A stretch of 64,000 nucleotides of DNA from an uncultured Gammaproteobacteria bacterium (GTDB lineage Bacteria; Patescibacteriota; Microgenomatia; UBA8517). The notes beneath the pieces were generated by a model. It was not told the DNA's origin. It searched no databases and was given only the letters and a program-made list of their open reading frames with translations. Below are positions 1 through 64,000 of this stretch, piece after piece. Made by a program: the position numbers and the translations under genes. The stretch spans positions 24,814-88,813 of the forward strand of contig CAZSGY010000006.1 in the NCBI GenBank assembly GCA_964606975.1, in the 5' to 3' direction. Positions within the stretch are counted from its first letter, which is position 1; the number at the start of each line of letters is the position of its first letter.

Positions 1-245
1 CCATAGTTAAAGGAACTGAAATTCCAGAATCTACAATTCCGGAAAGCTTTAAAGTTTTGGTTAGGGAACTTAATTCCTTAGGTTTGGCCGTAGATCCGAA
101 GGGTGCAGTCATAGCTAAAGAGGTTGAAGAAGAAGTGGCCCCCGAGGGTATAGAGTTAGCAAAAGCTGCCGGGGCGGAGATTGTAGCCACAGACGAACTT
201 TTGGAAGATAAAAGTCCCATGGAAGTTGAGGAGGTTTTAAATTAA
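1..245 (+). CDS. rpoB: DNA-directed RNA polymerase beta subunit, C-terminal fragment (5' truncated by window edge)
   Basis: Frame-3 translation ...IVKGTEIPESTIPESFKVLVRELNSLGLAVD... matches the conserved RpoB C-terminus; stop at 243-245; rpoC follows directly. Confidence 0.85.
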   Translation, partial: IVKGTEIPESTIPESFKVLVRELNSLGLAVDPKGAVIAKEVEEEVAPEGIELAKAAGAEIVATDELLEDKSPMEVEEVLN

Positions 246-259
246 AATAGCAGATTCAT

Positions 260-3200
260 ATGGAACAATTAGCAGATCTTAAAAATTTAACAGATTTCAA
301 AAGCCTTGTTATTACGTTAGCCTCTCCGGAGGAGATTCGTGCATGGTCTCGCGGTGAAGTGACCAAGCCGGAAACTATTAATTACAGAACGCTGAAGCCG
401 GAAAAAGACGGTCTTTTTGATGAAAGGATTTTCGGACCCACCAAAGATTGGGAATGTTACTGTGGAAAATATAAGAGAATCAGATACAAAGGGGTTATTT
501 GTGATAAATGTGGAGTCGAAGTAACTGAGGCCAGAGTCAGGCGTGAGAGAATGGGTCATATTACTTTGGCCACGCCGGTTGCTCACGTTTGGTTCTTTAA
601 AGGAGCGCCCAGCAAGATCTCTTTACTTTTAGGAGTGGCTCCGAGGGGAATCGAACAGGTAATTTACTTTGCCAGATATTTAGTTACCGAAGTTGACGAA
701 GAGAAAAGAAAAATTGCCCTGAAAAATATACAGGAAGCCAGAGAGGAAAGCTTGGCTGATATCGCTGAAAACTTCAAAGGCAGGCGCGATGCACTTAAGG
801 TTGAAGAAAACGAAGCCAAAGATAAAATTAAAACAAAAATTAAAGACAAAGAACAGGCATCGTTGGCCATGGCCGAAATTGAACTTAATTTGCGCAAGAA
901 AGAAGCAGCGCTATCTGAAGAAGAGAAAAATACTGAGTCAAGGACCAACCAGCTTTTTGAAAACTTAACTGTCATTATAAAGGGCTTAAAACCGTTAAGT
1001 ATTTTGAGCGAGGAAGAATTTGATGAACTATACGAACATCAGGCTACGGACTTCTTTACAGCCAAAATGGGAGCGGATGCCGTTTTGGAAGCCATTAACA
1101 AGATTAATCTTGAAGAGGTTTCAAAGGAACTTCGTGAAGAAATTAATTCTACAAAGGGTGGAAGTTCAAAATATATAAAGATTGTCAAAAGACTTAAACT
1201 TGTTGACGGACTTAAGCGTGCAAAAGTTAATCCGTCTTGGATGATTATGAAAGTTTTGCCGGTTTTGCCTCCGGACCTTCGTCCTATGGTCCAGCTTTCA
1301 GGAGGCCGTTTTGCCACATCCGATCTCAACGATCTGTACAGAAGAGTTATTAACAGAAACAACAGACTTAAGCATCTCATCGGTTTGGGAGCGCCTGAAA
1401 TAATTCTTAGAAATGAGAAGAGAATGCTTCAGGAGGCCGTTGATTCTTTGATTGATGCATCACAGAGAAAGGCTACCAGAAAATCCCGTGGCAGACAGCC
1501 ATTAAGATCTCTTTCTGACATGCTTCGTGGAAAGCAGGGAAGATTCAGGCAAAACCTTTTGGGTAAACGTGTCGATTATTCGGGTAGAAGCGTTATTATC
1601 GTCGGGCCCGAACTTAAACTTACTCAATGCGGACTTCCCAAGGACATGGCCCTTGAAATGTTTAAACCCTTTGTCTTAAGAGAAATGATTGCCAGAGGAA
1701 TTGCCCCTAACGTTAAAAGTGCCAAAAACATGCTTGAAAGACGCCCGCCGGAAGTGTTCGATATCTTGGAGGAAATTACCAAAGACCATCCGGTACTCTT
1801 AAACCGTGCTCCGACACTGCACAAACTGTCCATCCAATCATTTTACCCGGTACTTATTGAAGGAAGTGCCATTAGGCTCCATCCGGCGGTTTGTAGCGGA
1901 TTTAATGCCGATTTTGACGGAGATCAGATGGCTGTACACGTTCCTTTGAGCGAAAAAGCTGTTGAAGAAGCGAGAACATTAATGCTTCCTACCAACAACT
2001 TATTGAAGCCTTCAGACGGAGGTCCGGCAGCAACACCTTCCAGCAAGGAAATTGCTCTCGGAGCGTTTTACCTGACATCCGAAGATGCACGACTGGATGC
2101 GTATCCGACAATTTTTGCTGACAAAGAAGAAGCTATTTTTGCACAACAAACCGGAAAAGTTGATATCAGGCAAAAAATTAAGGTCAGAATTGGTAAAGAA
2201 ATTGTTGAGACGACCATTGGCAGACTCCTTTTTAATGAAGTTTTACCGGAGAATTTTGACTACATAAATGAATCAGTCACCTCTTCAGTAATCAAATCGT
2301 TATTTGTGAAGGCTTATGAGACTGTTTCGAGAGAAAGAGTTACCCAACTTGTTGACGATATCAAAGACCTGGGATTTTTCGGAGGCACAATTTCCGGTAT
2401 CTCATTTGGTATTTTTGATGCTAAAGTTTACCCACAGAAGGCAAAAGTATTAGAAGAAGCTGACAAGAAAGTTTCCGAAATTGAAGAAAACTTTAACCAA
2501 GGCCTTATCACCGCTGAGGAAAAAAGACGCTTAACTCAGGAAGTTTGGATCGATGTTTCTGAGGATTTGGCAGATAAGACCTGGAATGAAATGGAACCGA
2601 CAAATCCGATCCGCATTGTTATTGACGCCAAAGTTGGACGTGCATCAAGGGACCAGGTTAAGCAGTTGGCCGCTATTCGTGGTTTGGTCGTTGACCCTAT
2701 GGGTAAAATTGTTGAACTGCCTATTAAGAGCAACTTTAGGGAAGGACTTTCGGTTTTTGAGTACGTTACATCATCCCGTGGTTCCAGAAAAGGACTTACA
2801 GATACAGCCATCAAGACCGCCGATGCAGGTTATTTAACAAGACGCTTAGTAGACGTTGCCCATGATTTGATAGTCAGACTTCCGGATTGCGGTACCAAAG
2901 AATCCCAGGAGATCAGGAAGGATGTCAGATCCCAATCCTTCGCCGCCAGAATTTTCGGAAGATTTACAGCCAAAGACGTAATTGGTAAGGATGGTAAGAC
3001 GGTTTTAGTTCCTGCAGGGGAGATAATTAGTCAGGAAATGGCCAAAAAGATTGACGAATCCGGAATAGAATCTGTTTTTGTTAGATCACCCCTTACTTGT
3101 CAGGCAAGACATGGTATTTGTGCTAAATGTTATGGTTGGGATTTGGGTACAAAAAACTTGGTCGAAATCGGAATGCCTGTCGGAGTCGTTGCAGCTCAGT

Positions 3201-3979
3201 CAATCGGTGAGCCCGGAACCCAGCTTACACTTCGTACCAAACACTCTGCCGGCGTGGTCGGAGTCGACGTGACCCAGGGTCTTCCCAGGGTTGAGGAGCT
3301 TGTTGAAGCACGTCTTCCCAAAGTAGTCTCGGCCCTTTCTGAAATTACCGGTAAAGCCAGAGTTTCTGAAACTGACGAAGGTTGGAAAGTTGTCATTACT
3401 TCCAAAGGTACACCAAAAGAAGAAAAAGAATATATTATCCCCAAAACTTTGGAATTGGCAATTGAGGACGGAGAGTTAATCGATGCCGGCCGTGCTCTTG
3501 CCAAAGGTGCGCTTGATATCAAGGACATCCTTTCCATCAAAGGTTTGAGGGCAGCACAGGAGTACATAGTTGATGAGATTCAAAAAGTTTACGAATCCCA
3601 GGGCATTCCTATAAACGACAAGCACGTTGAAGTTATTGTCAGAAAAATGAGCGATGAAGTGAGAATTGTCACCACAGGAGACACACCTTTCCTTCCCGGC
3701 GAGTTGACATCGCGCGCGAACTTTAATGAAGAAAACGAAAAAGTATTGGCAGCCGGAGGCGAACCTGCAAGTGCACAACAAGTTGTACTGGGTATTACCA
3801 GGCGCGCGCTTTACACTGATAGCTGGCTTTCCGCGGCATCATTTGAACAGACCACGGATGTGCTTACAGAGGCCTCACTTTTGGGACGCGAAGATAGGCT
3901 TATAGGTCTAAAAGAAAATGTTATTATAGGTAGGCTTATCCCAGTATCTCCTGAGAGAGCGCAAATGACTCAAGTTTAA
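260..3979 (+). CDS. rpoC: DNA-directed RNA polymerase beta' subunit
   Basis: 1239 aa; N-terminal Zn-binding CxxC..CxxC, NADFDGD catalytic motif, conserved beta' blocks throughout. Confidence 0.97.
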
Positions 3980-3980
3980 T

Positions 3981-4400
3981 ATGCCAACAGTAAATCAATT
4001 AGTCAGAACCGGCAGAAAAAGAATTCTAAGAAAGACCAAAACCACGGCTTTAAAGAGGTGGTTTAATGCTAAAACCAGAAAGTTTTCTGATTCACACTCT
4101 TCTTTCAAACGAGGGGTTGTCTTGGCTGTGCGTACGATGACACCTAAAAAGCCTAACTCTGCTCTGAGAAAAGTTGCCAGGGTACGCCTTTCCAATAAAC
4201 AGGAAGTTACTGCTTATATTCCCGGTGAAGGACATGAACTTGCCGAGCATTCAATTATTATGATCAGGGGAGGGCGTGTTAAAGATCTCCCGGGTGTCAA
4301 ATATCATGTAGTTCGCGGAAGATATGATACAACCGGGGTAAGCGGGCGCCAAGGCGGAAGAAGTAAGTATGGTGCCAAGAAAGGAACACCTACAAAATAA
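3981..4400 (+). CDS. rpsL: 30S ribosomal protein S12 (uS12), carries ~13-aa insertion near N-terminus
   Basis: MPTVNQLVR...[17 protein letters not shown]...[18 protein letters not shown]; classic S12 motifs. Confidence 0.95.
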
Positions 4401-4404
4401 CAAA

Positions 4405-4884
4405 ATGGCAAGAAGAGGAACCATCAGACCAAGAGAAATTCCAGCAGATCCACTTTATGGAAGCAAGCTGGTTACAAAACTAATAAATCGTAGCATGATT
4501 GACGGTAAAAAATCCGTTGCCAGGCACGAAATTTACGAGGCTTTTGAGATGATCAAAGAAAAAGCCGGCACCGACCCTTTGAAAGTCTTCAATCAGGCAC
4601 TGGAAAACATTAAACCGACAATGGAAGTACGACCAAGGCGCATTGGAGGTGCGGCCTATCAAGTTCCCCAACCGGTTCGTGGCATTAGACGTGAATCTTT
4701 AGCTATCAGATGGCTTATTACTGCAGCCAATGCCAGATCTAATTCAGAATTCCATACTTACAGCGCGAAATTAGCTGCTGAAATCATGGATGCGGCCAGC
4801 GGTGAGGGTGCAGCTGTGAAGAAAAGAACGGATATGGAGAGGGTGGCCGAGGCCAATAAAGCCTTTGCTCACTTTAGATGGTAA
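4405..4884 (+). CDS. rpsG: 30S ribosomal protein S7 (uS7)
   Basis: MARRGTIRPREI... S7 signature; ORF-track start 4369 overlaps rpsL, so start trimmed to ATG 4405. Confidence 0.93.
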   Translation: MARRGTIRPREIPADPLYGSKLVTKLINRSMIDGKKSVARHEIYEAFEMIKEKAGTDPLKVFNQALENIKPTMEVRPRRIGGAAYQVPQPVRGIRRESLAIRWLITAANARSNSEFHTYSAKLAAEIMDAASGEGAAVKKRTDMERVAEANKAFAHFRW

Positions 4885-4972
4885 ACCAGTTTACTTTTGG
4901 AAGTTGTGTCTTTTGCTAGTGCAGAGTTCCCCATTTAGAATTTAGCATTTAGCATTTAGAATTTATTAATAT

Positions 4973-7141
4973 ATGGCAGAAGTAGCAAAGAAAAAGGCGG
5001 CAATAGTTATGACTGCGACTGAAGATCGCAATGTTTCCTATGAAAAAATTAGAAACATCGGGATTATTGCGCACATCGATGCCGGAAAAACCACCACAAC
5101 AGAAAGACTCCTCTTTGAAACAGGAAGAACTTACAAATTGGGGAATGTGGATGAGGGAACCACTGTAACCGACTGGATGGCCCAGGAAAGAGAGCGCGGC
5201 ATTACTATCGTTTCGGCAGCTATTACCGCTTTTTGGGATATCAAAGACAGTACTTCCGTTGAGGCCGGACATTACAGAATTAATATCATTGATACTCCCG
5301 GCCACATCGATTTTACCGCTGAAGTTGAACGTTCCCTCAGAGTTTTAGACGGCGCTCTTATGGTTTTTGATGGTAGAACCGGAGTTGAAAGCCAATCCGA
5401 AACCGTTTGGAGACAAGCAGACAAATACAATGTTCCCAGGATTTGCGTTCTTAACAAATTAAATTTAATTGGAGCCGATTTTGAGTCTTCGATTAAGTCA
5501 ATTAGGGAAAGACTCAGGGCCAATGCTTCACCGGTTATTGTTCCTATCGGTTTGGAACATGAACACAGGGGTGTAGTTGATCTTGTAAAAATGAAAGCAT
5601 TTACCTATAAAGACGTAACTGACCACGCCTTGACTGAGGAAGAAATCCCGGCAGATATTCTCGAAACAGCCAAAAAATATAGAGCCGAGCTCATTGAAAA
5701 AGTTTCAGAGTTTGATGATGAAGCTTTAAATATGTATCTCGAGGGCAAAGAGCCCGATGAGGTAATTCTTAAAAGAGCAATCAGAAAAGGTGTCATAACA
5801 GGCAAATTCTTCCCGGTGTTCGGTGGAGATAATCGTACGGCAGAAAGTCAGCTTTTGCTGAATGGAGTTGTCGAGTATTTACCTTCCCCAATTGATCTGC
5901 CTCCCGTTCGCGGAACAAATCCCAAAACCGGCGGCGAAGAAGTCAGGGAAAGAAAAAATGAAGCTCCGATGAGTGCCTTGGCTTTTAAAGTCATGACAGA
6001 CCCCCACGTCGGACGTTTGGTTTACATGAGAGTTTATTCCGGGTCTATCAAGGCCGGTCAGGAAGTTTACAACGCTTCAAAACAGAAAAATGAAAGGATT
6101 GGTAAATTAGTTCTTCTTCACGCGGACCAAAGAGAACTTATAGAAGAAGCTTTTGCAGGAGAGATTGTCGCTGTTGTTGGAGTTAAAGAGACTTCAACCG
6201 GTGACACCATTTGCGACCCTGCTCATCCAGCGATTCTTGAATCCATTTCATTTCCGGAACCGGTTATCTCTTTGGCAATCGAACCTGCAACAAAAAGCGA
6301 TCAGGAAAAAATGGGTATTGCTCTAAATAAGCTTTCCGATGAAGATCCGACATTTAGAATTAAAAGCAACGCAGAAACCGGACAAACAATTATTAGCGGA
6401 ATGGGAGAGCTCCAGCTTGAAGTTTTGGTCGACCGTATGAAGAGAGAGTTTAACGTTATTGCCAATACCGGTGCGCCTCAAGTCGCTTACAAAGAAACAG
6501 TTAAAAAGATTGGTGAAGGGGAGGGTAAATACATCAGACAAACAGGAGGTCGTGGACAATACGGTCACTGTCTACTGCGTCTTGAGCCTTTGGGTAGAGG
6601 TGAGGGATTCGAGTTCAAAAGCGAAATCAAAGGTGGGGCAATTCCCCAAGAATATGTCCCGGCCATTGAAAAGGGTATCAAGGAGAAAATGGAAAATGGC
6701 GTCATGGCAGGCTTTCCGATGGTCGATATGCGGGCGGTTGTTTACGACGGAAGCTACCACGAAGTTGATTCTTCAGAAATGGCCTTTAAAATTGCCGGTT
6801 CAATGGCACTTGAAGACGCGTTCAAGCATTCCGAGCCCATACTTCTTGAGCCTATTATGAAAGTCGAAGTCTTTACTCCGGGTGAATATATGGGAGACGT
6901 AATTGGTGACCTTTCCAGCAAACGTGCCCAAGTTTCCGGAAGTGAAGAGAAAGCAGGCGAGACCGTTATTTATGCACAAGCTCCGCTTTCCGAGCTTTCA
7001 GGATATGCAACCAAACTTAGATCTCTTACCCAAGGGAGAGCAAGAGCTTATGTAGAACCGTCACACTATGACGAAGTTCCATCCCACATTGCAGCCCAGA
7101 TAGTTGCGAAGAGCGGTAAGGTTGAAATGCCCAGAGGCTAA
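4973..7141 (+). CDS. fusA: Elongation factor G
   Basis: 722 aa; AHIDAGKTT G1 motif, DTPGHIDF, EF-G domains IV/V. Confidence 0.97.
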   Translation: MAEVAKKKAAIVMTATEDRNVSYEKIRNIGIIAHIDAGKTTTTERLLFETGRTYKLGNVDEGTTVTDWMAQERERGITIVSAAITAFWDIKDSTSVEAGHYRINIIDTPGHIDFTAEVERSLRVLDGALMVFDGRTGVESQSETVWRQADKYNVPRICVLNKLNLIGADFESSIKSIRERLRANASPVIVPIGLEHEHRGVVDLVKMKAFTYKDVTDHALTEEEIPADILETAKKYRAELIEKVSEFDDEALNMYLEGKEPDEVILKRAIRKGVITGKFFPVFGGDNRTAESQLLLNGVVEYLPSPIDLPPVRGTNPKTGGEEVRERKNEAPMSALAFKVMTDPHVGRLVYMRVYSGSIKAGQEVYNASKQKNERIGKLVLLHADQRELIEEAFAGEIVAVVGVKETSTGDTICDPAHPAILESISFPEPVISLAIEPATKSDQEKMGIALNKLSDEDPTFRIKSNAETGQTIISGMGELQLEVLVDRMKREFNVIANTGAPQVAYKETVKKIGEGEGKYIRQTGGRGQYGHCLLRLEPLGRGEGFEFKSEIKGGAIPQEYVPAIEKGIKEKMENGVMAGFPMVDMRAVVYDGSYHEVDSSEMAFKIAGSMALEDAFKHSEPILLEPIMKVEVFTPGEYMGDVIGDLSSKRAQVSGSEEKAGETVIYAQAPLSELSGYATKLRSLTQGRARAYVEPSHYDEVPSHIAAQIVAKSGKVEMPRG

Positions 7142-7149
7142 AAATACTA

Positions 7150-7179
7150 TTGACAGGCACGATTAGCCTCAGCTATAAT
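7150..7179 (+). promoter_or_regulatory. Near-consensus sigma70-type promoter upstream of tuf (TTGACA-18nt-TATAAT)
   Basis: TTGACA at 7150-7155, TATAAT at 7174-7179. Confidence 0.6.
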
Positions 7180-7204
7180 TCAATCTCCGGCAAGGAAATT
7201 AACC

Positions 7205-7233
7205 CTTGTAAGTTAAAAAAGTCGGTAATATAA
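7205..7233 (+). promoter_or_regulatory. Second candidate tuf promoter (TTGTAA-17nt-TATAAT), would give a ~3-nt leader
   Basis: TTGTAA 7205-7210, TATAAT 7228-7233, ATG at 7243. Confidence 0.4.
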
Positions 7234-7242
7234 TATATACCT

Positions 7243-8436
7243 ATGGCAGGTGAAGCAAAACAAAAATTTGAGAGAGCAAAACCACACGTAAATGTTGGAA
7301 CAATTGGTCATGTTGACCATGGTAAAACAACTTTAACTTCAGCCATCACTATGGTTTTGGCCAAAAAAGGCCTTGCACAAGCCAAGAAATACGAAGATAT
7401 TGACAGTGCTCCGGAAGAAAGAGAAAGAGGAGTTACAATCAATCTTTCCCACCAAGAATACGAAACAACTAAGAGGCACTATGCCCATATTGATGCCCCG
7501 GGTCATGCTGATTACATCAAAAACATGATCACCGGTGCAGCTCAAATGGATGGAGCAATTTTGGTTGTTTCAGCAGCCGACGGTCCAATGCCCCAGACCC
7601 GCGAGCATGTTATTTTAGCCAAACAGGTTAATGTTCCTGCAATTGTAGTTTTCCTTAACAAATGCGACATGGTTTCCGACCCCGAACTTATTGATTTGGT
7701 CGAGGCAGATGTAAGAGAACTTCTTAAAAAATACGGTTACCCGGGAGATGAAGTTCCGGTAATTAGAGGAAGCGCTTTGAAAGCTATTGAAGGCGACGCA
7801 GAAGCCGAGAAAAAGATTGAAGAATTAATGGAAGCTGTCGATACCTATATTCCTGATCCTGTCCGCGAAATCGACAAACCTTTCTTAATGGCTGTTGAAG
7901 ATGTATTTACAATTCAAGGACGCGGAACTGTTGTTACAGGTAGGGTTGACAGAGGTATTATCAAAGTCAACGAAGAAATTGAGATAGTCGGACTTAAAGA
8001 GACTCAGAAATCGGTTGTTACAGGTCTTGAGATGTTTAGGAAGACCCTTGACGAAGCTCAAGCAGGCGACAATGTCGGAGTATTGCTTCGCGGAATTGAG
8101 AAAAGCCAGGTTGAGCGCGGTCAGGTTTTAGCCAAGTCGGGTTCATTGACACCTCACACAGATTTTGAAGCTGAAGTTTATATCTTGAGCAAGGAAGAAG
8201 GCGGACGTCATACACCATTCTTTAGCGGTTACAAACCCCAGTTTTACATTAAGACTGCAGACATTACAGGAGAAGCCACACTTCCGGAAGGAATCGAGAT
8301 GGTCATGCCCGGAGACAATGCCAAGATGACCGTTAAACTTATTCAGCCTGTGGCCATGGAAGAAGGATTCAGATTTGCAATCAGAGAAGGTGGACACACC
8401 GTAGGTGACGGAGTCATAACCAAGATCCTTAAATAA
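7243..8436 (+). CDS. tuf: Elongation factor Tu
   Basis: 397 aa; [22 protein letters not shown] motifs. Confidence 0.98.
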
Positions 8437-8471
8437 TTGCGCCAAGGCGGCGGAAGCACATTAACCTTAAG

Positions 8472-8780
8472 ATGGCAAGCTCAAGACTTAGAGTAAAACT
8501 CAAAAGTTACGATCATAGAGTAGTAGATGAGGCGGCAGCAAAAATAGTCGATACCGCTCTAGCTACTGGTGCAAAAATTGTAGGACCAATTCCACTCCCT
8601 ACAAAAAGAAGCATGATGGCCGTCAAGGAATCTCCATTTACAGACAAAGACGCGCAGGAACATTATGAAGTTCTGGTGCATAAAAGACTTATCGATATTA
8701 TTGATCCCAGTGCGCGCACAGTTGATTCCCTTGGGAATTTAGATCTTCCGGCGGGCGTAAGTATCGAGATCAAGATGTAA
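8472..8780 (+). CDS. rpsJ: 30S ribosomal protein S10 (uS10)
   Basis: RIRLKSYDHRVVDEAAAKIV... S10 signature. Confidence 0.95.
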   Translation: MASSRLRVKLKSYDHRVVDEAAAKIVDTALATGAKIVGPIPLPTKRSMMAVKESPFTDKDAQEHYEVLVHKRLIDIIDPSARTVDSLGNLDLPAGVSIEIKM

Positions 8781-8794
8781 GCCTCTTGGCTTAA

Positions 8795-9667
8795 TTATTT
8801 AAATTTAATTCCTTTCAAGTTCACCTTACAAGATAAAGGACTATCCACCACGATTGAGGCTCTCCAAAAATAGTTAAAGATTTTAATTGGTAAAATAGGC
8901 TCAAAATATTTTAAATACGGCCTTAATTTTTTAGCCAATCCCCAAACAAATTTTGGTACCTCAATTTTTTTATATTTCTTGTTTTTGGAGATATAAATTT
9001 TTTCAAATATTTCCGCCAACGTGAGGTTTTCTGCGGCAAAGGAAATCACCTGCGGACTCATCTGCGAAGACTTAAGTATAAATTTTACTGCGTCATCAAC
9101 ATAGATCAAAGCTACTTTCCCGGGCCAATCTAGCCTCGCAAAAAGGGACTTTTTGTCTACAAGCTTTCTCAGAAAATTTAAAAAACTATTTTTTCTCGGA
9201 TTTTCTCCCCAAACAGTCGGAAGTCTTATGATTGTCAATTTAAAGCCCTTCTTTTTAGATTCTGTAATAAGTATTTTTTCGGCTTCAAGTTTTGTTTTGC
9301 CGTATTTGTTGTTAGTGTACGGCTCGGTATTATTATCTATCGGCTTTTGGGTATCTCTTCTACCGGAAAAAATTGCCTGAGAGCTGGTAAAAATAAAATG
9401 TGTGTCCGGTCCCAATCGGGGGAGAGCTTTTAATAAATTCCTTGTTCCGATATCGTTGCATTTTTGATTGCGCTTTGAAGTGTCAGTGGCGGCCGCAAGA
9501 TGAAAAATAAGCCTTGAGTTCTTTGGTATTTTCTCAAGCCCCTTGCCGGTTGCTAAATCGTGCTTTTTTGCATCCAGAATAAACACCTTTTCACCGGGAT
9601 GTTTTTGCTTGATTAAGGGTAAAAGTTTTTTGCCGATGAATCCCGACGCGCCTGTTATAAGTATCAT
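8795..9667 (-). CDS. NAD-dependent epimerase/dehydratase family protein (extended SDR, nucleotide-sugar modifying)
   Basis: N-terminal ILITGASGFIGKKL Rossmann GxxGxxG; convergent with rpsJ; lies inside the S10 operon. Confidence 0.8.
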   Translation of the reverse strand: MILITGASGFIGKKLLPLIKQKHPGEKVFILDAKKHDLATGKGLEKIPKNSRLIFHLAAATDTSKRNQKCNDIGTRNLLKALPRLGPDTHFIFTSSQAIFSGRRDTQKPIDNNTEPYTNNKYGKTKLEAEKILITESKKKGFKLTIIRLPTVWGENPRKNSFLNFLRKLVDKKSLFARLDWPGKVALIYVDDAVKFILKSSQMSPQVISFAAENLTLAEIFEKIYISKNKKYKKIEVPKFVWGLAKKLRPYLKYFEPILPIKIFNYFWRASIVVDSPLSCKVNLKGIKFK

Positions 9668-9691
9668 GTTTTAGCAGTATAATACTTCCGC

Positions 9692-10681
9692 ATGCCGGCT
9701 AAAATAATTAAACATAAGTGGTTTTTAGTCTGTCTTGTTTTGGCCGTTTTTCTGGCATTTTTTAGAAATACACAAGGCACATGGCAGCAGGACAATTATG
9801 TAGGATATGCAGAGCACCTACCTTCAGACATAGGTCAAATATCCTTTTTTGATTCGAGGTTGCTTCCCGGTCTCCCGATTTTAATTTACATTTTGCATTA
9901 TTTGGCGGGAGATTTTTATGTTGCAGGTTATTTAATTACATTTTTGTCGTTTATCGGTTCTTACCTACTTTTATATAAATTAACCAAATCAAATTTGAGT
10001 TTTTTGCCACTGGTGTTTCCTCCTATACTTTTAAATCTTGCTTCGCTAATAGACACGGAATATCCGTTCATTTTTTTATTGATTCTTGGCTACTCTTTAA
10101 TAAAAGGCAGGCGTTATAATTTGGCCTTTCTGGTAATCGGCATTTCAGTTTGGTTTAGGCTCGCGGGAGTAGCTGTTATGGCTGGAGTTTTTGTTTATAT
10201 GCTATTAAAAAAGGAATTCCGCAAGGTTTTTGCAGGCTTGTCGTATTTTTTAATGCCAGTACTTTTACTTTCTTTATACAATATCCATTTTTTTGGATAT
10301 GAAAATCCTTTTTATCAGCTTTTCGCCTATCAAGCGCTGCATCCCGAAAGAATAAGTTTTGGGGCAATACAGCTGGTGCAGGATTTGATCAGGGCCATAA
10401 GGTGGGGTTGGTACAAGATTTTTATCTCAGGATTTTTTTACGTGATTTTCTATGTTCTAATGTACATTAAAACATTTAAAACAAAAGGCCTCGAATTTTG
10501 GATTATTACCGGTCTCTACCTTTTTACCTTGAGCGTAAATCTGGTTCCTTTTTTGGAAAACTTGGGAAGGTATCTTGCCCCTGCGGTGCCATTTTTCTGG
10601 CTTGTACACTACAACAAACTACAAAGGAGTGCGCTCGCAGTAGCAGCCATTATTGCCTCGTTTTTAGTGGTTATTGTCTGA
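9692..10681 (+). CDS. Polytopic integral membrane protein (~9-10 TM), possible GT-C-type glycosyltransferase / polysaccharide polymerase
   Basis: Highly hydrophobic 329 aa with multiple predicted TM helices; divergent from epimerase across a 24-bp spacer containing TATAAT (9680-9685). Confidence 0.5.
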   Translation: MPAKIIKHKWFLVCLVLAVFLAFFRNTQGTWQQDNYVGYAEHLPSDIGQISFFDSRLLPGLPILIYILHYLAGDFYVAGYLITFLSFIGSYLLLYKLTKSNLSFLPLVFPPILLNLASLIDTEYPFIFLLILGYSLIKGRRYNLAFLVIGISVWFRLAGVAVMAGVFVYMLLKKEFRKVFAGLSYFLMPVLLLSLYNIHFFGYENPFYQLFAYQALHPERISFGAIQLVQDLIRAIRWGWYKIFISGFFYVIFYVLMYIKTFKTKGLEFWIITGLYLFTLSVNLVPFLENLGRYLAPAVPFFWLVHYNKLQRSALAVAAIIASFLVVIV

Positions 10682-10723
10682 AATCCACTTGATACTCAAC
10701 TTGCATAAATATTATATTTAGCT

Positions 10724-10957
10724 ATGAGTAAAGAGTTGTCCCTGGACGTGGCTGGCATTATCGAAAAGCACCTCTCTTGGGACAAATACTTAGGATGTGA
10801 TAGCCAGGTGGCTATGAAGGCATTTGAGTTATACCAGGAACGGCTGGCCGAAGGTAGAGACGGTACTCCGGATGAGGACTGGCAGAAGGCGGAAGATTTG
10901 GTTAGGGAAGAATTTGCTATGGAATTTTTGGAAAAAACCGCCCCACGGCTTGCGTAG
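10724..10957 (+). CDS. Small acidic hypothetical protein (77 aa)
   Basis: Complete ORF after the membrane protein, followed by promoter/hairpin; no recognised domain. Confidence 0.45.
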   Translation: MSKELSLDVAGIIEKHLSWDKYLGCDSQVAMKAFELYQERLAEGRDGTPDEDWQKAEDLVREEFAMEFLEKTAPRLA

Positions 10958-10978
10958 GCATATCACTTCTGATATAAT
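10950..10978 (+). promoter_or_regulatory. Candidate promoter (TTGCGT-17nt-TATAAT) restarting the S10 operon upstream of rplC
   Basis: TTGCGT 10950-10955, TATAAT 10973-10978. Confidence 0.45.
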
Positions 10979-11051
10979 TGCCGTCATAACAATATGGTGG
11001 TTATGATCAAAGTCAGCCACAAAGACAGTCTTCGCTAGGTAGCTTCAGGAA

Positions 11052-11078
11052 AGCGCCTCGAGAAGGCGCCTTTTGTTT
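11052..11078 (+). terminator. Intrinsic terminator / attenuator-like hairpin in the rplC leader (GCGCCT-cgaga-AGGCGC followed by CTTTTGTTT)
   Basis: 6-bp GC stem 11053-11058/11064-11069, T-run 11071-11078; 46 nt upstream of the rplC start. Confidence 0.6.
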
Positions 11079-11124
11079 AATGCCTGTTCGACTCGTGAGA
11101 GCCGGATCTGGGTTCACAACAAGC

Positions 11125-11904
11125 ATGATTAATACTATTTTAGGTTCGAAAGGTGTAAATAGTCAGACCTTTGTACAAGGGTTTAGGATTCCCGTTACCA
11201 AAGTAATGGCGGGACCTTGTGTCGTGACTCAAATTAAAAAAGTCGAAAAAGACGGTTACTACGCAGTCCAACTAGGTTTTTCCTCAAAGAAATCAAAAAA
11301 CACCTCAAAATCACTCCAGGGACATTTAAAAGAAACAGCAAAGGAACAAAAATTTCCAAAAGTTTTAAGAGAAATCAGGTTGGATAAAGAGCCGGAATTT
11401 AAAGTTGGCGATGTTATCAAAGTATCCGAGGTTTTGAAGCGCGGAGATATTATCGCTGTAACCGGAATTTCTAAAGGAAAAGGATTTGCCGGTGTTGTTA
11501 AAAAGCACCATTTTAAGGGAGGACCCAGGACACACGGACAGAGCGATCGTGAAAGGGCTCCGGGATCAATCGGGCAAACAACCACTCCGGGTAGAGTTTA
11601 CAAAGGCAAAAAAATGGCCGGAAGAATGGGGACAGAACAAGTAACTATTAAAAATTTGCACATTATTTCGGTAAATGAAGAAACCGGTGAGATCGAAATT
11701 TCCGGACAAGTTCCCGGAATAACAGGCGCGATTTTAACAATCAGGAAGATTAAATCCGGAAGCTTAAAAGATTTGGAGAAGGAAACAGTAGCTCAAGTGG
11801 TTGAGGGTGAAGCCCCTGCAGAAGGTCAGGCTGTAGCTGAAGAAAAGGCCGGGGAACCGGCAAAACCGGAAGAAGCTAAACCTGAACAACAGGCACAAGC
11901 ATAA
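11125..11904 (+). CDS. rplC: 50S ribosomal protein L3 (uL3) with Ala/Pro/Glu-rich C-terminal tail
   Basis: MINTILGSKGVNSQTF...PCVVTQIK..DGYYAVQLGF; ORF-track start 11080 trimmed to ATG 11125. Confidence 0.92.
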   Translation: MINTILGSKGVNSQTFVQGFRIPVTKVMAGPCVVTQIKKVEKDGYYAVQLGFSSKKSKNTSKSLQGHLKETAKEQKFPKVLREIRLDKEPEFKVGDVIKVSEVLKRGDIIAVTGISKGKGFAGVVKKHHFKGGPRTHGQSDRERAPGSIGQTTTPGRVYKGKKMAGRMGTEQVTIKNLHIISVNEETGEIEISGQVPGITGAILTIRKIKSGSLKDLEKETVAQVVEGEAPAEGQAVAEEKAGEPAKPEEAKPEQQAQA

Positions 11905-11927
11905 ACAGAGTTTTTTAAGATAAAAAT

Positions 11928-12611
11928 ATGAAAGTACAAACATTCACATCTAAAGGTACCAAGATAGAAGACACAAATTTGCCTAAGGAGTTTAGTGTAA
12001 AAGTAAACTTACCTCTTTTAGCACAGGCTTTGTATGTTTACGAGGAAAGAAGCCATGTGGGTTTGAGGAAGACTAAAACAAGAGCTGAGGTTTTGAGAAC
12101 AACCAAGAAACTCTACAGACAAAAAGGAACTGGTGGTGCCAGGCATGGTAGCCGCAGAGCCCCCATTTTTGTCGGTGGCGGAGTTGCCTTGGGACCAAGG
12201 CCGGTCAGAAGAGTCTTGAATCTGACCAACGACATTAAAAGTAAAGCCAAATTTATGGCTTTCGCATTAAAAGCCAATGAAGGAAAACTGATTTTTGTTT
12301 CCGGAATTTCCAAATTAGAAAAAACCAAAGCCGCAGGCGAACTTGTCGATGCCTTAAAAAAGGCGGTCAAAGCCAAGAGATTTACTTTTATTTTAGCCAA
12401 CAATGCCTCAGGCAGCATTAAAGTTTTACGAAACTTGGTTGATGCCTCCTGTCTTCTCTACAAGGACGTTAGCGCCCTGGATATTTATAGGGGTGGAACA
12501 ATAATTATGGATGAGGAAATCTTTGCTGAAAATAAAGTCAGCGGGAGTAAAGAAGCAACCAAGAAAGCAAAAACAGTTAAGAAAGTCGCAAAAAAGGAAA
12601 TTAAGAAATAA
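11928..12611 (+). CDS. rplD: 50S ribosomal protein L4 (uL4)
   Basis: ...KGTGGARHGSRRAPIFVGGGVALGPRP... L4 signature. Confidence 0.95.
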   Translation: MKVQTFTSKGTKIEDTNLPKEFSVKVNLPLLAQALYVYEERSHVGLRKTKTRAEVLRTTKKLYRQKGTGGARHGSRRAPIFVGGGVALGPRPVRRVLNLTNDIKSKAKFMAFALKANEGKLIFVSGISKLEKTKAAGELVDALKKAVKAKRFTFILANNASGSIKVLRNLVDASCLLYKDVSALDIYRGGTIIMDEEIFAENKVSGSKEATKKAKTVKKVAKKEIKK

Positions 12612-12613
12612 CC

Positions 12614-12889
12614 ATGTTAAAACCGATTTTTACAGAAAAAAGTCTAAGAGAAGCCAAGAACGGAAATTACACCTTTCAGGTTTCGGTAGGCATGGATAAA
12701 AAACAAATAGCTGCCAAAATTACCCAACTATTTGGCGTAAAAGTAATTGATGTAAGAACCATGAAGGTCGGACCGGAAAAAGGTAGAAACGCCCGCGGTA
12801 GGAATTTTTCTATTCAGGCCGTTAAAAAAGCTGTAATCACACTTAAAAGCGGGGACAAGATTGATGTTTTCGAAGAAAGCAAAAAATAA
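12614..12889 (+). CDS. rplW: 50S ribosomal protein L23 (uL23)
   Basis: KPIFTEKSL...YTFQVSVGMDKKQIAAKITQLFGVKV. Confidence 0.93.
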   Translation: MLKPIFTEKSLREAKNGNYTFQVSVGMDKKQIAAKITQLFGVKVIDVRTMKVGPEKGRNARGRNFSIQAVKKAVITLKSGDKIDVFEESKK

Positions 12890-12896
12890 TTAATTT

Positions 12897-13670
12897 ATGA
12901 AAACTTTAAAAAGCATATTATCTAAAAAATCAGGAAGGTCAAACGGACGTGTTACCGTCAGACACCAGGGTGGTCGTGAAAAAAGATTTTTGCGTGAAGT
13001 TGATTTTAGGCGCGACAAAAAGGATATTTGGGGAGTTGTTGAGAAGATTGAATACGATCCCAACAGAAACGCCGATATCGCGCTAGTTATTTACGAAGAC
13101 GGTGACAGACGTTATATCATTAGCCCGGTAGGCCTTAAAGTCGGATCTAAAGTAATTGCCTCCGATGTTGCCCCGACCGAAGCCGGTAATGCATTGCCTT
13201 TGAGGGTTATTCCCGTAGGAACCCCGGTTCACAATATTGAAATTACACACGGAAAAGGAGGCCAAATGGTCAAAGGTGCCGGAAATGTTGCGATGATATT
13301 CGGAAAAGAGGAAAATTTATCTACTGGAAAAACAGGTTGGGTTTTGGTTAAACTACCCTCTGGTGAAATAAGGAAGTTTGACCCTGAATGTGTGGCGGTA
13401 ATTGGCCAGATTGGGAACGTCAATGCAAAAAATAGAAAATTAGGAAAAGCAGGACGTGTTAGGCATATGGGTAAAAGGCCGCAAGTTCGCGGTGTGGCTA
13501 TGAATCCCCACTCCCATCCTCACGGAGGCGGAGAGGGTCGAAGCGGTGTTGGTATGAAGTATCCGAAGACTTTTTATGGAAGAAAAGCTGTTGGTAAAAC
13601 GAGAAACAAATCCCGTTACTCCAACCGCGTGATTGTTCAAAGAAGAGGAGGAAAATCAATTTTAGGTTAA
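12897..13670 (+). CDS. rplB: 50S ribosomal protein L2 (uL2)
   Basis: ...[13 protein letters not shown]... L2 signature. Confidence 0.97.
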
Positions 13671-13677
13671 AAATAAT

Positions 13678-13959
13678 ATGGCAAGAAGTTCTAAAAAAGG
13701 GCCGTTTGTAGACCCGATACTAGTCAAAAAAGTTGAAAAAGGAATGGGAGCCAAAGAAAGCCCCATTAAAACCTGGTCAAGGAGATCTCAGATCTCCCCG
13801 GATTTCGTCGGTAAGTATTTCCAGGTTCATAACGGACGTATATTTATTGATGTCTTTATTACTGAAGACATGGTCGGTCACAGACTTGGAGAATTTTCTC
13901 CGACCAGAACATTTAGGGGACATGGAGAAATCGTTAAGAGGACTATGGATAAGACCTAA
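13678..13959 (+). CDS. rpsS: 30S ribosomal protein S19 (uS19)
   Basis: [12 protein letters not shown]...[24 protein letters not shown]. Confidence 0.96.
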
Positions 13960-13992
13960 GATTTTTTATCTGACGACGTAAAAACAAAAAAA

Positions 13993-14433
13993 ATGGAAAA
14001 ACAATTTATAGCAACACAAAAATATTTACTAATGAGCCCTAGAAAAATCAGGCTTGTTACTGCGCTTGTCAAGAAAATGAAACCGGCAGAAGCGGTCGAA
14101 AAACTGCCTTTTGTCCAAAAAAGAGCTGCTATCGAGGTTTCTAAAGTAATCAAAAATGCAATTGCTGCTGCTAAGTTTGCCGGGGTTTCTGAAACCGATC
14201 TTGTAATTAAAGAAATTCAGGTCAATGAAGGACCACGTCTTAAAAGAGGCAGAGCTGCAAGTCGTGGCATGTGGCACCCGTTTAAAAAGAGGATGGCACA
14301 TATCAGGGTTGTCTTGGCAACAAATGCTAAACCAGAAGTTCTGGATTCTAAACAAATAGAGAAAAAAGAAGATGAGGGCGCTAAAGAAGAAATCAAAAAA
14401 GTAGAGAAAAAAAGAAAGGAGGCAAAATCTTAA
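13993..14433 (+). CDS. rplV: 50S ribosomal protein L22 (uL22) with Lys/Glu-rich C-terminal extension
   Basis: SPRKIRLV..LV....EA...L..KAA; order in S10 operon. Confidence 0.9.
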   Translation: MEKQFIATQKYLLMSPRKIRLVTALVKKMKPAEAVEKLPFVQKRAAIEVSKVIKNAIAAAKFAGVSETDLVIKEIQVNEGPRLKRGRAASRGMWHPFKKRMAHIRVVLATNAKPEVLDSKQIEKKEDEGAKEEIKKVEKKRKEAKS

Positions 14434-14472
14434 TTTTCGGATTTAGATATTCGAATTTAGAATTTAATAAAA

Positions 14473-15126
14473 ATGGGACAAAAAGCTAATCCAATCGGAA
14501 TGAGAGTCGGAACCTTCCTACCTTGGAAATCAAGATGGTTTGCCGACTCCGCAAGTTTTAAGAATTTCTTGATCGAAGACATAAAAATCAGAGAAGAGCT
14601 AACCAAGAAACTTAAACTTGCAGGAGTTACCGGAGTCGAAATTGAAAGATTGCCCAAAAGCATGGTGGTTATCATCACGGTCAGCCGTCCGGGCGTAGTC
14701 ATCGGACATGGCGGAACCGGAATTGAAGACGTCAAGAAATTTATCCTGAAAATTATGAGCGATGTCAGAAAGAAAGCGGTCAAGGACATTAAAATTGATA
14801 TCAGAATTAATGAGGTAAAAAATCCCGAGCTTTCGGCATATTTAGTAGCAGATAGAATTGCCGGAGAGATGGAGAGAAGAATTCCTCATAGACGTGCAGT
14901 CCAAAAAGCCATTGAAAGAGTTATGGCCGGAGGGGCTCTTGGGATTAAAGTTGTTTTGGCAGGCCGTATTAACGGTGCTGAAATATCCCGCGTTGAAACT
15001 TTCCATGAGGGTTCTGTACCCGCACAAACGTTACGTGAGAATATCGATTATGCTCAAATCCCAGCTCTTTTAAAAAGAGGATATGTCGGGGTAAAAGTTT
15101 GGATACACAAAAAAGCTGAGGCCTAA
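14473..15126 (+). CDS. rpsC: 30S ribosomal protein S3 (uS3)
   Basis: MGQKANPIGMRVG... KH domain, S3 C-terminal domain. Confidence 0.97.
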   Translation: MGQKANPIGMRVGTFLPWKSRWFADSASFKNFLIEDIKIREELTKKLKLAGVTGVEIERLPKSMVVIITVSRPGVVIGHGGTGIEDVKKFILKIMSDVRKKAVKDIKIDIRINEVKNPELSAYLVADRIAGEMERRIPHRRAVQKAIERVMAGGALGIKVVLAGRINGAEISRVETFHEGSVPAQTLRENIDYAQIPALLKRGYVGVKVWIHKKAEA

Positions 15127-15142
15127 TTAGAAATTTATTGAT

Positions 15143-15556
15143 ATGTTACAACCGAAAAGAAGAAAATATATAAAAGATTTTAGAGGCAGACGTAAGGGTC
15201 CTGCTACCCGCGGGAACAGCATTGCCTTTGGTGATTATGGAATGAAAGCTCAAGAGGTTGCCTGGATCACTTCCGCTCAAATCGAAGCAGCCAGGCGCAC
15301 CATTACCCATTCTCTGAAAAGAGGGGGAAAGGTCTGGGTAAGAGTCTTTCCCGATAAACCCATTACCAGCCGTCCGGCAGGAAAAAGAATGGGTGGAGGA
15401 AAGGGCGACATCTCAACTTATGTTGCAGTTGTCAAACCCGGATTGATACTTTTTGAGGTGGCAGGTGCCGATCCGGCGGCCATTAAAGAAGCTTTCAGAA
15501 AAGCTTCTGCGAAGTTACCGATTGATATCAAAGTTGTCAGCAGGATTGAAGAATAA
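15143..15556 (+). CDS. rplP: 50S ribosomal protein L16 (uL16)
   Basis: MLQPKRRKY..FRGRRKG...RMGGGKG. Confidence 0.97.
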   Translation: MLQPKRRKYIKDFRGRRKGPATRGNSIAFGDYGMKAQEVAWITSAQIEAARRTITHSLKRGGKVWVRVFPDKPITSRPAGKRMGGGKGDISTYVAVVKPGLILFEVAGADPAAIKEAFRKASAKLPIDIKVVSRIEE

Positions 15557-15564
15557 TTTTAAAA

Positions 15565-15816
15565 ATGAAAAGAAAAGAATTTAAAGAATTAAGATCGAAA
15601 ACGGCCAAGGAGTTAAGGAAAATTGTTATGGACAAAAAAGTCGAGGCTGAAAAAGCAAAAATGAAAATTTTAAGCGGGAAAGAGAAGAATCTTAAAGTGG
15701 CCAGGAATTTCCGATCCGAAATTGCTAAAATACTAACCTTGGCCAGAGAAAAAGACATCATCGAGAGTTTGGAGAAAAAAGTCGAGATTAAAGAAAAAGG
15801 AAAGGAGAACGCCTAA
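15565..15816 (+). CDS. rpmC: 50S ribosomal protein L29 (uL29)
   Basis: KELRSKTAKELRKIV...; position between rplP and rpsQ. Confidence 0.85.
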   Translation: MKRKEFKELRSKTAKELRKIVMDKKVEAEKAKMKILSGKEKNLKVARNFRSEIAKILTLAREKDIIESLEKKVEIKEKGKENA

Positions 15817-15847
15817 AATCACCATAGGGGGTGAGCGTAATCAAATT

Positions 15848-16093
15848 ATGAAAGTATTTACCGGAAAAGTAGTAGGTTTGCAGGATAAAACTGCAACTGT
15901 TGAAGTGGAGAGAGTTAAAATCCACCCTCTTTACAAAAAGAGATTTAAAAGGTCAACCAAATATCATGTTCAGGACGAAACCGGAGTCAAGGTTGGGGAT
16001 ATGGTTAAGTTTGCAGATTCCCGGCCATACTCGAAGTCTAAAAAGTGGAAGATATTGCAGGTTCGTGGAAATAAAAAGGAGGCAAAGAAATGA
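15848..16093 (+). CDS. rpsQ: 30S ribosomal protein S17 (uS17)
   Basis: GKVVGLQDKTATVEVERVKIHPLYKKR... S17 signature. Confidence 0.95.
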   Translation: MKVFTGKVVGLQDKTATVEVERVKIHPLYKKRFKRSTKYHVQDETGVKVGDMVKFADSRPYSKSKKWKILQVRGNKKEAKK

Positions 16094-16455
16094 TACAACT
16101 GAGAACTATGTTAATTCCGGCAGACAATAGCGGCGCCAAGCGCATCCAGGTGATCGGTGTTCCCGGTAGAGTTGGCAGATTTGCAACTTTAGGGGATGTC
16201 GTTTTGGGAGTAGTCAAAAGTGCAGATCCGGCCGGGATTGTGACAGATCACGAAAAAGTGAAGGTGTTAATAGTCCGTACACACAAAGAGGTTAGGAGAA
16301 AAGACGGAAGCTATATCAGATTTGATGACAACGCAGGTGTGGTTATCGACAAACAGGGATTGCCCAGAGGCACCAGAATTTTAGGACCGGTTGCTCGTGA
16401 AGTTAAAGAAGCAGGCTATAACAAAATTGCGTCACTTGCCCGTGAAGTGGTTTAA
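16090..16455 (+). CDS. rplN: 50S ribosomal protein L14 (uL14)
   Basis: MIQLRTMLIPADNSGAKRIQVIGV... ; AAGGAGG Shine-Dalgarno present. Confidence 0.97.
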   Translation: MIQLRTMLIPADNSGAKRIQVIGVPGRVGRFATLGDVVLGVVKSADPAGIVTDHEKVKVLIVRTHKEVRRKDGSYIRFDDNAGVVIDKQGLPRGTRILGPVAREVKEAGYNKIASLAREVV

Positions 16456-16460
16456 AAAAT

Positions 16461-16775
16461 ATGTTGAAATTTAAAAAAGGAGATACAGTTAAAATAACAG
16501 CAGGTAAAGATAAAGGCAGGGAGGGTAAAATCGAAAAGATTTTGCCGGTTGAAAATAAAGCCATAATCCCCGGTGTTAATCTTTACAAAAAACACGTCAA
16601 AGGTTTCGGCGACGTTAAAGGCGGAATTTATGACATACCAAGGGCATTGGGTTTTGGCAAAATAGCTTTGGTTTGTCCGAAATGTAAGAAAATGACCAGA
16701 GTAGGATTTGGGTTTGCAGGCGAAGAGAAAGTCAGAATGTGTAAGAAGTGTGGAAAGGAAATAGATACCAAATGA
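16461..16775 (+). CDS. rplX: 50S ribosomal protein L24 (uL24) with C-terminal C4 zinc-ribbon extension
   Basis: KOW motif KKGDTVKITAGKDKGREGKI; C-terminus CPKC...CKKCG. Confidence 0.9.
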   Translation: MLKFKKGDTVKITAGKDKGREGKIEKILPVENKAIIPGVNLYKKHVKGFGDVKGGIYDIPRALGFGKIALVCPKCKKMTRVGFGFAGEEKVRMCKKCGKEIDTK

Positions 16776-17326
16776 TAAACAGATTACAGGAAAAATACGA
16801 AAAAGAAGTCAAGGCGGCCTTGATTAAGGAGTTTGATATAAAAAACACTTTCGCTGTTCCGAAAGTAGAGAAGGTTGTTGTCAACATGGGTGTTGGCAGT
16901 TTGTCCAAAAATCAGCAGGCCATGGATGCTTTGAAAAAAGATTTATCACTAATAACGGGACAATCCCCCTCGGTTAGGAATGCTAAAGTATCTATTGCCA
17001 GTTTCTCGCTTAGAGCCGGGATGCCCGTAGGACTTAGTGCCACTCTGAGAGGAGAAAGAATGTATTCTTTCCTGGATAGGTTGTTTTCAATAGTTTTGCC
17101 CAGACTTCGCGATTTCAGAGGGGTTTCTGATAAATCATTTGATAAAATGGGAAATTACACATTAGCTTTTTCCGAACACACTGTTTTTCCTGAAATAGAC
17201 TCGACCAAAAGCGCGAGTGCTCACGGTTTTGAAATAAGCATTGTTACAACGGCTAAGGATAAGGATACGTCAAAAAGACTTTTGGAGCTTTTGGGCATGC
17301 CTTTCGAGAAAGGAGAAACTAAATGA
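16772..17326 (+). CDS. rplE: 50S ribosomal protein L5 (uL5)
   Basis: [13 protein letters not shown]... L5 signature; start trimmed from ORF-track 16748 to ATG 16772. Confidence 0.95.
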
Positions 17327-17508
17327 GTACAACAGCCAAAGAAGTAAGGGAAACAAAAAAACTTAAATTTAAAGTCAGATACAGAAACAGGTGTAAAATC
17401 TGCGGAAGATCCCGCGGGTATATGCGCAAATACGGGCTTTGCCGACTCTGTTTTAGAGAACATGCCCTGAAAGGTGAAATCCCGGGTGTCAGAAAGGCAT
17501 CTTGGTAA
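17323..17508 (+). CDS. rpsN: 30S ribosomal protein S14 type Z (zinc-binding, uS14)
   Basis: 61 aa, CKICGRSRG...CRLCFRE. Confidence 0.96.
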
Positions 17509-17517
17509 TATTGAAAA

Positions 17518-17919
17518 ATGAAAAATAATATGAAACAAACAACAACCAATTATTCGGTAGGAGACTTTTTAATCAGAATTAAAAATGTTGCCATGGCAGG
17601 AAATAAGCAGCTTACACTCCCCTCGAATAAAAAATTGGTTGCTATTGCAGAGGCTCTAAAGAAAATGGGCTTTATCGAAACGGTCAAAAATGAAAAGGGG
17701 ATATTGACTGTTACCCTAACTTTTAAAGACAAAAAACCCAGACTTATGGATTTGAAGCTTATTTCAAAGCCCGGTCTTAGGGTATATATGGGAGCAGACG
17801 AGTTGGAAAAAAAGAAAGGACCCTCCGTTTTTCTGATTTCGACACCAAAGGGGATGACGTCATCCATTAGGGCGATTAAGGAAAGAAGCGGAGGAGAAGT
17901 GATAGCAGAAATTTTATAA
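17518..17919 (+). CDS. rpsH: 30S ribosomal protein S8 (uS8)
   Basis: DFLIRIKNVAMAGNK... S8 signature. Confidence 0.95.
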   Translation: MKNNMKQTTTNYSVGDFLIRIKNVAMAGNKQLTLPSNKKLVAIAEALKKMGFIETVKNEKGILTVTLTFKDKKPRLMDLKLISKPGLRVYMGADELEKKKGPSVFLISTPKGMTSSIRAIKERSGGEVIAEIL

Positions 17920-17930
17920 TCTTAAAAGAT

Positions 17931-18485
17931 ATGTCAAAAATCGGTAAACAACCAGTCACATTACCAGCAGGAGTCACAGCAGAAGTCTCTGGCCATACAG
18001 TAACGATAGCAGGTCCGAAAGGAACAATGAAACGCCATTTTGCGCCGGAAATTGCCGTTGTCGTTGAAGATGGTAAAGTAGTTGTCAGCACAAGAGGATC
18101 GGGTAAATTTGTCATGTCCCTTTTTGGAACAACAAGAGCACTTATCAATAATGATGTAACCGGAGTTTCCACAGGTTGGAACAAACAACTAGAATTGGTA
18201 GGAACCGGTTTTAGGGCAGAAACTTCCGGGGGAGAACTGTCTTTGACAGTCGGTTTTTCCCATCCGGTTAAAATAAAAGCTCCGGAAGGAATTACTTTTA
18301 AAGTTGAGAAAAACATCGTTACAGTTGAAGGGCACGACAGAGAGCTTGTCGGACAGGTATCTGCAAATATCAGAGCAGTTAAGCCACCCGAACCTTATAA
18401 AGGAAAAGGAATTAAATATATTGATGAGGTTATCAGGCGCAAAGCCGGTAAAGCAGCAGCAGCCAAGACAGGCGGCGCGGCTTAA
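17931..18485 (+). CDS. rplF: 50S ribosomal protein L6 (uL6)
   Basis: MSKIGKQPVTLPAGV...; two L6 repeats. Confidence 0.95.
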   Translation: MSKIGKQPVTLPAGVTAEVSGHTVTIAGPKGTMKRHFAPEIAVVVEDGKVVVSTRGSGKFVMSLFGTTRALINNDVTGVSTGWNKQLELVGTGFRAETSGGELSLTVGFSHPVKIKAPEGITFKVEKNIVTVEGHDRELVGQVSANIRAVKPPEPYKGKGIKYIDEVIRRKAGKAAAAKTGGAA

Positions 18486-18496
18486 AAATTAAATTT

Positions 18497-18856
18497 ATGA
18501 AAATTTTAAAAATTAAAGCAAAAAGATACACACAGAGAAAAAACAGAGTTCGTGCTAAAATTATCGGCACAACCGAACGTCCGAGACTCTCTGTTTTTCG
18601 TTCTAATACTCATATTTACGGACAAATTATTGACGACATAAAAGGCAAGACTTTGGTAGCATTTTCCGATTTGGGGATTAAGGCAAAAGCCAAAGAAAGC
18701 AAAACTCAAATTGCGGCCAATGTCGGTGAAGAATTGGCCAAAAAAGCCATAGCCAAGAAAATAAAGAAAGTTGTTTTTGACAGAAACGGATTCAGATTCC
18801 ATGGCAGAGTTAAAGCCTTAGCCGACGGAGCCAGAAAAGGAGGGTTGGAGTTCTAA
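18497..18856 (+). CDS. rplR: 50S ribosomal protein L18 (uL18)
   Basis: RKNRVRAKI.GT.ERPRLSVFRSN.HIYGQIIDD. Confidence 0.95.
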   Translation: MKILKIKAKRYTQRKNRVRAKIIGTTERPRLSVFRSNTHIYGQIIDDIKGKTLVAFSDLGIKAKAKESKTQIAANVGEELAKKAIAKKIKKVVFDRNGFRFHGRVKALADGARKGGLEF

Positions 18857-18860
18857 GCAT

Positions 18861-19355
18861 ATGGGAAACTTTAATAGAAGATCAAACACAAATTATGACG
18901 GACCGCCCAAGGAATTTGAGGAAACAGTGGTTCAAATTAACCGTATTTCCAAAAAGACTAAAGGTGGAAACCAAATCAGATTTTCGGCGCTTGTTGTTGT
19001 CGGAGACAGAAAAGGAAAAGTCGGGGTAGGACTTGCCAAAGCCAAAGATGTCAGAAATGCCATCAGAAAATCAATTAGCGCTGCAAAAAGAAAATTAATT
19101 TTAGTTCCTTTGGTTGGTACAACCATCCCCTATTCGGTGAACGAAAAATTTTCGGCAGCCAAAATTTTACTTAAACCGGCCCCGCCCGGATCCGGTATTA
19201 TTGCAGGAGGCCCTATGAGGGTTGTTTTGGAAGCAGCCGGTATAAGAGACGCCGTAGGTAAGATTTTGGGAACCAAAAATAAAGTTTCCAATGTTTACGC
19301 AACGCTAAAAGCCTTGGATACTATCTCAGAAATGGTTAATACAAAAAGAAAATGA
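18861..19355 (+). CDS. rpsE: 30S ribosomal protein S5 (uS5)
   Basis: ...VVQINRISKKTKGGNQIRFSALVVVGDRKGKVGVGLAKAKDV... Confidence 0.96.
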   Translation: MGNFNRRSNTNYDGPPKEFEETVVQINRISKKTKGGNQIRFSALVVVGDRKGKVGVGLAKAKDVRNAIRKSISAAKRKLILVPLVGTTIPYSVNEKFSAAKILLKPAPPGSGIIAGGPMRVVLEAAGIRDAVGKILGTKNKVSNVYATLKALDTISEMVNTKRK

Positions 19356-19633
19356 ACACACAATTACCTAAAGTCATAGCGAAAAGCAAAAAAAGAGTCG
19401 GACGCGGAATGGGAAGTGGAAAAGGTTCCCATACCTCGGGCCGTGGACAAAAAGGACAAAAAAGTCGAGGCACAATCGGAGTTCTTTTTGAAGGAATGAA
19501 AATGAGAAAGTCATATCTTAAAAGACTTCCTTTAATGCGTGGAAAGGGAAAATTTCATCCAAAGAAGACCAGAAAACAAAAATACGTTGAGTTCAAAGCC
19601 AAAAAATCCGCCCCTAAGAAAGCTTCCAAATAA
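19352..19633 (+). CDS. rplO: 50S ribosomal protein L15 (uL15), short form lacking the C-terminal globular domain
   Basis: KRVGRGMGSGKGSHTSGRGQKGQKSRG...FEG N-terminal uL15 block, then Lys-rich tail; 93 aa versus ~145 typical; follows rpsE directly with no rpmD. Confidence 0.85.
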   Translation: MNTQLPKVIAKSKKRVGRGMGSGKGSHTSGRGQKGQKSRGTIGVLFEGMKMRKSYLKRLPLMRGKGKFHPKKTRKQKYVEFKAKKSAPKKASK

Positions 19634-19697
19634 AATTGTTAGAGAAGGGATTCCGCGTGTGGTTTCAGGATCAGATTTGGGATATAATCCTTATACA

Positions 19698-20978
19698 ATG
19701 TTTAATTCGATTGTTAAGTTTTTTGTAAAGGCCTTCAAAACTCCTTCCATTAGGAAAAAACTTTTAATTACGGGACTAATTTTAGTTGTTTTCAGACTTG
19801 CCGCGCATATTCCGGCAGCCGGAATAGACAGGGATACGCTTCAAGCTTTGTTTTCAGGAAGCCCGCTACTTTCTCTTTTGGATGTATTTTCCGGAGGAAC
19901 CTTGGCAAATTTTTCTATTCTGGCCTTAGGACTTAATCCTTACATCAATGCTTCGATATTTTTCCAACTTTTAGGATATGTTGTTCCTTCAATTCAGGAA
20001 CTGCAAAAAGAGGGTGAGTACGGTCAGGAAAAAATAAACCAATATACCAGACTTTTGACAGTTCCTTTGGCGGCTCTTCAGGCTTTCGGAATGTACGCTC
20101 TCCTAAAAGGACAAAATATTATTCCGGATCTCTCACCCGTTGCTCTCTTATCTCTAGTTGTAACCATGACGGCCGGTACCATTTTTGCGGTTTGGCTGGG
20201 AGAACTTATTTCCGAATACGGATTTAAAAACGGAGTTTCTTTGCTTATCTTTGTCGGAATCGTTGCCAGACTACCTATCACCTTGGGGCAATCCGTCAGT
20301 ATTTTTCAATCCCAGGATATTTTAAAGACTATTATCTTTATATTGGTCATCGTTCTAATTGTGGGATTGGTGGTTTTGTTCGGTGAAGCTACAAGACAAA
20401 TACCAATTCACTATGCCAAAAGAAGAACACAGTCAGGTTTGGTTGCCTCCTCATATTTGCCGATACGACTTAACCAGGCAGGCGTTATACCTATTATCTT
20501 TGCGGTATCCTTAGTACTTATGCCTTCGATGATCAGCCAATTTTTGGCCAGTGTCCCCAATGAAAAGATTGCAAATTTTGCTATCGGAGTAAGCGCAAAT
20601 TTTAATTCCGGAACCCTTTTGTACAATGTTGTTTATTTTCTTATGGTTTTTGGCTTTACATATTTTTACACGGCAGTTGTTTTTAATCCGGAAAAAATAT
20701 CTGAAGATTTGCAAAAAGGCGGAGGGTTTATTCCCGGTATCAGACCCGGAAAAGAAACAGAAAAATACCTATCCCACGTTCTTTCCAGAATTACGGTTGT
20801 CGGCGGTGTCTTTTTAGGACTTATTGCAGTACTTCCTTCACTTTTCCAAAAATCATTAGGTGCCAGCAATTTGGCCATCGGCGGTACAAGTATTTTAATC
20901 GTTGTTTCGGTAGTTTTAGAAATCATTCGTGAAATTGAGGGGGAGTTGGTTATGGAAAGGTATGAGGGTTTCAATTAA
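19698..20978 (+). CDS. secY: Preprotein translocase subunit SecY
   Basis: MFNSIVKFFVKAF..IRKKLLITGLILVVFRLAAHIP..G; 10 TM; start trimmed from ORF-track 19539 to ATG 19698. Confidence 0.93.
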   Translation: MFNSIVKFFVKAFKTPSIRKKLLITGLILVVFRLAAHIPAAGIDRDTLQALFSGSPLLSLLDVFSGGTLANFSILALGLNPYINASIFFQLLGYVVPSIQELQKEGEYGQEKINQYTRLLTVPLAALQAFGMYALLKGQNIIPDLSPVALLSLVVTMTAGTIFAVWLGELISEYGFKNGVSLLIFVGIVARLPITLGQSVSIFQSQDILKTIIFILVIVLIVGLVVLFGEATRQIPIHYAKRRTQSGLVASSYLPIRLNQAGVIPIIFAVSLVLMPSMISQFLASVPNEKIANFAIGVSANFNSGTLLYNVVYFLMVFGFTYFYTAVVFNPEKISEDLQKGGGFIPGIRPGKETEKYLSHVLSRITVVGGVFLGLIAVLPSLFQKSLGASNLAIGGTSILIVVSVVLEIIREIEGELVMERYEGFN

Positions 20979-20980
20979 CA

Positions 20981-21628
20981 ATGAATATTGTTTTACTCGG
21001 ATCCCCGGCATCAGGTAAAGGCACCCAGGCGGAGATTTTATGCCAAAAATTCGGCCTTTTTCATCTCTCTACAGGTGATATTGCTAGAAAGTTGGCAGCG
21101 GAAGATCCTAGAATTAAAGAAATAGTTACCTCCGGCAAACTTATTCCCCCGGAGGAAATAACTATGCATGTTTTGGATTTCTTACAAAAAAATAAGCCGG
21201 ATCTTAAAGATATTTTGTTTGAAGGTTTTCCAAGATTTGTTTCCCAATACGAAGCGCTGGATAATTTCCTTAAGACCAAGGGAGACGATATTGATATAGT
21301 CATTTCGCTGGAAGTTCCAATGGAAGTTGCAATCAAAAGAATTTCTTCAAGATGGATGTGTAGTAAATGCGGGCAAATTTATAACACCGAAAGTAATCCG
21401 CCTAAAATCTCCGGAATTTGTGATAAGTGCGGCGGGCAATTAATCCAAAGAGAAGATGATAAGCCCGAATCCGTCAAAACCAGGTTCGAATATTATATAA
21501 ATAATACTAAAGAGCTTATTGATTATCTGGACTTAAAAGGCAAGCTGACAAGGGTCAACGGAGATAGGCCGATTGAAGAAATTGCCAAAGATTTAGAGAA
21601 AATAGTTTCTGAGGCTTCGCAAAAATGA
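20981..21628 (+). CDS. adk: Adenylate kinase with zinc-lid
   Basis: LLGSPASGKGTQA P-loop; CSKCG...CDKCG lid. Confidence 0.95.
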   Translation: MNIVLLGSPASGKGTQAEILCQKFGLFHLSTGDIARKLAAEDPRIKEIVTSGKLIPPEEITMHVLDFLQKNKPDLKDILFEGFPRFVSQYEALDNFLKTKGDDIDIVISLEVPMEVAIKRISSRWMCSKCGQIYNTESNPPKISGICDKCGGQLIQREDDKPESVKTRFEYYINNTKELIDYLDLKGKLTRVNGDRPIEEIAKDLEKIVSEASQK

Positions 21629-22374
21629 TTATTCTTAAATCTCCTGACGAAATGCAATTAATGGCTGAAGGCGGCGCCAAACTGGGACGTATCAAAAAAT
21701 CTTTGGCAGATTCTGTTAAAGCCGGGGTAAGTGCACTGGATATTGAAACTTTGGCAATGAAGTTAATTAAGGATGAAGGTGGACAGCCCTCTTTCACCAA
21801 AGAGCCGGGTTACCACTGGGCGACTTGTATAAACACTAACGAAGGAATAGTTCACGGAATACCTACAGCTGACGTTGTCTTTAAGGACGGAGATCTTGTA
21901 AGCATCGATGTAGGTCTTTATTACAAGGGTTTTCATACGGACGCTTCAATTAGTGTGGCAGTTAATCCCAATCCTGAGACAAAAAGATTTCTCAATACAG
22001 GAAAAGAAGCTCTGGAGCAGGCACTAAAAGCGGCCAGAGAAGGTAATTATCTTTATGAAATTTCGCAGGCTATCGAGAAGGTTATTGAATCCCGAGGATA
22101 TAACACAATCAAAGCCTTGGTGGGACACGGTGTCGGGAAATATTTGCATGAAGACCCCCAAATCCCCTGTTTCGTGCCTGGAAGAATCGAAGATAGTCCG
22201 AAAATCGGACAGGGGATGACTTTGGCGGTTGAAGTGATGTATGCAGCCGGCAGCGACAAAGTTGAAATACTCGAGGACGGGTGGACAATTGCTATGCGGG
22301 ATGGTAAAATGTCAGGACTTTTTGAGGAAACTGTTGCTATCACTGGAGCGGGAACTAAAGTATTGACGAGATGA
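21625..22374 (+). CDS. map: Methionine aminopeptidase type I
   Basis: Pita-bread fold motifs; conserved D, H, E metal ligands. Confidence 0.93.
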
Positions 22375-22586
22375 AAACCAAGGACGTAATCGAAGTAGAT
22401 GGTTCTGTGTCGGCAGCCCTTCCTAACACAATGTTCAGAGTTGATCTTGTAGACGGAAGGAGTGTTTTGGCTACTTTAACAGGGAAGATGCGCAGGAACT
22501 ATATCAGAGTTTTTCCCGGCGATAGGGTTAAGGTTGAAATGACGCCTTACGATGAAGGTAGGGGTAGGATAGTTTATAAATACTGA
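22371..22586 (+). CDS. infA: Translation initiation factor IF-1
   Basis: 71 aa S1-like; ...[39 protein letters not shown]. Confidence 0.95.
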
Positions 22587-22627
22587 GGGAATTTGATATA
22601 GCTAAGTAAGGAAAGGAATTATATAGT

Positions 22628-22741
22628 ATGAAAGTAATTAGTTCGATTAAAGCCAGATGTAAAGATTGCAAGATTGTTAAGCGCCGCGGCGTGTTATACA
22701 TCATTTGCATAAATCCCAGGCATAAGCAACGTCAGGGATGA
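22628..22741 (+). CDS. rpmJ: 50S ribosomal protein L36 (bL36); absent from the ORF track (37 aa)
   Basis: Manual translation [37 protein letters not shown]; AAGGAAAGG SD; between infA and rpsM. Confidence 0.9.
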
Positions 22742-22781
22742 CGAAAGCAGCGCCAGGGTTAATTTTTTATAAACAATAAAA

Positions 22782-23192
22782 ATGACAAGAATTGCCGGTA
22801 TTGATTTACAAGAAAATTGGAAAGTCGACTATGCATTGACCAATATTATGGGTTTGGGTTGGACTCTATCTAAGAAAGTTCTTAAAAATTGCGGCATAGA
22901 TGTTAAAAAAAGAGTCTCAGATCTTTCGAGTGACGACATTTCCAAAATCAGCACCGAACTTGAGAAATATCAAATTGAAGGAGATTTAGTAAGGGTTGTC
23001 CGCGAAAATATCCAAAGATTGCAAGTTATCGGTTCTTACCGGGGTATGAGGCACACCAAAGGGCTTCCGGTCAGAGGTCAGAGAACCAGAACCAATGCAC
23101 GTACAAAACGTGGGAAGAGAAAGACAATCGGAGCCTTTAAGAAAGAAGCTTTGAGTAAAATGACTGCGGCTAAAAACGAGAAAACGAAATAA
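22782..23192 (+). CDS. rpsM: 30S ribosomal protein S13 (uS13)
   Basis: MTRIAGIDL...GSYRGMRH..GLPVRGQRT.TNART. Confidence 0.96.
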   Translation: MTRIAGIDLQENWKVDYALTNIMGLGWTLSKKVLKNCGIDVKKRVSDLSSDDISKISTELEKYQIEGDLVRVVRENIQRLQVIGSYRGMRHTKGLPVRGQRTRTNARTKRGKRKTIGAFKKEALSKMTAAKNEKTK

Positions 23193-23198
23193 AGTTAT

Positions 23199-23579
23199 AT
23201 GACAACTAAAACCAAGAAAATAAACAGAGAAGTAGGGTTCGGGAGGGTTTATATTTCTGCCTCGTTCAACAATACGTTAGTGACCGCAACCAACATGAAA
23301 GGTGAAACTCTAGCTTGGGGTTCATCCGGGGCGGCAGGATTCAAAGGAACGAGACGTGCGACACCCTTTGCAGCTACCACCGCAGTTGAAAAAGTTATTA
23401 ACAAAGCCAAAGGTGAATTTGGTGTTAACGAAGTAGAAGTTTACGTTAAGGGTCCTGGGGCAGGACGAGATGCGGCACTTCGTGCGATTAAAGCGGCTGG
23501 GGTAAAAATTGCATTAATCGCTGATGTCACACCGGTTCCTCACAACGGACCAAGACCTAAGAAAAAGAGGAGAGTATAA
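23199..23579 (+). CDS. rpsK: 30S ribosomal protein S11 (uS11)
   Basis: ...FNNTLVTATNMKGETLAWGSSGAAGFKGTRRATPFAA... Confidence 0.96.
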   Translation: MTTKTKKINREVGFGRVYISASFNNTLVTATNMKGETLAWGSSGAAGFKGTRRATPFAATTAVEKVINKAKGEFGVNEVEVYVKGPGAGRDAALRAIKAAGVKIALIADVTPVPHNGPRPKKKRRV

Positions 23580-23591
23580 AATTATTAATAT

Positions 23592-24191
23592 ATGGCAAAA
23601 TACGTAGGACCAAAAGACAGATTATCAAGACGCGAGGCCTTTGATATTTTTAGTAGTGGGGCAAAGTTGACAAGACTTAATGTTCCGCCGGGAGTTCATG
23701 GACCGAAAGGAACAAGAGGCTCTTCTCAATATGGAAAACAGCTTAGGGAAAAACAAAAAGTCAAAAGGCTTTATGGAGTTTTGGAAAAACAGTTCAGAAG
23801 GTATATGACAGAGGCCTTTAAATCCAAAGGCAATACGGGAGAAGCGCTTTTAATTAGTCTTGAAAAACGACTTGATAATGTAATTTTCAGGTTTGGATTC
23901 GCTCCGAGCAGGCCAGCCGCCAGACAAATAGTTTCTCACAGGCACGTTTTAGTAAATGACAAAAAGGTAAACATTCCCTCTTTCAGTGTAAAAGTGGGAG
24001 ACGTTATCGCTCTTGATCCTAAAGCCACAAACATTCCCGAAATCAAAAAGGTTCTTGAACAAAAGGATTTTAAGCTTCCATCCTGGCTTGAAAGAAAGGC
24101 TTTTGTGGGTAAAATTTCAGCTCAGCCGAAACGTGAAGATATAACTGAGCCTGTCAGTGAGCAAGACATAGTTGAATTCTATTCAAGATGA
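23592..24191 (+). CDS. rpsD: 30S ribosomal protein S4 (uS4)
   Basis: MAKYVGPK.RLSRREA...; S4 domain. Confidence 0.95.
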   Translation: MAKYVGPKDRLSRREAFDIFSSGAKLTRLNVPPGVHGPKGTRGSSQYGKQLREKQKVKRLYGVLEKQFRRYMTEAFKSKGNTGEALLISLEKRLDNVIFRFGFAPSRPAARQIVSHRHVLVNDKKVNIPSFSVKVGDVIALDPKATNIPEIKKVLEQKDFKLPSWLERKAFVGKISAQPKREDITEPVSEQDIVEFYSR

Positions 24192-24220
24192 TAGTAGAAT
24201 ACCTAGTCTAAGGTAAAAAT

Positions 24221-25138
24221 ATGAACGAGCCAACATTTGAAATCAACAAAGAAAAGAAAGAAACCAATTACGGAAGGTTTGTTATTTCACCTCTTGAGCA
24301 AGGATATGGTTTAACCATCGGAAACGCCCTAAGGAGGGTGCTTTTGACATCTCTTCCGGGAGCAGCAGTCACTTCTATTAAGATTGCAGGAGTTAAGCAC
24401 CAATTTTCAACCCTTGCCGGGATGAAAGAAGATACGGTTGAATTTATTCTTAATCTCAAAAAAGTCAGGTTTTCAGGCAACACAGACAAAGCTGTTAAAG
24501 CTACTTTAGAAATCGACAAAGCCGGAGAATTCAAGGCAGGAGATATTAAGGTCAGCGGCGGTCTTTCGGTTGCAAATCCCGAGCTTGTTTTGGGAACAAT
24601 CAACAAAGGAACAAAACTATCAGCTGAGATGACAGTTGAAAGCGGTTTTGGCTTTTCTCCCGCAGAAGACAGACCCTCCGACACGATCGGTCTTATTCCG
24701 GTTGATGCCAGCTTCTCACCGGTCAAAAGAGTCAGCTACAAAATTGAAGAAACACGTGTCGGTAGACTTACCAACTATGACAAGCTTATTTTGGAAGTTT
24801 GGACAGACGGAACGATTGAAGCAGAAGATGCAATAACCCAGTCCGCAAAAGTTTTGGTTGGGTACTTTAATCAAATAGTTAATCCCAAAGTAGTTGAGAA
24901 AAAAGAGGAAGCTCCTAAAGATGAATTGGGACTCACAGGCAAGCTTTCCGTTGAAGAGATAGGGCTTCCTACCAGAGTTGCTAACGCTTTAATTAAGGCC
25001 GGTTTTGAAACAGTAGAGCAGCTTGCCCACGCTAAGAAGGAAGATTTGGTTAAAGTTAGAAACCTTGGTGAAAAGTCCCTCAAAATTGTAGCTGCTGCGC
25101 TCGGAACAAAAGGAGTCGAGTTCCTCGCCATTAAGTAA
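24221..25138 (+). CDS. rpoA: DNA-directed RNA polymerase alpha subunit
   Basis: GYGLTIGNALRRVLLTSLPGAAV; C-terminal domain with HhH. Confidence 0.95.
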   Translation: MNEPTFEINKEKKETNYGRFVISPLEQGYGLTIGNALRRVLLTSLPGAAVTSIKIAGVKHQFSTLAGMKEDTVEFILNLKKVRFSGNTDKAVKATLEIDKAGEFKAGDIKVSGGLSVANPELVLGTINKGTKLSAEMTVESGFGFSPAEDRPSDTIGLIPVDASFSPVKRVSYKIEETRVGRLTNYDKLILEVWTDGTIEAEDAITQSAKVLVGYFNQIVNPKVVEKKEEAPKDELGLTGKLSVEEIGLPTRVANALIKAGFETVEQLAHAKKEDLVKVRNLGEKSLKIVAAALGTKGVEFLAIK

Positions 25139-25142
25139 ACTT

Positions 25143-25622
25143 ATGAACAAGAAAGTGTTCGGAAGAAAACTTTCCCGTAGTCGACCCGCTAGAGAAGCTC
25201 TTTTTACATCTTTAGCAAAAGCGTTGATTATTAACGGAAAAATAGTAACCACCCGTGCAAAAGCAAAGGCGGTAACTCCCGATGTGGAGAAAATGGTCAC
25301 ATTAGCCAGAAAATCGGGAATTACCAGTAGGAGAAAGGTTATGTCTATGCTCGATAACTCCAGAGAGGAAGTTAACATACTTTTCGCTGATATTGCCAAA
25401 GCTTTTTCCGAGAGAACGTCCGGTTTTACCAGAATAATTTCACTTCCCAAAAGACGCGGTGACAATGCCCAAATGGTAAGATTGGAGTGGACGGAAAAAA
25501 TAGGGAATGCAAATCAAAAATTAGAAACTGGCAAGAAAGCAAGCAAGAAAGAAGTAAAAACGGAGAAAAAAGTGAACAAACCGGTATCTAAGAAGACTAA
25601 AAAAGCAGTGACTAATTTCTGA
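25143..25622 (+). CDS. rplQ: 50S ribosomal protein L17 (bL17) with Lys-rich tail
   Basis: GRKLSRSRPAREALFTSLAKALIINGKIVTTRAKAKAV. Confidence 0.93.
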   Translation: MNKKVFGRKLSRSRPAREALFTSLAKALIINGKIVTTRAKAKAVTPDVEKMVTLARKSGITSRRKVMSMLDNSREEVNILFADIAKAFSERTSGFTRIISLPKRRGDNAQMVRLEWTEKIGNANQKLETGKKASKKEVKTEKKVNKPVSKKTKKAVTNF

Positions 25623-25639
25623 TTATTAATTACCAATCT

Positions 25640-26056
25640 ATGAAAACATATCAGCCAAAAGAAAGTGAAATCAAAAGAAGCTGGCATTTAGTTGATGCCA
25701 AAGACGAGATTTTGGGCCGGATTTCGACCAAAATCGCAGATCTTTTGACAGGTAAAGGAAAATCGACATTCAGTAGGCATATGGATACCGGAGATTTTGT
25801 GGTTGTGATCAATGCTGAGAAAGTTGCCGTGACCGGCAGGAAAGCATCGCAGAAACTTTACCAAAGACATTCCGGCTATCCGTCTGGATTTAAGCAAAGA
25901 ACTTACGATATGGTTATGGAACAAAACCCGGAAAGAATCATTGAACATGCTGTTTCCGGCATGATTCCCGACAACCGTCTCAAAAAAGGAAGAATGTTAA
26001 GACTTAAAGTGGTGGTCGGAGATAAAAATCCCTACGAAAAAGAATTTAAGAAATAA
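25640..26056 (+). CDS. rplM: 50S ribosomal protein L13 (uL13)
   Basis: MKTYQPKESEIKRSWHLVDAKDEILGRIST.IA.LL.GK. Confidence 0.95.
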   Translation: MKTYQPKESEIKRSWHLVDAKDEILGRISTKIADLLTGKGKSTFSRHMDTGDFVVVINAEKVAVTGRKASQKLYQRHSGYPSGFKQRTYDMVMEQNPERIIEHAVSGMIPDNRLKKGRMLRLKVVVGDKNPYEKEFKK

Positions 26057-26466
26057 TGGCAAAAATAAAGAAAATAGATTACATATTTGCGGTAGGCAGA
26101 AGGAAAGAAAGCACGGCACGTGTCAGGCTTTACAGAGGCAAGGCAGAAAACACCATTAATTCTATGCCCGCAGCCAAGTATTTCCCGGGTGAGTTATCAG
26201 CAAAATTAATGGCCAAGCCGTTTGGTGCAACTGAAACATCAGAAAAATATTATTTTTCCGCCAAAGTTGCCGGGGGCGGAAAAGAGGGACAACTAAGCGC
26301 ACTTTCGTTGGGGCTTTCCAGAGCTTTGGTAAAAGTTGCACCTGATAAAAACAAACTTGTTTTGAAAAAGCTCGGTCTTTTAACCCGTGACTCCAGAATT
26401 AGGCAAAGAAGAATGGTTGGAAAAGGTGGAAAAGCAAGGCGCGCCAAACAGTCTCCAAAGCGTTAA
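26056..26466 (+). CDS. rpsI: 30S ribosomal protein S9 (uS9)
   Basis: ...GGGKEGQLSALSLGLSRAL...RDSRIRQRRMVGKGGKARRAKQSPKR. Confidence 0.95.
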   Translation: MAKIKKIDYIFAVGRRKESTARVRLYRGKAENTINSMPAAKYFPGELSAKLMAKPFGATETSEKYYFSAKVAGGGKEGQLSALSLGLSRALVKVAPDKNKLVLKKLGLLTRDSRIRQRRMVGKGGKARRAKQSPKR

Positions 26467-26493
26467 ACCTCATTTGTTATACTGTTTTAAGGA

Positions 26494-27594
26494 ATGGAAA
26501 CAGAAAATAATTCTGAAGTTGGCGAACTCTATCCAATTTCTTTGGAAGAAACGTGCGTAATTGGCAGTATTCTCTATAAGGATTATCAAACTGATGGGAC
26601 AGAAGGTAATATTAGGGGACATAGAGCAATAGATTCTCTGGTCAAAGCTGTTGATAAAGGTTGCAAAGCCTCAATTATTATTAGTCAGGAAACTGATAAA
26701 AAGTTTATCTCTGATTTAAAAGGAAAATTATCAAACCTGGGCGATAAAAGTGAAAATGTTGTTTGGCACATGCAAAGCAAAACCGGTTACAGTGAAGCTA
26801 GACGTGAGGCAATAGAGTTGGCAAAGGCGAAATATCCAGAAACACGCGCCTTTATTATGCAAGAGATAGAAAAGGATTTAACTTCAAATTACGATAGTTT
26901 TGTAAACAAGCTATCCGATAACAAGATCTTAGTAATGATGAACAGAGGGGTGAATATTCCATACAATGAAAATCCCTGGCAGGATACTAAACATTTAGGG
27001 GCAAATTTGCCCAGAGAACAATTTTGGGGAGAAAGACACCAAAATATTGAAATGGCAAACCAAGAAAGTGCTGCCGGATTAACAAAAGAACCTCATTTTT
27101 GGGACAGGTTAAATGGTACACGGATAATTAGAAACGAACGGGTTAAAATTGGAGACGTTGAAATAAATCCGACTGACTTAATGCTTCTAAAATATAAATA
27201 TTCAGATGGTTATTCGGAAGAGGATAGAAAAAATAAAATCGATACATATTCAGCCAGTGTTTATAATTTAGTCCCAATATTGGAATCCCTAGGCGGTGAG
27301 GATAAAATAGCCGAAGTTCCTGTAGAATATATTCACTCTGAAGGCCAAAGGCAATTGGAGGAGGGAAACTCGGAGTTTAAAGAAAAAAGATTGGGACATA
27401 AAGTCGATTTGCCAGCAATTAATTTTGATATTGTTGCAAATATAAAAGAATGGAAAAAAGAAGGAAGGTGGCCGCAGGTTTTATTGGATGCGCTGAAGAC
27501 TGACAAAACTTTGGAAATAAAACATTTTGATAAGAATGAATATAGTTTAACAGGAGTTAATAATCCGACTTTTGGTCGGGGTGCTGAGAATTGA
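26494..27594 (+). CDS. Hypothetical soluble protein (366 aa), no recognisable domain; low GC; 3' end overlaps antisense tRNA-Pro
   Basis: Complete ORF wedged between rpsI and tRNA-Pro; no TM/signal peptide; last 22 nt including the stop lie inside the tRNA on the opposite strand. Confidence 0.6.
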   Translation: METENNSEVGELYPISLEETCVIGSILYKDYQTDGTEGNIRGHRAIDSLVKAVDKGCKASIIISQETDKKFISDLKGKLSNLGDKSENVVWHMQSKTGYSEARREAIELAKAKYPETRAFIMQEIEKDLTSNYDSFVNKLSDNKILVMMNRGVNIPYNENPWQDTKHLGANLPREQFWGERHQNIEMANQESAAGLTKEPHFWDRLNGTRIIRNERVKIGDVEINPTDLMLLKYKYSDGYSEEDRKNKIDTYSASVYNLVPILESLGGEDKIAEVPVEYIHSEGQRQLEEGNSEFKEKRLGHKVDLPAINFDIVANIKEWKKEGRWPQVLLDALKTDKTLEIKHFDKNEYSLTGVNNPTFGRGAEN

Positions 27595-27646
27595 ACTCAG
27601 TTCAGACGCACCCCATGCGCCTATTCTACCGGTGAACTACACCCCG
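27573..27646 (-). tRNA. tRNA-Pro (anticodon GGG), 74 nt with encoded CCA
   Basis: Manual fold: acceptor CGGGGTG/CACCCCG, D-stem GTTC/GAAT, anticodon stem GGCGC/GCGTC, loop A-T-GGG-G-T (G37), T-arm CTGAG-TTCAATT-CTCAG, discriminator A, CCA. Confidence 0.85.
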
Positions 27647-27685
27647 AAATTTTCAGAGAGAGCGGTTCAGCGGCCAAGCTTCGCT

Positions 27686-27705
27686 TACCGGTGAACTACA
27701 CCCCG
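27686..27705 (-). repeat. 20-bp duplicate of the tRNA-Pro 5' end (acceptor + D-arm), a tRNA fragment rather than a gene
   Basis: taccggtgaactacaccccg at 27627-27646 repeated exactly at 27686-27705; downstream sequence does not fold as a tRNA. Confidence 0.8.
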
Positions 27706-27789
27706 TTTTTCAAACCGCCTCTATTTTACCATGCCTGCGTTAAAATTCCCCATTGAATTTATTTTTCCGGCGTTGTAAAAGATAAGGAC

Positions 27790-28875
27790 ATGCCAAAAAC
27801 AAAAAAACCCGAAATTGAGGCTCCAATTAAACAGGAGGGTGGCACTGCCAAACTTCAGGCAATAAGACTGGCAATGGACCAGATCGAAAAACAGTATGGA
27901 AAAGGCTCCATCATGAGGCTTGGTGGCGATTCTGGTGAAAAATACAAAATTGACGTTATCTCTACGGGCTCTCTGGCTGTAGATTTAGCGCTTGGCGTCG
28001 GAGGGCTACCTAGAGGCAGAATCATAGAAATCTACGGTCCTGAGGCCTCTGGTAAGACCACACTGGCCCTTTCGGTCGTTGCCGAGGCGCAGAAAGCCGG
28101 TGGGCAGTGCGCATTCGTGGATGCTGAGCATGCACTTGACCCTGTTCGTGCTGAGATCCTTGGGGTGGATCTGGATAATCTTCTCATGTCTCAACCCGAT
28201 ACAGGTGAACAAGCTTTGGAAATAACGGAAACCTTAATCCGCTCAGGTGCAATTGATGTTGTTGTGGTTGACTCGGTCGCAGCCCTTGTGCCGCGTGCGG
28301 AACTTGAGGGTGAAATGGGAGATTCGGTTATGGGAATGCAGGCAAGACTTATGAGTCAGGCACTACGTAAGCTGACGGGTGCTATAAGCAAATCAAAAAC
28401 GGTTCTGATTTTTACAAATCAGCTAAGACAAAAAATCGGAGTTATGTTTGGAAACCCGGAAACAACCCCGGGCGGGCTTGCTCTTAAATTTTATTCATCT
28501 GTCAGAATCGATCTTCGAAGAATCGAGGTTCTCAAAGACGGCGAAAAGGTAATCGGTTCGCGTCACCGTGCCCGTATTGTTAAAAACAAAGTTGCGCCTC
28601 CGCTTCGCGTTGCGGAATTCGACATAATGGAGTCTGAAGGAATAAGCCGGGCCGGTGGAATTTTGGATGTAGGACTGGAACTGGGAATTATTGGCAAAAG
28701 CGGGTCGTTCTTTAATTATGGAGATAAACCAATCGCGCAAGGTAAGGAAGCGGCAAAAATGTATTTAAGGGATAATCCGAAAGTTGCCGAAGAAATTGAT
28801 AAAAAGATACGCGGCATGGTTGCTTCGGGCCAAAAACTTCCAAAAGAAATCGGAGAAGAAGAAAAAGAGGAGTAA
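27790..28875 (+). CDS. recA: Recombinase RecA
   Basis: [12 protein letters not shown] Walker A, conserved L1/L2 loops; 361 aa; GC noticeably higher than neighbours. Confidence 0.97.
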
Positions 28876-28886
28876 ACTCCCGGCGT

Positions 28887-29510
28887 ATGCCAACTGTTAC
28901 CCTACTCAAGTCTCAAAAAAACGGTAAAAGAGTCAATGTTTATCTTGACGGGGTTTTTGGTTTCGGAATTGATCTTGATAATCTCGTTTTGTCTCACATT
29001 AAAATCGGAACTGAGCTGACGGATGAAGAAGTTCAAAAAATAGTCAGAAAGGCTGAATTCCAAAAAACTCTTGATAAATTGCTGAGATTTGCGACCATGA
29101 GGCCCCGCAGCGAAAAGGAAATTGATGAATATCTTAAGCGCAAAAAAGTTCACGAAAGCATGTGGCGGGATTTGTTTGAAAAATTAAAGCATTTTGAACT
29201 TTTGGATGATGCAAAGTTTGCCAAATGGTGGGTAGATCAGCGCCTTGCTTTCAAGAAAATATCTTCAAAAGTTCTAAAGCTGGAACTCCTCAGAAAAGGA
29301 ATTAAAAAAGAAACTATTGAGAATGTTCTTGAGGAGACGCCAATTGATGAAAAGAAGATGGCAATGGAACTGTTGCAAAAACGTGCTTACAAATGGGAAA
29401 AACTAGACCCGAAAACGGCCAGGCAGAAAAAATTTCAATACCTGGCGGGAAAAGGATTTGATTGGGAAGTAATAACGGAAATATTAAAAGCCGATACGCT
29501 TAACGATTAA
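28887..29510 (+). CDS. recX: Recombination regulator RecX
   Basis: Three-helix-repeat protein immediately downstream of recA; RecX-like repeats (..EKEI..YL..K..). Confidence 0.75.
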   Translation: MPTVTLLKSQKNGKRVNVYLDGVFGFGIDLDNLVLSHIKIGTELTDEEVQKIVRKAEFQKTLDKLLRFATMRPRSEKEIDEYLKRKKVHESMWRDLFEKLKHFELLDDAKFAKWWVDQRLAFKKISSKVLKLELLRKGIKKETIENVLEETPIDEKKMAMELLQKRAYKWEKLDPKTARQKKFQYLAGKGFDWEVITEILKADTLND

Positions 29511-29517
29511 TTTGAAC

Positions 29518-29547
29518 TTGTCAGTTTTCAGCTATGTGTGGTAAAAT
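29518..29547 (+). promoter_or_regulatory. Candidate promoter for rny (TTGTCA-18nt-TGgTAAAAT extended -10)
   Basis: TTGTCA 29518-29523; TG 29539-40; TAAAAT 29542-29547. Confidence 0.4.
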
Positions 29548-29645
29548 CTAGCTAGAGCTAAAGGAAAATGGTTAAAAGAACTTTATATACAGCTTCTTTC
29601 ACCGCAAGCCTTATTTAAAGGCGGTTCCTCTTTGGCCCAAAAATT

Positions 29646-30809
29646 ATGAATACACAAGACGAATATAGAGAAAAACTTGCCAGTGTTGCCAAAATGACCC
29701 CTGACGAGGCTAAACGCGCACTTCTCGATGAAGTTCAAAAAGATCTGACCGCCGAAGTAGCCAAAAAAATTAGGGCAGCCGAGGAAAAAATTAAAGAAGA
29801 GGCGCATGCCAAGGCAGAAGAGATTTTAATTGACGCCATGAAACATGGTGCGACAAATTACACAGCCGAATATACCGTTTCCTCCGTCACTGTTCCAAAT
29901 GAAGACGCCAAAGGCCGAATCATCGGAGCCGGCGGAAGAAATATCAGGACTTTTGAAAAAGAAGCCGGAGTGGAAATAGAAATCGATGAGACTCCGGAGA
30001 TAAGGCTCTCTTCGTTTGATTCAATAAGGCGTGAGGTTGCCAGGCGTGCACTGGAAATTTTGATTAAAGACGCCAGAATCCAGCCTTCAAGAATTGAAGA
30101 GGTTGTTGCTCAGGTCAGGAACGAAATGGAGGATGTTTTATTGGAGGAGGGAAAGAAAATCACGCATGAATGCGGTGTTTATAATCTGCCGGTAGAGCTT
30201 ATGCGCATGATCGGACGTTTCAAATTCAGGACTTCCTACGGGCAGAATTTGGGAATTCATACGATTGAAGAGACAAGAATGGGTGTAGCGATTGCCGAAG
30301 AGATCGGGGCAAAAGCTGACATTGTTAGGCTGGGATGCCTGCTCCATGATATTGGTAAGGTTGTCACAAACGAAGAGGGTAACCACATCGAACTGGGCGT
30401 TAATCTTCTTAAAAAATACGGTATTCCCAAAGAAGTCATTGCCACCGTCGCCGAGCATCATGAAGATAAGCCTTTTAGTAGCAATGAAAGCGTAATTGTT
30501 TGGATGGCTGATGCAATTTCCGGAAGCAGGCCCGGAGCGAGGTACGAACCCCACGAGGATTACGTTAAAAGAATGAGTACAATCGAAGAGATTGCCAAAG
30601 GTTTCCCCGGAGTCGAAACGACATTTGCATTCCAGGCAGGACGTGATGTTAGGGTAATCGTGAATCCTGATGAGGTTGATGATGACAAATTAACAGTCCT
30701 GGCTCACGACATTGCCAAGAAATTGGAAAAAGAGGCCGAATATGCGGGACAAATCAAAGTTTCGGTAATCCGTGAAGTCAGAGCTACCGAGACAACTTCT
30801 GCCAAGTAA
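29646..30809 (+). CDS. rny: Ribonuclease Y, short form lacking N-terminal membrane anchor
   Basis: KH domain (GRIIGAGGRNIRTFEKEAGVEIEI), HD domain (LLHDIGK..., H..D), 387 aa; no TM at N-terminus. Confidence 0.88.
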   Translation: MNTQDEYREKLASVAKMTPDEAKRALLDEVQKDLTAEVAKKIRAAEEKIKEEAHAKAEEILIDAMKHGATNYTAEYTVSSVTVPNEDAKGRIIGAGGRNIRTFEKEAGVEIEIDETPEIRLSSFDSIRREVARRALEILIKDARIQPSRIEEVVAQVRNEMEDVLLEEGKKITHECGVYNLPVELMRMIGRFKFRTSYGQNLGIHTIEETRMGVAIAEEIGAKADIVRLGCLLHDIGKVVTNEEGNHIELGVNLLKKYGIPKEVIATVAEHHEDKPFSSNESVIVWMADAISGSRPGARYEPHEDYVKRMSTIEEIAKGFPGVETTFAFQAGRDVRVIVNPDEVDDDKLTVLAHDIAKKLEKEAEYAGQIKVSVIREVRATETTSAK

Positions 30810-30856
30810 CAATTTTTCTTGACTTTTTTAAAAACTTGCCGTATTCTTGAGACGAT

Positions 30857-31132
30857 ATGACGAAAACAGAACTTCTCGACCAGGTTGCCAGGAAATCGCA
30901 CCTTACCAAAAAAGCTGCAGAAGAGGCAATCGATGTGTTTTTAGACGAGGTCGGGCGTGTTCTCAGTAAAGGGGAAAAAGTAGTTTTGTCCGGTTTTGGA
31001 ACGTTTAGAGTAATTTCTATGAAGGGAAAAACAGTTAAGATTCCCAAAACCGATAAAATGGTCTCGATCAAGACACACAGACTTCCGAGATTTACTCCGG
31101 GTAAAAAACTCAAAAGACAAGTAAGTCGTTAA
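30857..31132 (+). CDS. hup: HU/IHF family DNA-binding protein
   Basis: MTKTELLDQVA...SGFGTF.V....R.G.NP.T. Confidence 0.9.
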   Translation: MTKTELLDQVARKSHLTKKAAEEAIDVFLDEVGRVLSKGEKVVLSGFGTFRVISMKGKTVKIPKTDKMVSIKTHRLPRFTPGKKLKRQVSR

Positions 31133-31237
31133 GGCTCCAAATATTAATTTCTAAATCCTAAATTCCAGTTTTGGTGTTCTTTTTTGAATCTATTTAGATT
31201 TTAGTGATTAGAATCTATAGTTTGCTATACTAAGGCT

Positions 31238-32224
31238 ATGGATCGGGCAATCATTGTTGACGGTTTAGTAAAAAAATTTGAAGTTACAGAAAAAGAAGCC
31301 GGATTGTCCGGTGCCATCAAGTCTCTTATTTCTCCCAAGAAAAAAATCATACCCGCCCTGAGAGGAATATCTTTTACGGTTCAACCCGGAGAGCTGGTGG
31401 GTTTTATCGGTCCGAACGGAGCGGGGAAAACCACAACTCTAAAAACACTCTCAGGTCTTTTGTATCCGACAGAAGGTTTTGTCCAAGTCCTGGAATTTGA
31501 TCCCTGGACGCGGAACCCTGACTTTTTAAAACAAATATCACTAGTCATGGGTCAGAAAAACCAGTTATGGTGGGATCTGCCGGCAATTGAAACTTTTGAA
31601 TTGAATCGGGCAATTTACGATATTCCCACACGTACCTATAAAGAAAACTTAAGTGAGCTTGTTGAGCTTCTGGACATAGGCAAACTTATAAATATTCCTG
31701 TACGTAAACTTTCGCTGGGTCAAAGGATGAGAATGGAATTAACGGCAGCTTTGCTTCACAAACCCAAAGTACTTTTCTTAGATGAACCGACGATCGGTCT
31801 GGATATTTTTGCTCAGGCAAAAATACGCGACTTTATTTATGAATACAACACCAAATACGGAGCAACGATACTCCTAACTTCACACAACATGAACGACCTG
31901 ACTAATTTGGCCAGACGGGTAATCATTGTTAATGATGGACGCCTTCTTTACGACGGTCCATTTGAAGAATTAATTTCAAAATTTGCCAAAGAAAAATTAA
32001 TTAAAGCCAGGCTTTCCAATGAAGACAATATCTCCGAATTGGAAAAAATTGGCAAAATTAAAAAACTGACATTTCCGGAAGTTATAATATCAGTTCCCAG
32101 AACGGCGGCCGCTGTTGCCGCAGCCGAACTTTTGCAGAATTTTCCGGTTGATGATTTAACAATAGAAGAAATTCCGATAGAAGAGGTAATTAAAAAGGCT
32201 TTTAAAAATGAAGTTCGCAAATGA
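31238..32224 (+). CDS. ABC transporter ATP-binding protein (ABC-2 type)
   Basis: GPNGAGKTTT Walker A, LSLGQRMRM signature, LDEPT Walker B. Confidence 0.92.
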   Translation: MDRAIIVDGLVKKFEVTEKEAGLSGAIKSLISPKKKIIPALRGISFTVQPGELVGFIGPNGAGKTTTLKTLSGLLYPTEGFVQVLEFDPWTRNPDFLKQISLVMGQKNQLWWDLPAIETFELNRAIYDIPTRTYKENLSELVELLDIGKLINIPVRKLSLGQRMRMELTAALLHKPKVLFLDEPTIGLDIFAQAKIRDFIYEYNTKYGATILLTSHNMNDLTNLARRVIIVNDGRLLYDGPFEELISKFAKEKLIKARLSNEDNISELEKIGKIKKLTFPEVIISVPRTAAAVAAAELLQNFPVDDLTIEEIPIEEVIKKAFKNEVRK

Positions 32225-33024
32225 GGAAGTACTTATCAATTTTTAAAATCTCCTTTGAAGAAGAATTCGCCTACAAATGGAATTTCATTCTTTGGAGGTT
32301 TCGCAATGTCTTACAGATATTACTGACTTACTTTCTTTGGAGCACGATTTATTCAGATCCCGGTAGACAAATTTTCGGCTACGACAGAGCTAAAATTTTG
32401 ACTTATGTTTTTGGAATTATGATAGTCAGGGCTCTGGTTTTATCTGCAAGGGCAATGGATGTAAGCCGGGACGTGGCCAGTGGAGATCTATCCAACTATT
32501 TGACTAAGCCAATAAATTATTTCGGGTACTGGTTTACAAGAGATTTATCCAGCAAGTTCTTAAATTTGGCTTTTGCCGCTATCGAATTTTTGTTATTGTA
32601 TCTGATTCTCAAACCGCCGTTTTTTTTGCAGACAAATCCTACCACGTTATTGGCATTTTTACTGAGCATTGTTTTGGCAATTCTTATTTATTTCCTGATA
32701 CTTTTGCTTGTCAGTGCCATACCCTTCTGGATTCCGGAACTTGGGTGGGGCTCTCACTTTTTGGTTACGATTGTGATTGTTGAAGCACTTTCCGGTACTA
32801 TTTTTCCGATAAATATTCTGCCCCACGGCTTGCAATCGGCGATTTTGGCAACCCCCTTCCCGTACCTGATTTATTTTCCCGTCCAGATTTATTTAGGGAA
32901 TGTTGCCGGCTGGTCTCTTTTTGGCGGACTCCTGACCGCTGCCGCTTGGGTTGGAATTCTGTGGGTGTCTCTAAATGTAGTTTGGCAAAAAGGGTTGAAA
33001 GTTTACCAGTCTTTTGGCGGTTAA
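32221..33024 (+). CDS. ABC-2 family transporter permease
   Basis: 6-TM hydrophobic protein translationally coupled to the ATPase. Confidence 0.75.
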   Translation: MRKYLSIFKISFEEEFAYKWNFILWRFRNVLQILLTYFLWSTIYSDPGRQIFGYDRAKILTYVFGIMIVRALVLSARAMDVSRDVASGDLSNYLTKPINYFGYWFTRDLSSKFLNLAFAAIEFLLLYLILKPPFFLQTNPTTLLAFLLSIVLAILIYFLILLLVSAIPFWIPELGWGSHFLVTIVIVEALSGTIFPINILPHGLQSAILATPFPYLIYFPVQIYLGNVAGWSLFGGLLTAAAWVGILWVSLNVVWQKGLKVYQSFGG

Positions 33025-33029
33025 AAAAT

Positions 33030-33818
33030 ATGAAGAAAATTAAGAAATATCTAAAAGTTTGGTGGATGATGAGTATTAATTCATTCTCTGTTGTTCTGGG
33101 GAAGAAATCTGCCCTGTTTGTTTTTTTGGTCGGAAAAACTTTTCGGTTTATTTTTACTCTCCTTTTTATCTTTTACCTTCTAAAAACAACAAAAGGTTTG
33201 GCCGGGTATTCCGAAGATCAAATTATATTTTTCTTTTTAACTTTTTCCGTCATCGATGCCATTACCCAGTTTCTTTTTCGGGAAGTTTACCAATTCCGCC
33301 GTATGATAATTAAGGGAGACTTTGATTTGGTTTTGGTCAAACCGGTTAATTCATTGTTTCGTGCACTTATGGGTGGGGCGGATATCGTTGATTTAATCAC
33401 CATTCCGCCTTTAGTCGGACTTACAATTTATTTTGGGGCACAGCTTAATCCAAGCTTTTTAAACATTCTTTATTACTTATTGCTTTTAATGAACGGTTTT
33501 GTGATAGCCACCGCTTTTCATATATTAATTTTATCTTTTGCTATAGTTACTCTGGAAATTGATCATGCAATTATGATTTATAGAGACATAACCACTTTGG
33601 CCAAGTTTCCGGTAGATATTTATGGAAAAACGTTGGGTGGGGTATTAACTTACCTTATACCTTTGGGAATTATGTTTACTCTTCCGGCAAAAGCATTGAT
33701 GGGTTTGTCCACTCCCTTAGGAATCATACTTGCCTTAAGCGTGGGATTTTTGGCAATTTTTCTCGCATTTAGATTTTGGAAATTCGCCCTAACGAAGTAT
33801 ACTAGCGCCAGTAGTTAA
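33030..33818 (+). CDS. ABC-2 family transporter permease (second subunit)
   Basis: Hydrophobic multi-TM; start trimmed from ORF-track 32946 to ATG 33030 (MKKIKKYLK...). Confidence 0.72.
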   Translation: MKKIKKYLKVWWMMSINSFSVVLGKKSALFVFLVGKTFRFIFTLLFIFYLLKTTKGLAGYSEDQIIFFFLTFSVIDAITQFLFREVYQFRRMIIKGDFDLVLVKPVNSLFRALMGGADIVDLITIPPLVGLTIYFGAQLNPSFLNILYYLLLLMNGFVIATAFHILILSFAIVTLEIDHAIMIYRDITTLAKFPVDIYGKTLGGVLTYLIPLGIMFTLPAKALMGLSTPLGIILALSVGFLAIFLAFRFWKFALTKYTSASS

Positions 33819-33820
33819 CT

Positions 33821-34825
33821 ATGAATACTCAAGGGATGTCCGGTCCAAACCGCGACAAATTACTGGTGATCTGTGGTCCGACGGCAACCGGGAAAACCGA
33901 TTTGGCGATATCTTTGGCCAAAAAATTTAATGGCGAAATTGTTTCTGCAGACTCCCGTCAGGTTTATAAAGGTTTGAATATTGGTACAGGAAAAGATTTA
34001 CCCAAAGGAGCAAAAATTAAACATCTTTGGATTAAAAGATTCGGCTACTATGAAATTAGAGGAGTAAAGATTTGGGGGTACGATTTGGCAGACCCCCGCC
34101 ACAGTTTTAGTGTCTCACAATATCTGAAATTTGCTGAAAGAATAATTGCGGATATCGGCAAAAGAGGAAAGTTGCCGATCTTGGTAGGCGGTACCGGCCT
34201 ATATATTAAGGGAATAATTGACGGAATTCCGACTGTCGATATTCCTAAAAGTAACAACTTAAGAAAAAGTCTGGAAAGCAAAAGCGCTGCCCGCCTTTTT
34301 GAAACTTTGGCCCAGATAGATTCTTTAAAAGCTGCCGGAATGAACGCTTCGGACAAGAAAAATCCCAGACGGTTAATTAGGGCAATAGAAATTGCTACCT
34401 GGAAAATGAACCATGGAAGACAGGGAGAGTTTTTGGAAAAAAAGATTGCAAAACATGACGTCATGCAAATCGGACTTATCGCAAATGAAGAATATCTAAA
34501 TCATAGAATTGAACAGCGTGTATCAAAGAGGTTTAGAGAACGGCTCGAAGACGAAATTGCGGAATTACTCAAAAATCATGTCAGTTGGGAAATGCAGTCT
34601 ATGAGTTCAATGGGATACGGAGAATGGAAAGATTTTTTTGAAGGTAGAAAATCTGAAAAAGAGGTTATTTGCGCTTGGGAACTAGAAGAAAAGAAATACG
34701 TAAAAAGGCAGCTAATTTGGTTTAAAAAAGACGAGAGAATAAAGTGGTTTGATATAACAAATAAGAATTATTTCGAAAATGTGGAAAAAACAGTCAGTGC
34801 GTGGCATAATAGGCGAAATGAATAG
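33821..34825 (+). CDS. miaA: tRNA dimethylallyltransferase
   Basis: ICGPTATGKTDLAI P-loop, ADSRQVYKGLNIGT motif. Confidence 0.92.
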   Translation: MNTQGMSGPNRDKLLVICGPTATGKTDLAISLAKKFNGEIVSADSRQVYKGLNIGTGKDLPKGAKIKHLWIKRFGYYEIRGVKIWGYDLADPRHSFSVSQYLKFAERIIADIGKRGKLPILVGGTGLYIKGIIDGIPTVDIPKSNNLRKSLESKSAARLFETLAQIDSLKAAGMNASDKKNPRRLIRAIEIATWKMNHGRQGEFLEKKIAKHDVMQIGLIANEEYLNHRIEQRVSKRFRERLEDEIAELLKNHVSWEMQSMSSMGYGEWKDFFEGRKSEKEVICAWELEEKKYVKRQLIWFKKDERIKWFDITNKNYFENVEKTVSAWHNRRNE

Positions 34826-35786
34826 AAAGGTCGACATATCTCACCGGACGATAATTTTCGCTGTTCTTTTTCTCCTGGGAATTTGGTTTTTATATTACAT
34901 CCGCGGCATTCTATTTATGCTTTTTGTCTCCTTTCTTTTAATGACAATTTTAGAGCCTCTTGTAAAATTGTTTGTCAGACTTAAGATTCACAGAAGTTTG
35001 GCAGTAATTATCACTTATATCTTAGTCTTTGGTGTGCTTGGCGGAGTAATCGCCACTATTGCCCCGGTGTTAGTCCGGGAAACATCAAGTTTCATAAGCG
35101 CACTTCCTGAATACTTATCAAAAACCAACATTGGCCCATCATTTGACGGCATACTAAGCGGTCTGGCTCAGCAACTGGGCGGAGTTCTGAATTTCACTTT
35201 TTCGATTTTTTCCAATGTTTTTTCATTAATCACGGTTTTGGTTTTTTCTTTTTATATGCTTTTGGGTTACAACGGTATCCGAAATCAGGTTATTCTCTTG
35301 TTGGGTGAAAAGGGGGGGAAGAAAGTTAACAGGCTTATTTCTTCGATTGAAGAAAGATTGGGCAAGTGGTCCCGCGGACAATTATTGCTGATGTTGGCGG
35401 TGGCTGTCGGAAACTATATTGGGTATTTGCTTCTTGGAATCCCGTTTGCTCTCCCTCTGGCGTTATTGACCGGTATTTTCGAAATAGTTCCTGTTTTGGG
35501 ACCGATTATTTCTGCAATTCCGGGGGTGCTTATTGGTTTTGGAATTTCACCGCTTACAGGCATTGGTGCGGCTGCAGTTGCCTTTATAGTCAATCAACTG
35601 GAGAACTATGTTTTGGTTCCTAAGATTATGCAAAAGTCTACGGGAGTATCTCCTCTTTTAATACTTATTTCGATCGCAATTGGGGCAAAGTTGGCAGGGG
35701 TTGCCGGGGTGATTATCGCTGTGCCTTTTGTCATTACACTTCAGGTTATTTTAAAGGAATACTCGGGGAAGGGAGAAAACCAATAA
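34818..35786 (+). CDS. AI-2E family transporter (PerM/UPF0118)
   Basis: 8-TM protein with conserved ...GIFEIVPVLGPII.AIPGVL... block; start trimmed to ATG 34818. Confidence 0.8.
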   Translation: MNRKVDISHRTIIFAVLFLLGIWFLYYIRGILFMLFVSFLLMTILEPLVKLFVRLKIHRSLAVIITYILVFGVLGGVIATIAPVLVRETSSFISALPEYLSKTNIGPSFDGILSGLAQQLGGVLNFTFSIFSNVFSLITVLVFSFYMLLGYNGIRNQVILLLGEKGGKKVNRLISSIEERLGKWSRGQLLLMLAVAVGNYIGYLLLGIPFALPLALLTGIFEIVPVLGPIISAIPGVLIGFGISPLTGIGAAAVAFIVNQLENYVLVPKIMQKSTGVSPLLILISIAIGAKLAGVAGVIIAVPFVITLQVILKEYSGKGENQ

Positions 35787-35788
35787 AA

Positions 35789-35808
35789 AATCCCACTTTC
35801 GTGGGATT
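35789..35808. terminator. Perfect 8-bp hairpin (AATCCCAC-tttc-GTGGGATT) between convergent AI-2E gene and rnpB; likely bidirectional terminator
   Basis: Immediately after AI-2E stop (35784-86) and 3' of RNase P RNA. Confidence 0.5.
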
Positions 35809-35816
35809 CTCTATAC

Positions 35817-36231
35817 TCTGGAGATTAGTAAGCCAGGTTCTGTTTCTCGATGATCATCCATCTTTCGACGGATCTAAAGATCCGCCAAACCGATAAGGTT
35901 TGCTGTCAAATGACAAGCTCTGCTTATCTGTGCCCTCGAACCTCGTCCCGCCTCCCAGATTTCTCCAGGATTTTTAAAAGCTTATTTTCGCCCGTAAAGG
36001 GGCGGAACATTCGGAGGTTGCAGCGGGGAGGATTGCCTCTTTTCACTCGTTTCCATTTACCTTTAGGGTAAATGACTCGACATAGTTTCTGTGGCTCTAT
36101 ACTGGTCTACTGAGTCAGCTTTCGCTGTCCCGGTAGTCTCCGCCTTGCGACGGACACCCTGCTTTCTGCTGCCTGGACTTTCCTCTATCCTAAGCCTAAG
36201 CTCAGAACAGCGATCATCCTTTCTCCAGAGT
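35817..36231 (-). ncRNA. rnpB: RNase P RNA (bacterial type A)
   Basis: Minus strand reads ...GAGGAAAGTCCAGGCAGC... (P4 5' strand) ... GGTAAATGGAAACGAGTGAAAAGAGG ... CGAGAAACAGAACCTGGCTTACTAATCTCCAG (P4 3' strand ACAGAAcCTGGCUUA); P1 pairing CTGGAGA/TCTCCAG; ~415 nt GC-rich ORF-free region. Confidence 0.85.
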
Positions 36232-36236
36232 GGCCT

Positions 36237-36245
36237 ATTATAGCA
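36237..36245 (-). promoter_or_regulatory. Extended -10 (TGCTATAAT) promoter for rnpB
   Basis: RC of attatagca at 36237-36245, ~8 nt upstream of the predicted RNase P RNA 5' end. Confidence 0.5.
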
Positions 36246-36257
36246 CTTTGTCCCGGT

Positions 36258-36581
36258 TTGTATAGCAAAATGATTGACAAAATATTAGTAAATGCTAATA
36301 TATTTTCTATGAAACAAGCCATCATTTCCTCGTTTGCAAACACAACCCGGCTAAAACTCCTAATTTGCCTTAAAAGCGGTAGTAAAAATGTTACCGAACT
36401 TATCGCCAACTGCGGCCTGAGCCAATCCGCGGTCTCCCAGCATTTGGAAAAGCTGAGAGCGGCAGGTCTGGTGACCGGTGTTAGAGATGGAAGAGAAATA
36501 GTTTATAGGTTAAGAAGTCAAAAATCTGGTGAATTAGCAAAAAGCTTACTAAATTTTGCAAAGGAGGTGGATAAGAAATGA
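36258..36581 (+). CDS. ArsR/SmtB family transcriptional regulator
   Basis: wHTH: RLKLLICLKSGSKNVTELIANCGLSQSAVSQHLEKLRAAGLV. Confidence 0.85.
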   Translation: MYSKMIDKILVNANIFSMKQAIISSFANTTRLKLLICLKSGSKNVTELIANCGLSQSAVSQHLEKLRAAGLVTGVRDGREIVYRLRSQKSGELAKSLLNFAKEVDKK

Positions 36582-36838
36582 AAACAAAGAAAATAAAACT
36601 TTACTCGACGATGAGCTGTCCTTATTGTCGTATGGAAAAATCCTGGTTGGAAGAAAATAGTATCGACCACGAGGTTGTTTATGTGGATCAAAATCAGGAA
36701 GAAGCAATCAATATGGTGAGAAAGACCGGCCAAATGGGGGTCCCCGTTACCGAAATTGAGACGGAAAACGGCGAATCGGAATACATAGTCGGTTTTGACG
36801 TACAAAAATTGTCAGAGATTTTGGACATCAAAAACTGA
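36578..36838 (+). CDS. Glutaredoxin-like protein (NrdH/Grx family, CPYC active site)
   Basis: KIKLYSTMSCPYCRMEK...GVPVTEI; 4-nt overlap with the arsR-like gene. Confidence 0.85.
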   Translation: MKTKKIKLYSTMSCPYCRMEKSWLEENSIDHEVVYVDQNQEEAINMVRKTGQMGVPVTEIETENGESEYIVGFDVQKLSEILDIKN

Positions 36839-36880
36839 TGTAATTTTCTTTTTTGGAAATTTAGGTTTATCATTTATTAG

Positions 36881-37099
36881 ATGGCCACACCCAAAAAAGA
36901 AGAAGCGAAGGATGTTAAGATTGTCAATAAATGCACAGGTGGTTCTGCTGGTGCCATTTACGGCTTTGGATTCTTGGGTGCTTTGGTCTACTTTATCCAA
37001 CATGCAGGTAGCTTTAGCGAAGGCTTGGTGGGATTTTTAAAAGCTTTGGCCTGGCCGGCGCTTTTGGTTTACAAAGTTTTGGAACTTCTAAAATTTTGA
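36881..37099 (+). CDS. Small two-TM membrane protein, Gly-zipper rich (72 aa)
   Basis: GGSAGAIYGFGFLGALVYF...GLVGFLKALAWPALLVY hydrophobic segments. Confidence 0.5.
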   Translation: MATPKKEEAKDVKIVNKCTGGSAGAIYGFGFLGALVYFIQHAGSFSEGLVGFLKALAWPALLVYKVLELLKF

Positions 37100-37145
37100 A
37101 CTTAAATTTATTAATAGCTTTTGCGTTTAGATATATCATATAAAT

Positions 37146-37820
37146 ATGAAGCTGTCCCTGAAAGGGTTCACTTTGGTTGAAATATTAACCGTAATAGCCT
37201 TGTTGGCTATAGTTACCTTCTTTGCCGCCTTAAACATGTCTGCGCAATTGGCCAAAGCCAGAGATGCGGACAGGAAGGGCGACATTGATGAAATAGGAAA
37301 ATTCATCGAAGAATATTATACGGACACTAATTGCTATCCTATCTCATTGCCTTTGTGTGAAAATTCATTTTCGCTTGGAGATAAAACCTATGTTGCGAAT
37401 ATCCCATGTGATCCGAGGTCGGGAAATTCGTATGTTTATGTAAGCGAAATAAGTTCTTGTCCCAGATGGTTCCAGGTTTACGGCAATTTAGAGTACACAC
37501 AGGATGGTATTATTGACACTCTTGGCTGTCGCAACGGATGCGGTCCAAAGTGTCAGTTTAATTACGGTATTGCCAGTTCAAATGTGAGATTAAATTTTCT
37601 TTGCAGCGAAGTAGCGTCTTCGGAGCCGGTACCAAGCCCCCCTCCGGTAGCGGACGAGACACTGCTTCAATATGTTTGTGCGCCTGGTGGGGAATGCGAA
37701 GCCTTCATGTTTCCTGAACTTTCCGGGTGTCCGGACATTTACATAAATGACCCCACTTGCCAAAGCCAGTGTGATATCCCCAAAAACCGCTGTCACGACG
37801 CAAGAGGAAAGACAAATTAA
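37146..37820 (+). CDS. Type IV pilin / pseudopilin with Cys-rich C-terminal domain
   Basis: Class III signal: MKLSLKG|FTLVEILTVIALLAIV (prepilin peptidase site, Glu+5); ~20 Cys in C-terminal 150 aa. Confidence 0.85.
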   Translation: MKLSLKGFTLVEILTVIALLAIVTFFAALNMSAQLAKARDADRKGDIDEIGKFIEEYYTDTNCYPISLPLCENSFSLGDKTYVANIPCDPRSGNSYVYVSEISSCPRWFQVYGNLEYTQDGIIDTLGCRNGCGPKCQFNYGIASSNVRLNFLCSEVASSEPVPSPPPVADETLLQYVCAPGGECEAFMFPELSGCPDIYINDPTCQSQCDIPKNRCHDARGKTN

Positions 37821-37877
37821 ATTATCTTCATCTTTTAGATACTACGAAATTGTATTATATTAAATTAAATATCCTTT

Positions 37878-39407
37878 ATGCTTTCAAGAATTAATTCCGG
37901 ATCGATTTGCGGTTTAAATGCAGTCTTGGTAGACGTGGAAGTGGACGTTGCTGGTCAAGGGCTGCCCAGTTTTACCATTGTCGGTTTGCCTGATAAGGCC
38001 GTAGAAGAATCTAAGGAAAGAGTCAGAAGCGCCATCAAAAATAGTGGTGCAGACTTTCCTATTACCAGGATTACAGTAAATCTTGCCCCGGCAGATTTGC
38101 CAAAAATCGGACCTGCATACGACTTGCCGATTGCTTTGGGGATAATGATTGCGGCAGGTCAAATTGCTCCGGAAGTGTCAGATAGCCTATTTTTTGGGGA
38201 ATTATCGCTTGACGGGAGCTTACGGCATACAAATGGAATTTTACCAATGGCCAACCTTGCTAAAGAAAAAGGATTTAAAAGAGTTTTCATTCCTAAGGTT
38301 AATGAAAAGGAAGCGTCTGTGGTTTCCGGAATAGAAATCTATCCCATTGACTCGCTTTTATCATTGGTCCGTTTTCTGAATGGCACGGTAGAAATTCCGG
38401 CGGCACGGAAAATAGATTTGGAATCGATATTAACAAAAAGCAATGCAGAATTTGATTTTTCTGAAGTTATCGGCCAGGAGCAGGCAAAACGTGCTTTGGA
38501 AATTGCAGCGGCCGGTGGTCATAATATTTTTCTTCGTGGCACACCCGGGTCGGGAAAAACAATGCTCGCCCGGGCACTCCCCGGGATTTTACCCGTACTC
38601 AGTGAGAGTGAGGCCTTGGAGGTAACAAAAATCTATTCCATAACAGGAAATTTGACGGAAGGCGAGTCGATAATCACCAATCGTCCGTTTCGGAGTCCCC
38701 ATCACACAACCAGTAGAATCGGATTGATCGGGGGCGGGAGCAATCCCATGCCCGGGGAAATTTCTTTGGCACACAGGGGTGTTTTGTTTTTGGATGAATT
38801 TCCGGAATTTCCGAGAAGTGTTTTGGAAGCGTTGCGTCAGCCTTTGGAGGATGGGGTTGTTACCATTTCTCGGGCAAAAGGATCGGTGACTTACCCTGCC
38901 CAATTTTTGTTGGTGGCAGCCAGTAATCCATGCCCCTGTGGCTACTATGGAGACTCAAAGCGTGCCTGTACCTGTATGTCGGGAATGATTACCAGGTACC
39001 AAAAAAGAATTTCGGGGCCAATACTCGACAGGATCGATATGCACATCGATGTACCTTCCGTTGAAACGCAAAAATTGGTAAATGAGGAAGGCACCGGAAA
39101 AGAAAAATCTGCCGCTATTCAAAAAAGGGTTCAAAAAGCACGTAATATCCAGCTTAAACGTTTTAAAGACAGTAGATTGAAATCAAATTCTGAAATGACC
39201 ACCCGGGATGTTAAAAAATTTTGTCAAATAGACGAGGCGTCAAAGGTAATGATGATAAGTGCGGCTGCCACAATGAATTTATCTGCCAGAAGTTATTTCA
39301 AAGTCATAAAAATTGCCCGGACGATAGCCGACCTAGAAGAAAGTAAAAAGATTACAAAAATACACATAGCCGAAGCCCTGCAATATCGGCCGAAAATTCA
39401 GGAGTAA
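37878..39407 (+). CDS. comM: YifB/ComM family Mg-chelatase-like AAA+ ATPase (competence protein ComM)
   Basis: N-terminal Lon-protease-like domain, AAA+ GTPGSGKTMLA Walker A, LFLDEFPEF Walker B, C-terminal ChlI-like domain. Confidence 0.9.
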   Translation: MLSRINSGSICGLNAVLVDVEVDVAGQGLPSFTIVGLPDKAVEESKERVRSAIKNSGADFPITRITVNLAPADLPKIGPAYDLPIALGIMIAAGQIAPEVSDSLFFGELSLDGSLRHTNGILPMANLAKEKGFKRVFIPKVNEKEASVVSGIEIYPIDSLLSLVRFLNGTVEIPAARKIDLESILTKSNAEFDFSEVIGQEQAKRALEIAAAGGHNIFLRGTPGSGKTMLARALPGILPVLSESEALEVTKIYSITGNLTEGESIITNRPFRSPHHTTSRIGLIGGGSNPMPGEISLAHRGVLFLDEFPEFPRSVLEALRQPLEDGVVTISRAKGSVTYPAQFLLVAASNPCPCGYYGDSKRACTCMSGMITRYQKRISGPILDRIDMHIDVPSVETQKLVNEEGTGKEKSAAIQKRVQKARNIQLKRFKDSRLKSNSEMTTRDVKKFCQIDEASKVMMISAAATMNLSARSYFKVIKIARTIADLEESKKITKIHIAEALQYRPKIQE

Positions 39408-39425
39408 TTGATGTAAAATACGTAT

Positions 39426-39869
39426 ATGAAATTGGTTGTGCAACGGGTAGAGAGGGCAAAAGTAATACGTGTATCTGACAAGAAAACTATTGGGGAAATT
39501 GGCAAAGGGCTTTTTATTTTGGTCGGATTTAAAAAGGGCGATTCTGAAAGAGATGTTGAGACGATGGCAGAAAAAGTCGCCAAACTTCGCGTTATGGCTG
39601 ATGCTAACGATAAAATGAATTTATCGGTAAAAGATACCGATTCGTCAATCTTGGTTGTTTCGCAATTCACTCTTCATGCGGATACCAACGGAGGAAACCG
39701 TCCAAGTTTTATAGAGGCAGAAGAACCGACCAGGGCAAGACGTTTATATGAACTCCTTATCCAAAAGTTAAGTGAGAAAGATATCAAGATAGAATCGGGG
39801 AGTTTTGGAGACTATATGCAAATCGAAGCTGTTTTGGACGGCCCTGTAACAATAATTTATTCAGATTAA
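39426..39869 (+). CDS. dtd: D-aminoacyl-tRNA deacylase
   Basis: MKLVVQRV..A.V......IG.I..GL.ILVG....D......SQFTL..D...GNRPSF. Confidence 0.92.
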   Translation: MKLVVQRVERAKVIRVSDKKTIGEIGKGLFILVGFKKGDSERDVETMAEKVAKLRVMADANDKMNLSVKDTDSSILVVSQFTLHADTNGGNRPSFIEAEEPTRARRLYELLIQKLSEKDIKIESGSFGDYMQIEAVLDGPVTIIYSD

Positions 39870-40460
39870 TTTCTCTTTCTTCAAGAATTCAACTAATTTT
39901 TTTTGAGAAGTAAATTGTCTTCCGACACTTACAAAAAGCCTATTCATTTCCGACCAGTATTTTTTAGGAACTCTCCTAACCAATTCTTTTTCTGTTTGTT
40001 CAGGAGTTTTGGTGTGAACCCAGCCCAACAAATTACTGATCCTGTGAACATGAGTGTCAACCGCTATGGCAGGGATGCTGAATGCTCTATTCAGAACCAG
40101 ATTGGCTGTTTTAACACCGACCCCGGGAAGCGTAGTCAACTCCTTTTGTGTTTTGGGTATTTCACCGTTAAATTTTTTGATTACCGTTTCTGCTAATAAC
40201 TTGATGTGTCTTGCTTTTGTTTTATAAAACCCCACCGGATATATTAGCTTTTCTATATCATTGACGCTCATCTTATTTAGCATCTTTATGTTTCCTGCTT
40301 TAGCGAACAGTCTTCGGGCAGCCAGAAGCGTGGTATCATCCTTTGTTCTGGCAGACATTAGAGTAGAAATCAGGGTCTTGTATGGATCCGATCCAAAAAC
40401 CTCGAGAGGAACTAAAACATAATGTTTTCTAAAAACATCAAAAACTTTTTTGAAGTTCAT
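39861..40460 (-). CDS. nth: Endonuclease III-like HhH-GPD base-excision DNA glycosylase (no Fe-S cluster loop)
   Basis: HhH: LTTLPGVGVKTANLVL; VDTHVHRI; catalytic K/D context; 199 aa without C-terminal Cx6Cx2Cx5C. Confidence 0.8.
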   Translation of the reverse strand: MNFKKVFDVFRKHYVLVPLEVFGSDPYKTLISTLMSARTKDDTTLLAARRLFAKAGNIKMLNKMSVNDIEKLIYPVGFYKTKARHIKLLAETVIKKFNGEIPKTQKELTTLPGVGVKTANLVLNRAFSIPAIAVDTHVHRISNLLGWVHTKTPEQTEKELVRRVPKKYWSEMNRLFVSVGRQFTSQKKLVEFLKKEKLI

Positions 40461-40478
40461 ACGTTTTGTTAACGCAAA

Positions 40479-40510
40479 AGGGGCCGGTCGTACCGGTGCC
40501 CTTTTGTTTT
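40479..40510. terminator. GC-rich hairpin (CCGGT-cgt-ACCGG core) flanked by T-runs on both strands; terminator for the minus-strand Zn-ribbon gene
   Basis: aaaaggggCCGGTcgtACCGGtgcccttttgtttt. Confidence 0.5.
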
Positions 40511-40531
40511 AATTATGTTTAAAATTAAAGC

Positions 40532-40669
40532 TTATTTACCTCCAATTTTAAACATGGTTGTGCCACAGACTTCACAAACAGCTTTTGTAGCCTTTTTACC
40601 ATTTTTCATGGTAACTTCTTGATGGTCTTTACCATCTCTCTTGGCACGACATTTTACGCAATACATCAT
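40532..40669 (-). CDS. Small zinc-ribbon protein (45 aa, CxxC..CxxC; DUF5679-like), not in ORF track
   Basis: Manual translation MMYCVKCRAKRDGKDHQEVTMKNGKKATKAVCEVCGTTMFKIGGK; strong SD AGGGGGGTGA 6 nt upstream; terminator downstream. Confidence 0.7.
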   Translation of the reverse strand: MMYCVKCRAKRDGKDHQEVTMKNGKKATKAVCEVCGTTMFKIGGK

Positions 40670-40725
40670 CGATTCATTCACCCCCCTTCGTTAGGACAGA
40701 AAATTTAAGTTCCTAAAAAACAAAG

Positions 40726-41013
40726 TTATTTAACAATAAATTTGTTCCAGGCTAAGTATACCACCAGCTCGAGGATTAGTATGAGGCTGATGGTTACAAG
40801 GCTACGCAGGATGTCTTTTTTAATGGACAGCCTAGCCTCGGGTTGTGCCAAAGAATCGGCGTTTTTTCTGTGCTTGGTCGAGGCTGAGTATTTATCTTTA
40901 GCAAAATTTGTTTCCCCCTTGACATAAGCTATTTTGGGCTGTTCTTCTAGCGAAGAAATCAGAAATCCATAATGCGGACTTTTTTTGTTTTTCCTGGTTC
41001 TTACCATTGCCAT
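40726..41013 (-). CDS. Hypothetical small protein with C-terminal TM helix (95 aa)
   Basis: ORF only; C-terminal LVTISLILILELVVYLAW hydrophobic segment; divergent from the DUF4446 gene. Confidence 0.35.
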   Translation of the reverse strand: MAMVRTRKNKKSPHYGFLISSLEEQPKIAYVKGETNFAKDKYSASTKHRKNADSLAQPEARLSIKKDILRSLVTISLILILELVVYLAWNKFIVK

Positions 41014-41089
41014 ATTCCCAAATTGTAAATTGACAATTCGAGGAAAGCAAATTAGTTTTCCTATTTGTAAATTGTAAATTTGATTCTCC

Positions 41090-41118
41090 TTGACACTAAC
41101 TTTTCAAGATGTAAAAAT
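41090..41118 (+). promoter_or_regulatory. Candidate promoter (TTGACA-16nt-TGTAAAAAT) for the 41143 gene
   Basis: TTGACA 41090-41095; tgtaaaaat 41110-41118. Confidence 0.45.
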
Positions 41119-41142
41119 GTCAGGAACTAAGCTTCGTTTATA

Positions 41143-41601
41143 ATGCAAAACTTGACCACATATATTCTTATATTCCTCGGGGTTTGGCTCGCATCTTTAA
41201 GCATCTTTCTTTATAAGTTTTTTACAACGTATAAAAAGCTAACAAATGAAGTTGGGGTTGGAGATATTAAAAAAATCTTAGAAAAAATATTAAGCCGGGG
41301 GGAAGAAAATTCCAGAAGTATTAGCAACATTATTAAAAGGCTTGATGTTATCGAAGAAAATGACAAACGCCATATTCAAAAGGTTGGACTTATCAGGTTT
41401 AATCCCTTCAGTGAGTTAGGTGGGGATCATAGCTTTTGTTTGGCGATATTGGATGACAGGGACTCCGGCGTAGTTATTACAGGTTTGCATACCCGGGACA
41501 GAACAAGAGTTTATATGAAGGATATACATAATGGTAAAAGCGGCCTCGAACTTTCTACCGAGGAAAAAAAGGCTATAGCCAGTGCACAAAAGAGCAGATA
41601 A
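41143..41601 (+). CDS. N-terminally membrane-anchored protein, DUF4446-like
   Basis: N-terminal TM; conserved-looking block GLIRFNPFSELGGDHSFCLAILDDRDSGVVITGLHTRDRTRVYMK. Confidence 0.4.
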   Translation: MQNLTTYILIFLGVWLASLSIFLYKFFTTYKKLTNEVGVGDIKKILEKILSRGEENSRSISNIIKRLDVIEENDKRHIQKVGLIRFNPFSELGGDHSFCLAILDDRDSGVVITGLHTRDRTRVYMKDIHNGKSGLELSTEEKKAIASAQKSR

Positions 41602-41683
41602 CCCAGATTAAGAAAATTTTGCCATAAAATTGTGGTTTCGCAAGTTGAATGTTTGATGATACAATAAAAAATACTTTGAATTT

Positions 41684-42925
41684 ATGGAAAGGACGAATAT
41701 AAACAAGCTATTTGCTACAAAAAAGTCGGCAATAATCGCCAGCTATGCCGGGCTATTCCTGATTTCTGTAGGGGTTTCTTTATTGGTGTTTAAATATTTA
41801 TTTCCGGGAGGAGCGGCTAATCTTTTTTACGAAATTTCCAAAAAAACAAAGATTAATGTAAATTTGCCAAAAACAGAGGCATGTCCGGTAAATGGGGCTA
41901 TGTATACAGTGGCGGAAAGAGAAGTCTGGGAGGAAAGACGTCCGATAGCTGCTATTATCGAAAACCACACGGAGGCCAGGCCTGAGTCAGGTCTTTCTAA
42001 GGCAGATGTAATATATGAAGCAGTTGCAGAAGGAGGTATAACCAGATTTATTTCAATTTTCTATTGCGGTGCTTCAGCCGAAACAGTTGAAGCTGCGCCC
42101 ATCAGAAGCGCCAGGGTGTATTTTATCAATCTGGCGGCAGGGTATGGTAGCGACCCGATTTTTCTACATCAAGGAGGGGCAAACAATATTTGTAGCACTT
42201 GTCCTGGTGGTGTAAAACCGGCGTCACAGAGTGCTCCAAAGGTAAATACCGTAACACTTCTCCAGAAATTGGGTTGGGGTGGCGGAACTGACGGGAACAA
42301 TTTCGACGGAGGTTACAACATCGGCTACCCAATAGTGGTCCGAAACCAATATCGACTAGGAGGAAGTACACCGGCAGCCTGGGAACACTCAGTCGTTGCC
42401 GACCTTACTGAGGTATGGAAAGAAGCATCCAGCCGTGGTTACAATTTCAAAGACGGAAATGGCATCCCATGGACCGAAGAATTTAGGGAATGGCAGTTTC
42501 AGGACGGAAGTGTAAACACCTCTCCCACAGCAAGCAATATCAAATTTGATTTCTGGGAAAGTATGCCCGGATATGATGTTGAGTGGAGATATGATTCCTC
42601 GACCAATACCTATAAAAGATTTAATGGTGGTACGGCTCATGTTGATGTCGAATTTGATAATGTACAACTCAGCGCTTCAAATGTTGCGATTATGTTTGTC
42701 GAAGAAGAAGGCCCAATTGACACGGAAAAACACATGTACTACGAAGTTATCGGCGAAGGAGATGCGATTGTTTTTCAAAACGGTAATGTAATAAAAGGCA
42801 CCTGGGAAAAAGACTCGGCGCTTGACAGGGAGGTATTTTATGATACAAATGGAAATGAAATCAAGATGGTTAGGGGGGCTACTTGGGTGGAATTAGTTCC
42901 TTCTACGAACGAGATTGCTTATTAA
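41684..42925 (+). CDS. Membrane-anchored extracytoplasmic protein, DUF3048-like
   Basis: N-terminal TM/signal anchor; ...RPIAAIIENHTEARPESGLSKADVIYEAVAEGGITRFISIF... resembles DUF3048 N-domain. Confidence 0.4.
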   Translation: MERTNINKLFATKKSAIIASYAGLFLISVGVSLLVFKYLFPGGAANLFYEISKKTKINVNLPKTEACPVNGAMYTVAEREVWEERRPIAAIIENHTEARPESGLSKADVIYEAVAEGGITRFISIFYCGASAETVEAAPIRSARVYFINLAAGYGSDPIFLHQGGANNICSTCPGGVKPASQSAPKVNTVTLLQKLGWGGGTDGNNFDGGYNIGYPIVVRNQYRLGGSTPAAWEHSVVADLTEVWKEASSRGYNFKDGNGIPWTEEFREWQFQDGSVNTSPTASNIKFDFWESMPGYDVEWRYDSSTNTYKRFNGGTAHVDVEFDNVQLSASNVAIMFVEEEGPIDTEKHMYYEVIGEGDAIVFQNGNVIKGTWEKDSALDREVFYDTNGNEIKMVRGATWVELVPSTNEIAY

Positions 42926-42954
42926 TAGAATGACTGAATCTGCTCCAAAAATAG

Positions 42955-43539
42955 ATGGTAAATCTAGCTGACATAATTACTTCAAAAGTACGGATAAAAA
43001 TTTTGGAGCTTTTTTTCTCCAATTTAAAAGAGGCCTATCATGTCCGTGGAATAGTTAGGGAAACAGAAGAGGAAATAAACGCAGTAAGGCGTGAACTGAC
43101 GAAGATGGAAAAAGACGGGCTTCTCCGCAAGGAACCCAGAGGTAATAGGATTTACTATTCGATACGGACAGAATACCCGCTTTTCGGTGATTTGGTTTCA
43201 ATGGTAGCCAAAACCACAGGCCTAGGAAAGGTGGTTATAGAAAACAAAAATAAGATTGGAAAGATATCATTCGTGATGTTTTCCGGAAAATTTGTCAGAC
43301 ATTTGGAACATAAAAGAGACGATGATGTTGATATTTTAGTCGTCGGTGAAGTTGTCCTGCCTGAACTGGCATCGATAATCAGGGCAGAAGAAACTGTTAG
43401 GGAAAAAGAAATAAATTACACGGCAATGAGTAGAGATGAATTTGATTTTCGAAAAAAGAGAAGGGACCCGTTTTTACTTGGAATACTGTCCGGTAGCAGG
43501 GTGATGATTATTGGGGATGAGGAAGACCTCGTTAGCTAA
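42955..43539 (+). CDS. Winged-helix DNA-binding protein with C-terminal domain of unknown function
   Basis: N-terminal wHTH (VRIKILELFF...HVRGIVRETEEEINAVRRELTKMEKDGLL); directly upstream of secDF. Confidence 0.45.
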   Translation: MVNLADIITSKVRIKILELFFSNLKEAYHVRGIVRETEEEINAVRRELTKMEKDGLLRKEPRGNRIYYSIRTEYPLFGDLVSMVAKTTGLGKVVIENKNKIGKISFVMFSGKFVRHLEHKRDDDVDILVVGEVVLPELASIIRAEETVREKEINYTAMSRDEFDFRKKRRDPFLLGILSGSRVMIIGDEEDLVS

Positions 43540-43542
43540 TTT

Positions 43543-44886
43543 ATGTTGAGAACTCCTGTCAGAAAATTCATCTTTATTATTATTTTGACTTTAATTGCTA
43601 CTTATATAAGCCTGCCGGCAAGTTTTAACCTGTTTGGTAAAACTATTAACCGCCCAAATTTGAATATCAATATTGGAAAGATATCTATTAATAAAGAATT
43701 CAAAACATATTTGGGATTAGATCTGGCTGGCGGTAGCAGATTGGTTTTCGAAGCAGATACTAGCGGTACCTCGGCAGATAAAAAGTCAGATGCCTTAACC
43801 GGAGTCAGAAATATCATTGAAAATAGAGTAAACATGTTTGGTATTTCCGAATCTACCGTTCAAACATCAAACTTTGAAGGCCGTGACAGAATTATTGTCG
43901 AACTTCCCGGGATAAGCGATACAGCCTCTGCTATTAACCTAATTGGCGAAACAGCTCAGTTAACCTTTGTGGAAGTTGTTGAAGAGACTGTTGATGGAAG
44001 CGCTACTCCATCGGCAAATCTTGTGCCAACCAATTTGACCGGTGCAGATTTGGAAAAAGCTGAAGTTATTTTTGATAGCAACACCGGCGCCCCCAGCATT
44101 TCCATCCAATTTACCAAGGATGGTGGTAACAAATTTTCTGAAATTACCAAAAGAAATGTTGGTAAGCAATTACCGATCATACTTGATAATCAGATTATTT
44201 CCGCTCCCACAGTCCAGGAACAAATTATCGGCGGCAATGCCCAGATAACCGGAAGTTTTACAGTTGAAGAGGCGAAGGAGTTGGCAATTCAACTAAATGC
44301 CGGTGCACTTCCTGTTCCGGTTAATTTAATTCAGCAAGAAACAATCGGGGCGACTCTCGGGGCAGAATCTGTAAAGATGAGTGTGGTTGCCGGAATTGTC
44401 GGGCTTTTAATGGTAGGGCTTTTTATGATTCTTTCTTATGGCAAACTTGGATTAATTGCCGATATAGGGCTTTTTATTTTCTCGGTAATTTCACTTGCGT
44501 TGTATAAACTAATCCCCATAACTCTTACCTTACCTGGAATTGCCGGTTTTATGCTTTCAATAGGGATGGCTGTTGATAGGAATATTTTGATATTTGAACG
44601 CTTCAAAGAAGAAAAGCTAAAAAGGAAGTTGTCCGATGCTCTGGAAGTTTCTTTCGGCCGGGCGTGGGATTCTATCAGAGATGCCAATGTAGCAACAATA
44701 ATTACATCACTGATTTTAATGAACCCGTTAGATTGGTCTTTTTTGCCATCATCCGGGCCGGTAAGAGGTTTTGCTATTACCCTCTTGATGGGGGTAATGA
44801 TAAGTTTGTTCACCGGGATTTATGTAAGTAGGAATTTACTGAGATTATTCATAAGAGAAAAACCGGAAGGAGGAAACAAAAAATGA
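43543..44886 (+). CDS. secD: Protein translocase subunit SecD
   Basis: N-terminal TM, periplasmic domain, C-terminal 5-TM with conserved GIAGFMLSIGMAVD. Confidence 0.92.
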   Translation: MLRTPVRKFIFIIILTLIATYISLPASFNLFGKTINRPNLNINIGKISINKEFKTYLGLDLAGGSRLVFEADTSGTSADKKSDALTGVRNIIENRVNMFGISESTVQTSNFEGRDRIIVELPGISDTASAINLIGETAQLTFVEVVEETVDGSATPSANLVPTNLTGADLEKAEVIFDSNTGAPSISIQFTKDGGNKFSEITKRNVGKQLPIILDNQIISAPTVQEQIIGGNAQITGSFTVEEAKELAIQLNAGALPVPVNLIQQETIGATLGAESVKMSVVAGIVGLLMVGLFMILSYGKLGLIADIGLFIFSVISLALYKLIPITLTLPGIAGFMLSIGMAVDRNILIFERFKEEKLKRKLSDALEVSFGRAWDSIRDANVATIITSLILMNPLDWSFLPSSGPVRGFAITLLMGVMISLFTGIYVSRNLLRLFIREKPEGGNKK

Positions 44887-45701
44887 ACTGGATGAAATAT
44901 CGCTGGCTTTACCTTTTGATTTCGGGAACATTGATTATGGCCGGGGTTTTCTCCATGCTTAAATGGGGGTTTAATATAGGTATCGATTTTACAGGCGGAA
45001 GCTTTTTGGAGTATAAGCTTCCGGATGGAAGTGTCCGTAGTTTTCGGGAAGAGTCGATTGATGAAGGTAGAAAAATCGAGATTAAAGCTGCATTGGAAAC
45101 TGAGGTGGGACAAGAAGTCACTGAAATCAGATTTGAAAATGTCGGTCCGACAGTCGGACCCGAGACCATAAAAAGAACCATATATGCCCTTCTAATTTCA
45201 GCAGGTGCAATTCTACTCTGGGTAGCTTACCAGTTTAAGAACTTTAAATTCGGTGTTTCTGCAACTTTGGCAACGATCCACGATAGTCTCATCGTAATTG
45301 GCAGCTTTTCACTTTTTGGCCACTTTTGGGGAGCCGAAATAGATTTTCTTTTTGTGACAGCACTTTTAACCATTCTTTCGTTTTCGGTTCATGACACAAT
45401 TGTTGTTTTTGACCGCATCAGAGAAAAACGCAAATCAAGCTTCACAGAAATCTCGCAGCTCGCCAATAACGCCATTAGTGAAACCATGGTCAGATCGATA
45501 AATAATTCTTTTACGATAATATTCATGCTACTGGCCCTTATACTTCTTGGCGGAGATTCTATCAGGTGGTTTGCGGTTGCTCTTTTGGTCGGTACGATCT
45601 CCGGAACTTATTCGTCACCTTTTGTGGCCGTTTCGCTTTTAGTTACCTGGGATGAGATCGAAAAAAGAATAAAGAAGAACCCGAAAAAGAAACTTCACTA
45701 A
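44883..45701 (+). CDS. secF: Protein translocase subunit SecF
   Basis: GIDFTGG motif; 6-TM; coupled to secD. Confidence 0.92.
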   Translation: MNWMKYRWLYLLISGTLIMAGVFSMLKWGFNIGIDFTGGSFLEYKLPDGSVRSFREESIDEGRKIEIKAALETEVGQEVTEIRFENVGPTVGPETIKRTIYALLISAGAILLWVAYQFKNFKFGVSATLATIHDSLIVIGSFSLFGHFWGAEIDFLFVTALLTILSFSVHDTIVVFDRIREKRKSSFTEISQLANNAISETMVRSINNSFTIIFMLLALILLGGDSIRWFAVALLVGTISGTYSSPFVAVSLLVTWDEIEKRIKKNPKKKLH

Positions 45702-47038
45702 TTTTTTTCAGAAATAGCTTCCAGAAGAGCCTCTTTTTCATTTTCAATTTCTTTGTTGACCACTTTTTCAAAAAGGTCGTTTAATATTTTTCCAACTTCC
45801 GGTCCGGGTTTCAAATCAAGCTTTTTCATTACATCAAAACCGTTTATTTTTAAATCGGCCACAGAAAAAGGTTGTTTTTGAACTTCGACAAGTCTTTTTT
45901 TAAACTCCTCAAGTCTCCAGCTGGTTTCTCTGGCTCCTCCGCCAAGCCTGTCGCCGGTTCTAAGTGCCAACATGTCCTCCACGTTTTCCAAGCCAACATT
46001 CCTTAAAAATCTTCTGATTGCCGAATCAGTTTGATGTTCATCGACACTAAACTGATGCCATCTTACAAGTTTTACAAGCTTTTCCTCTTCTTTGTTGGAA
46101 AAACGCAATCTTTCGGCAATATTTTCGGCAATTTTGGTTGAAACCATCTCGTGATTATAAAAAGTAATTAGTCCTGTTGGTGATTTTCTATAGGTTTGCG
46201 GTTTGCCTATGTCGTGAATGAGTGTCGCAAAGCGGGTAACAGGGTCTTTAGATTTGCAGTTTTTTAGTGACATTAAAAGATGTGTCCCAACATCATAAAT
46301 ATGATGTCTACCCGGAGATTTCTGCTCTACACCAAAACATTTTGTTAATTCCGGCAAAATCTCCTGCATTAGACCGGATTCTTTTAAGTGGATCACTCCG
46401 TCATAGGGGTTATCTGACGCCAATATTTTAAAAAGCTCTTCCTTGACTCTCTCTTTGGCTATTTTATGAATTAAGGGAGCATTCTTTTTGATAGCTTCAA
46501 AAGTCTTATTTTCGATATTAAAACTCAAATCTCCTGCGATCCTTACGGCCCGCATCAAACGAAGGGCGTCTTCCGAAAAGCGGGTGTTTGCGTCTCCCAC
46601 TGTTCTTATTAATTTATTTTTGATATCTTCTTGGCCGTGATAAAGATCAATAATTTTTAAGTTTTTATCTATAGCCATGGAATTAATCGTAAAATCGCGG
46701 CGGGACAAGTCCTCATCAAGCGTTTTTCCCCAGGAAATTTTATCGGGGTGGCGGGCATCCGAATAGCCCTCTTCAGTGCGGAATGTTGTTATTTCGTGTG
46801 GCCGGGTTTCATCATCGGGATTATCGGTAAAGACTGTGCCGAATTGATTATTGTATAACCCGCCGGGAATAACTTCTAATATTTGTTCCGGTGTGGCGTT
46901 GGTAGTAAAATCCCAATCATTTGTAGATCTACCCATCAAAAGATCGCGTACAGCACCGCCGACGATATAGATTTCATATCCGGCTTTGTCGAATTTTTCC
47001 AGAATTTCTTTAACTGATTTTGGTAATTGAATTTCCAT
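45698..47038 (-). CDS. cca: CCA tRNA nucleotidyltransferase (poly(A) polymerase head + HD domain)
   Basis: IVGGAVRDLLMGR...DWDF head motif; HD domain (HHIYDVGTH, HDIGK). Confidence 0.85.
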   Translation of the reverse strand: MEIQLPKSVKEILEKFDKAGYEIYIVGGAVRDLLMGRSTNDWDFTTNATPEQILEVIPGGLYNNQFGTVFTDNPDDETRPHEITTFRTEEGYSDARHPDKISWGKTLDEDLSRRDFTINSMAIDKNLKIIDLYHGQEDIKNKLIRTVGDANTRFSEDALRLMRAVRIAGDLSFNIENKTFEAIKKNAPLIHKIAKERVKEELFKILASDNPYDGVIHLKESGLMQEILPELTKCFGVEQKSPGRHHIYDVGTHLLMSLKNCKSKDPVTRFATLIHDIGKPQTYRKSPTGLITFYNHEMVSTKIAENIAERLRFSNKEEEKLVKLVRWHQFSVDEHQTDSAIRRFLRNVGLENVEDMLALRTGDRLGGGARETSWRLEEFKKRLVEVQKQPFSVADLKINGFDVMKKLDLKPGPEVGKILNDLFEKVVNKEIENEKEALLEAISEKN

Positions 47039-47107
47039 GTCTCAAATTTTGACGCCTGATGGTATAAATTATACCAGCATTCGGATAAGCTGATATATAC
47101 TACTCAT

Positions 47108-48757
47108 ATGAAATGGGACCTTCTTAATAAATCGTCGGCCGTCAGCCGTAAATCGTTAATTAATATTCTTCTAAAAAACCGCGGAATCAAAACTGAAAAA
47201 GCCAAAAAAGAATTTATCAATCCGATAGACCCAATGAAAATTAAATTAAGCCAACTTGGGATTGCAGAAAAAGATTTGGATGAAGTAGTAAATCGAATCG
47301 ATCAGGCGCGGTCTAATAAAGAATTTGTGATTATTTACGGCGATTATGACGCAGACGGAATTACAGCCTCGGCAGTTGCCTGGGAAACACTACATGATGC
47401 GGGCGTTGATGTTTTTCCATTTGTCCCGGATCGTTTCGAAGACGGCTACGGAATCAAAGCCAAAAGCGTTTTATCTTTAAAATCACGCTATCCCAAACTC
47501 AAGCTTATCATTACCGTAGACAACGGAATTGTAGCTTATGAGGGTGTCAAGGAAGCAAAAAAACTGGGAATTGATGTGATTGTTATTGATCACCACCAGA
47601 AAGGGGAAAAGCTACCCGACACCAATTTCGTTATTCATTCTACTGAAGTTTGCGGTTCAGCTTTGGTATGGTTTGTTTCCAGGGAAATATATAAAAGATT
47701 AGTTAAAGGAAATTATGAATCGAAAATTAGAGAGAAGCTCCAGCTGTCGGCCATAGGAACGGTTGCTGACCAATTACCTCTCCTGGGGATAAATAGGTCG
47801 GTAGTTAAATATGGACTTACGGAGTTGAATGATACGAAAAGACCGGGTCTTTTGGCTTTATTTAAGGAAGCCGGGATCACTGAGGCCGGACCTTACGAAA
47901 TCGGTTTCGTAATTGCGCCTAGAATCAATTCCATGGGACGTCTTAGGCACGGACTGGAATCATTAAGGCTTTTATGTACGAAAGACAAAGTCCGGGGCAT
48001 TCAACTTGCCGAGGTGATTGGAAAAGTAAATCTGGAAAGACAAAAAGTTGTAGATAGCGTAGTTGAACATGCGCTAAGTATCACGGAAAACAAATCTGCC
48101 AAGATTATTGTTTTAGCGGATGAAAAATATCATGAAGGCGTAATAGGATTGGCGGCTGCCCGATTAGTGGAAAAATACTACAGGCCGGCAATTGTTATTT
48201 CAAAATCCAAGGACGTGTCTAAAGCTTCAGCCAGATCCATTCCCGGGTTTAATATAATTGAGACGATCAGAAAACTTCAGGAATATTATTTAGAAGGCGG
48301 CGGGCATCCGATGGCCGCTGGTTTCTCAATCAATACAGGAAATATCGATATCTTTAGAGAGAAAATAAATTTATTGGCTCAAAAATTGTTAACGGATGAT
48401 CTTTTGCAAAAAAACCTGAAAGTTGACTGCCGTCTTAGTTTTTCAGCGATAAATTACGATCTTTTAAAAGAAATATCCCTATTCGAACCGACCGGGGTGG
48501 GCAATAAAGAGCCGGTTTTTTTTAGCGAGAAAGTTCAACTTTTAGACGTCAAATTTGTAGGTAAGGACAAAAGACACCTCAAGCTAAAATTAAAGCAAGG
48601 TGAACATGTTTTTGACTCAATTTATTTTGGTGGAGGAGAAATTTACTCAAATCTAGCTCCTCAGATGAAAATTGACGTTGCTTACTCGATTGAGGACAAT
48701 TCCTGGAACGGCTACAGAAATATACAGTTAAAGCTCAAAGATCTCCATTTTTCCTGA
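47108..48757 (+). CDS. recJ: Single-stranded-DNA-specific exonuclease RecJ
   Basis: DHH motifs (IIYGDYDADGITA, DHH), DHHA1 domain (GGGH), OB-fold C-terminus. Confidence 0.9.
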   Translation: MKWDLLNKSSAVSRKSLINILLKNRGIKTEKAKKEFINPIDPMKIKLSQLGIAEKDLDEVVNRIDQARSNKEFVIIYGDYDADGITASAVAWETLHDAGVDVFPFVPDRFEDGYGIKAKSVLSLKSRYPKLKLIITVDNGIVAYEGVKEAKKLGIDVIVIDHHQKGEKLPDTNFVIHSTEVCGSALVWFVSREIYKRLVKGNYESKIREKLQLSAIGTVADQLPLLGINRSVVKYGLTELNDTKRPGLLALFKEAGITEAGPYEIGFVIAPRINSMGRLRHGLESLRLLCTKDKVRGIQLAEVIGKVNLERQKVVDSVVEHALSITENKSAKIIVLADEKYHEGVIGLAAARLVEKYYRPAIVISKSKDVSKASARSIPGFNIIETIRKLQEYYLEGGGHPMAAGFSINTGNIDIFREKINLLAQKLLTDDLLQKNLKVDCRLSFSAINYDLLKEISLFEPTGVGNKEPVFFSEKVQLLDVKFVGKDKRHLKLKLKQGEHVFDSIYFGGGEIYSNLAPQMKIDVAYSIEDNSWNGYRNIQLKLKDLHFS

Positions 48758-49043
48758 AGAGGTCGGTCATAATTTGGACTTCTTCATAGGTTACGGCCCT
48801 AGGCTCCTTTTTTAAATTGGGCACGTTAAATATGGTGCTGGCTTTTTCATTCGAGATTTTCCCTCTGTAAACTCTTGCTCTGGGGCAAGTTTCTGTAAAT
48901 TCTTTTAGACACGCTTGATCCTTGGTGATATAACCGTTCTTAATTAAATTTTGGTGAAAGGCGCAATGCCCTTCGTATTTACATCTTTCACTCATGGCCA
49001 ATATGTCAAAAGAGTATTTTATAACAGGCTCCCTCCTTGTCAA
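48735..49043 (-). CDS. Hypothetical small 4-Cys protein (86-102 aa depending on start)
   Basis: Fills the 320-nt recJ-aspS spacer; non-repetitive composition; Cys at CKYEGHC...C...C; start uncertain (TTG 49043 or ATG 48995). Confidence 0.35.
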   Translation of the reverse strand: MTRREPVIKYSFDILAMSERCKYEGHCAFHQNLIKNGYITKDQACLKEFTETCPRARVYRGKISNEKASTIFNVPNLKKEPRAVTYEEVQIMTDLFRKNGDL

Positions 49044-49077
49044 GTAAGCCGGAAGAAACTACAATTGTAACAATAGA

Positions 49078-50391
49078 ATGGAAAGAACACTGGTTGGAAA
49101 AACTGTTGAAAAAGTAGGTGAAAAAATTCTTCTCAAAGGCTGGGCGAACACAGTCAGGGATCATGGGAAAATAACCTTTATTGATCTCCGGGATAGAACC
49201 GGTGTTGTTCAGTGTGTGGGGACAAGTCTCGAAAAAATTTCTCAGGAATCGGTTATTGAAATAGTTGGTGAAGTGGCAAAAAGACCCGAAAAATTGGTAA
49301 ATCCAAAAATTGAGACAGGCGGCATTGAGATTCAAATCGAATCTCTAAAAGTGCTTTCCCCGGCTGCCGAACTTCCTTTTGACATGGGAACGGAAGATCT
49401 CAATCTGGATTTGCCGATACTTTTAGACAACCGCGCCCTAACCCTAAGGCACAAGAAACAGCAGGCAATTTTTAAAGTCCAGGCAACCATAATCGATGCA
49501 TTCAGGCAAGCCCTCATTAAGAAGGACTTCGTGGAATTCCAGGCTCCTTCAATAATTTCCGCCATTCCGGAAGGCGGAGCAGAAGTTTTTAAAGTGGATT
49601 ATTTTGACAGTCAGGCATATCTTTCTCAGAGCCCGCAACTTTATAAATCTTTGTTGGTAGGAATTTTTGAACGGGTTTTTAGCGTAAATCAAATATTCAG
49701 AGCAGAACCTTCAGTTACCACAAGACATTTGGCCGAAGCAACAAGTTTGGATGCAGAGTTTGGTTTTATTGATTCCTGGAAAGACGTTTTAGAGATGGAG
49801 GAGTATGTCATCCGTTACACTTTTTCTGAAGTTGAGAAAAAATGCATGCAGGAACTAAGCCTCTTTGATGCAACTTTGCCTAAATTAACGGATCAAATCC
49901 CGGTATTAAAATTGAGAGAAGCCCAAAAAATCATCTACAAAAGAACAGGCAGGGATGTGTTAAACGAAAAAGATTTGGCTCCGGAAGACGAAAGAGAAAT
50001 TTGCAAATGGGCGCTTGAAGAAAAAGGTAGCGACTTGGTTTTTATTTCTCATTTTGAAACCAAAAAGAAACCCTTCTATGTCTATCCTGATCCGGCTGAC
50101 CCGACTTACGCATTTTCTGTTGATTTACTTGGCCGCGGGGTGGAATGGTCGAGTGGCGGACAAAGATTGAATGATTATCAAACGATATTAGAACACATTA
50201 ACGAATGGGGGTTAGAAGAAAAAGATGTGGAATTATATTTGCAGTCATTTAAGTACGGAGTACCGCCCTTGGGAGGTTTTGCTTTGGGGGCAGAGCGTAT
50301 GACTATGCACATACTTGGCCTTAAAAATATCAGAGAAGCATCACTTTTCCCCAGAGACATGGAAAGAATTGATCTCCGACTATCCCGATGA
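49078..50391 (+). CDS. aspS: Aspartate--tRNA ligase, archaeal/eukaryotic type (class IIb; AsnRS not fully excluded)
   Basis: N-terminal OB anticodon-binding domain; class II motifs 1-3 (FRAE..., GGAERMTMHILGLKNIREASLFPRD); 437 aa. Confidence 0.8.
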   Translation: MERTLVGKTVEKVGEKILLKGWANTVRDHGKITFIDLRDRTGVVQCVGTSLEKISQESVIEIVGEVAKRPEKLVNPKIETGGIEIQIESLKVLSPAAELPFDMGTEDLNLDLPILLDNRALTLRHKKQQAIFKVQATIIDAFRQALIKKDFVEFQAPSIISAIPEGGAEVFKVDYFDSQAYLSQSPQLYKSLLVGIFERVFSVNQIFRAEPSVTTRHLAEATSLDAEFGFIDSWKDVLEMEEYVIRYTFSEVEKKCMQELSLFDATLPKLTDQIPVLKLREAQKIIYKRTGRDVLNEKDLAPEDEREICKWALEEKGSDLVFISHFETKKKPFYVYPDPADPTYAFSVDLLGRGVEWSSGGQRLNDYQTILEHINEWGLEEKDVELYLQSFKYGVPPLGGFALGAERMTMHILGLKNIREASLFPRDMERIDLRLSR

Positions 50392-51353
50392 AGCGATTAA
50401 CAAACAAAAAACATTTTTTATATTTTGTAATGATCGTTTTTGTTTTTATTTCTTCGACTGCACTCTCCTTAAATAAAACATCCGAAGACAACATTAAGAG
50501 GGTCCCTGCTAACCCCCTTTTTACTAAAAAATTTCCTGGAAATCCCGTATTAAAAAAAGACCTTTCCGGTTCTCAGGTTTTTCCTATTCTTTCTGCACAA
50601 GGAGCAATAGCTGTAGATCTAAATTCGGGTGTTAGTTTATATGAGAAGAATCCTGATGCCAAACTTTTACCCGCATCCACAACTAAGATAATTACCGCCT
50701 TGGTTGCGTTGGATGCGTATGAACTGAATCAGGTTCTTACAGTTCCCCGGGGTGTAAGCGTCGATGGTCAAAAGATGGGGCTTTATGTAGGCGAACAGAT
50801 GAAAGTTGAAGATTTGCTTTACGGGCTTTTGGTCTACTCTGCCAACGATGCCGCCATGACTTTGGCAATGAATTACTCCGGTGGGTACGATGCCTTTATT
50901 TTGGCAATGAATGAAAAAGCCAAGGATCTTTCTATGAATAATTCTCATTTTGAAAATCCCGTCGGCCTTGATGGAGTAAATCAAACAACTACCGCCCGCG
51001 ATCTGCTTCTTGGAAGTGAAGTGGCAATGAGAGACCCGCAATTTGCAAAGTTCGTGGGCACAAAATCGGTTTCTTTATCCGATGTTAGCGGGAAAACAAA
51101 ATATAGTTTGAAGAATCTTAATATTCTTTTGGATGATGTTCCCGGGGTTTTGGGCGTAAAGACAGGTTGGACGGAAAATGCCCGCGAAAATCTGGTTACC
51201 TATCTGGAACGTGACGGAAAGAAAATAGTAGTGGTTTTGCTGGGTAGTCAGGACAGATTCGGGGAAACAAAGGAACTTATAAACTGGATATTCGCAAGCT
51301 ATGAATGGCAGGAAGTTCTAGTCCCTATTGCGTTGGATAATAATCTCCAGTAA
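50388..51353 (+). CDS. D-alanyl-D-alanine carboxypeptidase (peptidase S11, PBP5/DacA-like)
   Basis: Signal/TM then SxxK (ASTTK), SxN (SAND), KTG motifs. Confidence 0.88.
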   Translation: MKRLTNKKHFLYFVMIVFVFISSTALSLNKTSEDNIKRVPANPLFTKKFPGNPVLKKDLSGSQVFPILSAQGAIAVDLNSGVSLYEKNPDAKLLPASTTKIITALVALDAYELNQVLTVPRGVSVDGQKMGLYVGEQMKVEDLLYGLLVYSANDAAMTLAMNYSGGYDAFILAMNEKAKDLSMNNSHFENPVGLDGVNQTTTARDLLLGSEVAMRDPQFAKFVGTKSVSLSDVSGKTKYSLKNLNILLDDVPGVLGVKTGWTENARENLVTYLERDGKKIVVVLLGSQDRFGETKELINWIFASYEWQEVLVPIALDNNLQ

Positions 51354-52380
51354 CAGCGGGAAGATAAGCTTTAAATCCGTTGTCACCCTCAAATACATAA
51401 ACCGGCTGATAGTATTCGGTAATGGGGTCCGGATCAAAATATGCCAAATAAACATCTCTTATTTTAATATTGTCATTATCTTTGTTTAATCCCAGACTGG
51501 CAATAAAGGCCTTACCATTTTGCAGTTCGGCAAATGCCTCTTCAGGAGATTTGATGGGGTAGGTGGAAAATTGAGACTCATCCACACCATGGTAATGATA
51601 TTCGGAAGCTACTATTTGTTGTCCCTGGTTTCTAGCGCCACTGACTATTGCCCAAACATTTGCCTGATTAGGGTTTCCTGTTACTGCCGGCAGTCCGTCA
51701 TAATCTTTTCTGTATAGATTTATTTTTATAAAGTTTGCCTCCGAAAGGGACATGGCGCTAACCAGTTGGCCGTTTGCGACTTTCAGAAAATCGTGGGTTA
51801 CGGGTCCTGTTAAATCGGAAGATAGTAGCCCTCCGTCTGCCAGAAAAGACCTGAATTCGGCTGCAGCAACTTCGGAAACAGGGGGTTTAAAACTGATAGG
51901 AGAAGTATCGGCTGCCAAATCGTAACTGACAGAAAAAGTTCCGGAAACAATATTTATTTGTAGATATGTAGGAAAACTGGGATTTTTAAATTTGTAAATC
52001 GTATCAGTGATTTGTTGGACGTTTGAACTAAATCCCAAAGCAGCCGCCTTGCTTTTGGCGGTATCTAGTGAAAGTAGATTGGCACTGTTTTTAGGCATAA
52101 AAAATATTTTAGCTTGAGTAGGAATATCGGCGGGAAGGCTTCCGTCTACCGTTTCCAAGGTAAAGCTGGGTTTGGCTTTGATTCCGTTTTCCGGAAAAGG
52201 AATTACCGATAACCTTCCATATTTAACGGTTGGTGCGGGTGGGGGCGCAGGAAAAAGCTTCTTGTAGATTTTAATTCCGGTATCCAAAAAAATTCTGCCG
52301 ACGATAAGGAAGATAATTAAATAAATGCCATATCTGATTATTTTTCTTGACGTGATCGATATTGTAGTTAAGGAAGTCAT
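51325..52380 (-). CDS. Hypothetical N-terminally membrane-anchored extracytoplasmic protein (351 aa)
   Basis: Single N-terminal TM (YGIYLIIFLIVGRIFL) then a soluble domain; no recognised motif. Confidence 0.5.
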   Translation of the reverse strand: MTSLTTISITSRKIIRYGIYLIIFLIVGRIFLDTGIKIYKKLFPAPPPAPTVKYGRLSVIPFPENGIKAKPSFTLETVDGSLPADIPTQAKIFFMPKNSANLLSLDTAKSKAAALGFSSNVQQITDTIYKFKNPSFPTYLQINIVSGTFSVSYDLAADTSPISFKPPVSEVAAAEFRSFLADGGLLSSDLTGPVTHDFLKVANGQLVSAMSLSEANFIKINLYRKDYDGLPAVTGNPNQANVWAIVSGARNQGQQIVASEYHYHGVDESQFSTYPIKSPEEAFAELQNGKAFIASLGLNKDNDNIKIRDVYLAYFDPDPITEYYQPVYVFEGDNGFKAYLPAVTGDYYPTQ

Positions 52381-52475
52381 TGCTTTGCTCTTTCTAGTAT
52401 ATCGTTCACAGGCTTCCCGTTCAATGTGCTGCCAAGGTTCTGGCTAACATATCAAAAGTGCGGTAAAATTCGATT

Positions 52476-53822
52476 ATGAACCCGAAAATTCGTACACGTT
52501 TTGCTCCCAGCCCAACAGGATTCTTACATATCGGAAGCCTTAGAACAGCACTTTACGCATACGCGCTGGCTAAACATGGAAACGGTGATTTCATTTTGAG
52601 GATTGAGGACACTGACCAAAAACGCCAAGTTGAGGGGGCGGTGGAGGCGCTTCAGGAAACTCTTAAAAAATTTGGTCTTAATTGGGACGAATTTTATGTT
52701 CAAAGCAAGCGTGCTGAAACCGGAATCTATAAAAAGGCCGCCGAAAAATTGATCTCTCAGGGTCACGCTTTTTATTGTCAGTGCAAGGCAAAAAATGCAA
52801 AGGAGAAAGGTTTTTCAAGTTCGTTAAGAGATCCTTGTCGTGATAAAAATTTGACATCAGGAGCTATCAAGTTGAAAGTCCCTGAAGGGAAAGTAATCTC
52901 TTATTTCGACTTTGTTCATAAAAAAGAAATATCTTGGGATTCCGGCGACGTCTATGATGCAACTTTATTAAAGAGCGACGGCCTGCCTACCTATCATTTG
53001 GCAGCGATGACGGACGATCTTGATATGGAAATTACGCACATTTTAAGAGGTCATGATTGGTTGCCGTCAACACCAATTCATCTTCTGGTTTTTGAATATC
53101 TTGCCGGAAAACGTCCGGAAATAGGGCATCTTACCGATATTTTATCGGCAGAAACCGGTAAAAAATTAAGCAAACGCCGTGACTCGGTTTTCGTGGAGCA
53201 ATTTGTGGAAGAAGGCTACCTTCCTGAGGCGCTTTTAAATTTTGTGATGCTTCTTGGATGGGCACCAAAAAATAACCGTGAGCTTTATACACTTCCGGAA
53301 TTTGTAAAATATTTTGATGCCAACGGTTTTCAGGAAGCGAATCCCAGATTTTTACGGGAAAAACTTGATTGGTTTAACGGAGAATACATTCGTAACCTCG
53401 ACGACACTAAGCTTTGCGAAAAGTTCCAATCACTAAATTCCAAATTTCTTTCAATGCCTGAAAACACCAAACTTCAAATCACAAAATTGGTTAAGGATAG
53501 GATAAAGAAAATTTCGGATTTTAACTCGATGGCAGGATTTTTTATGGAGGCGCCAAAAGTTGATCAAAAATTACTTGGAGAAAATTATAGTAAACATCTT
53601 TCGGATGCGGCTTATATTATTGAAAACCTTGAAAATTGGAATTTAGAAAGTTTAAATGAAGGGCTTATGGCAAAGATAAAAGAAAAAGGCTACAAAACCG
53701 GAGACTTCTTCATGTCTTTGAGAATTGCCATAACCGGTTCCAAATTTACACCTCCCATTAACGATTCAATAATAATTCTTGGAAAAGAAGAAACGTTAAA
53801 CCGGCTGCAGCGGTTAATTTAG
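52476..53822 (+). CDS. gltX: Glutamate--tRNA ligase
   Basis: RFAPSPTGFLHIGS (HIGH), KLSKR (KMSKS). Confidence 0.95.
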   Translation: MNPKIRTRFAPSPTGFLHIGSLRTALYAYALAKHGNGDFILRIEDTDQKRQVEGAVEALQETLKKFGLNWDEFYVQSKRAETGIYKKAAEKLISQGHAFYCQCKAKNAKEKGFSSSLRDPCRDKNLTSGAIKLKVPEGKVISYFDFVHKKEISWDSGDVYDATLLKSDGLPTYHLAAMTDDLDMEITHILRGHDWLPSTPIHLLVFEYLAGKRPEIGHLTDILSAETGKKLSKRRDSVFVEQFVEEGYLPEALLNFVMLLGWAPKNNRELYTLPEFVKYFDANGFQEANPRFLREKLDWFNGEYIRNLDDTKLCEKFQSLNSKFLSMPENTKLQITKLVKDRIKKISDFNSMAGFFMEAPKVDQKLLGENYSKHLSDAAYIIENLENWNLESLNEGLMAKIKEKGYKTGDFFMSLRIAITGSKFTPPINDSIIILGKEETLNRLQRLI

Positions 53823-53847
53823 AATTTTAAATTAGAAATTCATTCAT

Positions 53848-54795
53848 ATGTCTCACGACCTGCCCACAACAACTTACAAAATCAGTAAAGGAAAAGTCGA
53901 CTCCGAATTTATTCGTAACAAACTTAAGTTAAAAAGCCTTGAGGCGAAAAATAGTCTTTTTGAAAAATATCCTCACGTCAAAAAGTTTTTAGACGAGAAT
54001 GGAATAGATCTGGATAAAATCAGAGCGCATTCGGCAAAAGTAATTACGACGGGGGCGCTCACCGGAACACTTTTTTTTACAACGCCAAGTGCTGCCAGAA
54101 ATTTACCAACAGTGGCTTCCATAGTCAAGGACATAACTGATTCAAATGAAGAAGGCAAAAATATTTTCAACCAGGAAAGATTACTAAAAAGTTTAAGAGA
54201 AATTCTTCCGGAAAAAGCAGAACCTTTAACAAGGGTACAAGAGAAAAGAATCGAACAAGCAATAAGAGAATTTGTGGGTGTTAATGCAAAAGCCACACTG
54301 GAGGGCGAGCATTTAAATACTACCTATGGATATATCGGACTTGAACAACATTTAATGCGTTACCCGGGGGATAATGTAACCTATATGGCTCCGGGCCGCG
54401 GCGCTTGGGGATATTTTGCCGACTCCAAAGCAGCTTTGACCAATGAAGCTATTGAAAGAGAAAAATGGTACGTGGCCGTGCAAACACTTTATCTGCCGGA
54501 CTGGGAGGAAAGGCTTTCTTATGTTAAGGATTGGTATAAATATAGAAAAGTATTAGTGGTTAATACCGTGAACGGGAACGCGGTTGTTGCAGACGTTGCC
54601 GATGCCGGCCCGGCCGCTTGGACGGGTAAACATTTTGGTGGCAGCCCCGAAGTAATGAACGCACTGGGTGGATCAAGATATACAAAGGGTTCAGTTTTAG
54701 TGTTTTTTGTCGACGATCCGGAAAATAAAGTTCCGTTGGGCCCTGTGGAATATAACAATTTGGATACAAATGGAGTTACAATGGTAGAAGCATAA
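53848..54795 (+). CDS. Membrane-anchored protein with C-terminal RlpA-like/3D (double-psi beta-barrel) domain
   Basis: C-terminus ...KVLVVNTVNGNAVVADVADAGPAAW.GKHFGGSPEVMNALGG...GSVLVFFV resembles RlpA/3D DPBB. Confidence 0.45.
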   Translation: MSHDLPTTTYKISKGKVDSEFIRNKLKLKSLEAKNSLFEKYPHVKKFLDENGIDLDKIRAHSAKVITTGALTGTLFFTTPSAARNLPTVASIVKDITDSNEEGKNIFNQERLLKSLREILPEKAEPLTRVQEKRIEQAIREFVGVNAKATLEGEHLNTTYGYIGLEQHLMRYPGDNVTYMAPGRGAWGYFADSKAALTNEAIEREKWYVAVQTLYLPDWEERLSYVKDWYKYRKVLVVNTVNGNAVVADVADAGPAAWTGKHFGGSPEVMNALGGSRYTKGSVLVFFVDDPENKVPLGPVEYNNLDTNGVTMVEA

Positions 54796-54799
54796 TATT

Positions 54800-55162
54800 A
54801 TGAGTAAATTATTTTTCGATGGTTTTGCAGATTTTGAAAAGATAGAGTCGACTATCAAAAGTATCGTATCTACAACGGAAGAACTTGATGAAATAAGAGG
54901 TATTGTTGATGAAATTATAAATTATCAGGCGACGGAAAAAATCTTAGGAAAAATTCCTGAGGAAAGTCACGAAGAATTTTTAGCCCTTTTTCATAAATGT
55001 CCACACGACGAAGTGACCATTTTCAAATTTATAAACGGAAAAGCGGGTAGGGATATAAAAGAAGAGTTGAAAGAAGATTTCAAAACTATTTCTTCGGACA
55101 TACTTCATGAGCTCAGGCCGGAGGAAGAAGTCTCAAGGGAGACAAAGGTGCCGGTCAAATAA
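54800..55162 (+). CDS. Acidic hypothetical protein (120 aa)
   Basis: Complete ORF 5 nt upstream of the DUF4258-like gene; no recognised domain. Confidence 0.45.
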   Translation: MSKLFFDGFADFEKIESTIKSIVSTTEELDEIRGIVDEIINYQATEKILGKIPEESHEEFLALFHKCPHDEVTIFKFINGKAGRDIKEELKEDFKTISSDILHELRPEEEVSRETKVPVK

Positions 55163-55167
55163 GCAAA

Positions 55168-55509
55168 ATGGACAAAAATTATGGCGGTGTGATCTGGACA
55201 AATCATGCACTTGATAGACTCAGGGAGAGGGGAATAAAACAGGGAGATGCCTGGGTAACTTTTCGAAGACCTGAGAGTTTGCGAAAAGGAAATTCCGGCA
55301 ACTGGATATATTACAGAACTTATCCGCCAATCGGGCAGGGGGTGTCCCAAAAAATCGAAGTAGTCGCAAAACAGAATGAGAAAAAGGAATGGTTGATCGT
55401 TTCTGTTTGGTCGCGTTCTGTTTATAAAACCGATAGGAAAAATAAGTCTTTTTGGAAAATTATTTTCAAAAAAATATTTGGCAAACACTTGTCTGCCGGC
55501 TGCTTTTAG
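55168..55509 (+). CDS. DUF4258-like protein (putative RelE/barnase-fold toxin)
   Basis: N-terminal WTNHALDRLRERGI matches the H-A-x-x-R-x-x-E-R-x-I DUF4258 signature; 113 aa. Confidence 0.45.
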   Translation: MDKNYGGVIWTNHALDRLRERGIKQGDAWVTFRRPESLRKGNSGNWIYYRTYPPIGQGVSQKIEVVAKQNEKKEWLIVSVWSRSVYKTDRKNKSFWKIIFKKIFGKHLSAGCF

Positions 55510-55528
55510 ATTAGAATCTTTATTCACA

Positions 55529-56551
55529 ATGAAAAAGTTTTTAAAATCCATATCCGCTGTCAAATCAAAATTGGGTAAATGGTTTTGGGTATTTGTGGTG
55601 GTCGGGTTGGTAGTGCTTGCTGTCTTGGTTTTTTTAAAGAAAAGTAAAGGGCAGGTATTGACCGCTGTTGTGCAAAAAGGCGAAATAAAGGAAGAGCTTG
55701 TTCTTTCCGGACAAATTGATGCAGATAAACATGCAGTTTTGTATTTTCCCACCTCCGGAAAAATATCATGGGTCGGAGTAAAGGAAGGAGACCCGGTCAA
55801 AAAAGGCCAAGCATTAACGTCACTTGATAAAACTGTACTTAATACTGCTTACCAGCAGGCTTTAAATAATTACAAAAACTATCAAGCGTCGGCCGAAAAC
55901 GTCTTGGATAGCGTAAAAAACCACGAGAGTGACGAAACCTTTGCACAAAAGGCAACAAGGACAGCCGCCGAAGTGGCCCGTGACAATGCATATGACTCTG
56001 TCAAAGCAGCAGAATACAATTTAAGAAATGCTACCATCACAGCGCCGTTTGACGGAGTCGTCACGATGCTGCCTTTTCCCAACCCCGGGATCAATGTAAT
56101 GGCGACTGAACCACAGGTGGAAATAATCGATCCAGTAAGCATTTATTTTGCAGTTGATGCTGATCAGAGTGAGGTGGTGGAAATAAAAAATGGACAGAAT
56201 GTTGTTATCGAACTGGATTCCCACGAAGGCGAAATTCAGGGAAAAGTTGTTTTTATCAGTTTTACGCCCAAAAAGGGCGAAGTGGGTACGGTTTATAAAG
56301 TGAAAATAGTTTTCGAGAATTTGGATCAGAATAAAAATTTGCGTGTAGGGATGACAGGAGACGCCAGATTTGTATTGGCACAAAAAAGTGACGCACTTTT
56401 TGTTCCGTCGAGATTTGTTAACTCTGACAAAGACGGTAAATATGTATTACTTGGCAAAGATAATAAAGTTTACATAAAGACCGGCATAGAAGGCGAGGAA
56501 AATACCGAAATTATTGATGGTGTTAGCGAGGGCGACGTCTTATATGATTGA
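55529..56551 (+). CDS. Efflux transporter periplasmic adaptor subunit (HlyD/MacA family)
   Basis: N-terminal TM, coiled-coil hairpin, beta-barrel domains; start trimmed to ATG 55529. Confidence 0.85.
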   Translation: MKKFLKSISAVKSKLGKWFWVFVVVGLVVLAVLVFLKKSKGQVLTAVVQKGEIKEELVLSGQIDADKHAVLYFPTSGKISWVGVKEGDPVKKGQALTSLDKTVLNTAYQQALNNYKNYQASAENVLDSVKNHESDETFAQKATRTAAEVARDNAYDSVKAAEYNLRNATITAPFDGVVTMLPFPNPGINVMATEPQVEIIDPVSIYFAVDADQSEVVEIKNGQNVVIELDSHEGEIQGKVVFISFTPKKGEVGTVYKVKIVFENLDQNKNLRVGMTGDARFVLAQKSDALFVPSRFVNSDKDGKYVLLGKDNKVYIKTGIEGEENTEIIDGVSEGDVLYD

Positions 56552-57221
56552 TCTACAAAGTGTCAGCAAAACTTATCAGTTGGGTGATGAAAAAGTCGAA
56601 GCAGTAAATAAAGTCTCCTTAAAAATCAAAGAAGGTGAATATTGCGGGATACTGGGAACCTCCGGTTCCGGCAAATCGACTTTAATGTATTTAATCGGAC
56701 TTCTAGATAGGCCAACTTCAGGGAAAATACTTATCGACGGAAAAGATGTATCCAAATTGAGTGATGAGGAACTTTCCAAGTTGAGAAACCACCAGATCGG
56801 TTTTGTTTTTCAATCGTTCAACCTGATAAGTCGTTTTACGGTTTTGGAGAACGTTCTTATGCCGATAAAATATGCAAAAGAGAAAATTAATTTTGACTCC
56901 ACTCAAAAAGCCGAAAAGCTTCTGAAAAAATTTGGGATATACGAAAGAAGAAATTTTTTTCCGAATAAAATTTCCGGCGGACAACAACAAAGGGTTGCTA
57001 TGGCCAGAGCTTTGATGATGGATCCTAAGGTAATTATTGCCGATGAACCCACCGGCAACCTTGATACAAAAACTGGAAACGAAATAATGAAGCTACTGGA
57101 AAGTTTAAACAAGGAATTAGGTGTTACGGTGATTATAGTTACACACGAGAAAGATATTGCAGCAAGAACCAAAAGAAAAATATACATGAAGGATGGAAAA
57201 TTAACAGAAAAATATGATTAA
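56544..57221 (+). CDS. ABC transporter ATP-binding protein (MacB/LolD-type)
   Basis: GTSGSGKSTL Walker A, SGGQQQRVAMARAL signature, IIADEPTGNLD Walker B; start trimmed to ATG 56544. Confidence 0.92.
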   Translation: MIDLQSVSKTYQLGDEKVEAVNKVSLKIKEGEYCGILGTSGSGKSTLMYLIGLLDRPTSGKILIDGKDVSKLSDEELSKLRNHQIGFVFQSFNLISRFTVLENVLMPIKYAKEKINFDSTQKAEKLLKKFGIYERRNFFPNKISGGQQQRVAMARALMMDPKVIIADEPTGNLDTKTGNEIMKLLESLNKELGVTVIIVTHEKDIAARTKRKIYMKDGKLTEKYD

Positions 57222-58416
57222 AACAGTTCAATTTAAAGATTTATTTAAAACCGCAATTGCTGATTTTAAAAGAAGTAAAGTACGGACAATACTAACTTCT
57301 TTGGGGATAATGATCGGGGTGTTCTCGGTTGTGATGTTGATAGCCCTGGGTTTGGGATTAAAAAATTATATACAAGGGCAATTTGAAAGTTTGGGGGCAA
57401 ATCTACTTATGGTAATGCCGGGAAGCGGTTTTAGTAGCAGCGGGGGATTTGGCGCCAGCATGGTAGGTGGAATTAAATTTGACGAAAAAGATGTTAACAG
57501 TATCGCCAGAATTGCCGGAGTTAAATACACAGTCCCGCTTTACATGAGTACCGTTACGGCCGAAGGCGGATCTGAAGAAAAAACAACCTATCTTTTTGGA
57601 GTCAGTGAAGACTATTTTGATTTGATGGGAGTGGAAACCACAGAGGGGGAACTTTTTACAAAAACAGACGTGTCCTCAAAAGCTAAAGTCGCAGTTCTAG
57701 GGTTTACGATAGCAGAAGATTTATACGGCGATGCGCAAAACGCTGTCGGCAAGACAGTCAGATTCGAAGGAATGAGGTTGAAAGTTTTGGGCGTGGCAGA
57801 GAAAAAAGGTGATCCCGATAGAGATTCAGCAATACTTATGCCTTATAAAACAACTTACGGAAGTTTGAATCCGGATAAAACTTTTTGGTCAATCTATGTG
57901 GGCGTGACTTCGAAAGAAGAGATAGAAACAGTAAAGAGCCAGATCAAGACTGCTCTTGAGAAACGCTATGACGAAAATGATTTTTCCATAACTGAACAAT
58001 CAGAACTTTTATCCATGATTAACCAAATTTTTGACATACTCAATATTGTTTTGGTGGCAATCGGGTCAATATCGTTAGTGGTGGGCGGAATCGGAATTAT
58101 GAATATCATGTATGCAACTGTTACCGAGCGCACAAAAGAGATCGGGGTTATGAGGGCGATCGGTGCAACGGAAAAAGATATTATGCTGCAGTTTATGACA
58201 GAGGCACTGATCCTTTCAGTTTTTGGCGGACTTTTGGGACTTTTATCGGCATCCTTGGTTGTCCTTATTGTCAGATTCTTTTTCCCGGCAGCAATAAGTG
58301 CTTTTGCCGTAATTGTGACATTTGTGATATCATCGGCAATCGGAATATTTTTTGGGGTTTTTCCTGCAAAGAGAGCGGCTCACCTTTCTCCGATCGAGGC
58401 CATAAGATACGAATAA
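57214..58416 (+). CDS. ABC transporter permease (MacB-like, FtsX domain)
   Basis: N-terminal TM, periplasmic MacB core domain, C-terminal FtsX 3-TM with GVMRAIGAT. Confidence 0.88.
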   Translation: MIKTVQFKDLFKTAIADFKRSKVRTILTSLGIMIGVFSVVMLIALGLGLKNYIQGQFESLGANLLMVMPGSGFSSSGGFGASMVGGIKFDEKDVNSIARIAGVKYTVPLYMSTVTAEGGSEEKTTYLFGVSEDYFDLMGVETTEGELFTKTDVSSKAKVAVLGFTIAEDLYGDAQNAVGKTVRFEGMRLKVLGVAEKKGDPDRDSAILMPYKTTYGSLNPDKTFWSIYVGVTSKEEIETVKSQIKTALEKRYDENDFSITEQSELLSMINQIFDILNIVLVAIGSISLVVGGIGIMNIMYATVTERTKEIGVMRAIGATEKDIMLQFMTEALILSVFGGLLGLLSASLVVLIVRFFFPAAISAFAVIVTFVISSAIGIFFGVFPAKRAAHLSPIEAIRYE

Positions 58417-58434
58417 TAGGTTAACATAACAAAA

Positions 58435-59280
58435 ATGAAAGAAATGGAACAAAAAATTAAAGAAGTTGAGGGGATGTACCTAAACCTTAATTTACAGGGC
58501 CTGGCAGAAAAACTGGGCAGGCCTTTAGTTATTGCTAATTATATTTGCGACAAAAATGATGTAATTGCCAAAAGAGGCGAAAACGGAGAATTCCAAGTGG
58601 CCCCGGAACTTAAAAATGTTTCGGATTGGCAGCTTTTCCAAGAACTTACGGCTCAGGCAGATGCAATAATTACCGGGGCCGGATATTTAAAAAGATTCGC
58701 CTCTTTAGGAGAGAAAAGTCAGAACGTGATTGACCAATTTTCCGAGGGCGGAGAGTTTGCCGGACTGGGCAGGTGGAGGGTCCAAAACGGCTTGAAAAGG
58801 AATCCTGATATTATTATTGTCAGTAGAAGTCTCGATTTTGAAATTCCCTCCCCAGTTTTTGCCGATGGAAGAAAGGTTATGGTTTTTACGACTTTTGATA
58901 GTTCCGTTTCGGAAAAGGCCAAACGATATGAAAAAAGCGGTGCCGTTGTTATTCCTGCCGGAAAGGACGGAGTAGACGGGAAAGTAATGTTTGATTATTT
59001 GAATAGAAACGAATCTTACAAAGTTATTAAAATGACAACCGGACCAAGGGTCCTTGACATACTTCTTAGTGCCGATATTCTGGATGAACTTTTTATTACT
59101 AGAGTCGATAGAGGAATAGAAGCAGATTCTGCCGATACCCAAACAATTTTACATAATAAGAAAGTTGATAGTCTTCCGGGTTTTCGATATGAGGAAATGT
59201 TCCGTCAAAGTGGTGTTAGGGCATCTGACGGGAGGGTGATTTCCCAAACCTTTGGAGTTTACAAAAAAGGTAATATTTAA
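58435..59280 (+). CDS. RibD C-terminal domain / dihydrofolate-reductase-like family protein
   Basis: ...IITGAGYLKRF...GPRVLDILLSADILDELFITRVD.G... Confidence 0.5.
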   Translation: MKEMEQKIKEVEGMYLNLNLQGLAEKLGRPLVIANYICDKNDVIAKRGENGEFQVAPELKNVSDWQLFQELTAQADAIITGAGYLKRFASLGEKSQNVIDQFSEGGEFAGLGRWRVQNGLKRNPDIIIVSRSLDFEIPSPVFADGRKVMVFTTFDSSVSEKAKRYEKSGAVVIPAGKDGVDGKVMFDYLNRNESYKVIKMTTGPRVLDILLSADILDELFITRVDRGIEADSADTQTILHNKKVDSLPGFRYEEMFRQSGVRASDGRVISQTFGVYKKGNI

Positions 59281-59336
59281 TCCCGATTCGTTAATTTCTC
59301 ACAGACTTTGTTAACGGGAGTGATTATAATTAAATA

Positions 59337-60350
59337 ATGAACACTGCCCAGAAAATAATTGTTGGAATCGCAGCGCTTTTGGTAATAGGGGCTTTTTTCA
59401 TCAAGCCCAATGTCAGCCCTTCTCTCCGGGATGCAATCAAAACGGAAACCAATCCTTTGAGTATTACTTACTTGAGGCAGGGGGTTTACCCGGGAAGTGA
59501 AATTACCATTGAGGAAAAGTTGCCGGCGGAGGATACCTACAACCGGTATATTTCTTCATACTATTCCCAAGGATTAAAAATATACGCTTTACTTTTGGTG
59601 CCGGCTACAGATACACCCAAGAACGGCTTCCCCGTAATAATCTTGAATCATGGTTATATTATTCCTGATAAATACACCCCCGAGGGTAATTACATTCCAT
59701 ATGCAGATGCTTTTGCCCGTGCCGGGTATATAGTTTTCAAACCCAGTTATCGTGGGCATGGAAAAAGTGAAGGAAGTCCTACCAGCGCCTATTTTTCACC
59801 CGATTATTTAATCGATGATTTAAATGCAATTTCTGCTATTAAAAATTATGAATCGGCAAACCCCGAAAAAATCGGGATTTGGGGACATTCAATGGGAGGA
59901 AATATAACCCTTAAAGACGTTGTCGTCGGTGACAAAGCTATAAAAGCAGTTTCTATATGGTCGGGAGTTGTAGCTCCGATAAACGATATTATTTATAATT
60001 GGCAGGATAGAGTTTCCTACAAACCGGACCCACTTGATTTAAGACTTAGAAACCAGAATAGAGATTTGCTGATTAAAACTTACGGTACACCTGATGAAAA
60101 TCCTGATTTTTGGAACTCCATAGACCCGAATTATTATCTTGAAGATATTAAAATTCCGGTACAAATTGAGGTGGGGCTATCCGATACCCAGGTTCCGCCT
60201 GATTTTTCCAGGGGATTGTATGAAAGACTGAAGAAATTGGGTAAAAATGTTGAATATCATGAGTATCCCGGTGCCAACCATGATATTAATCAAAGTTTTT
60301 CGGAAGCTATGAAGAAAACTATTGATTTCTTTAATAGATATCTGAAATAA
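59337..60350 (+). CDS. Membrane-anchored alpha/beta-hydrolase (S9/dienelactone hydrolase-like serine hydrolase)
   Basis: N-terminal TM; nucleophile elbow GHSMGG; catalytic D/H context. Confidence 0.75.
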   Translation: MNTAQKIIVGIAALLVIGAFFIKPNVSPSLRDAIKTETNPLSITYLRQGVYPGSEITIEEKLPAEDTYNRYISSYYSQGLKIYALLLVPATDTPKNGFPVIILNHGYIIPDKYTPEGNYIPYADAFARAGYIVFKPSYRGHGKSEGSPTSAYFSPDYLIDDLNAISAIKNYESANPEKIGIWGHSMGGNITLKDVVVGDKAIKAVSIWSGVVAPINDIIYNWQDRVSYKPDPLDLRLRNQNRDLLIKTYGTPDENPDFWNSIDPNYYLEDIKIPVQIEVGLSDTQVPPDFSRGLYERLKKLGKNVEYHEYPGANHDINQSFSEAMKKTIDFFNRYLK

Positions 60351-60360
60351 TCACCTTCTA

Positions 60361-61392
60361 GTGAAAGAACGTATCAAATCTATAGATTCCATGAGAGGAG
60401 TTGCGATATTGGCAGTTATTCTCATTCACACAACTACCCGCACTCTTGAGGCATCAGCTTTCGATTTGCAAAGCTATTCCTGGACATTATTTCTTAACCA
60501 GATTTCGCGTTTTGCGGTTCCGCTATTTTTTATAATCTCCGGATTGGTTTTGGAATTAAGCGCCAAAGAAGAAAGTTACCGGACATTTTTCAAAAGACGT
60601 TTTATAAAAATTTTTGTTCCTTTTGTCATTTGGAGCCTTTTTTACTACTATCTTGTTTATAATCAAAACCACGATAGTCTTTTGAAAGTATTTTTAACCG
60701 GTAATGCGTCATATCAGCTTTATTTCATCCCCACGCTTTGTATTTATTATCTGCTTTTTCCGTTATTGCACAAAAAATATAAAATTATCTCAAATAAGTT
60801 TTTTTTGGTTTTTTTGGGCCTGTCGCAAATAGCACTGCAGTCCTACGATTACTATATCAAGGATTTAGATTTCTCCGACCCTATACGCATCGTTTTAATG
60901 TCTTATCTCTTTTTTGTAATCGGAATTATTGCCGCCAGAAATATTGAAAAAATTAATTCATTTGTAAAAAAGCAAAAGATCATGCTAACTATTTTTTCTA
61001 TCGCTTCCGGAATATTTGTTTTTTGGGAGGGAAGAAGTAGATTTCTATCAACAGGGAATTATCTGTCTTATTACTCACAGTGGAGGCCAAGTGTGTTGAT
61101 TTATACAATTTTGGTCGGTTTATTTTTTTATTATATTTTTGAGTATTTAAGCAAAAAAACATCCGTTATTTCAAAATTTTCTACCCATTCATTTTTTGTA
61201 TTTTTTGTTCATGTGGCAGTTTTGGAATTGATGTGGACATACCTTGGAAATAAAGTTTTTGTTTTATTAAATGGAAGCCTATTTGGAAAACTCATCTTTG
61301 ACCCGATCTTTTTTGCAATCGTTGCCCTTGTTTCTTTTTTGATAGCCAGGTTTATTCACAAAATACCCAAATCGGGCAGGCTTCTTGGCTAG
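60361..61392 (+). CDS. Acyltransferase family 3 membrane protein (O-acyltransferase)
   Basis: 10-TM; SIDSMRGVAILAVILIH, FAVPLFFIISG acyl_transf_3 motifs. Confidence 0.85.
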   Translation: MKERIKSIDSMRGVAILAVILIHTTTRTLEASAFDLQSYSWTLFLNQISRFAVPLFFIISGLVLELSAKEESYRTFFKRRFIKIFVPFVIWSLFYYYLVYNQNHDSLLKVFLTGNASYQLYFIPTLCIYYLLFPLLHKKYKIISNKFFLVFLGLSQIALQSYDYYIKDLDFSDPIRIVLMSYLFFVIGIIAARNIEKINSFVKKQKIMLTIFSIASGIFVFWEGRSRFLSTGNYLSYYSQWRPSVLIYTILVGLFFYYIFEYLSKKTSVISKFSTHSFFVFFVHVAVLELMWTYLGNKVFVLLNGSLFGKLIFDPIFFAIVALVSFLIARFIHKIPKSGRLLG

Positions 61393-61457
61393 ATCACTTC
61401 CTGAAGAACGAAATTCTGTTATTAGCCGGGATAGGCTTTGCACGGTATAATAATTTT

Positions 61458-62282
61458 GTGACCAACAAAACAAGAAAAACTGTAGGTTTGGCTCTTGGAA
61501 GCGGAAGTTGGCGTGGTTTGGCCCACATAGGTGTCATTAAAGAGTTGGTCAAAGAGGGAATCCCCATTGATTATATTGCAGGATCAAGTGCGGGAGCGCT
61601 AATCGGAGGGCTTTTTAGTTATTTCGGTAGAACCTCGGAAATTGAAAAGCTGGCAGAAAGCCTAAGTTACCGGTCTCTTTATGGCATCCTTTTTGATCCC
61701 GCCAGAAAGTTGGGTTTAATAAATGGCAAAAAGTACACTCAGTTTATTGAACGCCAGGTTGGTGAAGTCAGGATAGAGGACTTAAAGATTAAGTTTGCGG
61801 CTGTGTGTTCAGATTTAATTCAAGGTCAGGCGGTAGGAATCACGGCCGGAAAATTAAGTGAGGCAATCAGGGCAAGTTCTTCCATACCGGTAATTTTCAA
61901 GCCCGAAACAATAAACGGAAGGCTGTTGGTCGATGGAGGCAATAGTATGCCCATACCTGTGGATATAGTCAGAGAAATGGGAGCTGATATTGTTATCGCC
62001 GTAAATCTTTATGACAACGTCTTTCCCTTTAAAAAAGAATATCTTAAAAAACAAACCATTAACTCCTTGTCGGTGTCCAGGATTACTTATCAAATGATGA
62101 TTTACAGCCTTGCCAACGAAAATTTGAAAAATGCTGATGTGGTTATTAGCCCAAAAATTTGGGAAGGAGAATTTAATATTTTCAAAAACTTTACTATAAA
62201 TCAGGAAGTAACCATTGAGGATGGCCAGCGTGCGGCCGGCGAGGCCGTAGCTGTAATTAAAAGACTTCTTCAGGAGAAATAG
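61458..62282 (+). CDS. Patatin-like phospholipase
   Basis: GLALGSGSWRG oxyanion hole (GGxxG), GSSAG nucleophile, DGG catalytic Asp. Confidence 0.9.
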   Translation: MTNKTRKTVGLALGSGSWRGLAHIGVIKELVKEGIPIDYIAGSSAGALIGGLFSYFGRTSEIEKLAESLSYRSLYGILFDPARKLGLINGKKYTQFIERQVGEVRIEDLKIKFAAVCSDLIQGQAVGITAGKLSEAIRASSSIPVIFKPETINGRLLVDGGNSMPIPVDIVREMGADIVIAVNLYDNVFPFKKEYLKKQTINSLSVSRITYQMMIYSLANENLKNADVVISPKIWEGEFNIFKNFTINQEVTIEDGQRAAGEAVAVIKRLLQEK

Positions 62283-62306
62283 TTCAAAGAAACCGGAGGC
62301 TTTAGG

Positions 62307-62933
62307 TTAACCCAGGTGCTGCATGTCATTCCAGGAAACCAAACTCCAACCAAATTTTTCGGTGTGTTCGCAAATAGTAATACCGGTGTTTTTGATAATC
62401 GCATGATGTCTGAAATTCCAAAAAATTTTTGCAGTAAGTGATTCCTTAAATAAAACTAATGAGGCAAGTGTTTTGATAAATGTGCCATGAGAAACTAAAA
62501 GTACATTTTGATCGGAGTGATTTTCCAATAAATGATTCAGAACTTTTTCTGCCCTTACTTTTAAGTCGCTGAAATTTTCCTCATCTGAAAATTTCCAGCT
62601 CGGATTTTTGTAATTTTTCAAGTAAGCTTTTTCAAATAATTTTGCCTCGACACTCCTGACATGTTTGCCGCGAAGAATTGAAGGTCTTCTGATTTCCCTA
62701 ATATCATCCCAAGTCTCAATTTTTAGATTCTTAACTTTTGAAATAATCTCTGCTGTTTGCTGAGCTCTTTTGTAGCTGCTGGCATAAATGAAATCAATTG
62801 GTATTTTAGCCAATCTTTCGGCTAAGATTTCTGCCTGACGCTTTCCGATTTCGGACAGTTCTGTTTCGGGAAATTGATAAGTTTGGGATTTATTTCCCTC
62901 GCTTTCCCCGTGTCTTACCAGATAAACCAGCAT
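62307..62933 (-). CDS. Histidine phosphatase family protein (phosphoglycerate mutase-like)
   Basis: LVRHGESEGN catalytic His motif; SHG second motif. Confidence 0.85.
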   Translation of the reverse strand: MLVYLVRHGESEGNKSQTYQFPETELSEIGKRQAEILAERLAKIPIDFIYASSYKRAQQTAEIISKVKNLKIETWDDIREIRRPSILRGKHVRSVEAKLFEKAYLKNYKNPSWKFSDEENFSDLKVRAEKVLNHLLENHSDQNVLLVSHGTFIKTLASLVLFKESLTAKIFWNFRHHAIIKNTGITICEHTEKFGWSLVSWNDMQHLG

Positions 62934-63041
62934 AAAGAGATTATATCAAGAGTAGTTAAAAAGGCACTATCCATATGGTGCAATTTTACTTGAAAGAAAA
63001 CTGCACCCCCGTCCGTACTACTAGTGAACGAATGAAAGGGG

Positions 63042-63428
63042 GTGAAAAATATGAATAAAGGAATTTTAGCTTTGACAGGAATAGTACTGGGGGCAGGGGC
63101 ACTATTTGCCGCTTCCTCGAGCACACTGGCTTATAGAGGAGATCCGAATGTTCAAGGGCCAAACTATACGGCCGAAAGGCACGAAACCATGACCAAGGCA
63201 TTTGAGAATAATGACTACAATGCTTGGAGAGAGCAAATGGATGGCCATGGCAGAGTTACTCAGGTAGTCAACGAGGAAAACTTTGCGAGGTTTGCCGAGA
63301 TGCATCAGCTTATGCTTGATGGGAAAACCGATGAGGCAAATGTTATTAGAGCCGAGCTTGGACTGGGACAGCAAAACGGTTCCGGCCAGGGACATTATGG
63401 AGGATACGGCAGAAACGTTAACCGTTAA
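63042..63428 (+). CDS. Secreted hypothetical protein with Gly-rich C-terminus (128 aa)
   Basis: Signal peptide (ALTGIVLGAGALFAASSS); strong SD AAGGGGGTGA; terminator follows. Confidence 0.55.
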   Translation: MKNMNKGILALTGIVLGAGALFAASSSTLAYRGDPNVQGPNYTAERHETMTKAFENNDYNAWREQMDGHGRVTQVVNEENFARFAEMHQLMLDGKTDEANVIRAELGLGQQNGSGQGHYGGYGRNVNR

Positions 63429-63453
63429 ATTGTCTATCTGAAAAAGTCAGAGC

Positions 63454-63490
63454 CCTGCCTGTAAAAAGGCAGGCGCTTTGGCTTTTAAAA
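63454..63490 (+). terminator. Rho-independent terminator (CCTGCC-tgtaaaaa-GGCAGG + T-rich)
   Basis: 6-bp stem 63454-59/63468-73 followed by CGCTTTGGCTTTT. Confidence 0.55.
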
Positions 63491-63528
63491 AGATATTATG
63501 ATTGGTGTTTGTACTACAATAATGAGGT

Positions 63529-64000
63529 ATGAAAGATATATCAAAATTACCGGACGAAGATATTGTGAATTTAGTTCGCGGCAAAGATAAAGAATTATTT
63601 TCCTTGATTATCAAAAGATATCAGGAGAAACTTTTAAGGTATGCAGATTATTTAATTGGGGATGAGCATAAAGCCGCTGATGTGGTTCAGGAATCTTTTA
63701 TTAAAGCTTATATAAATTTAAACGGCTTTGATGTAAAAAAGAAATTCAGTAGCTGGATGTATAGGATTGTTCACAATGCCGCCATAGATGCTGTTAATAA
63801 AAACAAAAAACAGATTCCACTTTCCGAGAAAACTGATTTTGACAGTGGAGTGAATCTCGAAGATGAACTTATAAAAAAAGAACTCAAAATCAATGCGCAA
63901 TTATGCCTGCAACAAATACCGGTAATTTACAGGGAACCGCTTACTCTTTATTTTTTAGAGGAAAAAACGTATGAGGAAATCGGAGATATTTTAAGAATGC
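63529..64000 (+). CDS. ECF-type sigma-70 family RNA polymerase sigma factor (3' truncated by window edge)
   Basis: Region 2: ...AADVVQESFIKAYINLNGFD....FSSWMYRIVHNAAIDAV; region 4 begins ...EPLTLYFLEEKTYEEIGDIL. Confidence 0.8.
   Translation, partial: MKDISKLPDEDIVNLVRGKDKELFSLIIKRYQEKLLRYADYLIGDEHKAADVVQESFIKAYINLNGFDVKKKFSSWMYRIVHNAAIDAVNKNKKQIPLSEKTDFDSGVNLEDELIKKELKINAQLCLQQIPVIYREPLTLYFLEEKTYEEIGDILRM

Follow-up and report, generated by a model that had tools for sequence, protein, structure and literature searches.

In Archaea, as in cyanobacteria and plastids, the gene for S10 follows the EF-Tu/EF-1α gene in a str-type unit and the next operon starts with L3. GT-C enzymes that use polyprenyl-phosphate sugars include ArnT, PMT, ALG3/9/12, PIG-M/PIG-V, PimE/GT87 and Aft/Emb, and pairs of a sugar-modifying enzyme with a GT-C enzyme are known in ArnA/ArnT and in DprE2 with the Emb/Aft arabinosyltransferases. 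[quoted passage not shown] Insertions into the translation super-cluster usually invade inter-operon regions, where they can persist and later rearrangement may follow, with the gene order of the units left intact (PMC8046335). For a split between rpsJ and rplC in the CPR, we found no description in the literature searched. Here we describe such a split in a 64-kb stretch of DNA (the window, meaning the whole stretch analysed) from a Woesebacteria-type lineage of the Microgenomates (CPR), and propose that the junction is probably a transcription-unit boundary that serves as an inter-operon hot spot, in which a pair of glycan-type genes would have been anciently acquired and vertically inherited.

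Gene order at the rpsJ–rplC junction

In the ORF list, tuf (7243–8436) and rpsJ (8472–8780; Pfam Ribosomal_S10, E = 6.6e-30) are followed by genes for an SDR epimerase/reductase of 290 amino acids (8795–9667; PF01370), a membrane protein of 329 amino acids (9692–10681) and an acidic protein of 77 amino acids (10724–10957; weak DUF2934 match), and then by rplC (11125–11904); the SDR gene is on the minus strand and all others are on the plus strand, with tuf and rplC also identified by Pfam. The longest ORF of rplC begins at 11080 and the start common to all relatives is the ATG at 11125 (MINTILGSKG), so the rpsJ–rplC gap comprises 8781–11124, matching the extent given by an earlier, sequence-only reading. 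The rpsJ and SDR genes are convergent, with 14 nt from the rpsJ stop to the SDR stop codon and a weak terminator candidate from the terminator scan (hairpin TAAGCC-TCTT-GGCTTA, 8778–8793) between the two stops; the SDR and membrane-protein genes are divergent, with 24 nt between their starts. That reading had the layout right, in that three genes separate rpsJ from rplC, a minus-strand epimerase converges on rpsJ to end 14 nt past it, and the membrane-protein gene diverges from the epimerase. Its premise that the two ribosomal genes are usually adjacent holds as well: in metagenome loci in which both genes were found and whose S10 shares no more than 62% identity with that of the window, rplC lies 12–256 nt after rpsJ.

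Predicted transcription units and a structured leader before rplC

A predicted promoter of the rplC operon (10950–10978, plus strand) combines a −35 element TTGCGT (10950–10955), which overlaps the small ORF's stop codon, with a −10 element TATAAT (10973–10978); the 17 nt between them end in TG. The pattern TTGCGx-17-TGnTATAAT, followed by the leader described below, is found upstream of rplC in 20 of the 20 loci tabulated, whatever the genes at the junction and even when there are none: in three relatives (L017–L019) the rpsJ–rplC gap measures 132–195 nt and holds no gene that we could find, and both the promoter and the leader are present. The predicted promoter would therefore be older than the insertion, with rpsJ outside the rplC unit from before. 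The claims that the insertion forced a new start for rplC and that it uncoupled S10 from the L4-regulated unit are consequently not supported.

On the other side of the junction, tuf is preceded by a plus-strand promoter-like site scoring 12/12 in the promoter scan (TTGACA-18-TATAAT, 7150–7179) and by a second site (7206–7234, plus strand), the TATAAT of which lies 9 nt before the tuf ATG. The tuf–rpsJ spacer is 35 nt long, the promoter scan lists no plus-strand promoter-like site in it, and tuf directly precedes rpsJ in every CPR relative examined; we infer that tuf and rpsJ (7243–8780) form one transcription unit. An E. coli-type S10 (L4) leader before rpsJ was considered and rejected, given a spacer of just 35 nt and no Rfam match at E ≤ 10. 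As predicted from these sequence features, the boundary of the ribosomal super-cluster would lie between rpsJ and rplC and not upstream of rpsJ, with rpsJ transcribed together with tuf, and rplC–…–rpsQ transcribed from its own strongly conserved σ70-type promoter, followed by a structured leader of about 100 nt with an intrinsic terminator. As an inter-operon space, such a gap could lodge DNA without co-transcription being broken.

The leader (10979–11124, plus strand) was delineated by the terminator scan, conservation, pair counts and a covariance model. It contains a hairpin, P1 (10997–11020, GUGGU...GCCAC), an intrinsic terminator (11053–11069, GCGCC-loop-GGCGC) that is followed by a U-run (11071–11078) and is the top match of the terminator scan, and a long stem (11028–11039 with 11056–11067) that competes with this terminator; a 46-nt spacer without a Shine–Dalgarno motif precedes the rplC ATG at 11125. 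RNAalifold, applied to a mixed alignment, recovered the terminator alone, owing to misalignment of the outgroup P1 sequences by MAFFT, and the pairs of P1 and of the long stem were therefore defined by hand and then counted. In 15 related sequences, the pair count gave 87.8% paired, compared with 35–52% when the structure, which was derived from these same sequences, was slid. Covariation is modest: pair columns 59/91 are CG in nine sequences and UA in five, shuffle controls reached the observed level in 2–42 trials out of 500, according to the measure used. Leader and terminator are conserved with compensatory changes, and the terminator stem is altered on both sides in the outgroups. The fold of the single sequence is no more stable than that of shuffles (z = −1.07). 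The covariance model (R1) has its sole match in the 64-kb window upstream of rplC (85.9 bits), and the leader is confined to Microgenomates-type loci in our sample; the model, built from Woesebacteria, finds the outgroup leaders weakly, with E of approximately 0.01 for L018 and L020 and no match at E ≤ 1 for L017, L019 or L026. Rfam gave nothing relevant on 8300–11400 at E ≤ 10, nor on the whole window at gathering thresholds.

Promoter, conserved structured 5′ untranslated region, intrinsic terminator and moderate covariation are the generic attributes of attenuator-type ribosomal-protein leaders and are all present here, and we read the leader as a candidate attenuator, although the terminator could instead serve merely to insulate rplC from upstream read-through, without regulating it. 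A broader proposal, which we put forward tentatively as possible rather than probable, is that Microgenomates control rplC–…–rpsQ by an undescribed attenuator of about 100 nt that senses L4 or L3, and that the boundary is an integration hot spot throughout the lineage. Such an attenuator would operate through P1, with its invariant GUGG/CCAC base, and through the mutually exclusive folds of the long stem and the terminator; its origin would be independent of that of the enterobacterial S10 leader, one gene downstream of which it would sit, and cell-surface glycan and other accessory genes would be exchanged between the conserved arms formed by rpsJ and rplC.

A head-to-head SDR and GT-C gene pair

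The protein encoded on the minus strand is an NAD-dependent extended SDR, in keeping with the NAD-dependent sugar epimerase/dehydratase of the sequence-only reading: it passes the Pfam gathering threshold of PF01370 (E = 3.8e-24, 85.9 bits; cut-off 20.9) and carries the motifs GxxGxxG (GASGFIG at residue 6) and YxxxK (YGKTK at residue 122). Assignment as RmlD, GalE, WbcJ, HpnA or a similar enzyme was rejected, as no equivalog cut-off in NCBIfam is reached (the best two being WbcJ with 55 bits against 500 and RmlD with 44 against 224). The closest solved structures in the PDB are RmlD and GDP-6-deoxy-mannose reductase (approximately 1e-8), and the best matches are 4-ketoreductases such as RmlD, at only about 1e-8 to 1e-11.

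The 329-residue protein has approximately 10–11 hydrophobic helices, no soluble domain and a multi-pass membrane fold that can be superposed on solved GT-C enzymes. Asp34, in the motif QQDNYxxY, is invariant in 29 sequences and directly follows TM1 (helix 9–28); the Lys-rich, positively charged N terminus indicates an N-in topology, and by its position in the sequence Asp34 would correspond to the conserved acidic catalytic residue that GT-C enzymes such as ArnT and PimE have in the first extracytoplasmic loop. A Pfam scan of the window protein yielded no match, including to GT87, PMT_2, PIG-V and EpsG, and the family profile found nothing among PDB sequences even at E ≤ 10. The Pfam searches suggested earlier for this protein are divided in outcome, with the window protein unmatched, remote relatives reached by a family profile search passing the PIG-V and PMT_2 cut-offs, and weak matches to EpsG (PF14897), at best with E = 3.1e-6, in 11 of the 29 members of the family. 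Of these 29, 28 match NF046093 (‘cell surface glycopolymer formation’), and a 38%-identical homologue adjoins an SDR gene within a classical glycan cluster (FdtA/hexapeptide, DegT, GT2, GT-C AftD and GT4). Comparison of the family with the neighbouring GT87 of L001 using hhalign gave a probability of 22%, so the two are not close paralogues. The helices, the fold and the distant homologue support the GT-C look ascribed to this membrane protein of about ten helices: it is a minimal GT-C-fold membrane glycosyltransferase, its activity being predicted, and the GT-C subfamily to which it belongs is compact, unclassified and accompanied by a conserved SDR.

Instead of a GT-C transferase dependent on polyprenyl-phosphate sugars, the protein might be a polymerase or ligase of the Wzy/EpsG type, a reading to which the weak EpsG matches lend some weight, as does one family member (P0074) that has a precomputed EpsG match and sits in a large polysaccharide cluster in which a polymerase would be expected. 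However, the window protein itself lacks an EpsG match, its remote relatives exceed the thresholds of PIG-V and PMT_2, and the acidic residue of the first outer loop is invariant, and we consider a polymerase or ligase unlikely. For the GT-C transferase that we favour, the SDR would make or remodel a sugar, and the GT-C enzyme would take this sugar in its polyprenyl-phosphate-linked form and transfer it, on the external side of the membrane, to an acceptor in the cell envelope (a protein, lipid or glycopolymer).

The divergent spacer of the pair (9668–9691) contains a near-palindromic −10 box, GTATAATAC, with TATAAT at 9678–9683, that is, 8 nt before the GT-C ATG and, on the opposite strand, 10 nt away from the SDR start codon. 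In 10 of the 10 relatives shown, a box of the TATAAT type (TATAAT(A/C), or ATAATA in L006) is kept, and it lies 8–11 nt from the GT-C start wherever this start is unambiguous, including in L004, in which the pair is elsewhere in the genome. The spacer may therefore be a bidirectional promoter core that gives leaderless or near-leaderless mRNAs. The small ORF also has a promoter-like site (TTGATA-18-TATATT, 10689–10718, plus strand; promoter scan and sequence), the −10 end of which, 5 nt before the ATG, suggests a leaderless mRNA. Every gene in the gap would accordingly be served by its own promoter-like site, with mRNAs that are seemingly leaderless.

An independent small acidic protein

The third gene does encode a small acidic protein, as noted earlier (pI 4.5; 18 D+E versus 10 K+R). 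It carries a DUF2934-like motif, A..A[YF]..Y..R...G..G....DW..AE, and its match to DUF2934 is weak (E = 0.003, under the Pfam cut-off). A word-indexed search returned just two near-identical matches; other homologues were found by tblastn in the loci of relatives, at the junction in L001, L010, L015, L097 and L100. In L015 and L100 the gene is present at the junction without the SDR/GT-C pair, and in L097 it occupies a different position. The suggested three-gene glycan module does not hold up: the SDR and GT-C genes travel together, also to other genomic places, and the DUF2934-like gene is independent of them.

Distribution and composition of the inserted genes

The SDR/GT-C pair occurs at the same junction in at least ten other assemblies, with GT-C identities of 50–69%; the loci concerned are the window, L001–L003, L006–L011 and L095–L097. 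They form one clade in a rough neighbour-joining tree of EF-Tu and EF-G, calculated without bootstrap, in which L015, with just the small ORF, and L016, with just GT87, fall inside this clade and the outgroups lack the pair. In L004 and L098 the pair is elsewhere in the genome. Relatives carry a range of other genes at the junction: a His-phosphatase (L009, L010, L020 and L100), PIN/AbrB and HicB-like ORFs (L027; named from sequence alone, without a scan), a replication-relaxation protein (L029), a 23S-IVP-like protein (L007), DUF5343 with SDR and GT87 (L101), GT87 beside the pair (L001) and three genes of no named family (L099, from the genome that has its pair elsewhere, in L004); the gene-free L017–L019 complete the series. 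Since the content of the junction differs or is nil across relatives, it constitutes a hot spot, and a degenerate rpsJ remnant adjoining the junction in L001 and L011 points to past recombination there. A one-off disruption of the operon, as first proposed, is at odds with the same pair at the junction across a Woesebacteria clade and with other cargo in relatives. In the synteny comparison across the CPR, the SDR/GT-C pair is conserved at the junction in this clade, the small gene is not tied to it and the cargo varies.

The lower GC content reported earlier is real in total (0.369 for the insert versus a window mean of 0.407, s.d. 0.024) but is no foreign signature, because the GC3 values of the SDR and GT-C genes (0.381 and 0.373) equal those of the flanking ribosomal-protein genes (0.335–0.39); the dip falls in codon positions 1 and 2 and therefore reflects amino-acid composition. 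Direct and inverted repeats flanking the insert are at chance level only, no tRNA lies beside it (the window has a single tRNA, at a distance of 16 kb) and Pfam and NCBIfam identify no integrase among the three genes. A mobile genomic island was rejected on these grounds (no integrase, repeats or tRNA target, and no deviant GC3). Elsewhere in the window, neither paralogues of the inserted genes nor other glycan genes were found with the query proteins tried and with Pfam on ten further ORFs. From the shared junction in at least ten assemblies, the native GC3 and the lack of repeats, integrase and adjacent tRNA, we conclude that the arrangement is ancient.

Alternative explanations of the split

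Had an intact rpsJ–rplC operon been broken recently by a mobile or horizontally acquired glycan island, with S10 uncoupled and a new rplC promoter forced to evolve, the adjacency of the two genes in loci with more distant S10, the lower total GC of the insert, the opposite strand of the epimerase, the other genomic places of the pair in some genomes and the rpsJ remnants of L001 and L011 would all be accommodated. This scenario is nonetheless largely refuted, and we regard it as very unlikely: the pair occupies the same site in more than ten assemblies of one clade, with GT-C identity down to 50%, the GC3 equals that of the neighbours, repeats and tRNA at the borders and an integrase among the three genes are all lacking, and the rplC promoter and leader are present both in the gene-free loci and next to unrelated cargo. 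That metagenome mis-assembly fused the insert to the ribosomal cluster has nothing to recommend it beyond the general risk attached to metagenome-assembled genomes and, with the same arrangement in independent assemblies (NCBI, JGI and ENA), among them contigs ranging from 155 kb to 757 kb, is scarcely credible.

The location might, alternatively, be functional: a place between the cell's two most strongly expressed units would couple the expression of envelope-glycan genes, or local supercoiling and transcription, to growth rate, and the insert would be no passenger but a part of the translation super-cluster under selection. Retention of the pair at the exact site across a deep clade, the recurrence of glycan-type genes without the 329-residue GT-C (GT87 in L016, SDR and GT87 in L101) and the very tight spacers (14 nt to rpsJ and 24 nt inside the pair) are consistent with this. 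Against it, every gene comes with a promoter-like site of its own and the SDR gene runs antisense to the flow, the pair sits at other genomic positions in L004 and L098 and is lost in the nested clade members L015 and L016, and genes of the toxin–antitoxin and mobile-element types fill the same site in other lineages; we therefore think it improbable as the explanation of the split, although the long persistence of glycan genes at this exact site could reflect selection for location rather than permissiveness. An inter-operon boundary with an ancient, inherited gene pair remains the account that we consider probable: the gap would have become a hot spot with lineage-variable cargo, which in the clade of the window is the head-to-head SDR and GT-C pair, accompanied in some members by a second GT-C (GT87) and the separate DUF2934-like protein.

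Comparison with known systems

An apparently ‘broken’ universal operon may thus be one whose boundary has shifted and is permissive to insertions. Within the CPR, the order of genes in the most conserved cluster of bacteria varies, which affects synteny-based annotation and binning checks that assume rpsJ–rplC adjacency, and a hot spot enclosed by highly conserved genes could offer CPR genetics a neutral site for insertions. The leader is a candidate new ribosomal-protein leader or attenuator that is absent from Rfam, and the compact GT-C enzyme and its SDR partner are likely to shape the poorly known cell surface of the CPR.

In its organization, the locus resembles that of Archaea and of cyanobacteria and plastids, in the tight linkage of rpsJ to tuf and in the separate unit that rplC would head; it differs in belonging to a CPR bacterium, in the variable cargo within the split and in the bacterial-type promoter and terminator-containing leader before rplC. 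The SDR and GT-C genes may be compared, by analogy, with ArnA/ArnT and DprE2–Emb/Aft, in each of which a dehydrogenase- or epimerase-type enzyme prepares a sugar that a GT-C enzyme then passes on, outside the membrane, from a lipid-phosphate carrier, although the pair shows no detectable orthology to either. As in the E. coli S10 operon (PMC3616713), an L4-encoding operon is preceded by a structured 5′ leader that contains a terminator hairpin, which would be analogous in its feedback-attenuator logic, but the leader here lies before rplC rather than rpsJ and has no sequence or Rfam similarity to that of E. coli. As in the insertions into the translation super-cluster described previously (PMC8046335), accessory genes would have entered a gap between transcription units and left the gene order of these units intact; there, however, the gap is the str|S10 boundary upstream of rpsJ in Gammaproteobacteria and Bacilli, whereas here the boundary would lie one gene further on, between rpsJ and rplC, across a CPR clade and with recurring glycan cargo.

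Gene layout between rpsJ and rplC

In the window, fusA (4973-7141), tuf (7243-8436) and rpsJ (8472-8780) are followed in the ORF list by a minus-strand ORF of 290 aa (8795-9667), an ORF for a 329-aa membrane protein (9692-10681) and a 77-aa ORF (10724-10957), after which come rplC and then rplD through rpsQ. Although the longest rplC ORF opens at 11080, the start common to all relatives (MINTILGSKG) is the ATG at 11125, so that the gap spans 8781-11124. The ORF list and this conserved start bear out the sequence-only reading that three genes separate rpsJ from rplC, the first being convergent (its stop lies 14 nt from that of rpsJ) and the third encoding a small acidic protein (pI 4.5). The first two genes are divergent, with 24 nt between them. 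In our baseline for this spacing (that is, metagenome loci with S10 at most 62% identical to that of the window and both genes found), the gap is 12-256 nt. An 18-nt inverted repeat, 89% complementary, flanks the rpsJ cistron (8429-8446, TTAAATAATTGCGCCAAG; 8785-8802, CTTGGCTTAATTATTTAA); it could reflect chance or long-range RNA pairing, and its conservation in the related locus L001 is not obvious by eye.

Identity of the inserted genes

The minus-strand gene, designated earlier as an NAD-dependent sugar epimerase/dehydratase, is certain to encode an extended SDR, given PF01370 at 85.9 bits (cut-off, 20.9) and the presence of both GxxGxxG and YxxxK motifs. The protein reaches no NCBIfam equivalog, and it matches solved 4-ketoreductases/epimerases at about 1e-8 at best.

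The 329-aa membrane protein has no Pfam match; AlphaFold, given 29 homologues, modelled it confidently (pLDDT 91.6, pTM 0.91), and all of the best 25 PDB matches found with Foldseek are GT-C glycosyltransferases. Asp34, invariant within a QQDNYxxY motif directly after TM1, occupies the place in the topology where GT-C enzymes have their catalytic acid. In an exhaustive profile search among 1.84 billion representatives the family proved small, with 59 clusters at E<=1e-30; it includes fusions with methyltransferase and GDSL domains, and remote members score above the Pfam cut-offs of PIG-V and PMT_2. The sequence-only reading had allowed either a GT-C enzyme or a Wzy/EpsG-type polymerase. EpsG is matched weakly by 11 of 29 family members and NCBIfam NF046093 ('cell surface glycopolymer formation protein'), also weakly, by 28; the uniform Foldseek result and the remote PIG-V/PMT_2 relatives favour GT-C, and a Wzy/EpsG-type activity is less likely. 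We conclude that the protein is a minimal GT-C enzyme outside the classified families. Its nearest named relative is from Microgenomates bacterium GW2011_GWC1_41_20. Two family members, P0226 (494 aa), with a C-terminal SAM-methyltransferase domain, and P0241 (721 aa), fused to a region that matches GDSL acyl-hydrolases weakly and below cut-off, hint at coupled glycan methylation or acylation.

The 77-aa protein carries a DUF2934-like motif (E 0.003, below cut-off) and shares invariant S27, A33, R40, W53, A56, E57 and V60 with its homologues. The GC3 of its ORF (0.55) is well above that of every neighbouring gene (0.34-0.39).

Distribution, cargo and age

Among the loci of relatives compared with the window (numbered with the prefix L), rpsJ and rplC are separated by the head-to-head SDR/GT-C pair in L001-L003, L006-L011 (including Candidatus Woesebacteria GW2011_GWA1_44_23, GWA1_41_7 and DeMMO6_57) and L095-L097, where GT-C identity is as low as 50%. 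In some of these loci further genes stand beside the pair: GT87 (L001, L008, L011, L096 and L097), the small protein (L001, L010, L011 and L097) and a His-phosphatase (L009 and L010). Elsewhere the gap holds the small protein only (L015), GT87 only (L016), a His-phosphatase and the small protein (L100), DUF5343, SDR and GT87 (L101), one 99-aa ORF (L102), one 99-aa ORF with a His-phosphatase (L020), PIN/AbrB and HicB-like ORFs named from sequence (L027) or a replication-relaxation protein (L029); no genes were found in the gaps of L017-L019 (132-195 nt). In GCA_040961635 the pair adjoins CTP synthase elsewhere in the genome (L004), and three unrelated genes occupy the junction (L099). L098 carries a 38%-identical GT-C homologue and an SDR within a large glycan cluster (FdtA/hexapeptide, DegT, GT2, GT-C AftD and GT4).

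Several side observations concern these loci. The His-phosphatase-type protein (~180 aa) recurs in several lineages as the next gene after rpsJ, on the same strand, whether the pair is present or absent (L009:8565-9110, L010:8540-9085, L020:2703-3278 and L100:6072-6614, the last matching PF00300 His_Phos_1). Other str-cluster junctions are also interrupted in Woesebacteria relatives: fusA-tuf by a NUDIX gene and a 225-aa ORF (L095:1974-3333) or two minus-strand ORFs (L099:1655-2411), and rpsG-fusA by a 173-aa ORF (L102:1897-2418). In L033, a more distant relative (S10 59% identical; 8306-12000), no rplC was found in the 8 kb after rpsJ; small ORFs resembling, by eye, sigma-70-family proteins follow instead, as do membrane proteins, and rpsJ and rplC appear fully separated. 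The MAG records of L007, L010 and L012 (CAZWNZ010000001.1, CAZAXL010000002.1 and CAYREZ010000004.1) are titled 'uncultured Gammaproteobacteria'; for L007 and L010 this label looks wrong, because EF-G and EF-Tu are 86-96% identical to those of the Woesebacteria-type window and gene order is the same. L012 has only the GT-C/SDR pair in common with the window (39-42% identity).

In a rough neighbour-joining tree of EF-Tu plus EF-G, without bootstrap, all pair-bearing loci form one clade, with L015 and L016 nested inside; the pair is missing from the outgroups. This is most simply explained by a single ancient insertion, with differential loss and further gain afterwards. The lower GC reported earlier for the membrane-protein gene holds for total GC, arising at codon positions 1 and 2, but not for GC3, which at 0.38 (SDR) and 0.37 (GT-C) matches the neighbouring genes. 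No repeats or tRNA were found flanking the insert and Pfam/NCBIfam scans found no integrase among its three genes, which, with the native GC3, is consistent with an old insert. In L001 (5030-5053), and likewise in L011, a degenerate miniature of rpsJ follows the stop of the real gene at a distance of ~108-128 nt; it reads MSRIRIELKRRMVSLTGAGVSIEIKM*, like the S10 N terminus joined to the C terminus without the middle. Over its last 21 nt it matches the 3' end of the window's rpsJ at 20/21 positions, and it has the appearance of a scar left there by recombination.

Predicted promoters and a candidate attenuator upstream of rplC

The same predicted promoter architecture (a TTGCGx-type -35, 17-nt spacer, TG extension and invariant TATAAT) precedes rplC in 20/20 loci tabulated, regardless of what lies upstream: its -35 overlaps the small-ORF stop codon in the window (10950-10955) and the rpsJ end in cargo-free L019. 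Downstream lies a leader of ~100 nt, more conserved than the adjacent small gene, comprising a P1 hairpin (invariant GUGG/CCAC base, variable tip), a GC-rich terminator (GCGCC-loop-GGCGC plus U-run, 11053-11078; the best of the terminator scan) and an alternative long stem in which GUCUUCG.AGG pairs with the terminator loop and 3' arm. Across 15 Woesebacteria leaders, 87.8% of cells are paired, against 35-52% with partners slid; four long-stem pairs, and five in the whole structure, show both-sided changes (columns 59/91 are CG in nine sequences and UA in five), and outgroup terminator stems are changed on both sides (GGUGCC/GGCACC and GACGCC/GGCGUC). In the 64-kb window the leader covariance model matches this site alone (85.9 bits). 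It also matches the equivalent site of L102 (38.7 bits) and, weakly, those of L018 and L020, and it found nothing in the searched loci with distantly related S10. The leader has no Rfam match. Scanned in full at Rfam gathering thresholds, the window matched none of the families, not even tRNA; ARAGORN places a tRNA-Pro (GGG) at 27573-27646 on the minus strand.

The 24-nt SDR/GT-C spacer holds the near-palindromic GTATAATAC, whose TATAAT-type box is kept in the 10 relatives shown (L004 included), at a distance of 8-11 nt from the GT-C ATG wherever that start is unambiguous, which points to a bidirectional -10 and to putatively leaderless mRNAs. The small ORF has its own promoter-like site (TTGATA-18-TATATT) ending 5 nt before its ATG. 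In several first genes (tuf, the GT-C gene and the small ORF) the -10 box ends 5-10 nt before the ATG, and no Shine-Dalgarno-like motif precedes the 12 genes checked (7206-7242, 9668-9691, 10689-10723 and upstream of rplC-rplP), the r-protein genes here all lacking one, suggesting that leaderless or Shine-Dalgarno-independent initiation may be widespread in this organism.

Discussion

The sequence-only reading stands in its observation and in part of its interpretation. Several lines point to probable modification of an envelope glycoconjugate, with a sugar transferred outside the membrane from a lipid-phosphate-linked donor: the SDR and GT-C themselves, their co-occurrence with GT87, the polysaccharide cluster that contains a distant homologue, and the methyltransferase/acyl-hydrolase fusions. 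The proposal that the insertion forced a new transcription start for rplC is unsupported, given the shared promoter, and because we read rpsJ as a probable member of the tuf transcription unit in this lineage (the tuf promoter at 7150-7179 is a perfect consensus, and in the 35 nt between tuf and rpsJ the promoter scan listed no plus-strand site) and rplC as the putative head of a separate operon under candidate attenuator control. The insert would then fill an inter-operon gap between the two. What most merits follow-up is the candidate attenuator leader of rplC, together with the minimal GT-C family, which is unclassified.

In archaea and cyanobacteria the S10 gene is placed after the EF-Tu gene, an arrangement that the position of rpsJ after tuf resembles here. 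The insert is a case of accessory genes lodged where one operon of the ribosomal super-cluster borders on another, a known kind of arrangement and not a categorically new system. A parallel is seen in Gammaproteobacteria and Bacilli, where insertions lie at the str|S10 boundary (PMC8046335); here the site is shifted by one gene.

Follow-up and report, generated by a model that had tools for sequence, protein, structure and literature searches.

Diverged RNase P RNAs that score below the default Rfam cut-offs have been known from CPR bacteria since 2021, when 10 of 35 circularised CPR genomes were described as seemingly devoid of an RNase P RNA until the RF00010 thresholds were lowered (Lui, Nielsen & Arkin 2021, PMC8172020). 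Many RNase P RNAs of the CPR lack P13, P14, P16, P17 or P18, or carry extended helices, and the UGG motif is absent in 23 of the 35 (PMC8172020). In type A RNAs, the domains are oriented by contacts between L8 and P4, between L18 and P8 and, more weakly, between L9 and P1, while a smaller layer of helices, built from P18 and P13/14, adds stability; either L8-P4 or L18-P8 can suffice (PMC8457005). Here, we analysed a 64-kb stretch of DNA (the window) and conclude with high confidence, on the basis of sequence comparison, that it carries the functional rnpB of a Candidatus Woesebacteria (Microgenomates, Patescibacteria/CPR) bacterium. The RNA fits the pattern described in 2021 in that its host belongs to the CPR, its detection with RF00010 requires scores below the default cut-offs, it has no P13/P14 and manual refolding was needed. 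Frequent absence of P18 and extension of some helices are likewise common to the published CPR RNAs and to the relatives of the window rnpB. The earlier survey, which covered 35 genomes broadly, highlights the loss of P12, P15 or UGG, whereas the window rnpB keeps P12, P15, P6 and a GGU and is thus less extreme than the highlighted cases. Compared with those RNAs as they are described, it adds a GNRA-capped hairpin in P16/17 and, ahead of a non-GNRA P18, a further hairpin.

Measured between the outer ends of P1, the gene is 417 nt long (35815..36231, minus strand), as supported by the RF00010 match together with covariation. RF00010, the bacterial RNase P class A model, aligned over its entire length (model positions 1-367) to the minus strand at 36229..35813 with 88.1 bits, at E=2.5e-27 in the local scan and E=2.4e-25 in the scan of the whole 64-kb window, and the alignment included P1-P3 and the long-range pairing of P4 (CR-I/CR-V). 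Since the score lies under the curated gathering score of 100, the membership threshold is not reached and default scans miss the gene: at the gathering threshold, Rfam scans of the region and of the whole window gave no match at all. We nevertheless regard the E-value of 2.5e-27 as decisive for homology despite the sub-threshold bit score. In the whole-window Rfam scan this was the sole match at E < 0.001, and in E-value mode RF00010 found no second rnpB match in the 64 kb; as the speed filters of whole-window scans drop real RNAs, such scans are weak negatives for other RNAs. The free-energy fold of the 417-nt RNA has a z-score of -6.6 against shuffles.

The low score is attributable to the absence of P13/P14, a non-GNRA P18 and lineage-specific insertions, and the cmscan alignment places large insertions in the P9, P15-17 and P18 regions. 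Eight relatives from genome assemblies scored 98.6-111.3 bits with the same model, so that the window rnpB and its relatives straddle the cut-off of 100 bits, with lineage-specific insertions taking some of them below it; from the alignment we infer that the insertions and the divergent P9 of the window account for the drop to 88.1 bits. An earlier note on this DNA had proposed a type A RNase P RNA on the minus strand, and this identification is borne out by the full-length RF00010 alignment, 82 homologues, synteny and covariation. The Rfam search that the note had suggested returned a significant, if sub-threshold, RF00010 match, and no other RNA family matched better, the remaining RNase P clan models lying below RF00010 and being suppressed. 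The motifs listed in the note, namely GAGGAAAGUCCAGGC, GGUAAAUGGAAACGAGUGAAA, ACAGAACCUGGCUUA, the P1 pairing, the promoter and the hairpin, are all present on the minus strand. The type A assignment was right, but the note had overlooked the atypical features of the RNA: the missing P13/P14, the non-GNRA P18 and the insertions.

Relatives were collected in two scans. A genome collection was searched with the three-anchor pattern GAGGAAAGUCC ... CCACAGAAA ... GUGAAA-NNN-GGCAA, which encodes the absence of P13/P14, and this recovered nine genome loci with the P13/14-less signature, all of them in CPR MAGs or in CPR synteny. A metagenome scan with a 28-mer invariant in 10 of 10 sequences gave at least 120 loci. 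The window, its genome relatives and the metagenome loci among the matches listed together provided 82 full-length RNAs of 276-426 nt. Seven of the nine genome loci are titled as Patescibacteria, Microgenomates or Woesebacteria MAGs and two as "uncultured Gammaproteobacteria"; these two (CAZTGB010000002.1 and CAZAXL010000002.1) have the Woesebacteria-type, P13/14-less rnpB and the gene order of the window, and their bins are probably mislabelled.

The gene order around rnpB is conserved, comprising an ABC transporter, miaA, an AI-2E permease, rnpB on the opposite strand, a pilin-like gene and a ComM-like gene. Proteins of the window (GC 40.7%) share 72-89% amino acid identity with those of Candidatus Woesebacteria GW2011_GWA1_41_7 (Patescibacteria group, Microgenomates group), and the nearest loci come from Candidatus Woesebacteria and Microgenomates MAGs of the Patescibacteria group. 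On the grounds of this synteny and of protein identity of up to 89%, we assign the window to a Woesebacteria-like CPR host. The window is matched at 99.66% identity over 3.2 kb by a strain-level ENA contig (L130), whose RNA is identical to the window rnpB; the gene caller of L130 left the rnpB interval without any call. The 11 substitutions between L130 and the window lie in the flanks; about 1.4 would be expected in the RNA.

Several observations concern the neighbouring genes. The mechanical ORFs of miaA (33821-34825) and the AI-2E permease (34779-35786), both on the plus strand, overlap by 47 nt (34779-34825); translation of the permease probably begins at a codon further downstream, as the alignment with relatives starts near residue 13 in several loci. 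On the other side, arsR (HTH_5) and grx (Glutaredoxin), confirmed by Pfam, occupy 36270-36838 on the plus strand, divergent from rnpB. The pair sits between rnpB and a conserved 72-aa ORF and is present in L130; it is missing from that position in all nine genome relatives, which marks it as a recent two-gene insertion. The start of arsR is ambiguous: the L130 caller takes the ATG at 36270, and an alternative ATG at 36309, located 7 nt past a promoter-like site (TTGACA-16-TAATAT), would give a leaderless mRNA. The sole tRNA gene in the window, a canonical tRNA-Pro(GGG) with an encoded 3' CCA (27573-27646, minus strand), was found by ARAGORN; it received 50.1 bits in a narrow Rfam scan and is absent from both whole-window Rfam scans.

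The transcription signals of rnpB occupy conserved positions. The promoter scan called TATACA-16-TATAAT with an upstream TG on the minus strand, combining a weak -35-like element, TATACA (36264-36259), with the extended -10 promoter TGCTATAAT (36237..36245), which scored 10/12 with the TG. At least 62 of the 82 sequences carry TGnTAnAAT 4-7 nt before the start of P1, so that transcription probably starts at or next to the P1 base 36231-36229, that is, at the mature 5' end. The extended -10 promoter proposed previously, with the arsR-grx pair divergent from it, was thereby substantiated. Downstream of P1, the terminator scan identified an intrinsic terminator at 35782..35808 on the minus strand, consisting of the perfect 8-bp hairpin AAUCCCAC-GAAA-GUGGGAUU followed by UUUUUAUU, and a hairpin with a T-run occupies the equal position in 70 of 80 relatives, with differing stem sequences. 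E. coli rnpB is arranged in a similar way, its transcription beginning at the mature 5' end and stopping at a terminator past P1. The U-tract and the TAA stop (35784-35786) that closes the convergent AI-2E permease gene overlap, and the hairpin had been taken for a terminator shared by both genes. That proposal is strong for the rnpB side; on the plus strand the hairpin is followed by UUCUCUAU, with just 3 T in 8, and the terminator scan made no call there, so bidirectional use is possible and weakly supported.

The secondary structure was examined in an alignment of 67 sequences made with MAFFT (A1), onto whose columns a hand-curated structure was projected. Standard pairs are formed in 94.8% of the cells, compared with 33-49% when the 3' partners were slid by 1-3 columns, and the covariation score is 0.260 against 0.04-0.07 in the slid controls. 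Changes on both sides occur in 71 of the 115 pairs, a number that none of 500 shuffles reached. Covarying pairs are found in P1 (9/10), P2 (6/7), P3 (9/10), P8 (6/6), the majority form of P9 (8/8), the inner part of P12 (8/9) and P16 (7/8), which demonstrates a conserved secondary structure. P4, P5, P7, P10/11 and P15 are invariant in A1 and give no covariation signal; the invariance of P4 and of the other fixed helices is in part an artefact, as the search and extraction anchors used these motifs. The P9 of the window itself is divergent and poorly aligned, and this helix and some of the insert helices are backed by few sequences.

The RNA retains its catalytic core, which comprises P1-P5, P15, the conserved regions and both pseudoknots (P4 and P6). 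P1 is formed by ACUCUGGAGA (36231-36222) and UCUCCAGAGU (35824-35815), and P4 by the 5' strand GAGGAAAGUCCAGGC of CR-I (36185-36171) and the 3' strand ACAGAACCUGGCUUA of CR-V (35829..35843), these and all following elements being on the minus strand. P4 pairs in 67 of 67 sequences, and its A-U pair (CCAGG/CCUGG), which the earlier note had pointed out, is real and common to all 67. The P6 pseudoknot characteristic of type A is present, pairing GAAAGC in J5/7 (36161..36166) with GCUUUU (35981-35976); in A1, 98% of its cells pair and 5 of its 6 pairs change on both sides, with a 3' strand reading GCUUUY across the relatives. The modules of the specificity domain that recognise the T-loop are likewise present and aligned, namely the P7-P11 cruciform, P12, J11/12 (CCACAGAAA) and J12/13 (GUGAAA); the motif GGUAAAUGGAAACGAGUGAAA lies within 36060-36041. 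P8 (36139..36154) is capped by the GNRA loop GCAA and the extended P9 hairpin of the window (36107..36136), which differs from the covarying majority form, by GAAA; L8 is a GNRA loop in 64 and L9 in 54 of the 67 sequences.

P12 (36047..36080) carries the near-invariant loop CCCUAAAGG. Its terminal loop ACCCUAAAGGU (36058-36070, A1 columns 273-289) is almost unchanged across the relatives. P12 loops are usually variable, and the conservation seen here in the alignment suggests a tertiary or protein contact. One candidate partner, the insert loop (CUUUA) to which L12 (UAAAG) is complementary in the window, was rejected, as the complementarity is lost in L016, L037 and L078.

The domain of P15-P16/17 (35934..36017), which also holds the 3' strand of P6, was delimited by the covariation of P16, by comparison with L016 and L078 and by constrained folds. 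P15 pairs CCUC with GAGG and is invariant in A1. The assignment was made through the invariant second GAGG; pairing AACCUC with the first GAGGUU instead was discarded, given that this first segment varies among relatives (GAGGACC, AAGGUCA, GAAGUUU) and the second GAGG does not. The J16/15 loop accordingly reads GAGGUUC (35944-35938), with a GGU that resembles the CCA-binding motif of E. coli, 2 nt before the 3' strand of P15. Among the relatives this loop is GGU, AGU or GGA; GGU is not conserved and AGU is common. P16 (GUUCCGCC/GGCGGGAC) covaries between the window, L016 (GGCCCGCC/GGCGGGCC) and L078 (GCCCCGUC/GACGGGGC). Two forms of this helix can be drawn, an 8-bp P16 or a 5-bp P16 with the local hairpin CGCCC-CUUUAC-GGGCG, and all three strands co-vary among the window, L016 and L078, in agreement with either form; constrained minimum free energy favours the long 8-bp P16.

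The periphery departs from the class A model. The cmscan alignment places 0 nt against the 42 model positions of P13/P14, and GUGAAAAGA is fused there to GGCAAUCCU (P11'/P10'; 36029..36046), with 3 nt between GUGAAA and GGCAA. This junction is common to the relatives of the window. A helix at the P13/14 site is retained in L010, L048 and L086, and an extra, P19-like hairpin lies between the 3' strands of P2 and P4 in L010, L016, L027, L058, L086 and L107. Two further sites vary in length. From the 5' strand of P15 to an invariant GAGGGC there are 35-41 nt in most of the 82 sequences and 53-73 nt in 20; the P18 region measures 2-3 nt, which amounts to absence of P18, in most of the scorable relatives and 34-68 nt in 16. 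The window is long at both sites (72 and 68 nt), like L038 and L080, and is among the three longest of the 82. Peripheral helices have evidently been gained and lost repeatedly within the clade of the window rnpB.

In the P16/17 loop, the lineage-specific insertion of the window amounts to about 35 nt and contains the GAAA-capped hairpin UCCUGGA-GAAA-UCUGGGA (35953..35970), whose inner pairs covary (5/5) and which has counterparts in about 20 of the 82 relatives, around half of them GNRA-looped. Before P18 lies hairpin A, GAUAAG...CUUAUC (35892..35928); it is common to L007, L038, L044, L080 and L129, and in L111 the stem is GGUGGGC/GCCCAUC. P18 itself, GGCGGAUC-UUUA-GAUCCGUC (35867..35886), has 8 bp and a non-GNRA loop; the relatives with the matching hairpin type have covarying stems closed by GUAA or GCAA, like canonical P18. 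Both insertions, the one in P16/17 and the one ahead of P18, are lineage-specific expansion segments whose role is probably structural.

Some of these features might be expected of a decaying or redundant copy, with the working rnpB elsewhere in the genome: the score of 88.1 bits is below the 98.6-111.3 bits of eight relatives, L18 is UUUA instead of GUAA or GCAA, and the RNA is among the longest of the 82. Yet the locus occupies the orthologous, syntenic rnpB position of the relatives, the conserved core motifs, both long-range pairings (P4 and P6), the promoter and the terminator are all intact, and no second match was found in the 64-kb window. The insert helices are well paired and covary with those of L016, L078, L007 and L129, and P18, where the loop is deviant, is dispensable in most relatives. 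The RNA is also identical in the second strain, in whose flanks 11 substitutions have accumulated, a weak argument given the expectation of about 1.4 in the RNA. We therefore consider a pseudogene very unlikely. Membership in another structured RNA family, such as an archaeal-type RNase P or an RNase MRP-like RNA, is less probable still; the lack of P13/P14 recalls archaeal type A RNAs, as does the lack of P18 in most relatives, but RF00010 is the best clan member with the other RNase P models lower, the RNA has the bacterial P15 with its GGU loop as well as a P6 pseudoknot, and the genomic context is that of a CPR bacterium.

The interval also contains stop-free stretches of 40-74 aa, and tblastn finds similar peptides in the relatives, so that a coding function had to be weighed for the ORFs at 35850-36071 (plus), 36091-36243 (plus), 35924-36046 (minus) and 36185-36409 (minus). 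None of the four has a Pfam match, the likeness of the peptides is no more than 75-84% DNA identity would yield in any case, and the gene caller of L130 called nothing there. Relatives differ by indels of about 35 and about 65 nt, which are not multiples of three, and hence a conserved reading frame is lacking; most of them have no P18 region at all, and substitutions track base-pair compensation and not codon periodicity. A protein-coding interval is accordingly the most improbable of these alternatives. The earlier note had called three ORFs in the interval spurious; the judgement holds, but the number of mechanical ORFs (at least 40 aa) that overlap the RNA is four. The reading of the locus as a functional rnpB remains, with an RNA that is very probably ordinary in function, as far as comparison can tell, and atypical in its periphery.

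Among the described RNase P RNAs, the window rnpB resembles the class A RNAs of RF00010, such as E. coli M1 RNA and that of Thermotoga maritima, in the topology of P1-P12 and P15-P17, the P4 and P6 pseudoknots, the motifs GAGGAAAGUCC, CCACAGAAA, GUGAAA, AGAUGNAUG and ACAGAACCNGGCUUA, the GNRA loops L8 and L9 and the GGU in J16/15. Unlike them, it lacks P13/P14, has a non-GNRA P18 (absent in most relatives), carries an A-U pair in P4 where the class A consensus is G-C, and has insertions in P16/17 and before P18. Archaeal type A RNAs also lack P13/P14 and P18 and have a reduced peripheral RNA layer. These RNAs, however, rely on 4-5 proteins, and the archaeal model is the one that they match best, whereas the window RNA scores best to the bacterial model and has a bacterial-type P15 loop, P6 and a bacterial context. 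Type B RNAs of Bacillus lack P13/P14 and have an A-U at the matching P4 position (CCAUG/CAUGG). Type B and the window rnpB also have in common that lineage-specific helices take the place of peripheral elements. In type B, P5.1, P10.1 and P15.1 are present, with no P6, P16 or P17, whereas the window RNA keeps P6 and P16, and no P5.1 or P10.1 was seen.

In the mechanistic model that we propose, rnpB would be transcribed from the extended -10, sigma-70-type promoter and transcription would end at the intrinsic terminator a few nt past P1, the terminator hairpin presumably being removed afterwards, as happens with E. coli M1 RNA. The transcript would fold into a reduced type A ribozyme that, together with RnpA, would cleave 5' leaders from pre-tRNAs; a crude regular expression for the RNR motif, the one search made for rnpA, found no rnpA in the 64-kb window. 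Substrate recognition would draw on the retained modules P7-P12, with CCACAGAAA and GUGAAA, for the T-loop. For the 3' end of the substrate, the GGU in J16/15 and the CCA-encoding tRNA-Pro suggest canonical pairing with the 3' CCA, as read from these sequences; the correlation of GGU or AGU with an encoded CCA across the relatives' loci is uninformative, with just 6 tRNAs. The peripheral stabilising layer would be reduced, with P13/P14 absent in the lineage and P18 without a GNRA loop in the window, so that the orientation of the domains would rest on the GNRA loops L8, docking to P4, and L9, docking to P1, and on the protein.

By analogy with type B RNAs, which substitute P10.1, P15.1 and P5.1, the inserted P16/17 hairpin and hairpin A might serve as replacement struts, making new tetraloop-helix contacts that offset the lost layer of P13/P14 and P18. 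We regard this as an unlikely, tentative idea; if true, these RNAs would constitute a separate, modular structural subtype of bacterial RNase P RNA within Microgenomates.

Collectively, these findings indicate that an essential housekeeping RNA gene was missed in the window genome, and probably in many Microgenomates MAGs, which affects checks of genome completeness and allows spurious ORFs to persist in the gene track. The current understanding is unchanged, as the phenomenon was reported for CPR bacteria in 2021, and the interest of the window rnpB lies mainly in annotation quality and in the comparative material that it provides on dispensable RNase P helices. The comparison of 82 sequences represents a natural experiment in which P13/P14 and P18 are dispensable, while P6, L8, L9 and P12 are kept.

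Follow-up and report, generated by a model that had tools for sequence, protein, structure and literature searches.

Adjacent arsR-glutaredoxin, cysteine-rich type IV pilin and comM genes in a bacterium of the candidate phyla radiation are probably independent units

Based on the gene order in related genomes and on the distribution of a single operator, the five adjacent genes described here (arsR; grx, for a glutaredoxin; tm72, for a 72-residue membrane protein; a type IV pilin gene; and comM) are probably independent units that happen to adjoin in a densely packed, almost entirely plus-strand genome of the candidate phyla radiation (CPR), and not one system. They lie in a stretch of 64 kb of DNA which was analysed as a whole and is called the window below. 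The first-pass annotation had seen in these genes a coherent redox-regulated pilin and competence module; this reading is unsupported, since the order is confined to close relatives, the parts vary independently and the operator is found at arsR only, and a false lead towards a redox-controlled pilus/competence system is thereby prevented. Relatives point instead to at least three apparently independent units, namely the arsR-grx pair, a stand-alone pilin gene and comM. In CPR biology, where almost nothing has been characterised experimentally, the pilin family and the arsR-grx cassette are useful by-products of this analysis.

Table 1. Genes of the block and the predicted promoter elements within it.
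Feature	Position	Strand	Basis
arsR promoter/operator	36273..36310	+	promoter scan, inverted repeat, conserved architecture
ArsR/SmtB-family winged-helix repressor, 90 aa	36309..36581	+	PF01022 and NF033788 above cut-offs
CPYC glutaredoxin-like redoxin (grx), 86 aa	36578..36838	+	PF00462; C14-P-Y-C17
72-aa two-TM protein (tm72)	36881..37099	+	two hydrophobic segments; G20xxxG24xxxG28 zipper
Pilin promoter-like element TTAATA-17-TATCAT	37111..37139	+	promoter scan; ends 6 nt before ATG
Type IV prepilin, 224 aa	37146..37820	+	7-residue leader, F+1, E+5
ComM/YifB-family Mg-chelatase-like AAA+ ATPase, 509 aa	37878..39407	+	TIGR00368

The five open reading frames (36309-39407, all on the plus strand) are real, and the identities proposed for them were borne out by Pfam and NCBIfam profile scores or, for the 72-residue Gly-zipper membrane protein (which has no Pfam or NCBIfam match), by its motif and homologues. 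ArsR matches PF01022 (HTH_5; E 3e-13, score 49.9 against a cut-off of 22) and NF033788 (77 bits against 55), the glutaredoxin matches PF00462 (E 4.7e-11, 43.2 bits against 22.9), and the prepilin matches TIGR02532 (22.5 against 16.3), with PF07963 marginally under its cut-off (20.7 against 21.2). ComM matches TIGR00368 over its full length (623 bits against 362) and contains the ChlI, Mg_chelatase and Mg_chelatase_C domains. The bacterium itself is a Woesebacteria-like member of the CPR.

The start of arsR had been placed at TTG 36258, which was not borne out; the most likely start, and almost certainly the true one, is ATG 36309, because homologues are 88-90 residues long and a conserved -35/-10 promoter sits inside the TTG reading frame, ending 7 nt before this ATG. 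The promoter scan located the -35 element (TTGACA) at 36274-36279 and the -10 element (TAATAT) at 36296-36301, and the position of the ATG, 7 nt past the -10 box, implies a leaderless mRNA. Overlapping the same -10 box is a 20-bp palindrome, ATATTAG-N6-CTAATAT (36282-36301), and the inverted repeat at this operator has 16-nt arms that are 81% complementary. Promoter elements are here consensus matches only, CPR promoters being without experimental definition, and the scan as a whole gave no more sites than shuffled sequence. The palindrome and the leaderless promoter architecture recur in front of arsR in 72 of 80 metagenomic loci (and in the relatives L116 and L117), each of the 72 having a single operator copy, at this position. 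The window has one credible copy, with no copy near tm72, the pilin gene or comM (the single further match has three mismatches, and matches are no more frequent than expected by chance), and the operator is absent from 35 loci without arsR (31 pilin loci and four loci of the 72-residue family). Near-identical over dozens of lineages, the operator and its leaderless promoter offer a ready-made regulator-operator pair, and the arsR promoter can be read directly, which is rare in CPR bacteria.

Comparison of the pilin loci indicates how local the five-gene order is. The order arsR-grx-tm72-pilin-comM-dtd was found only in the window (with its copy L036), L116 and L117, that is, in three of the roughly 32 distinct pilin loci, where ArsR identity is never below 71%. 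Near the pilin gene, comM is present in six of these loci, arsR-grx in five and the 72-residue gene in four. Close relatives share the frame miaA-perM-rnpB(-)-(variable)-pilin-(comM)-dtd, within which arsR-grx, the 72-residue gene and comM are present or absent independently. The variable part consists of pspC-tm70 in L004/L011, of genes for an RRM protein and a small four-Cys protein in L013 (with comM) and L012 (without it), and, in three loci that also lack comM, of an AA_kinase-family gene in reverse orientation (L005), of arsR-grx and an RRM protein gene (L038), or of arsR-grx-YgaP_TM followed by the genes of an RRM protein and a four-Cys protein (L039); in L014 the pilin gene comes first, then the RRM and four-Cys protein genes and then comM. 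Beyond close relatives and background synteny the neighbourhood is not conserved: within about 6 kb of the pilin gene, arsR, grx, tm72 and comM are all missing from the more than 20 (about 22) distinct loci whose pilin is at most 58% identical, and DAGK, Lon, signal peptidase I and tRNA-Val are among the genes found there. From the side of the regulator, a pilin homologue is close to arsR in only three of the 80 arsR loci. An arsR-grx pair upstream of the pilin gene is found in five related genomes (the window, L116, L117, L038 and L039), which is more than a one-off and counts against independence, although all five have the same syntenic frame.

The arsR-grx pair is a CPR-wide cassette of its own, probably a self-contained and autoregulated one for thiol/sulfur stress. 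The translational coupling that had been proposed for it can be read in the sequence, as a 4-nt ATGA overlap between grx and the arsR stop, with the Shine-Dalgarno sequence of grx (AAGGAGG) lying within the 3' end of arsR. Grx is the next gene after ArsR in 46 of the 68 loci with enough downstream sequence, and the CPYC motif, read directly in the window protein, is present in 53 of 54 ArsR-linked homologues. Elsewhere, the genes past the pair include those for a YgaP-like TM protein, a rhodanese and an AhpC/TSA protein (peroxiredoxin), which point to sulfur and peroxide stress. The best NCBIfam match of the redoxin is YruB (TIGR02196), at 66 bits below the cut-off of 88.55, and NrdH (TIGR02194) reaches 41.3 against 85.75, so that it is assigned to neither type; it has in common with these redoxins a size of about 80 residues, the thioredoxin fold and the CPYC site, whereas many of its relatives carry an additional fused domain, about 120 residues long and without Pfam match. 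Glutathione synthesis is, to our knowledge, generally missing in CPR bacteria.

The suggestion that this ArsR is of a redox-sensing type is plausible, based on its two cysteines (C20 and C35), invariant among 39 homologues, and on its closest solved relatives (HlyU, SqrR, NmtR, YgaV, NolR and BigR), among which HlyU, SqrR, YgaV and BigR are thiol/persulfide sensors and NmtR is a metal sensor. We infer that the protein is a thiol-switch autorepressor. In this mechanism, an ArsR dimer would bind ATATTAG-N6-CTAATAT, across the -10 box of the leaderless arsR promoter, until modification of C20/C35 released it from the operator, and the coupled CPYC redoxin would then be produced and restore thiol homeostasis. 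Two known sensor classes were also considered and rejected. As(III)-sensing proteins have an alpha-3 site with a Cys pair or triad in the motif ELCVCDL; the corresponding segment here is ELIANCG, whose only Cys is shifted relative to that motif. The SqrR/BigR/HlyU/YgaV dithiol class, with one conserved Cys in the helix ahead of the HTH and another in the C-terminal helix, does not apply either, with 44.1 against 155 for the BigR model and no Cys in the C-terminal helix. The first Cys of the window protein ends the same helix as C41 of SqrR and the corresponding Cys of HlyU, offset by one residue, but its second, C35, lies in the next helix and not in the C-terminal one, where the second Cys of SqrR, BigR and HlyU lies. 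ArsR is thus a candidate sensor of thiol/sulfide stress whose Cys arrangement is unlike that of SqrR, BigR and HlyU. A further difference from the YgaV, SqrR (R. capsulatus), BigR (Xylella) and HlyU (Vibrio) systems is the CPYC glutaredoxin as partner gene, and the 20-bp operator with its leaderless promoter is a mark of this mainly-CPR ArsR clade. The nearest parallel in organisation is the E. coli ygaVP operon, as cassettes of the window type are often followed by a YgaP-like TM protein and a rhodanese, the two domains of YgaP; YgaV has been described as a sulfide-responsive SqrR/BigR homologue (PMC9774250).

The pilin gene probably stands alone, as a structural gene with a predicted promoter of its own. 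Its ATG has neither a Shine-Dalgarno sequence nor an ATGA overlap, and a -10-like box 6-8 nt before it recurs in most close relatives, regardless of the upstream gene. In five distant genomes a tRNA-Val gene directly precedes it, which suggests strong constitutive expression. Among the scanned open reading frames of the window, pilB, pilC, pilD and pilM were not recognised.

The prepilin leader reported earlier (MKLSLKG/FTLVE) was confirmed, the protein having a class III signal peptide, MKLSLKG/FTLVEILTVIALLAIVTFFAAL, with a leader ending in Gly, F+1, Glu+5 and a hydrophobic stretch. The cysteines number 14 by direct count, and not about 20 as first stated. Homologues with the same Cys pattern do exist (121 sequences), which removes the concern that the C-terminus might be spurious, and each of the 14 positions is invariant or at least 90% conserved among them. 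The protein consists of a long N-terminal helix, a globular head with eight Cys (about residues 60-153), a disordered Pro/Ser-rich linker (155-170) and a C-terminal mini-module with six Cys (176-224). The AlphaFold2 model is compact and confident, with the lollipop fold of a long N-terminal helix on an antiparallel beta-sheet, and the closest fold is that of the GspG/EpsG pseudopilin. G-1, F+1 and E+5 are shared with EpsG (V. cholerae, 4lw9), the S. oneidensis pilin 4d40, PilA4 (T. thermophilus, 6xxd) and PulG (5wda), and the layout, a helix of about 50 residues that leads into a beta-sheet head, is also that of these type IV pilins and type II secretion pseudopilins. Over its first 65 residues the protein matches pilin sequences of the PDB, and the GspG-like helix ARDA.RK.DI....IE.YY gives a partial match to TIGR01710 (residues 6-101). 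The head, in contrast, has no sequence match among solved structures, and the Pro-rich linker, the 6-Cys module and the 14 conserved Cys are additions to the known pilins and pseudopilins. Classical pilins have zero to two disulfides. Here, paired loss and conservation of the cysteines, rather than coordinates or chemistry, suggest that the head would be locked by disulfides, seven in total from the 14 Cys, which is far above any pilin that we know of.

The head domain was found in 264 cluster representatives, and in seven distant ones that were inspected the N-terminus was prepilin-like throughout and the C-terminal region was different in four. In Streptococcus sanguinis, PilB and PilC reportedly carry an extra functional module at the pilin C-terminus, shown by the filament of a single-membrane bacterium. 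The relatives of the window head resemble these proteins in bearing other C-terminal regions past a P/T-rich linker, but the window module is only about 50 residues long, Cys-knotted and unrelated in sequence or fold to the vWA and lectin modules. The protein is most likely a GspG-like filament-body subunit that would belong to a Microgenomates type IV pilus, in which the 6-Cys module, on its flexible linker, would be displayed on the outside of the fibre to mediate adhesion or bind a ligand. This conserved and confidently modelled family, with 14 Cys and exchangeable C-terminal modules, is a candidate for the filaments on ultra-small bacteria, and it raises the question of how mostly anaerobic organisms would oxidise seven disulfides extracellularly.

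Several other readings of the block have to be weighed. If the five genes formed one redox-controlled operon, oxidised or persulfidated ArsR would free the promoter for grx, the membrane protein, a disulfide-rich tip pilin and comM, tying piliation and DNA uptake to redox. The genes do share a strand, although this co-directionality deserves little weight, because the plus strand carries nearly all transcription across the window. The gaps between neighbouring genes are short (42-57 nt), and a terminator scan found no convincing intrinsic terminator between any of the five, so that read-through from the arsR promoter into tm72, the pilin gene and comM is possible. The order is kept in L116 and L117, L038 and L039 retain arsR-grx upstream of the pilin gene, and a cytoplasmic redoxin adjoining a 14-Cys exported protein is suggestive. 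Nevertheless, the components are gained and lost independently even inside the syntenic frame, three unrelated genes separate grx from the pilin gene in L039, and none of the approximately 22 divergent pilin loci has any partner gene. The operator is confined to arsR and the pilin -10 box is kept whatever lies upstream, and elsewhere arsR-grx is followed by sulfur/peroxide-stress genes and not by pilins. We therefore regard a single operon as quite unlikely. Slightly less probable still is a composite, in which an uncharacterised bimodular class of type IV pilins, with a seven-disulfide head and a surface 6-Cys knot as receptor for host cells or DNA, would be redox-coupled in a Woesebacteria sub-lineage by read-through from the thiol-stress ArsR promoter.

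The remaining doubts concern the pilin itself. Its cysteines might be metal ligands (Zn or Fe-S type, for example C128-x3-C132-x3-C136) of a metal-binding or electron-transfer pilin, a reading suggested by the CxxxCxxxC spacing and by the 14 conserved Cys; moreover, most CPR bacteria are anaerobes, and in such cells disulfides outside the cytoplasm cannot be taken for granted. This reading is very unlikely: the number of Cys is even, being exactly 14 in 107 of the 121 homologues, and losses occur strictly in sequence-distant pairs (C63 with C105 in four sequences, C136 with C153 along with C205 and C216 in two), as expected of disulfide partners and not of clusters with three or four ligands, while the domain is exported and the confident fold was obtained without cofactor. 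A place as a low-abundance minor or tip pilin, or in a short competence pseudopilus (ComG- or T2SS-like) in place of a long type IV pilus, is the least improbable of these alternatives, yet still rather unlikely. It draws on the GspG/EpsG likeness in fold and weak sequence matches, on comM adjoining the pilin gene in six genomes and on the bulky extra C-terminal module, a feature typical of specialised pilins. Against it, the GspG (TIGR01710) and ComGC (NF040999) scores are far under their cut-offs (27.8 against 88.85 and 16.4 against 75), and the gene is isolated, with no minor-pilin cluster and the sole prepilin motif within 64 kb; in the five distant genomes, its place after tRNA-Val suggests strong constitutive expression. 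The filament-body residue Glu+5 is missing from tip subunits such as GspK but at least 90% conserved in this family, which leaves the "tip pilin" of the first-pass annotation, an assumption from the start, unsupported.

The window comM is a generic YifB/ComM recombination helicase gene, adjoining the pilin gene by local synteny with dtd, nth, miaA and rnpB. Its orthologues in L004, L013 and L014 are 82-85% identical, and it is absent at the equivalent position in L005, L012, L038 and L039, which makes it dispensable at this locus. The protein has the same three-domain architecture as the hexameric ComM/YifB helicase of transformable Gram-negatives; the family is broadly conserved, and any role in transformation would be putative in CPR bacteria. 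ComM promotes branch migration in transformation (bioRxiv 10.1101/147660 / PMC6158740), and its requirement for integrating transforming DNA is known from Gram-negative models only. The com genes for which conservation over the CPR phyla has been reported are comEC, dprA and comFC (PMC10633639).

The 72-residue protein belongs to a family of widespread, uncharacterised small membrane proteins (55 homologues, one of them from Bacteroidota) with the conserved core YG.GF.GA.VYFIQH...WPA..VYK. Its gene has neither a Shine-Dalgarno sequence nor an ATGA overlap, and carries a -10-like box 6-8 nt before the ATG. In this lineage it may be a third member of the arsR-grx unit, or else stand on its own: family members are near arsR-grx in L116, L117 and L067, whereas in L004/L011 and L009 the partner is a PspC-domain gene.

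The five consecutive open reading frames on the + strand at 36258-39407 encode an ArsR regulator, a glutaredoxin (Grx), a 72-residue Gly-zipper protein (hereafter tm72), a prepilin and ComM, family assignments by the first-pass annotation that the profile matches and the sequences bear out. This earlier observation of the block is largely correct; its interpretation as one redox-pilus-competence system is not supported. Two details needed amendment: the pilin, credited with about 20 cysteines, has 14 by direct count, and the ArsR start, placed at the TTG at 36258, is almost certainly the ATG at 36309 (90 residues), given homologues of 88-90 residues and the presence of a conserved promoter within the longer frame that opens at the TTG. 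The genes do share one strand, but this co-directionality means little as evidence, since almost every gene of the window lies on the + strand. Two things keep their interest, neither of them categorically new: the 14-Cys modular type IV pilins of Microgenomates, a strongly conserved and so far uncharacterised family, and a CPR-wide cassette of ArsR and Grx whose operator is near-invariant and whose promoter is putatively leaderless.

Coordinates and gene arrangements in the window and in related loci (L-numbers)
Feature	Position	Strand	Description
Region after rpsE	19356-19900		
SecY, longest ORF	19539-20978		
recA-recX	27790-29510		
RNase P RNA, bacterial class A	35813-36229	-	88 bits, E 1.5e-26, full model 1-367
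arsR promoter/operator	36273-36310		TTGACA, few nt, ATATTAG-N6-CTAATAT, ~7 nt, ATG
arsR	ends 36581	+	PF01022 E 3e-13; NF033788 77 bits (cut-off 55)
Glutaredoxin	36578-36838	+	PF00462 E 4.7e-11; C-P-Y-C motif
tm72 (72 aa)	36881-37099	+	two hydrophobic segments; G20xxxG24xxxG28
tm72 -10-like box			TATCAT, +7 nt to ATG
Prepilin	37146-37820	+	starts MKLSLKG|FTLVE; above TIGR02532 prepilin model cut-off
Pilin promoter-like element			TTAATA-17-TATCAT, +6 nt to ATG
comM	37878-39407	+	full-length YifB/ComM protein; TIGR00368 623 bits
recJ	47108-48757		
PspC-domain gene and tm72-family gene	L004 4543-4939; L009 3316-3713		
RRM protein and 75-aa protein	L012/L013 5275-5972; L039 4854-5461; L014 6278-6888		
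Grx fusion	L046 4249-4872		
Pilin locus L004/L011			pspC-tm70-pilin-comM
Pilin locus L013			RRM protein, small four-Cys protein, then pilin-comM
Pilin locus L012			RRM protein, small four-Cys protein, then pilin-dtd; without comM
Pilin locus L005			AA_kinase-family gene on opposite strand, then pilin-dtd; without comM
Pilin locus L014			pilin, RRM and four-Cys proteins, then comM
Pilin locus L039			arsR-grx-YgaP_TM, RRM and four-Cys proteins, then pilin-dtd; without comM
Pilin locus L038			like L039: arsR-grx and RRM protein ahead of pilin

Of about 32 distinct pilin loci, which were searched with the window proteins, only the window (with L036, contig Ga0209016_1029178, a copy of it at 99% identity) and the close relatives L116 and L117 show the complete order arsR-grx-tm72-pilin-comM-dtd. 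Other relatives retain the frame miaA-perM-rnpB(-)...pilin...dtd-nth(-) with differing contents, and at the pilin loci of at most 58% identity (some on short contigs) none of the four partner genes is present within about 6 kb. Genes for Lon, signal peptidase I, an S8 protease and diacylglycerol kinase, the last overlapping the start of the pilin, are among the neighbours there, and five genomes have tRNA-Val directly before the pilin. Since the contents of the frame vary and the distant loci are without the partners, these genes have been gained and lost independently: the pilin has no conserved partner, and the single coherent module that had been proposed for the five genes is not supported. 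The reading we prefer is that of independent units lying side by side, namely an arsR-grx cassette, a stand-alone pilin and a generic comM. Two proteins go together as a pair within the frame, on either side of the pilin depending on the relative: an RRM protein with a Gly/Arg tail (RNA-binding), and one of 75 residues whose Cys stand in two CxxC-type pairs (MS.CPRCGK...CPDPEC).

The signals around the start codons bear on the same question. Two features couple Grx to arsR: a Shine-Dalgarno sequence (AAGGAGG) ahead of the Grx ATG, and the overlap of this ATG with the arsR stop (ATGA). Both tm72 and the pilin are without a Shine-Dalgarno sequence and have a -10-like box 6-8 nt before the ATG; in most close relatives, the pilin box is kept at that distance whichever gene lies upstream. 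In the pilin branch of 41-44% identity (L025, L026, L028, L029 and L030), a same-strand tRNA-Val(CAC) gene lies less than about 20 nt before the pilin ATG, which suggests that there the pilin is co-transcribed with the tRNA and that 3' processing of the latter yields a leaderless mRNA. The pilin's own -10-like box and the abutting tRNA-Val point to an autonomous pilin transcript, probably leaderless and well expressed. Folding of the three intergenic regions gave no terminator-grade hairpin (z-scores near 0), and therefore read-through from the arsR promoter into the downstream genes is possible; no ArsR operator was found upstream of tm72, the pilin or comM in the window at up to 3 mismatches.

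The arsR-grx pair, for its part, is a self-standing conserved cassette found CPR-wide. ArsR has close homologues across CPR lineages (those named are Levybacteria, WWE3 and Patescibacteria), and among 80 metagenomic loci encoding a relative, the sequence beyond arsR runs on for 700 nt or more in 68, with a same-strand Grx following in 46 of these (19 short forms and 27 fusions of about 207 residues); the CPYC motif is present in 53 of 54 ArsR-linked Grx. A YgaP-like TM protein (PF11127) is often encoded next, and in some loci a rhodanese or an AhpC/TSA peroxiredoxin takes that place. A relative of the window pilin lies within 4 kb in just three of the 80 loci, all three in the syntenic clade. 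In the fusion, the form seen in most ArsR-linked loci (L046 and 26 others), a domain of about 120 residues is joined N-terminally to the CPYC glutaredoxin; an ORF listing showed that what could be taken for a separate gene between arsR and grx is this extension, and its identification as DUF302 was unsupported, the extension having no Pfam match.

The redox-sensing character ascribed to this ArsR is plausible. Its closest solved relatives are HlyU, SqrR, NmtR, YgaV, NolR and BigR, several of which are thiol/persulfide sensors, and both C20 and C35 are invariant (39 sequences). The SqrR/BigR-type geometry is not kept: compared with SqrR, BigR and HlyU, this ArsR has its first Cys shifted by one residue and its second in the next helix instead of the C-terminal one, and the score against the BigR equivalog is far below its cut-off. 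YgaV is described as a sulfide-responsive SqrR/BigR homologue (PMC9774250), and arsR-grx may work like ygaVP, although the window ArsR falls outside the SqrR/BigR equivalog. ArsR would be an autorepressor with a thiol switch, which would control a small redoxin and lineage-specific sulfur- or peroxide-stress genes.

The arsR promoter of the window recurs in L037-L109, L116 and L117, the right arm of its palindrome containing the -10 (TAATAT); the distance of about 7 nt from this -10 to the ATG implies a leaderless mRNA, as judged from spacing. The palindrome is present as a single copy, in every case ahead of arsR, in 72 of the 80 loci and likewise in L116 and L117; the exceptions are mostly 5'-truncated contigs or divergent sequences in which this promoter is missing. 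No copy occurs in 35 loci without arsR, and the only other match in the 64-kb window has 3 mismatches, the number of matches being at chance level. Near-invariant and found mainly in CPR lineages, this element is a rare directly readable CPR promoter.

The Cys-rich region of the pilin is genuine, as homologues keep the same pattern. Most of the 148 homologues at E <= 1e-3 are full-length proteins, and every one that bears a taxon name belongs to Woesebacteria, Roizmanbacteria, Microgenomates or Patescibacteria. In two alignments, of 30 and of 121 sequences, every one of the 14 Cys is either invariant or conserved to 90% or more, and 107 of the 121 sequences have exactly 14. In the larger alignment, C63 and C105 are missing jointly in four sequences, and C136+C153 and C205+C216 in two; such paired loss is the signature expected of disulfide partners, and gives three of the seven presumed pairs. 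The AlphaFold2 model, built on the same 121 sequences (mean pLDDT 89, pTM 0.81), has a helix (10-61) and a head rich in beta structure, then a Pro/Ser linker (155-170) that is disordered, and a C-terminal mini-domain modelled with confidence; by sequence, the match to solved structures is confined to the N-terminal 65 or so residues. The head (residues 60-224) has 264 relatives among 1.84 billion cluster representatives, many matching the first 8-Cys domain only. All seven distant relatives inspected have a prepilin-like N-terminus, and four have a different C-terminal region after a P/T-rich linker; long extensions of this kind occur in P0326, P0339, P0398 and P0309. These relatives look like a modular family with swappable modules. 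The window protein is therefore a modular type IV pilin: its Cys-rich head is CPR-specific, and its C-terminal module, in this case a 6-Cys knot about 50 residues long, is exchangeable.

Regarding its place in the filament, Glu+5 is at least 90% conserved in both alignments, which, with the known features of GspK-type tip pilins as reference, would fit a filament-body subunit better than the tip pilin proposed. In the literature searched, Cys-rich type IV pilins of CPR bacteria are nowhere described; the Pam pili, a novel CPR pilus (2026 preprint), consist of Ig-like donor-strand-exchange pilins and are unrelated. The whole 64-kb window holds one prepilin motif, and neither pilus-assembly genes nor comEC were recognised among its scanned ORFs.

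ComM is a broadly conserved YifB/ComM AAA+ protein, established in Gram-negative models as acting in branch migration during transformation (bioRxiv 10.1101/147660 / PMC6158740). PMC10633639 reports comEC, dprA and comFC as the com genes conserved in CPR bacteria, and type IV pili as essential in Saccharibacteria irrespective of comEC. comM adjoins the pilin in six related genomes and is missing from the same slot in four others; its position is ordinary local synteny. recA-recX and recJ lie at other places in the window, so that the recombination genes are dispersed and form no cluster with comM.

tm72, without a Pfam or NCBIfam match, has 55 homologues with a strongly conserved core and belongs to a family of small membrane proteins that is widespread. 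A Mucilaginibacter genome (Bacteroidota) encodes one of its members, and in two unrelated genomes (L004 and L009) the family gene is directly preceded by a PspC-domain gene of about 60 residues, possibly forming a small envelope-stress pair; elsewhere it is alone. Members occur in Bacteroidota and, with no pilin in the vicinity, beside genes for PspC, SOD or a histidine kinase; a pilus-related role was rejected on these grounds. In four loci (the window, L116, L117 and L067) it lies near arsR-grx, and it may be a third cassette gene in the window lineage.

The window, a piece of a CPR genome, also carries the ribosomal-protein cluster, secDF and several tRNA synthetases. The seemingly empty 470 nt upstream of arsR are occupied by RNase P RNA, conserved in L004, L005, L011, L012 and L013; its score is below the Rfam gathering score of 100, so that it is seen by E-value, whereas at gathering thresholds Rfam gives no match anywhere in the window. 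The longest SecY ORF has about 125 extra residues ahead of the SecY domain, the true start being probably downstream of 19539, and another frame of the region after rpsE may conceal the gene of a small ribosomal protein.
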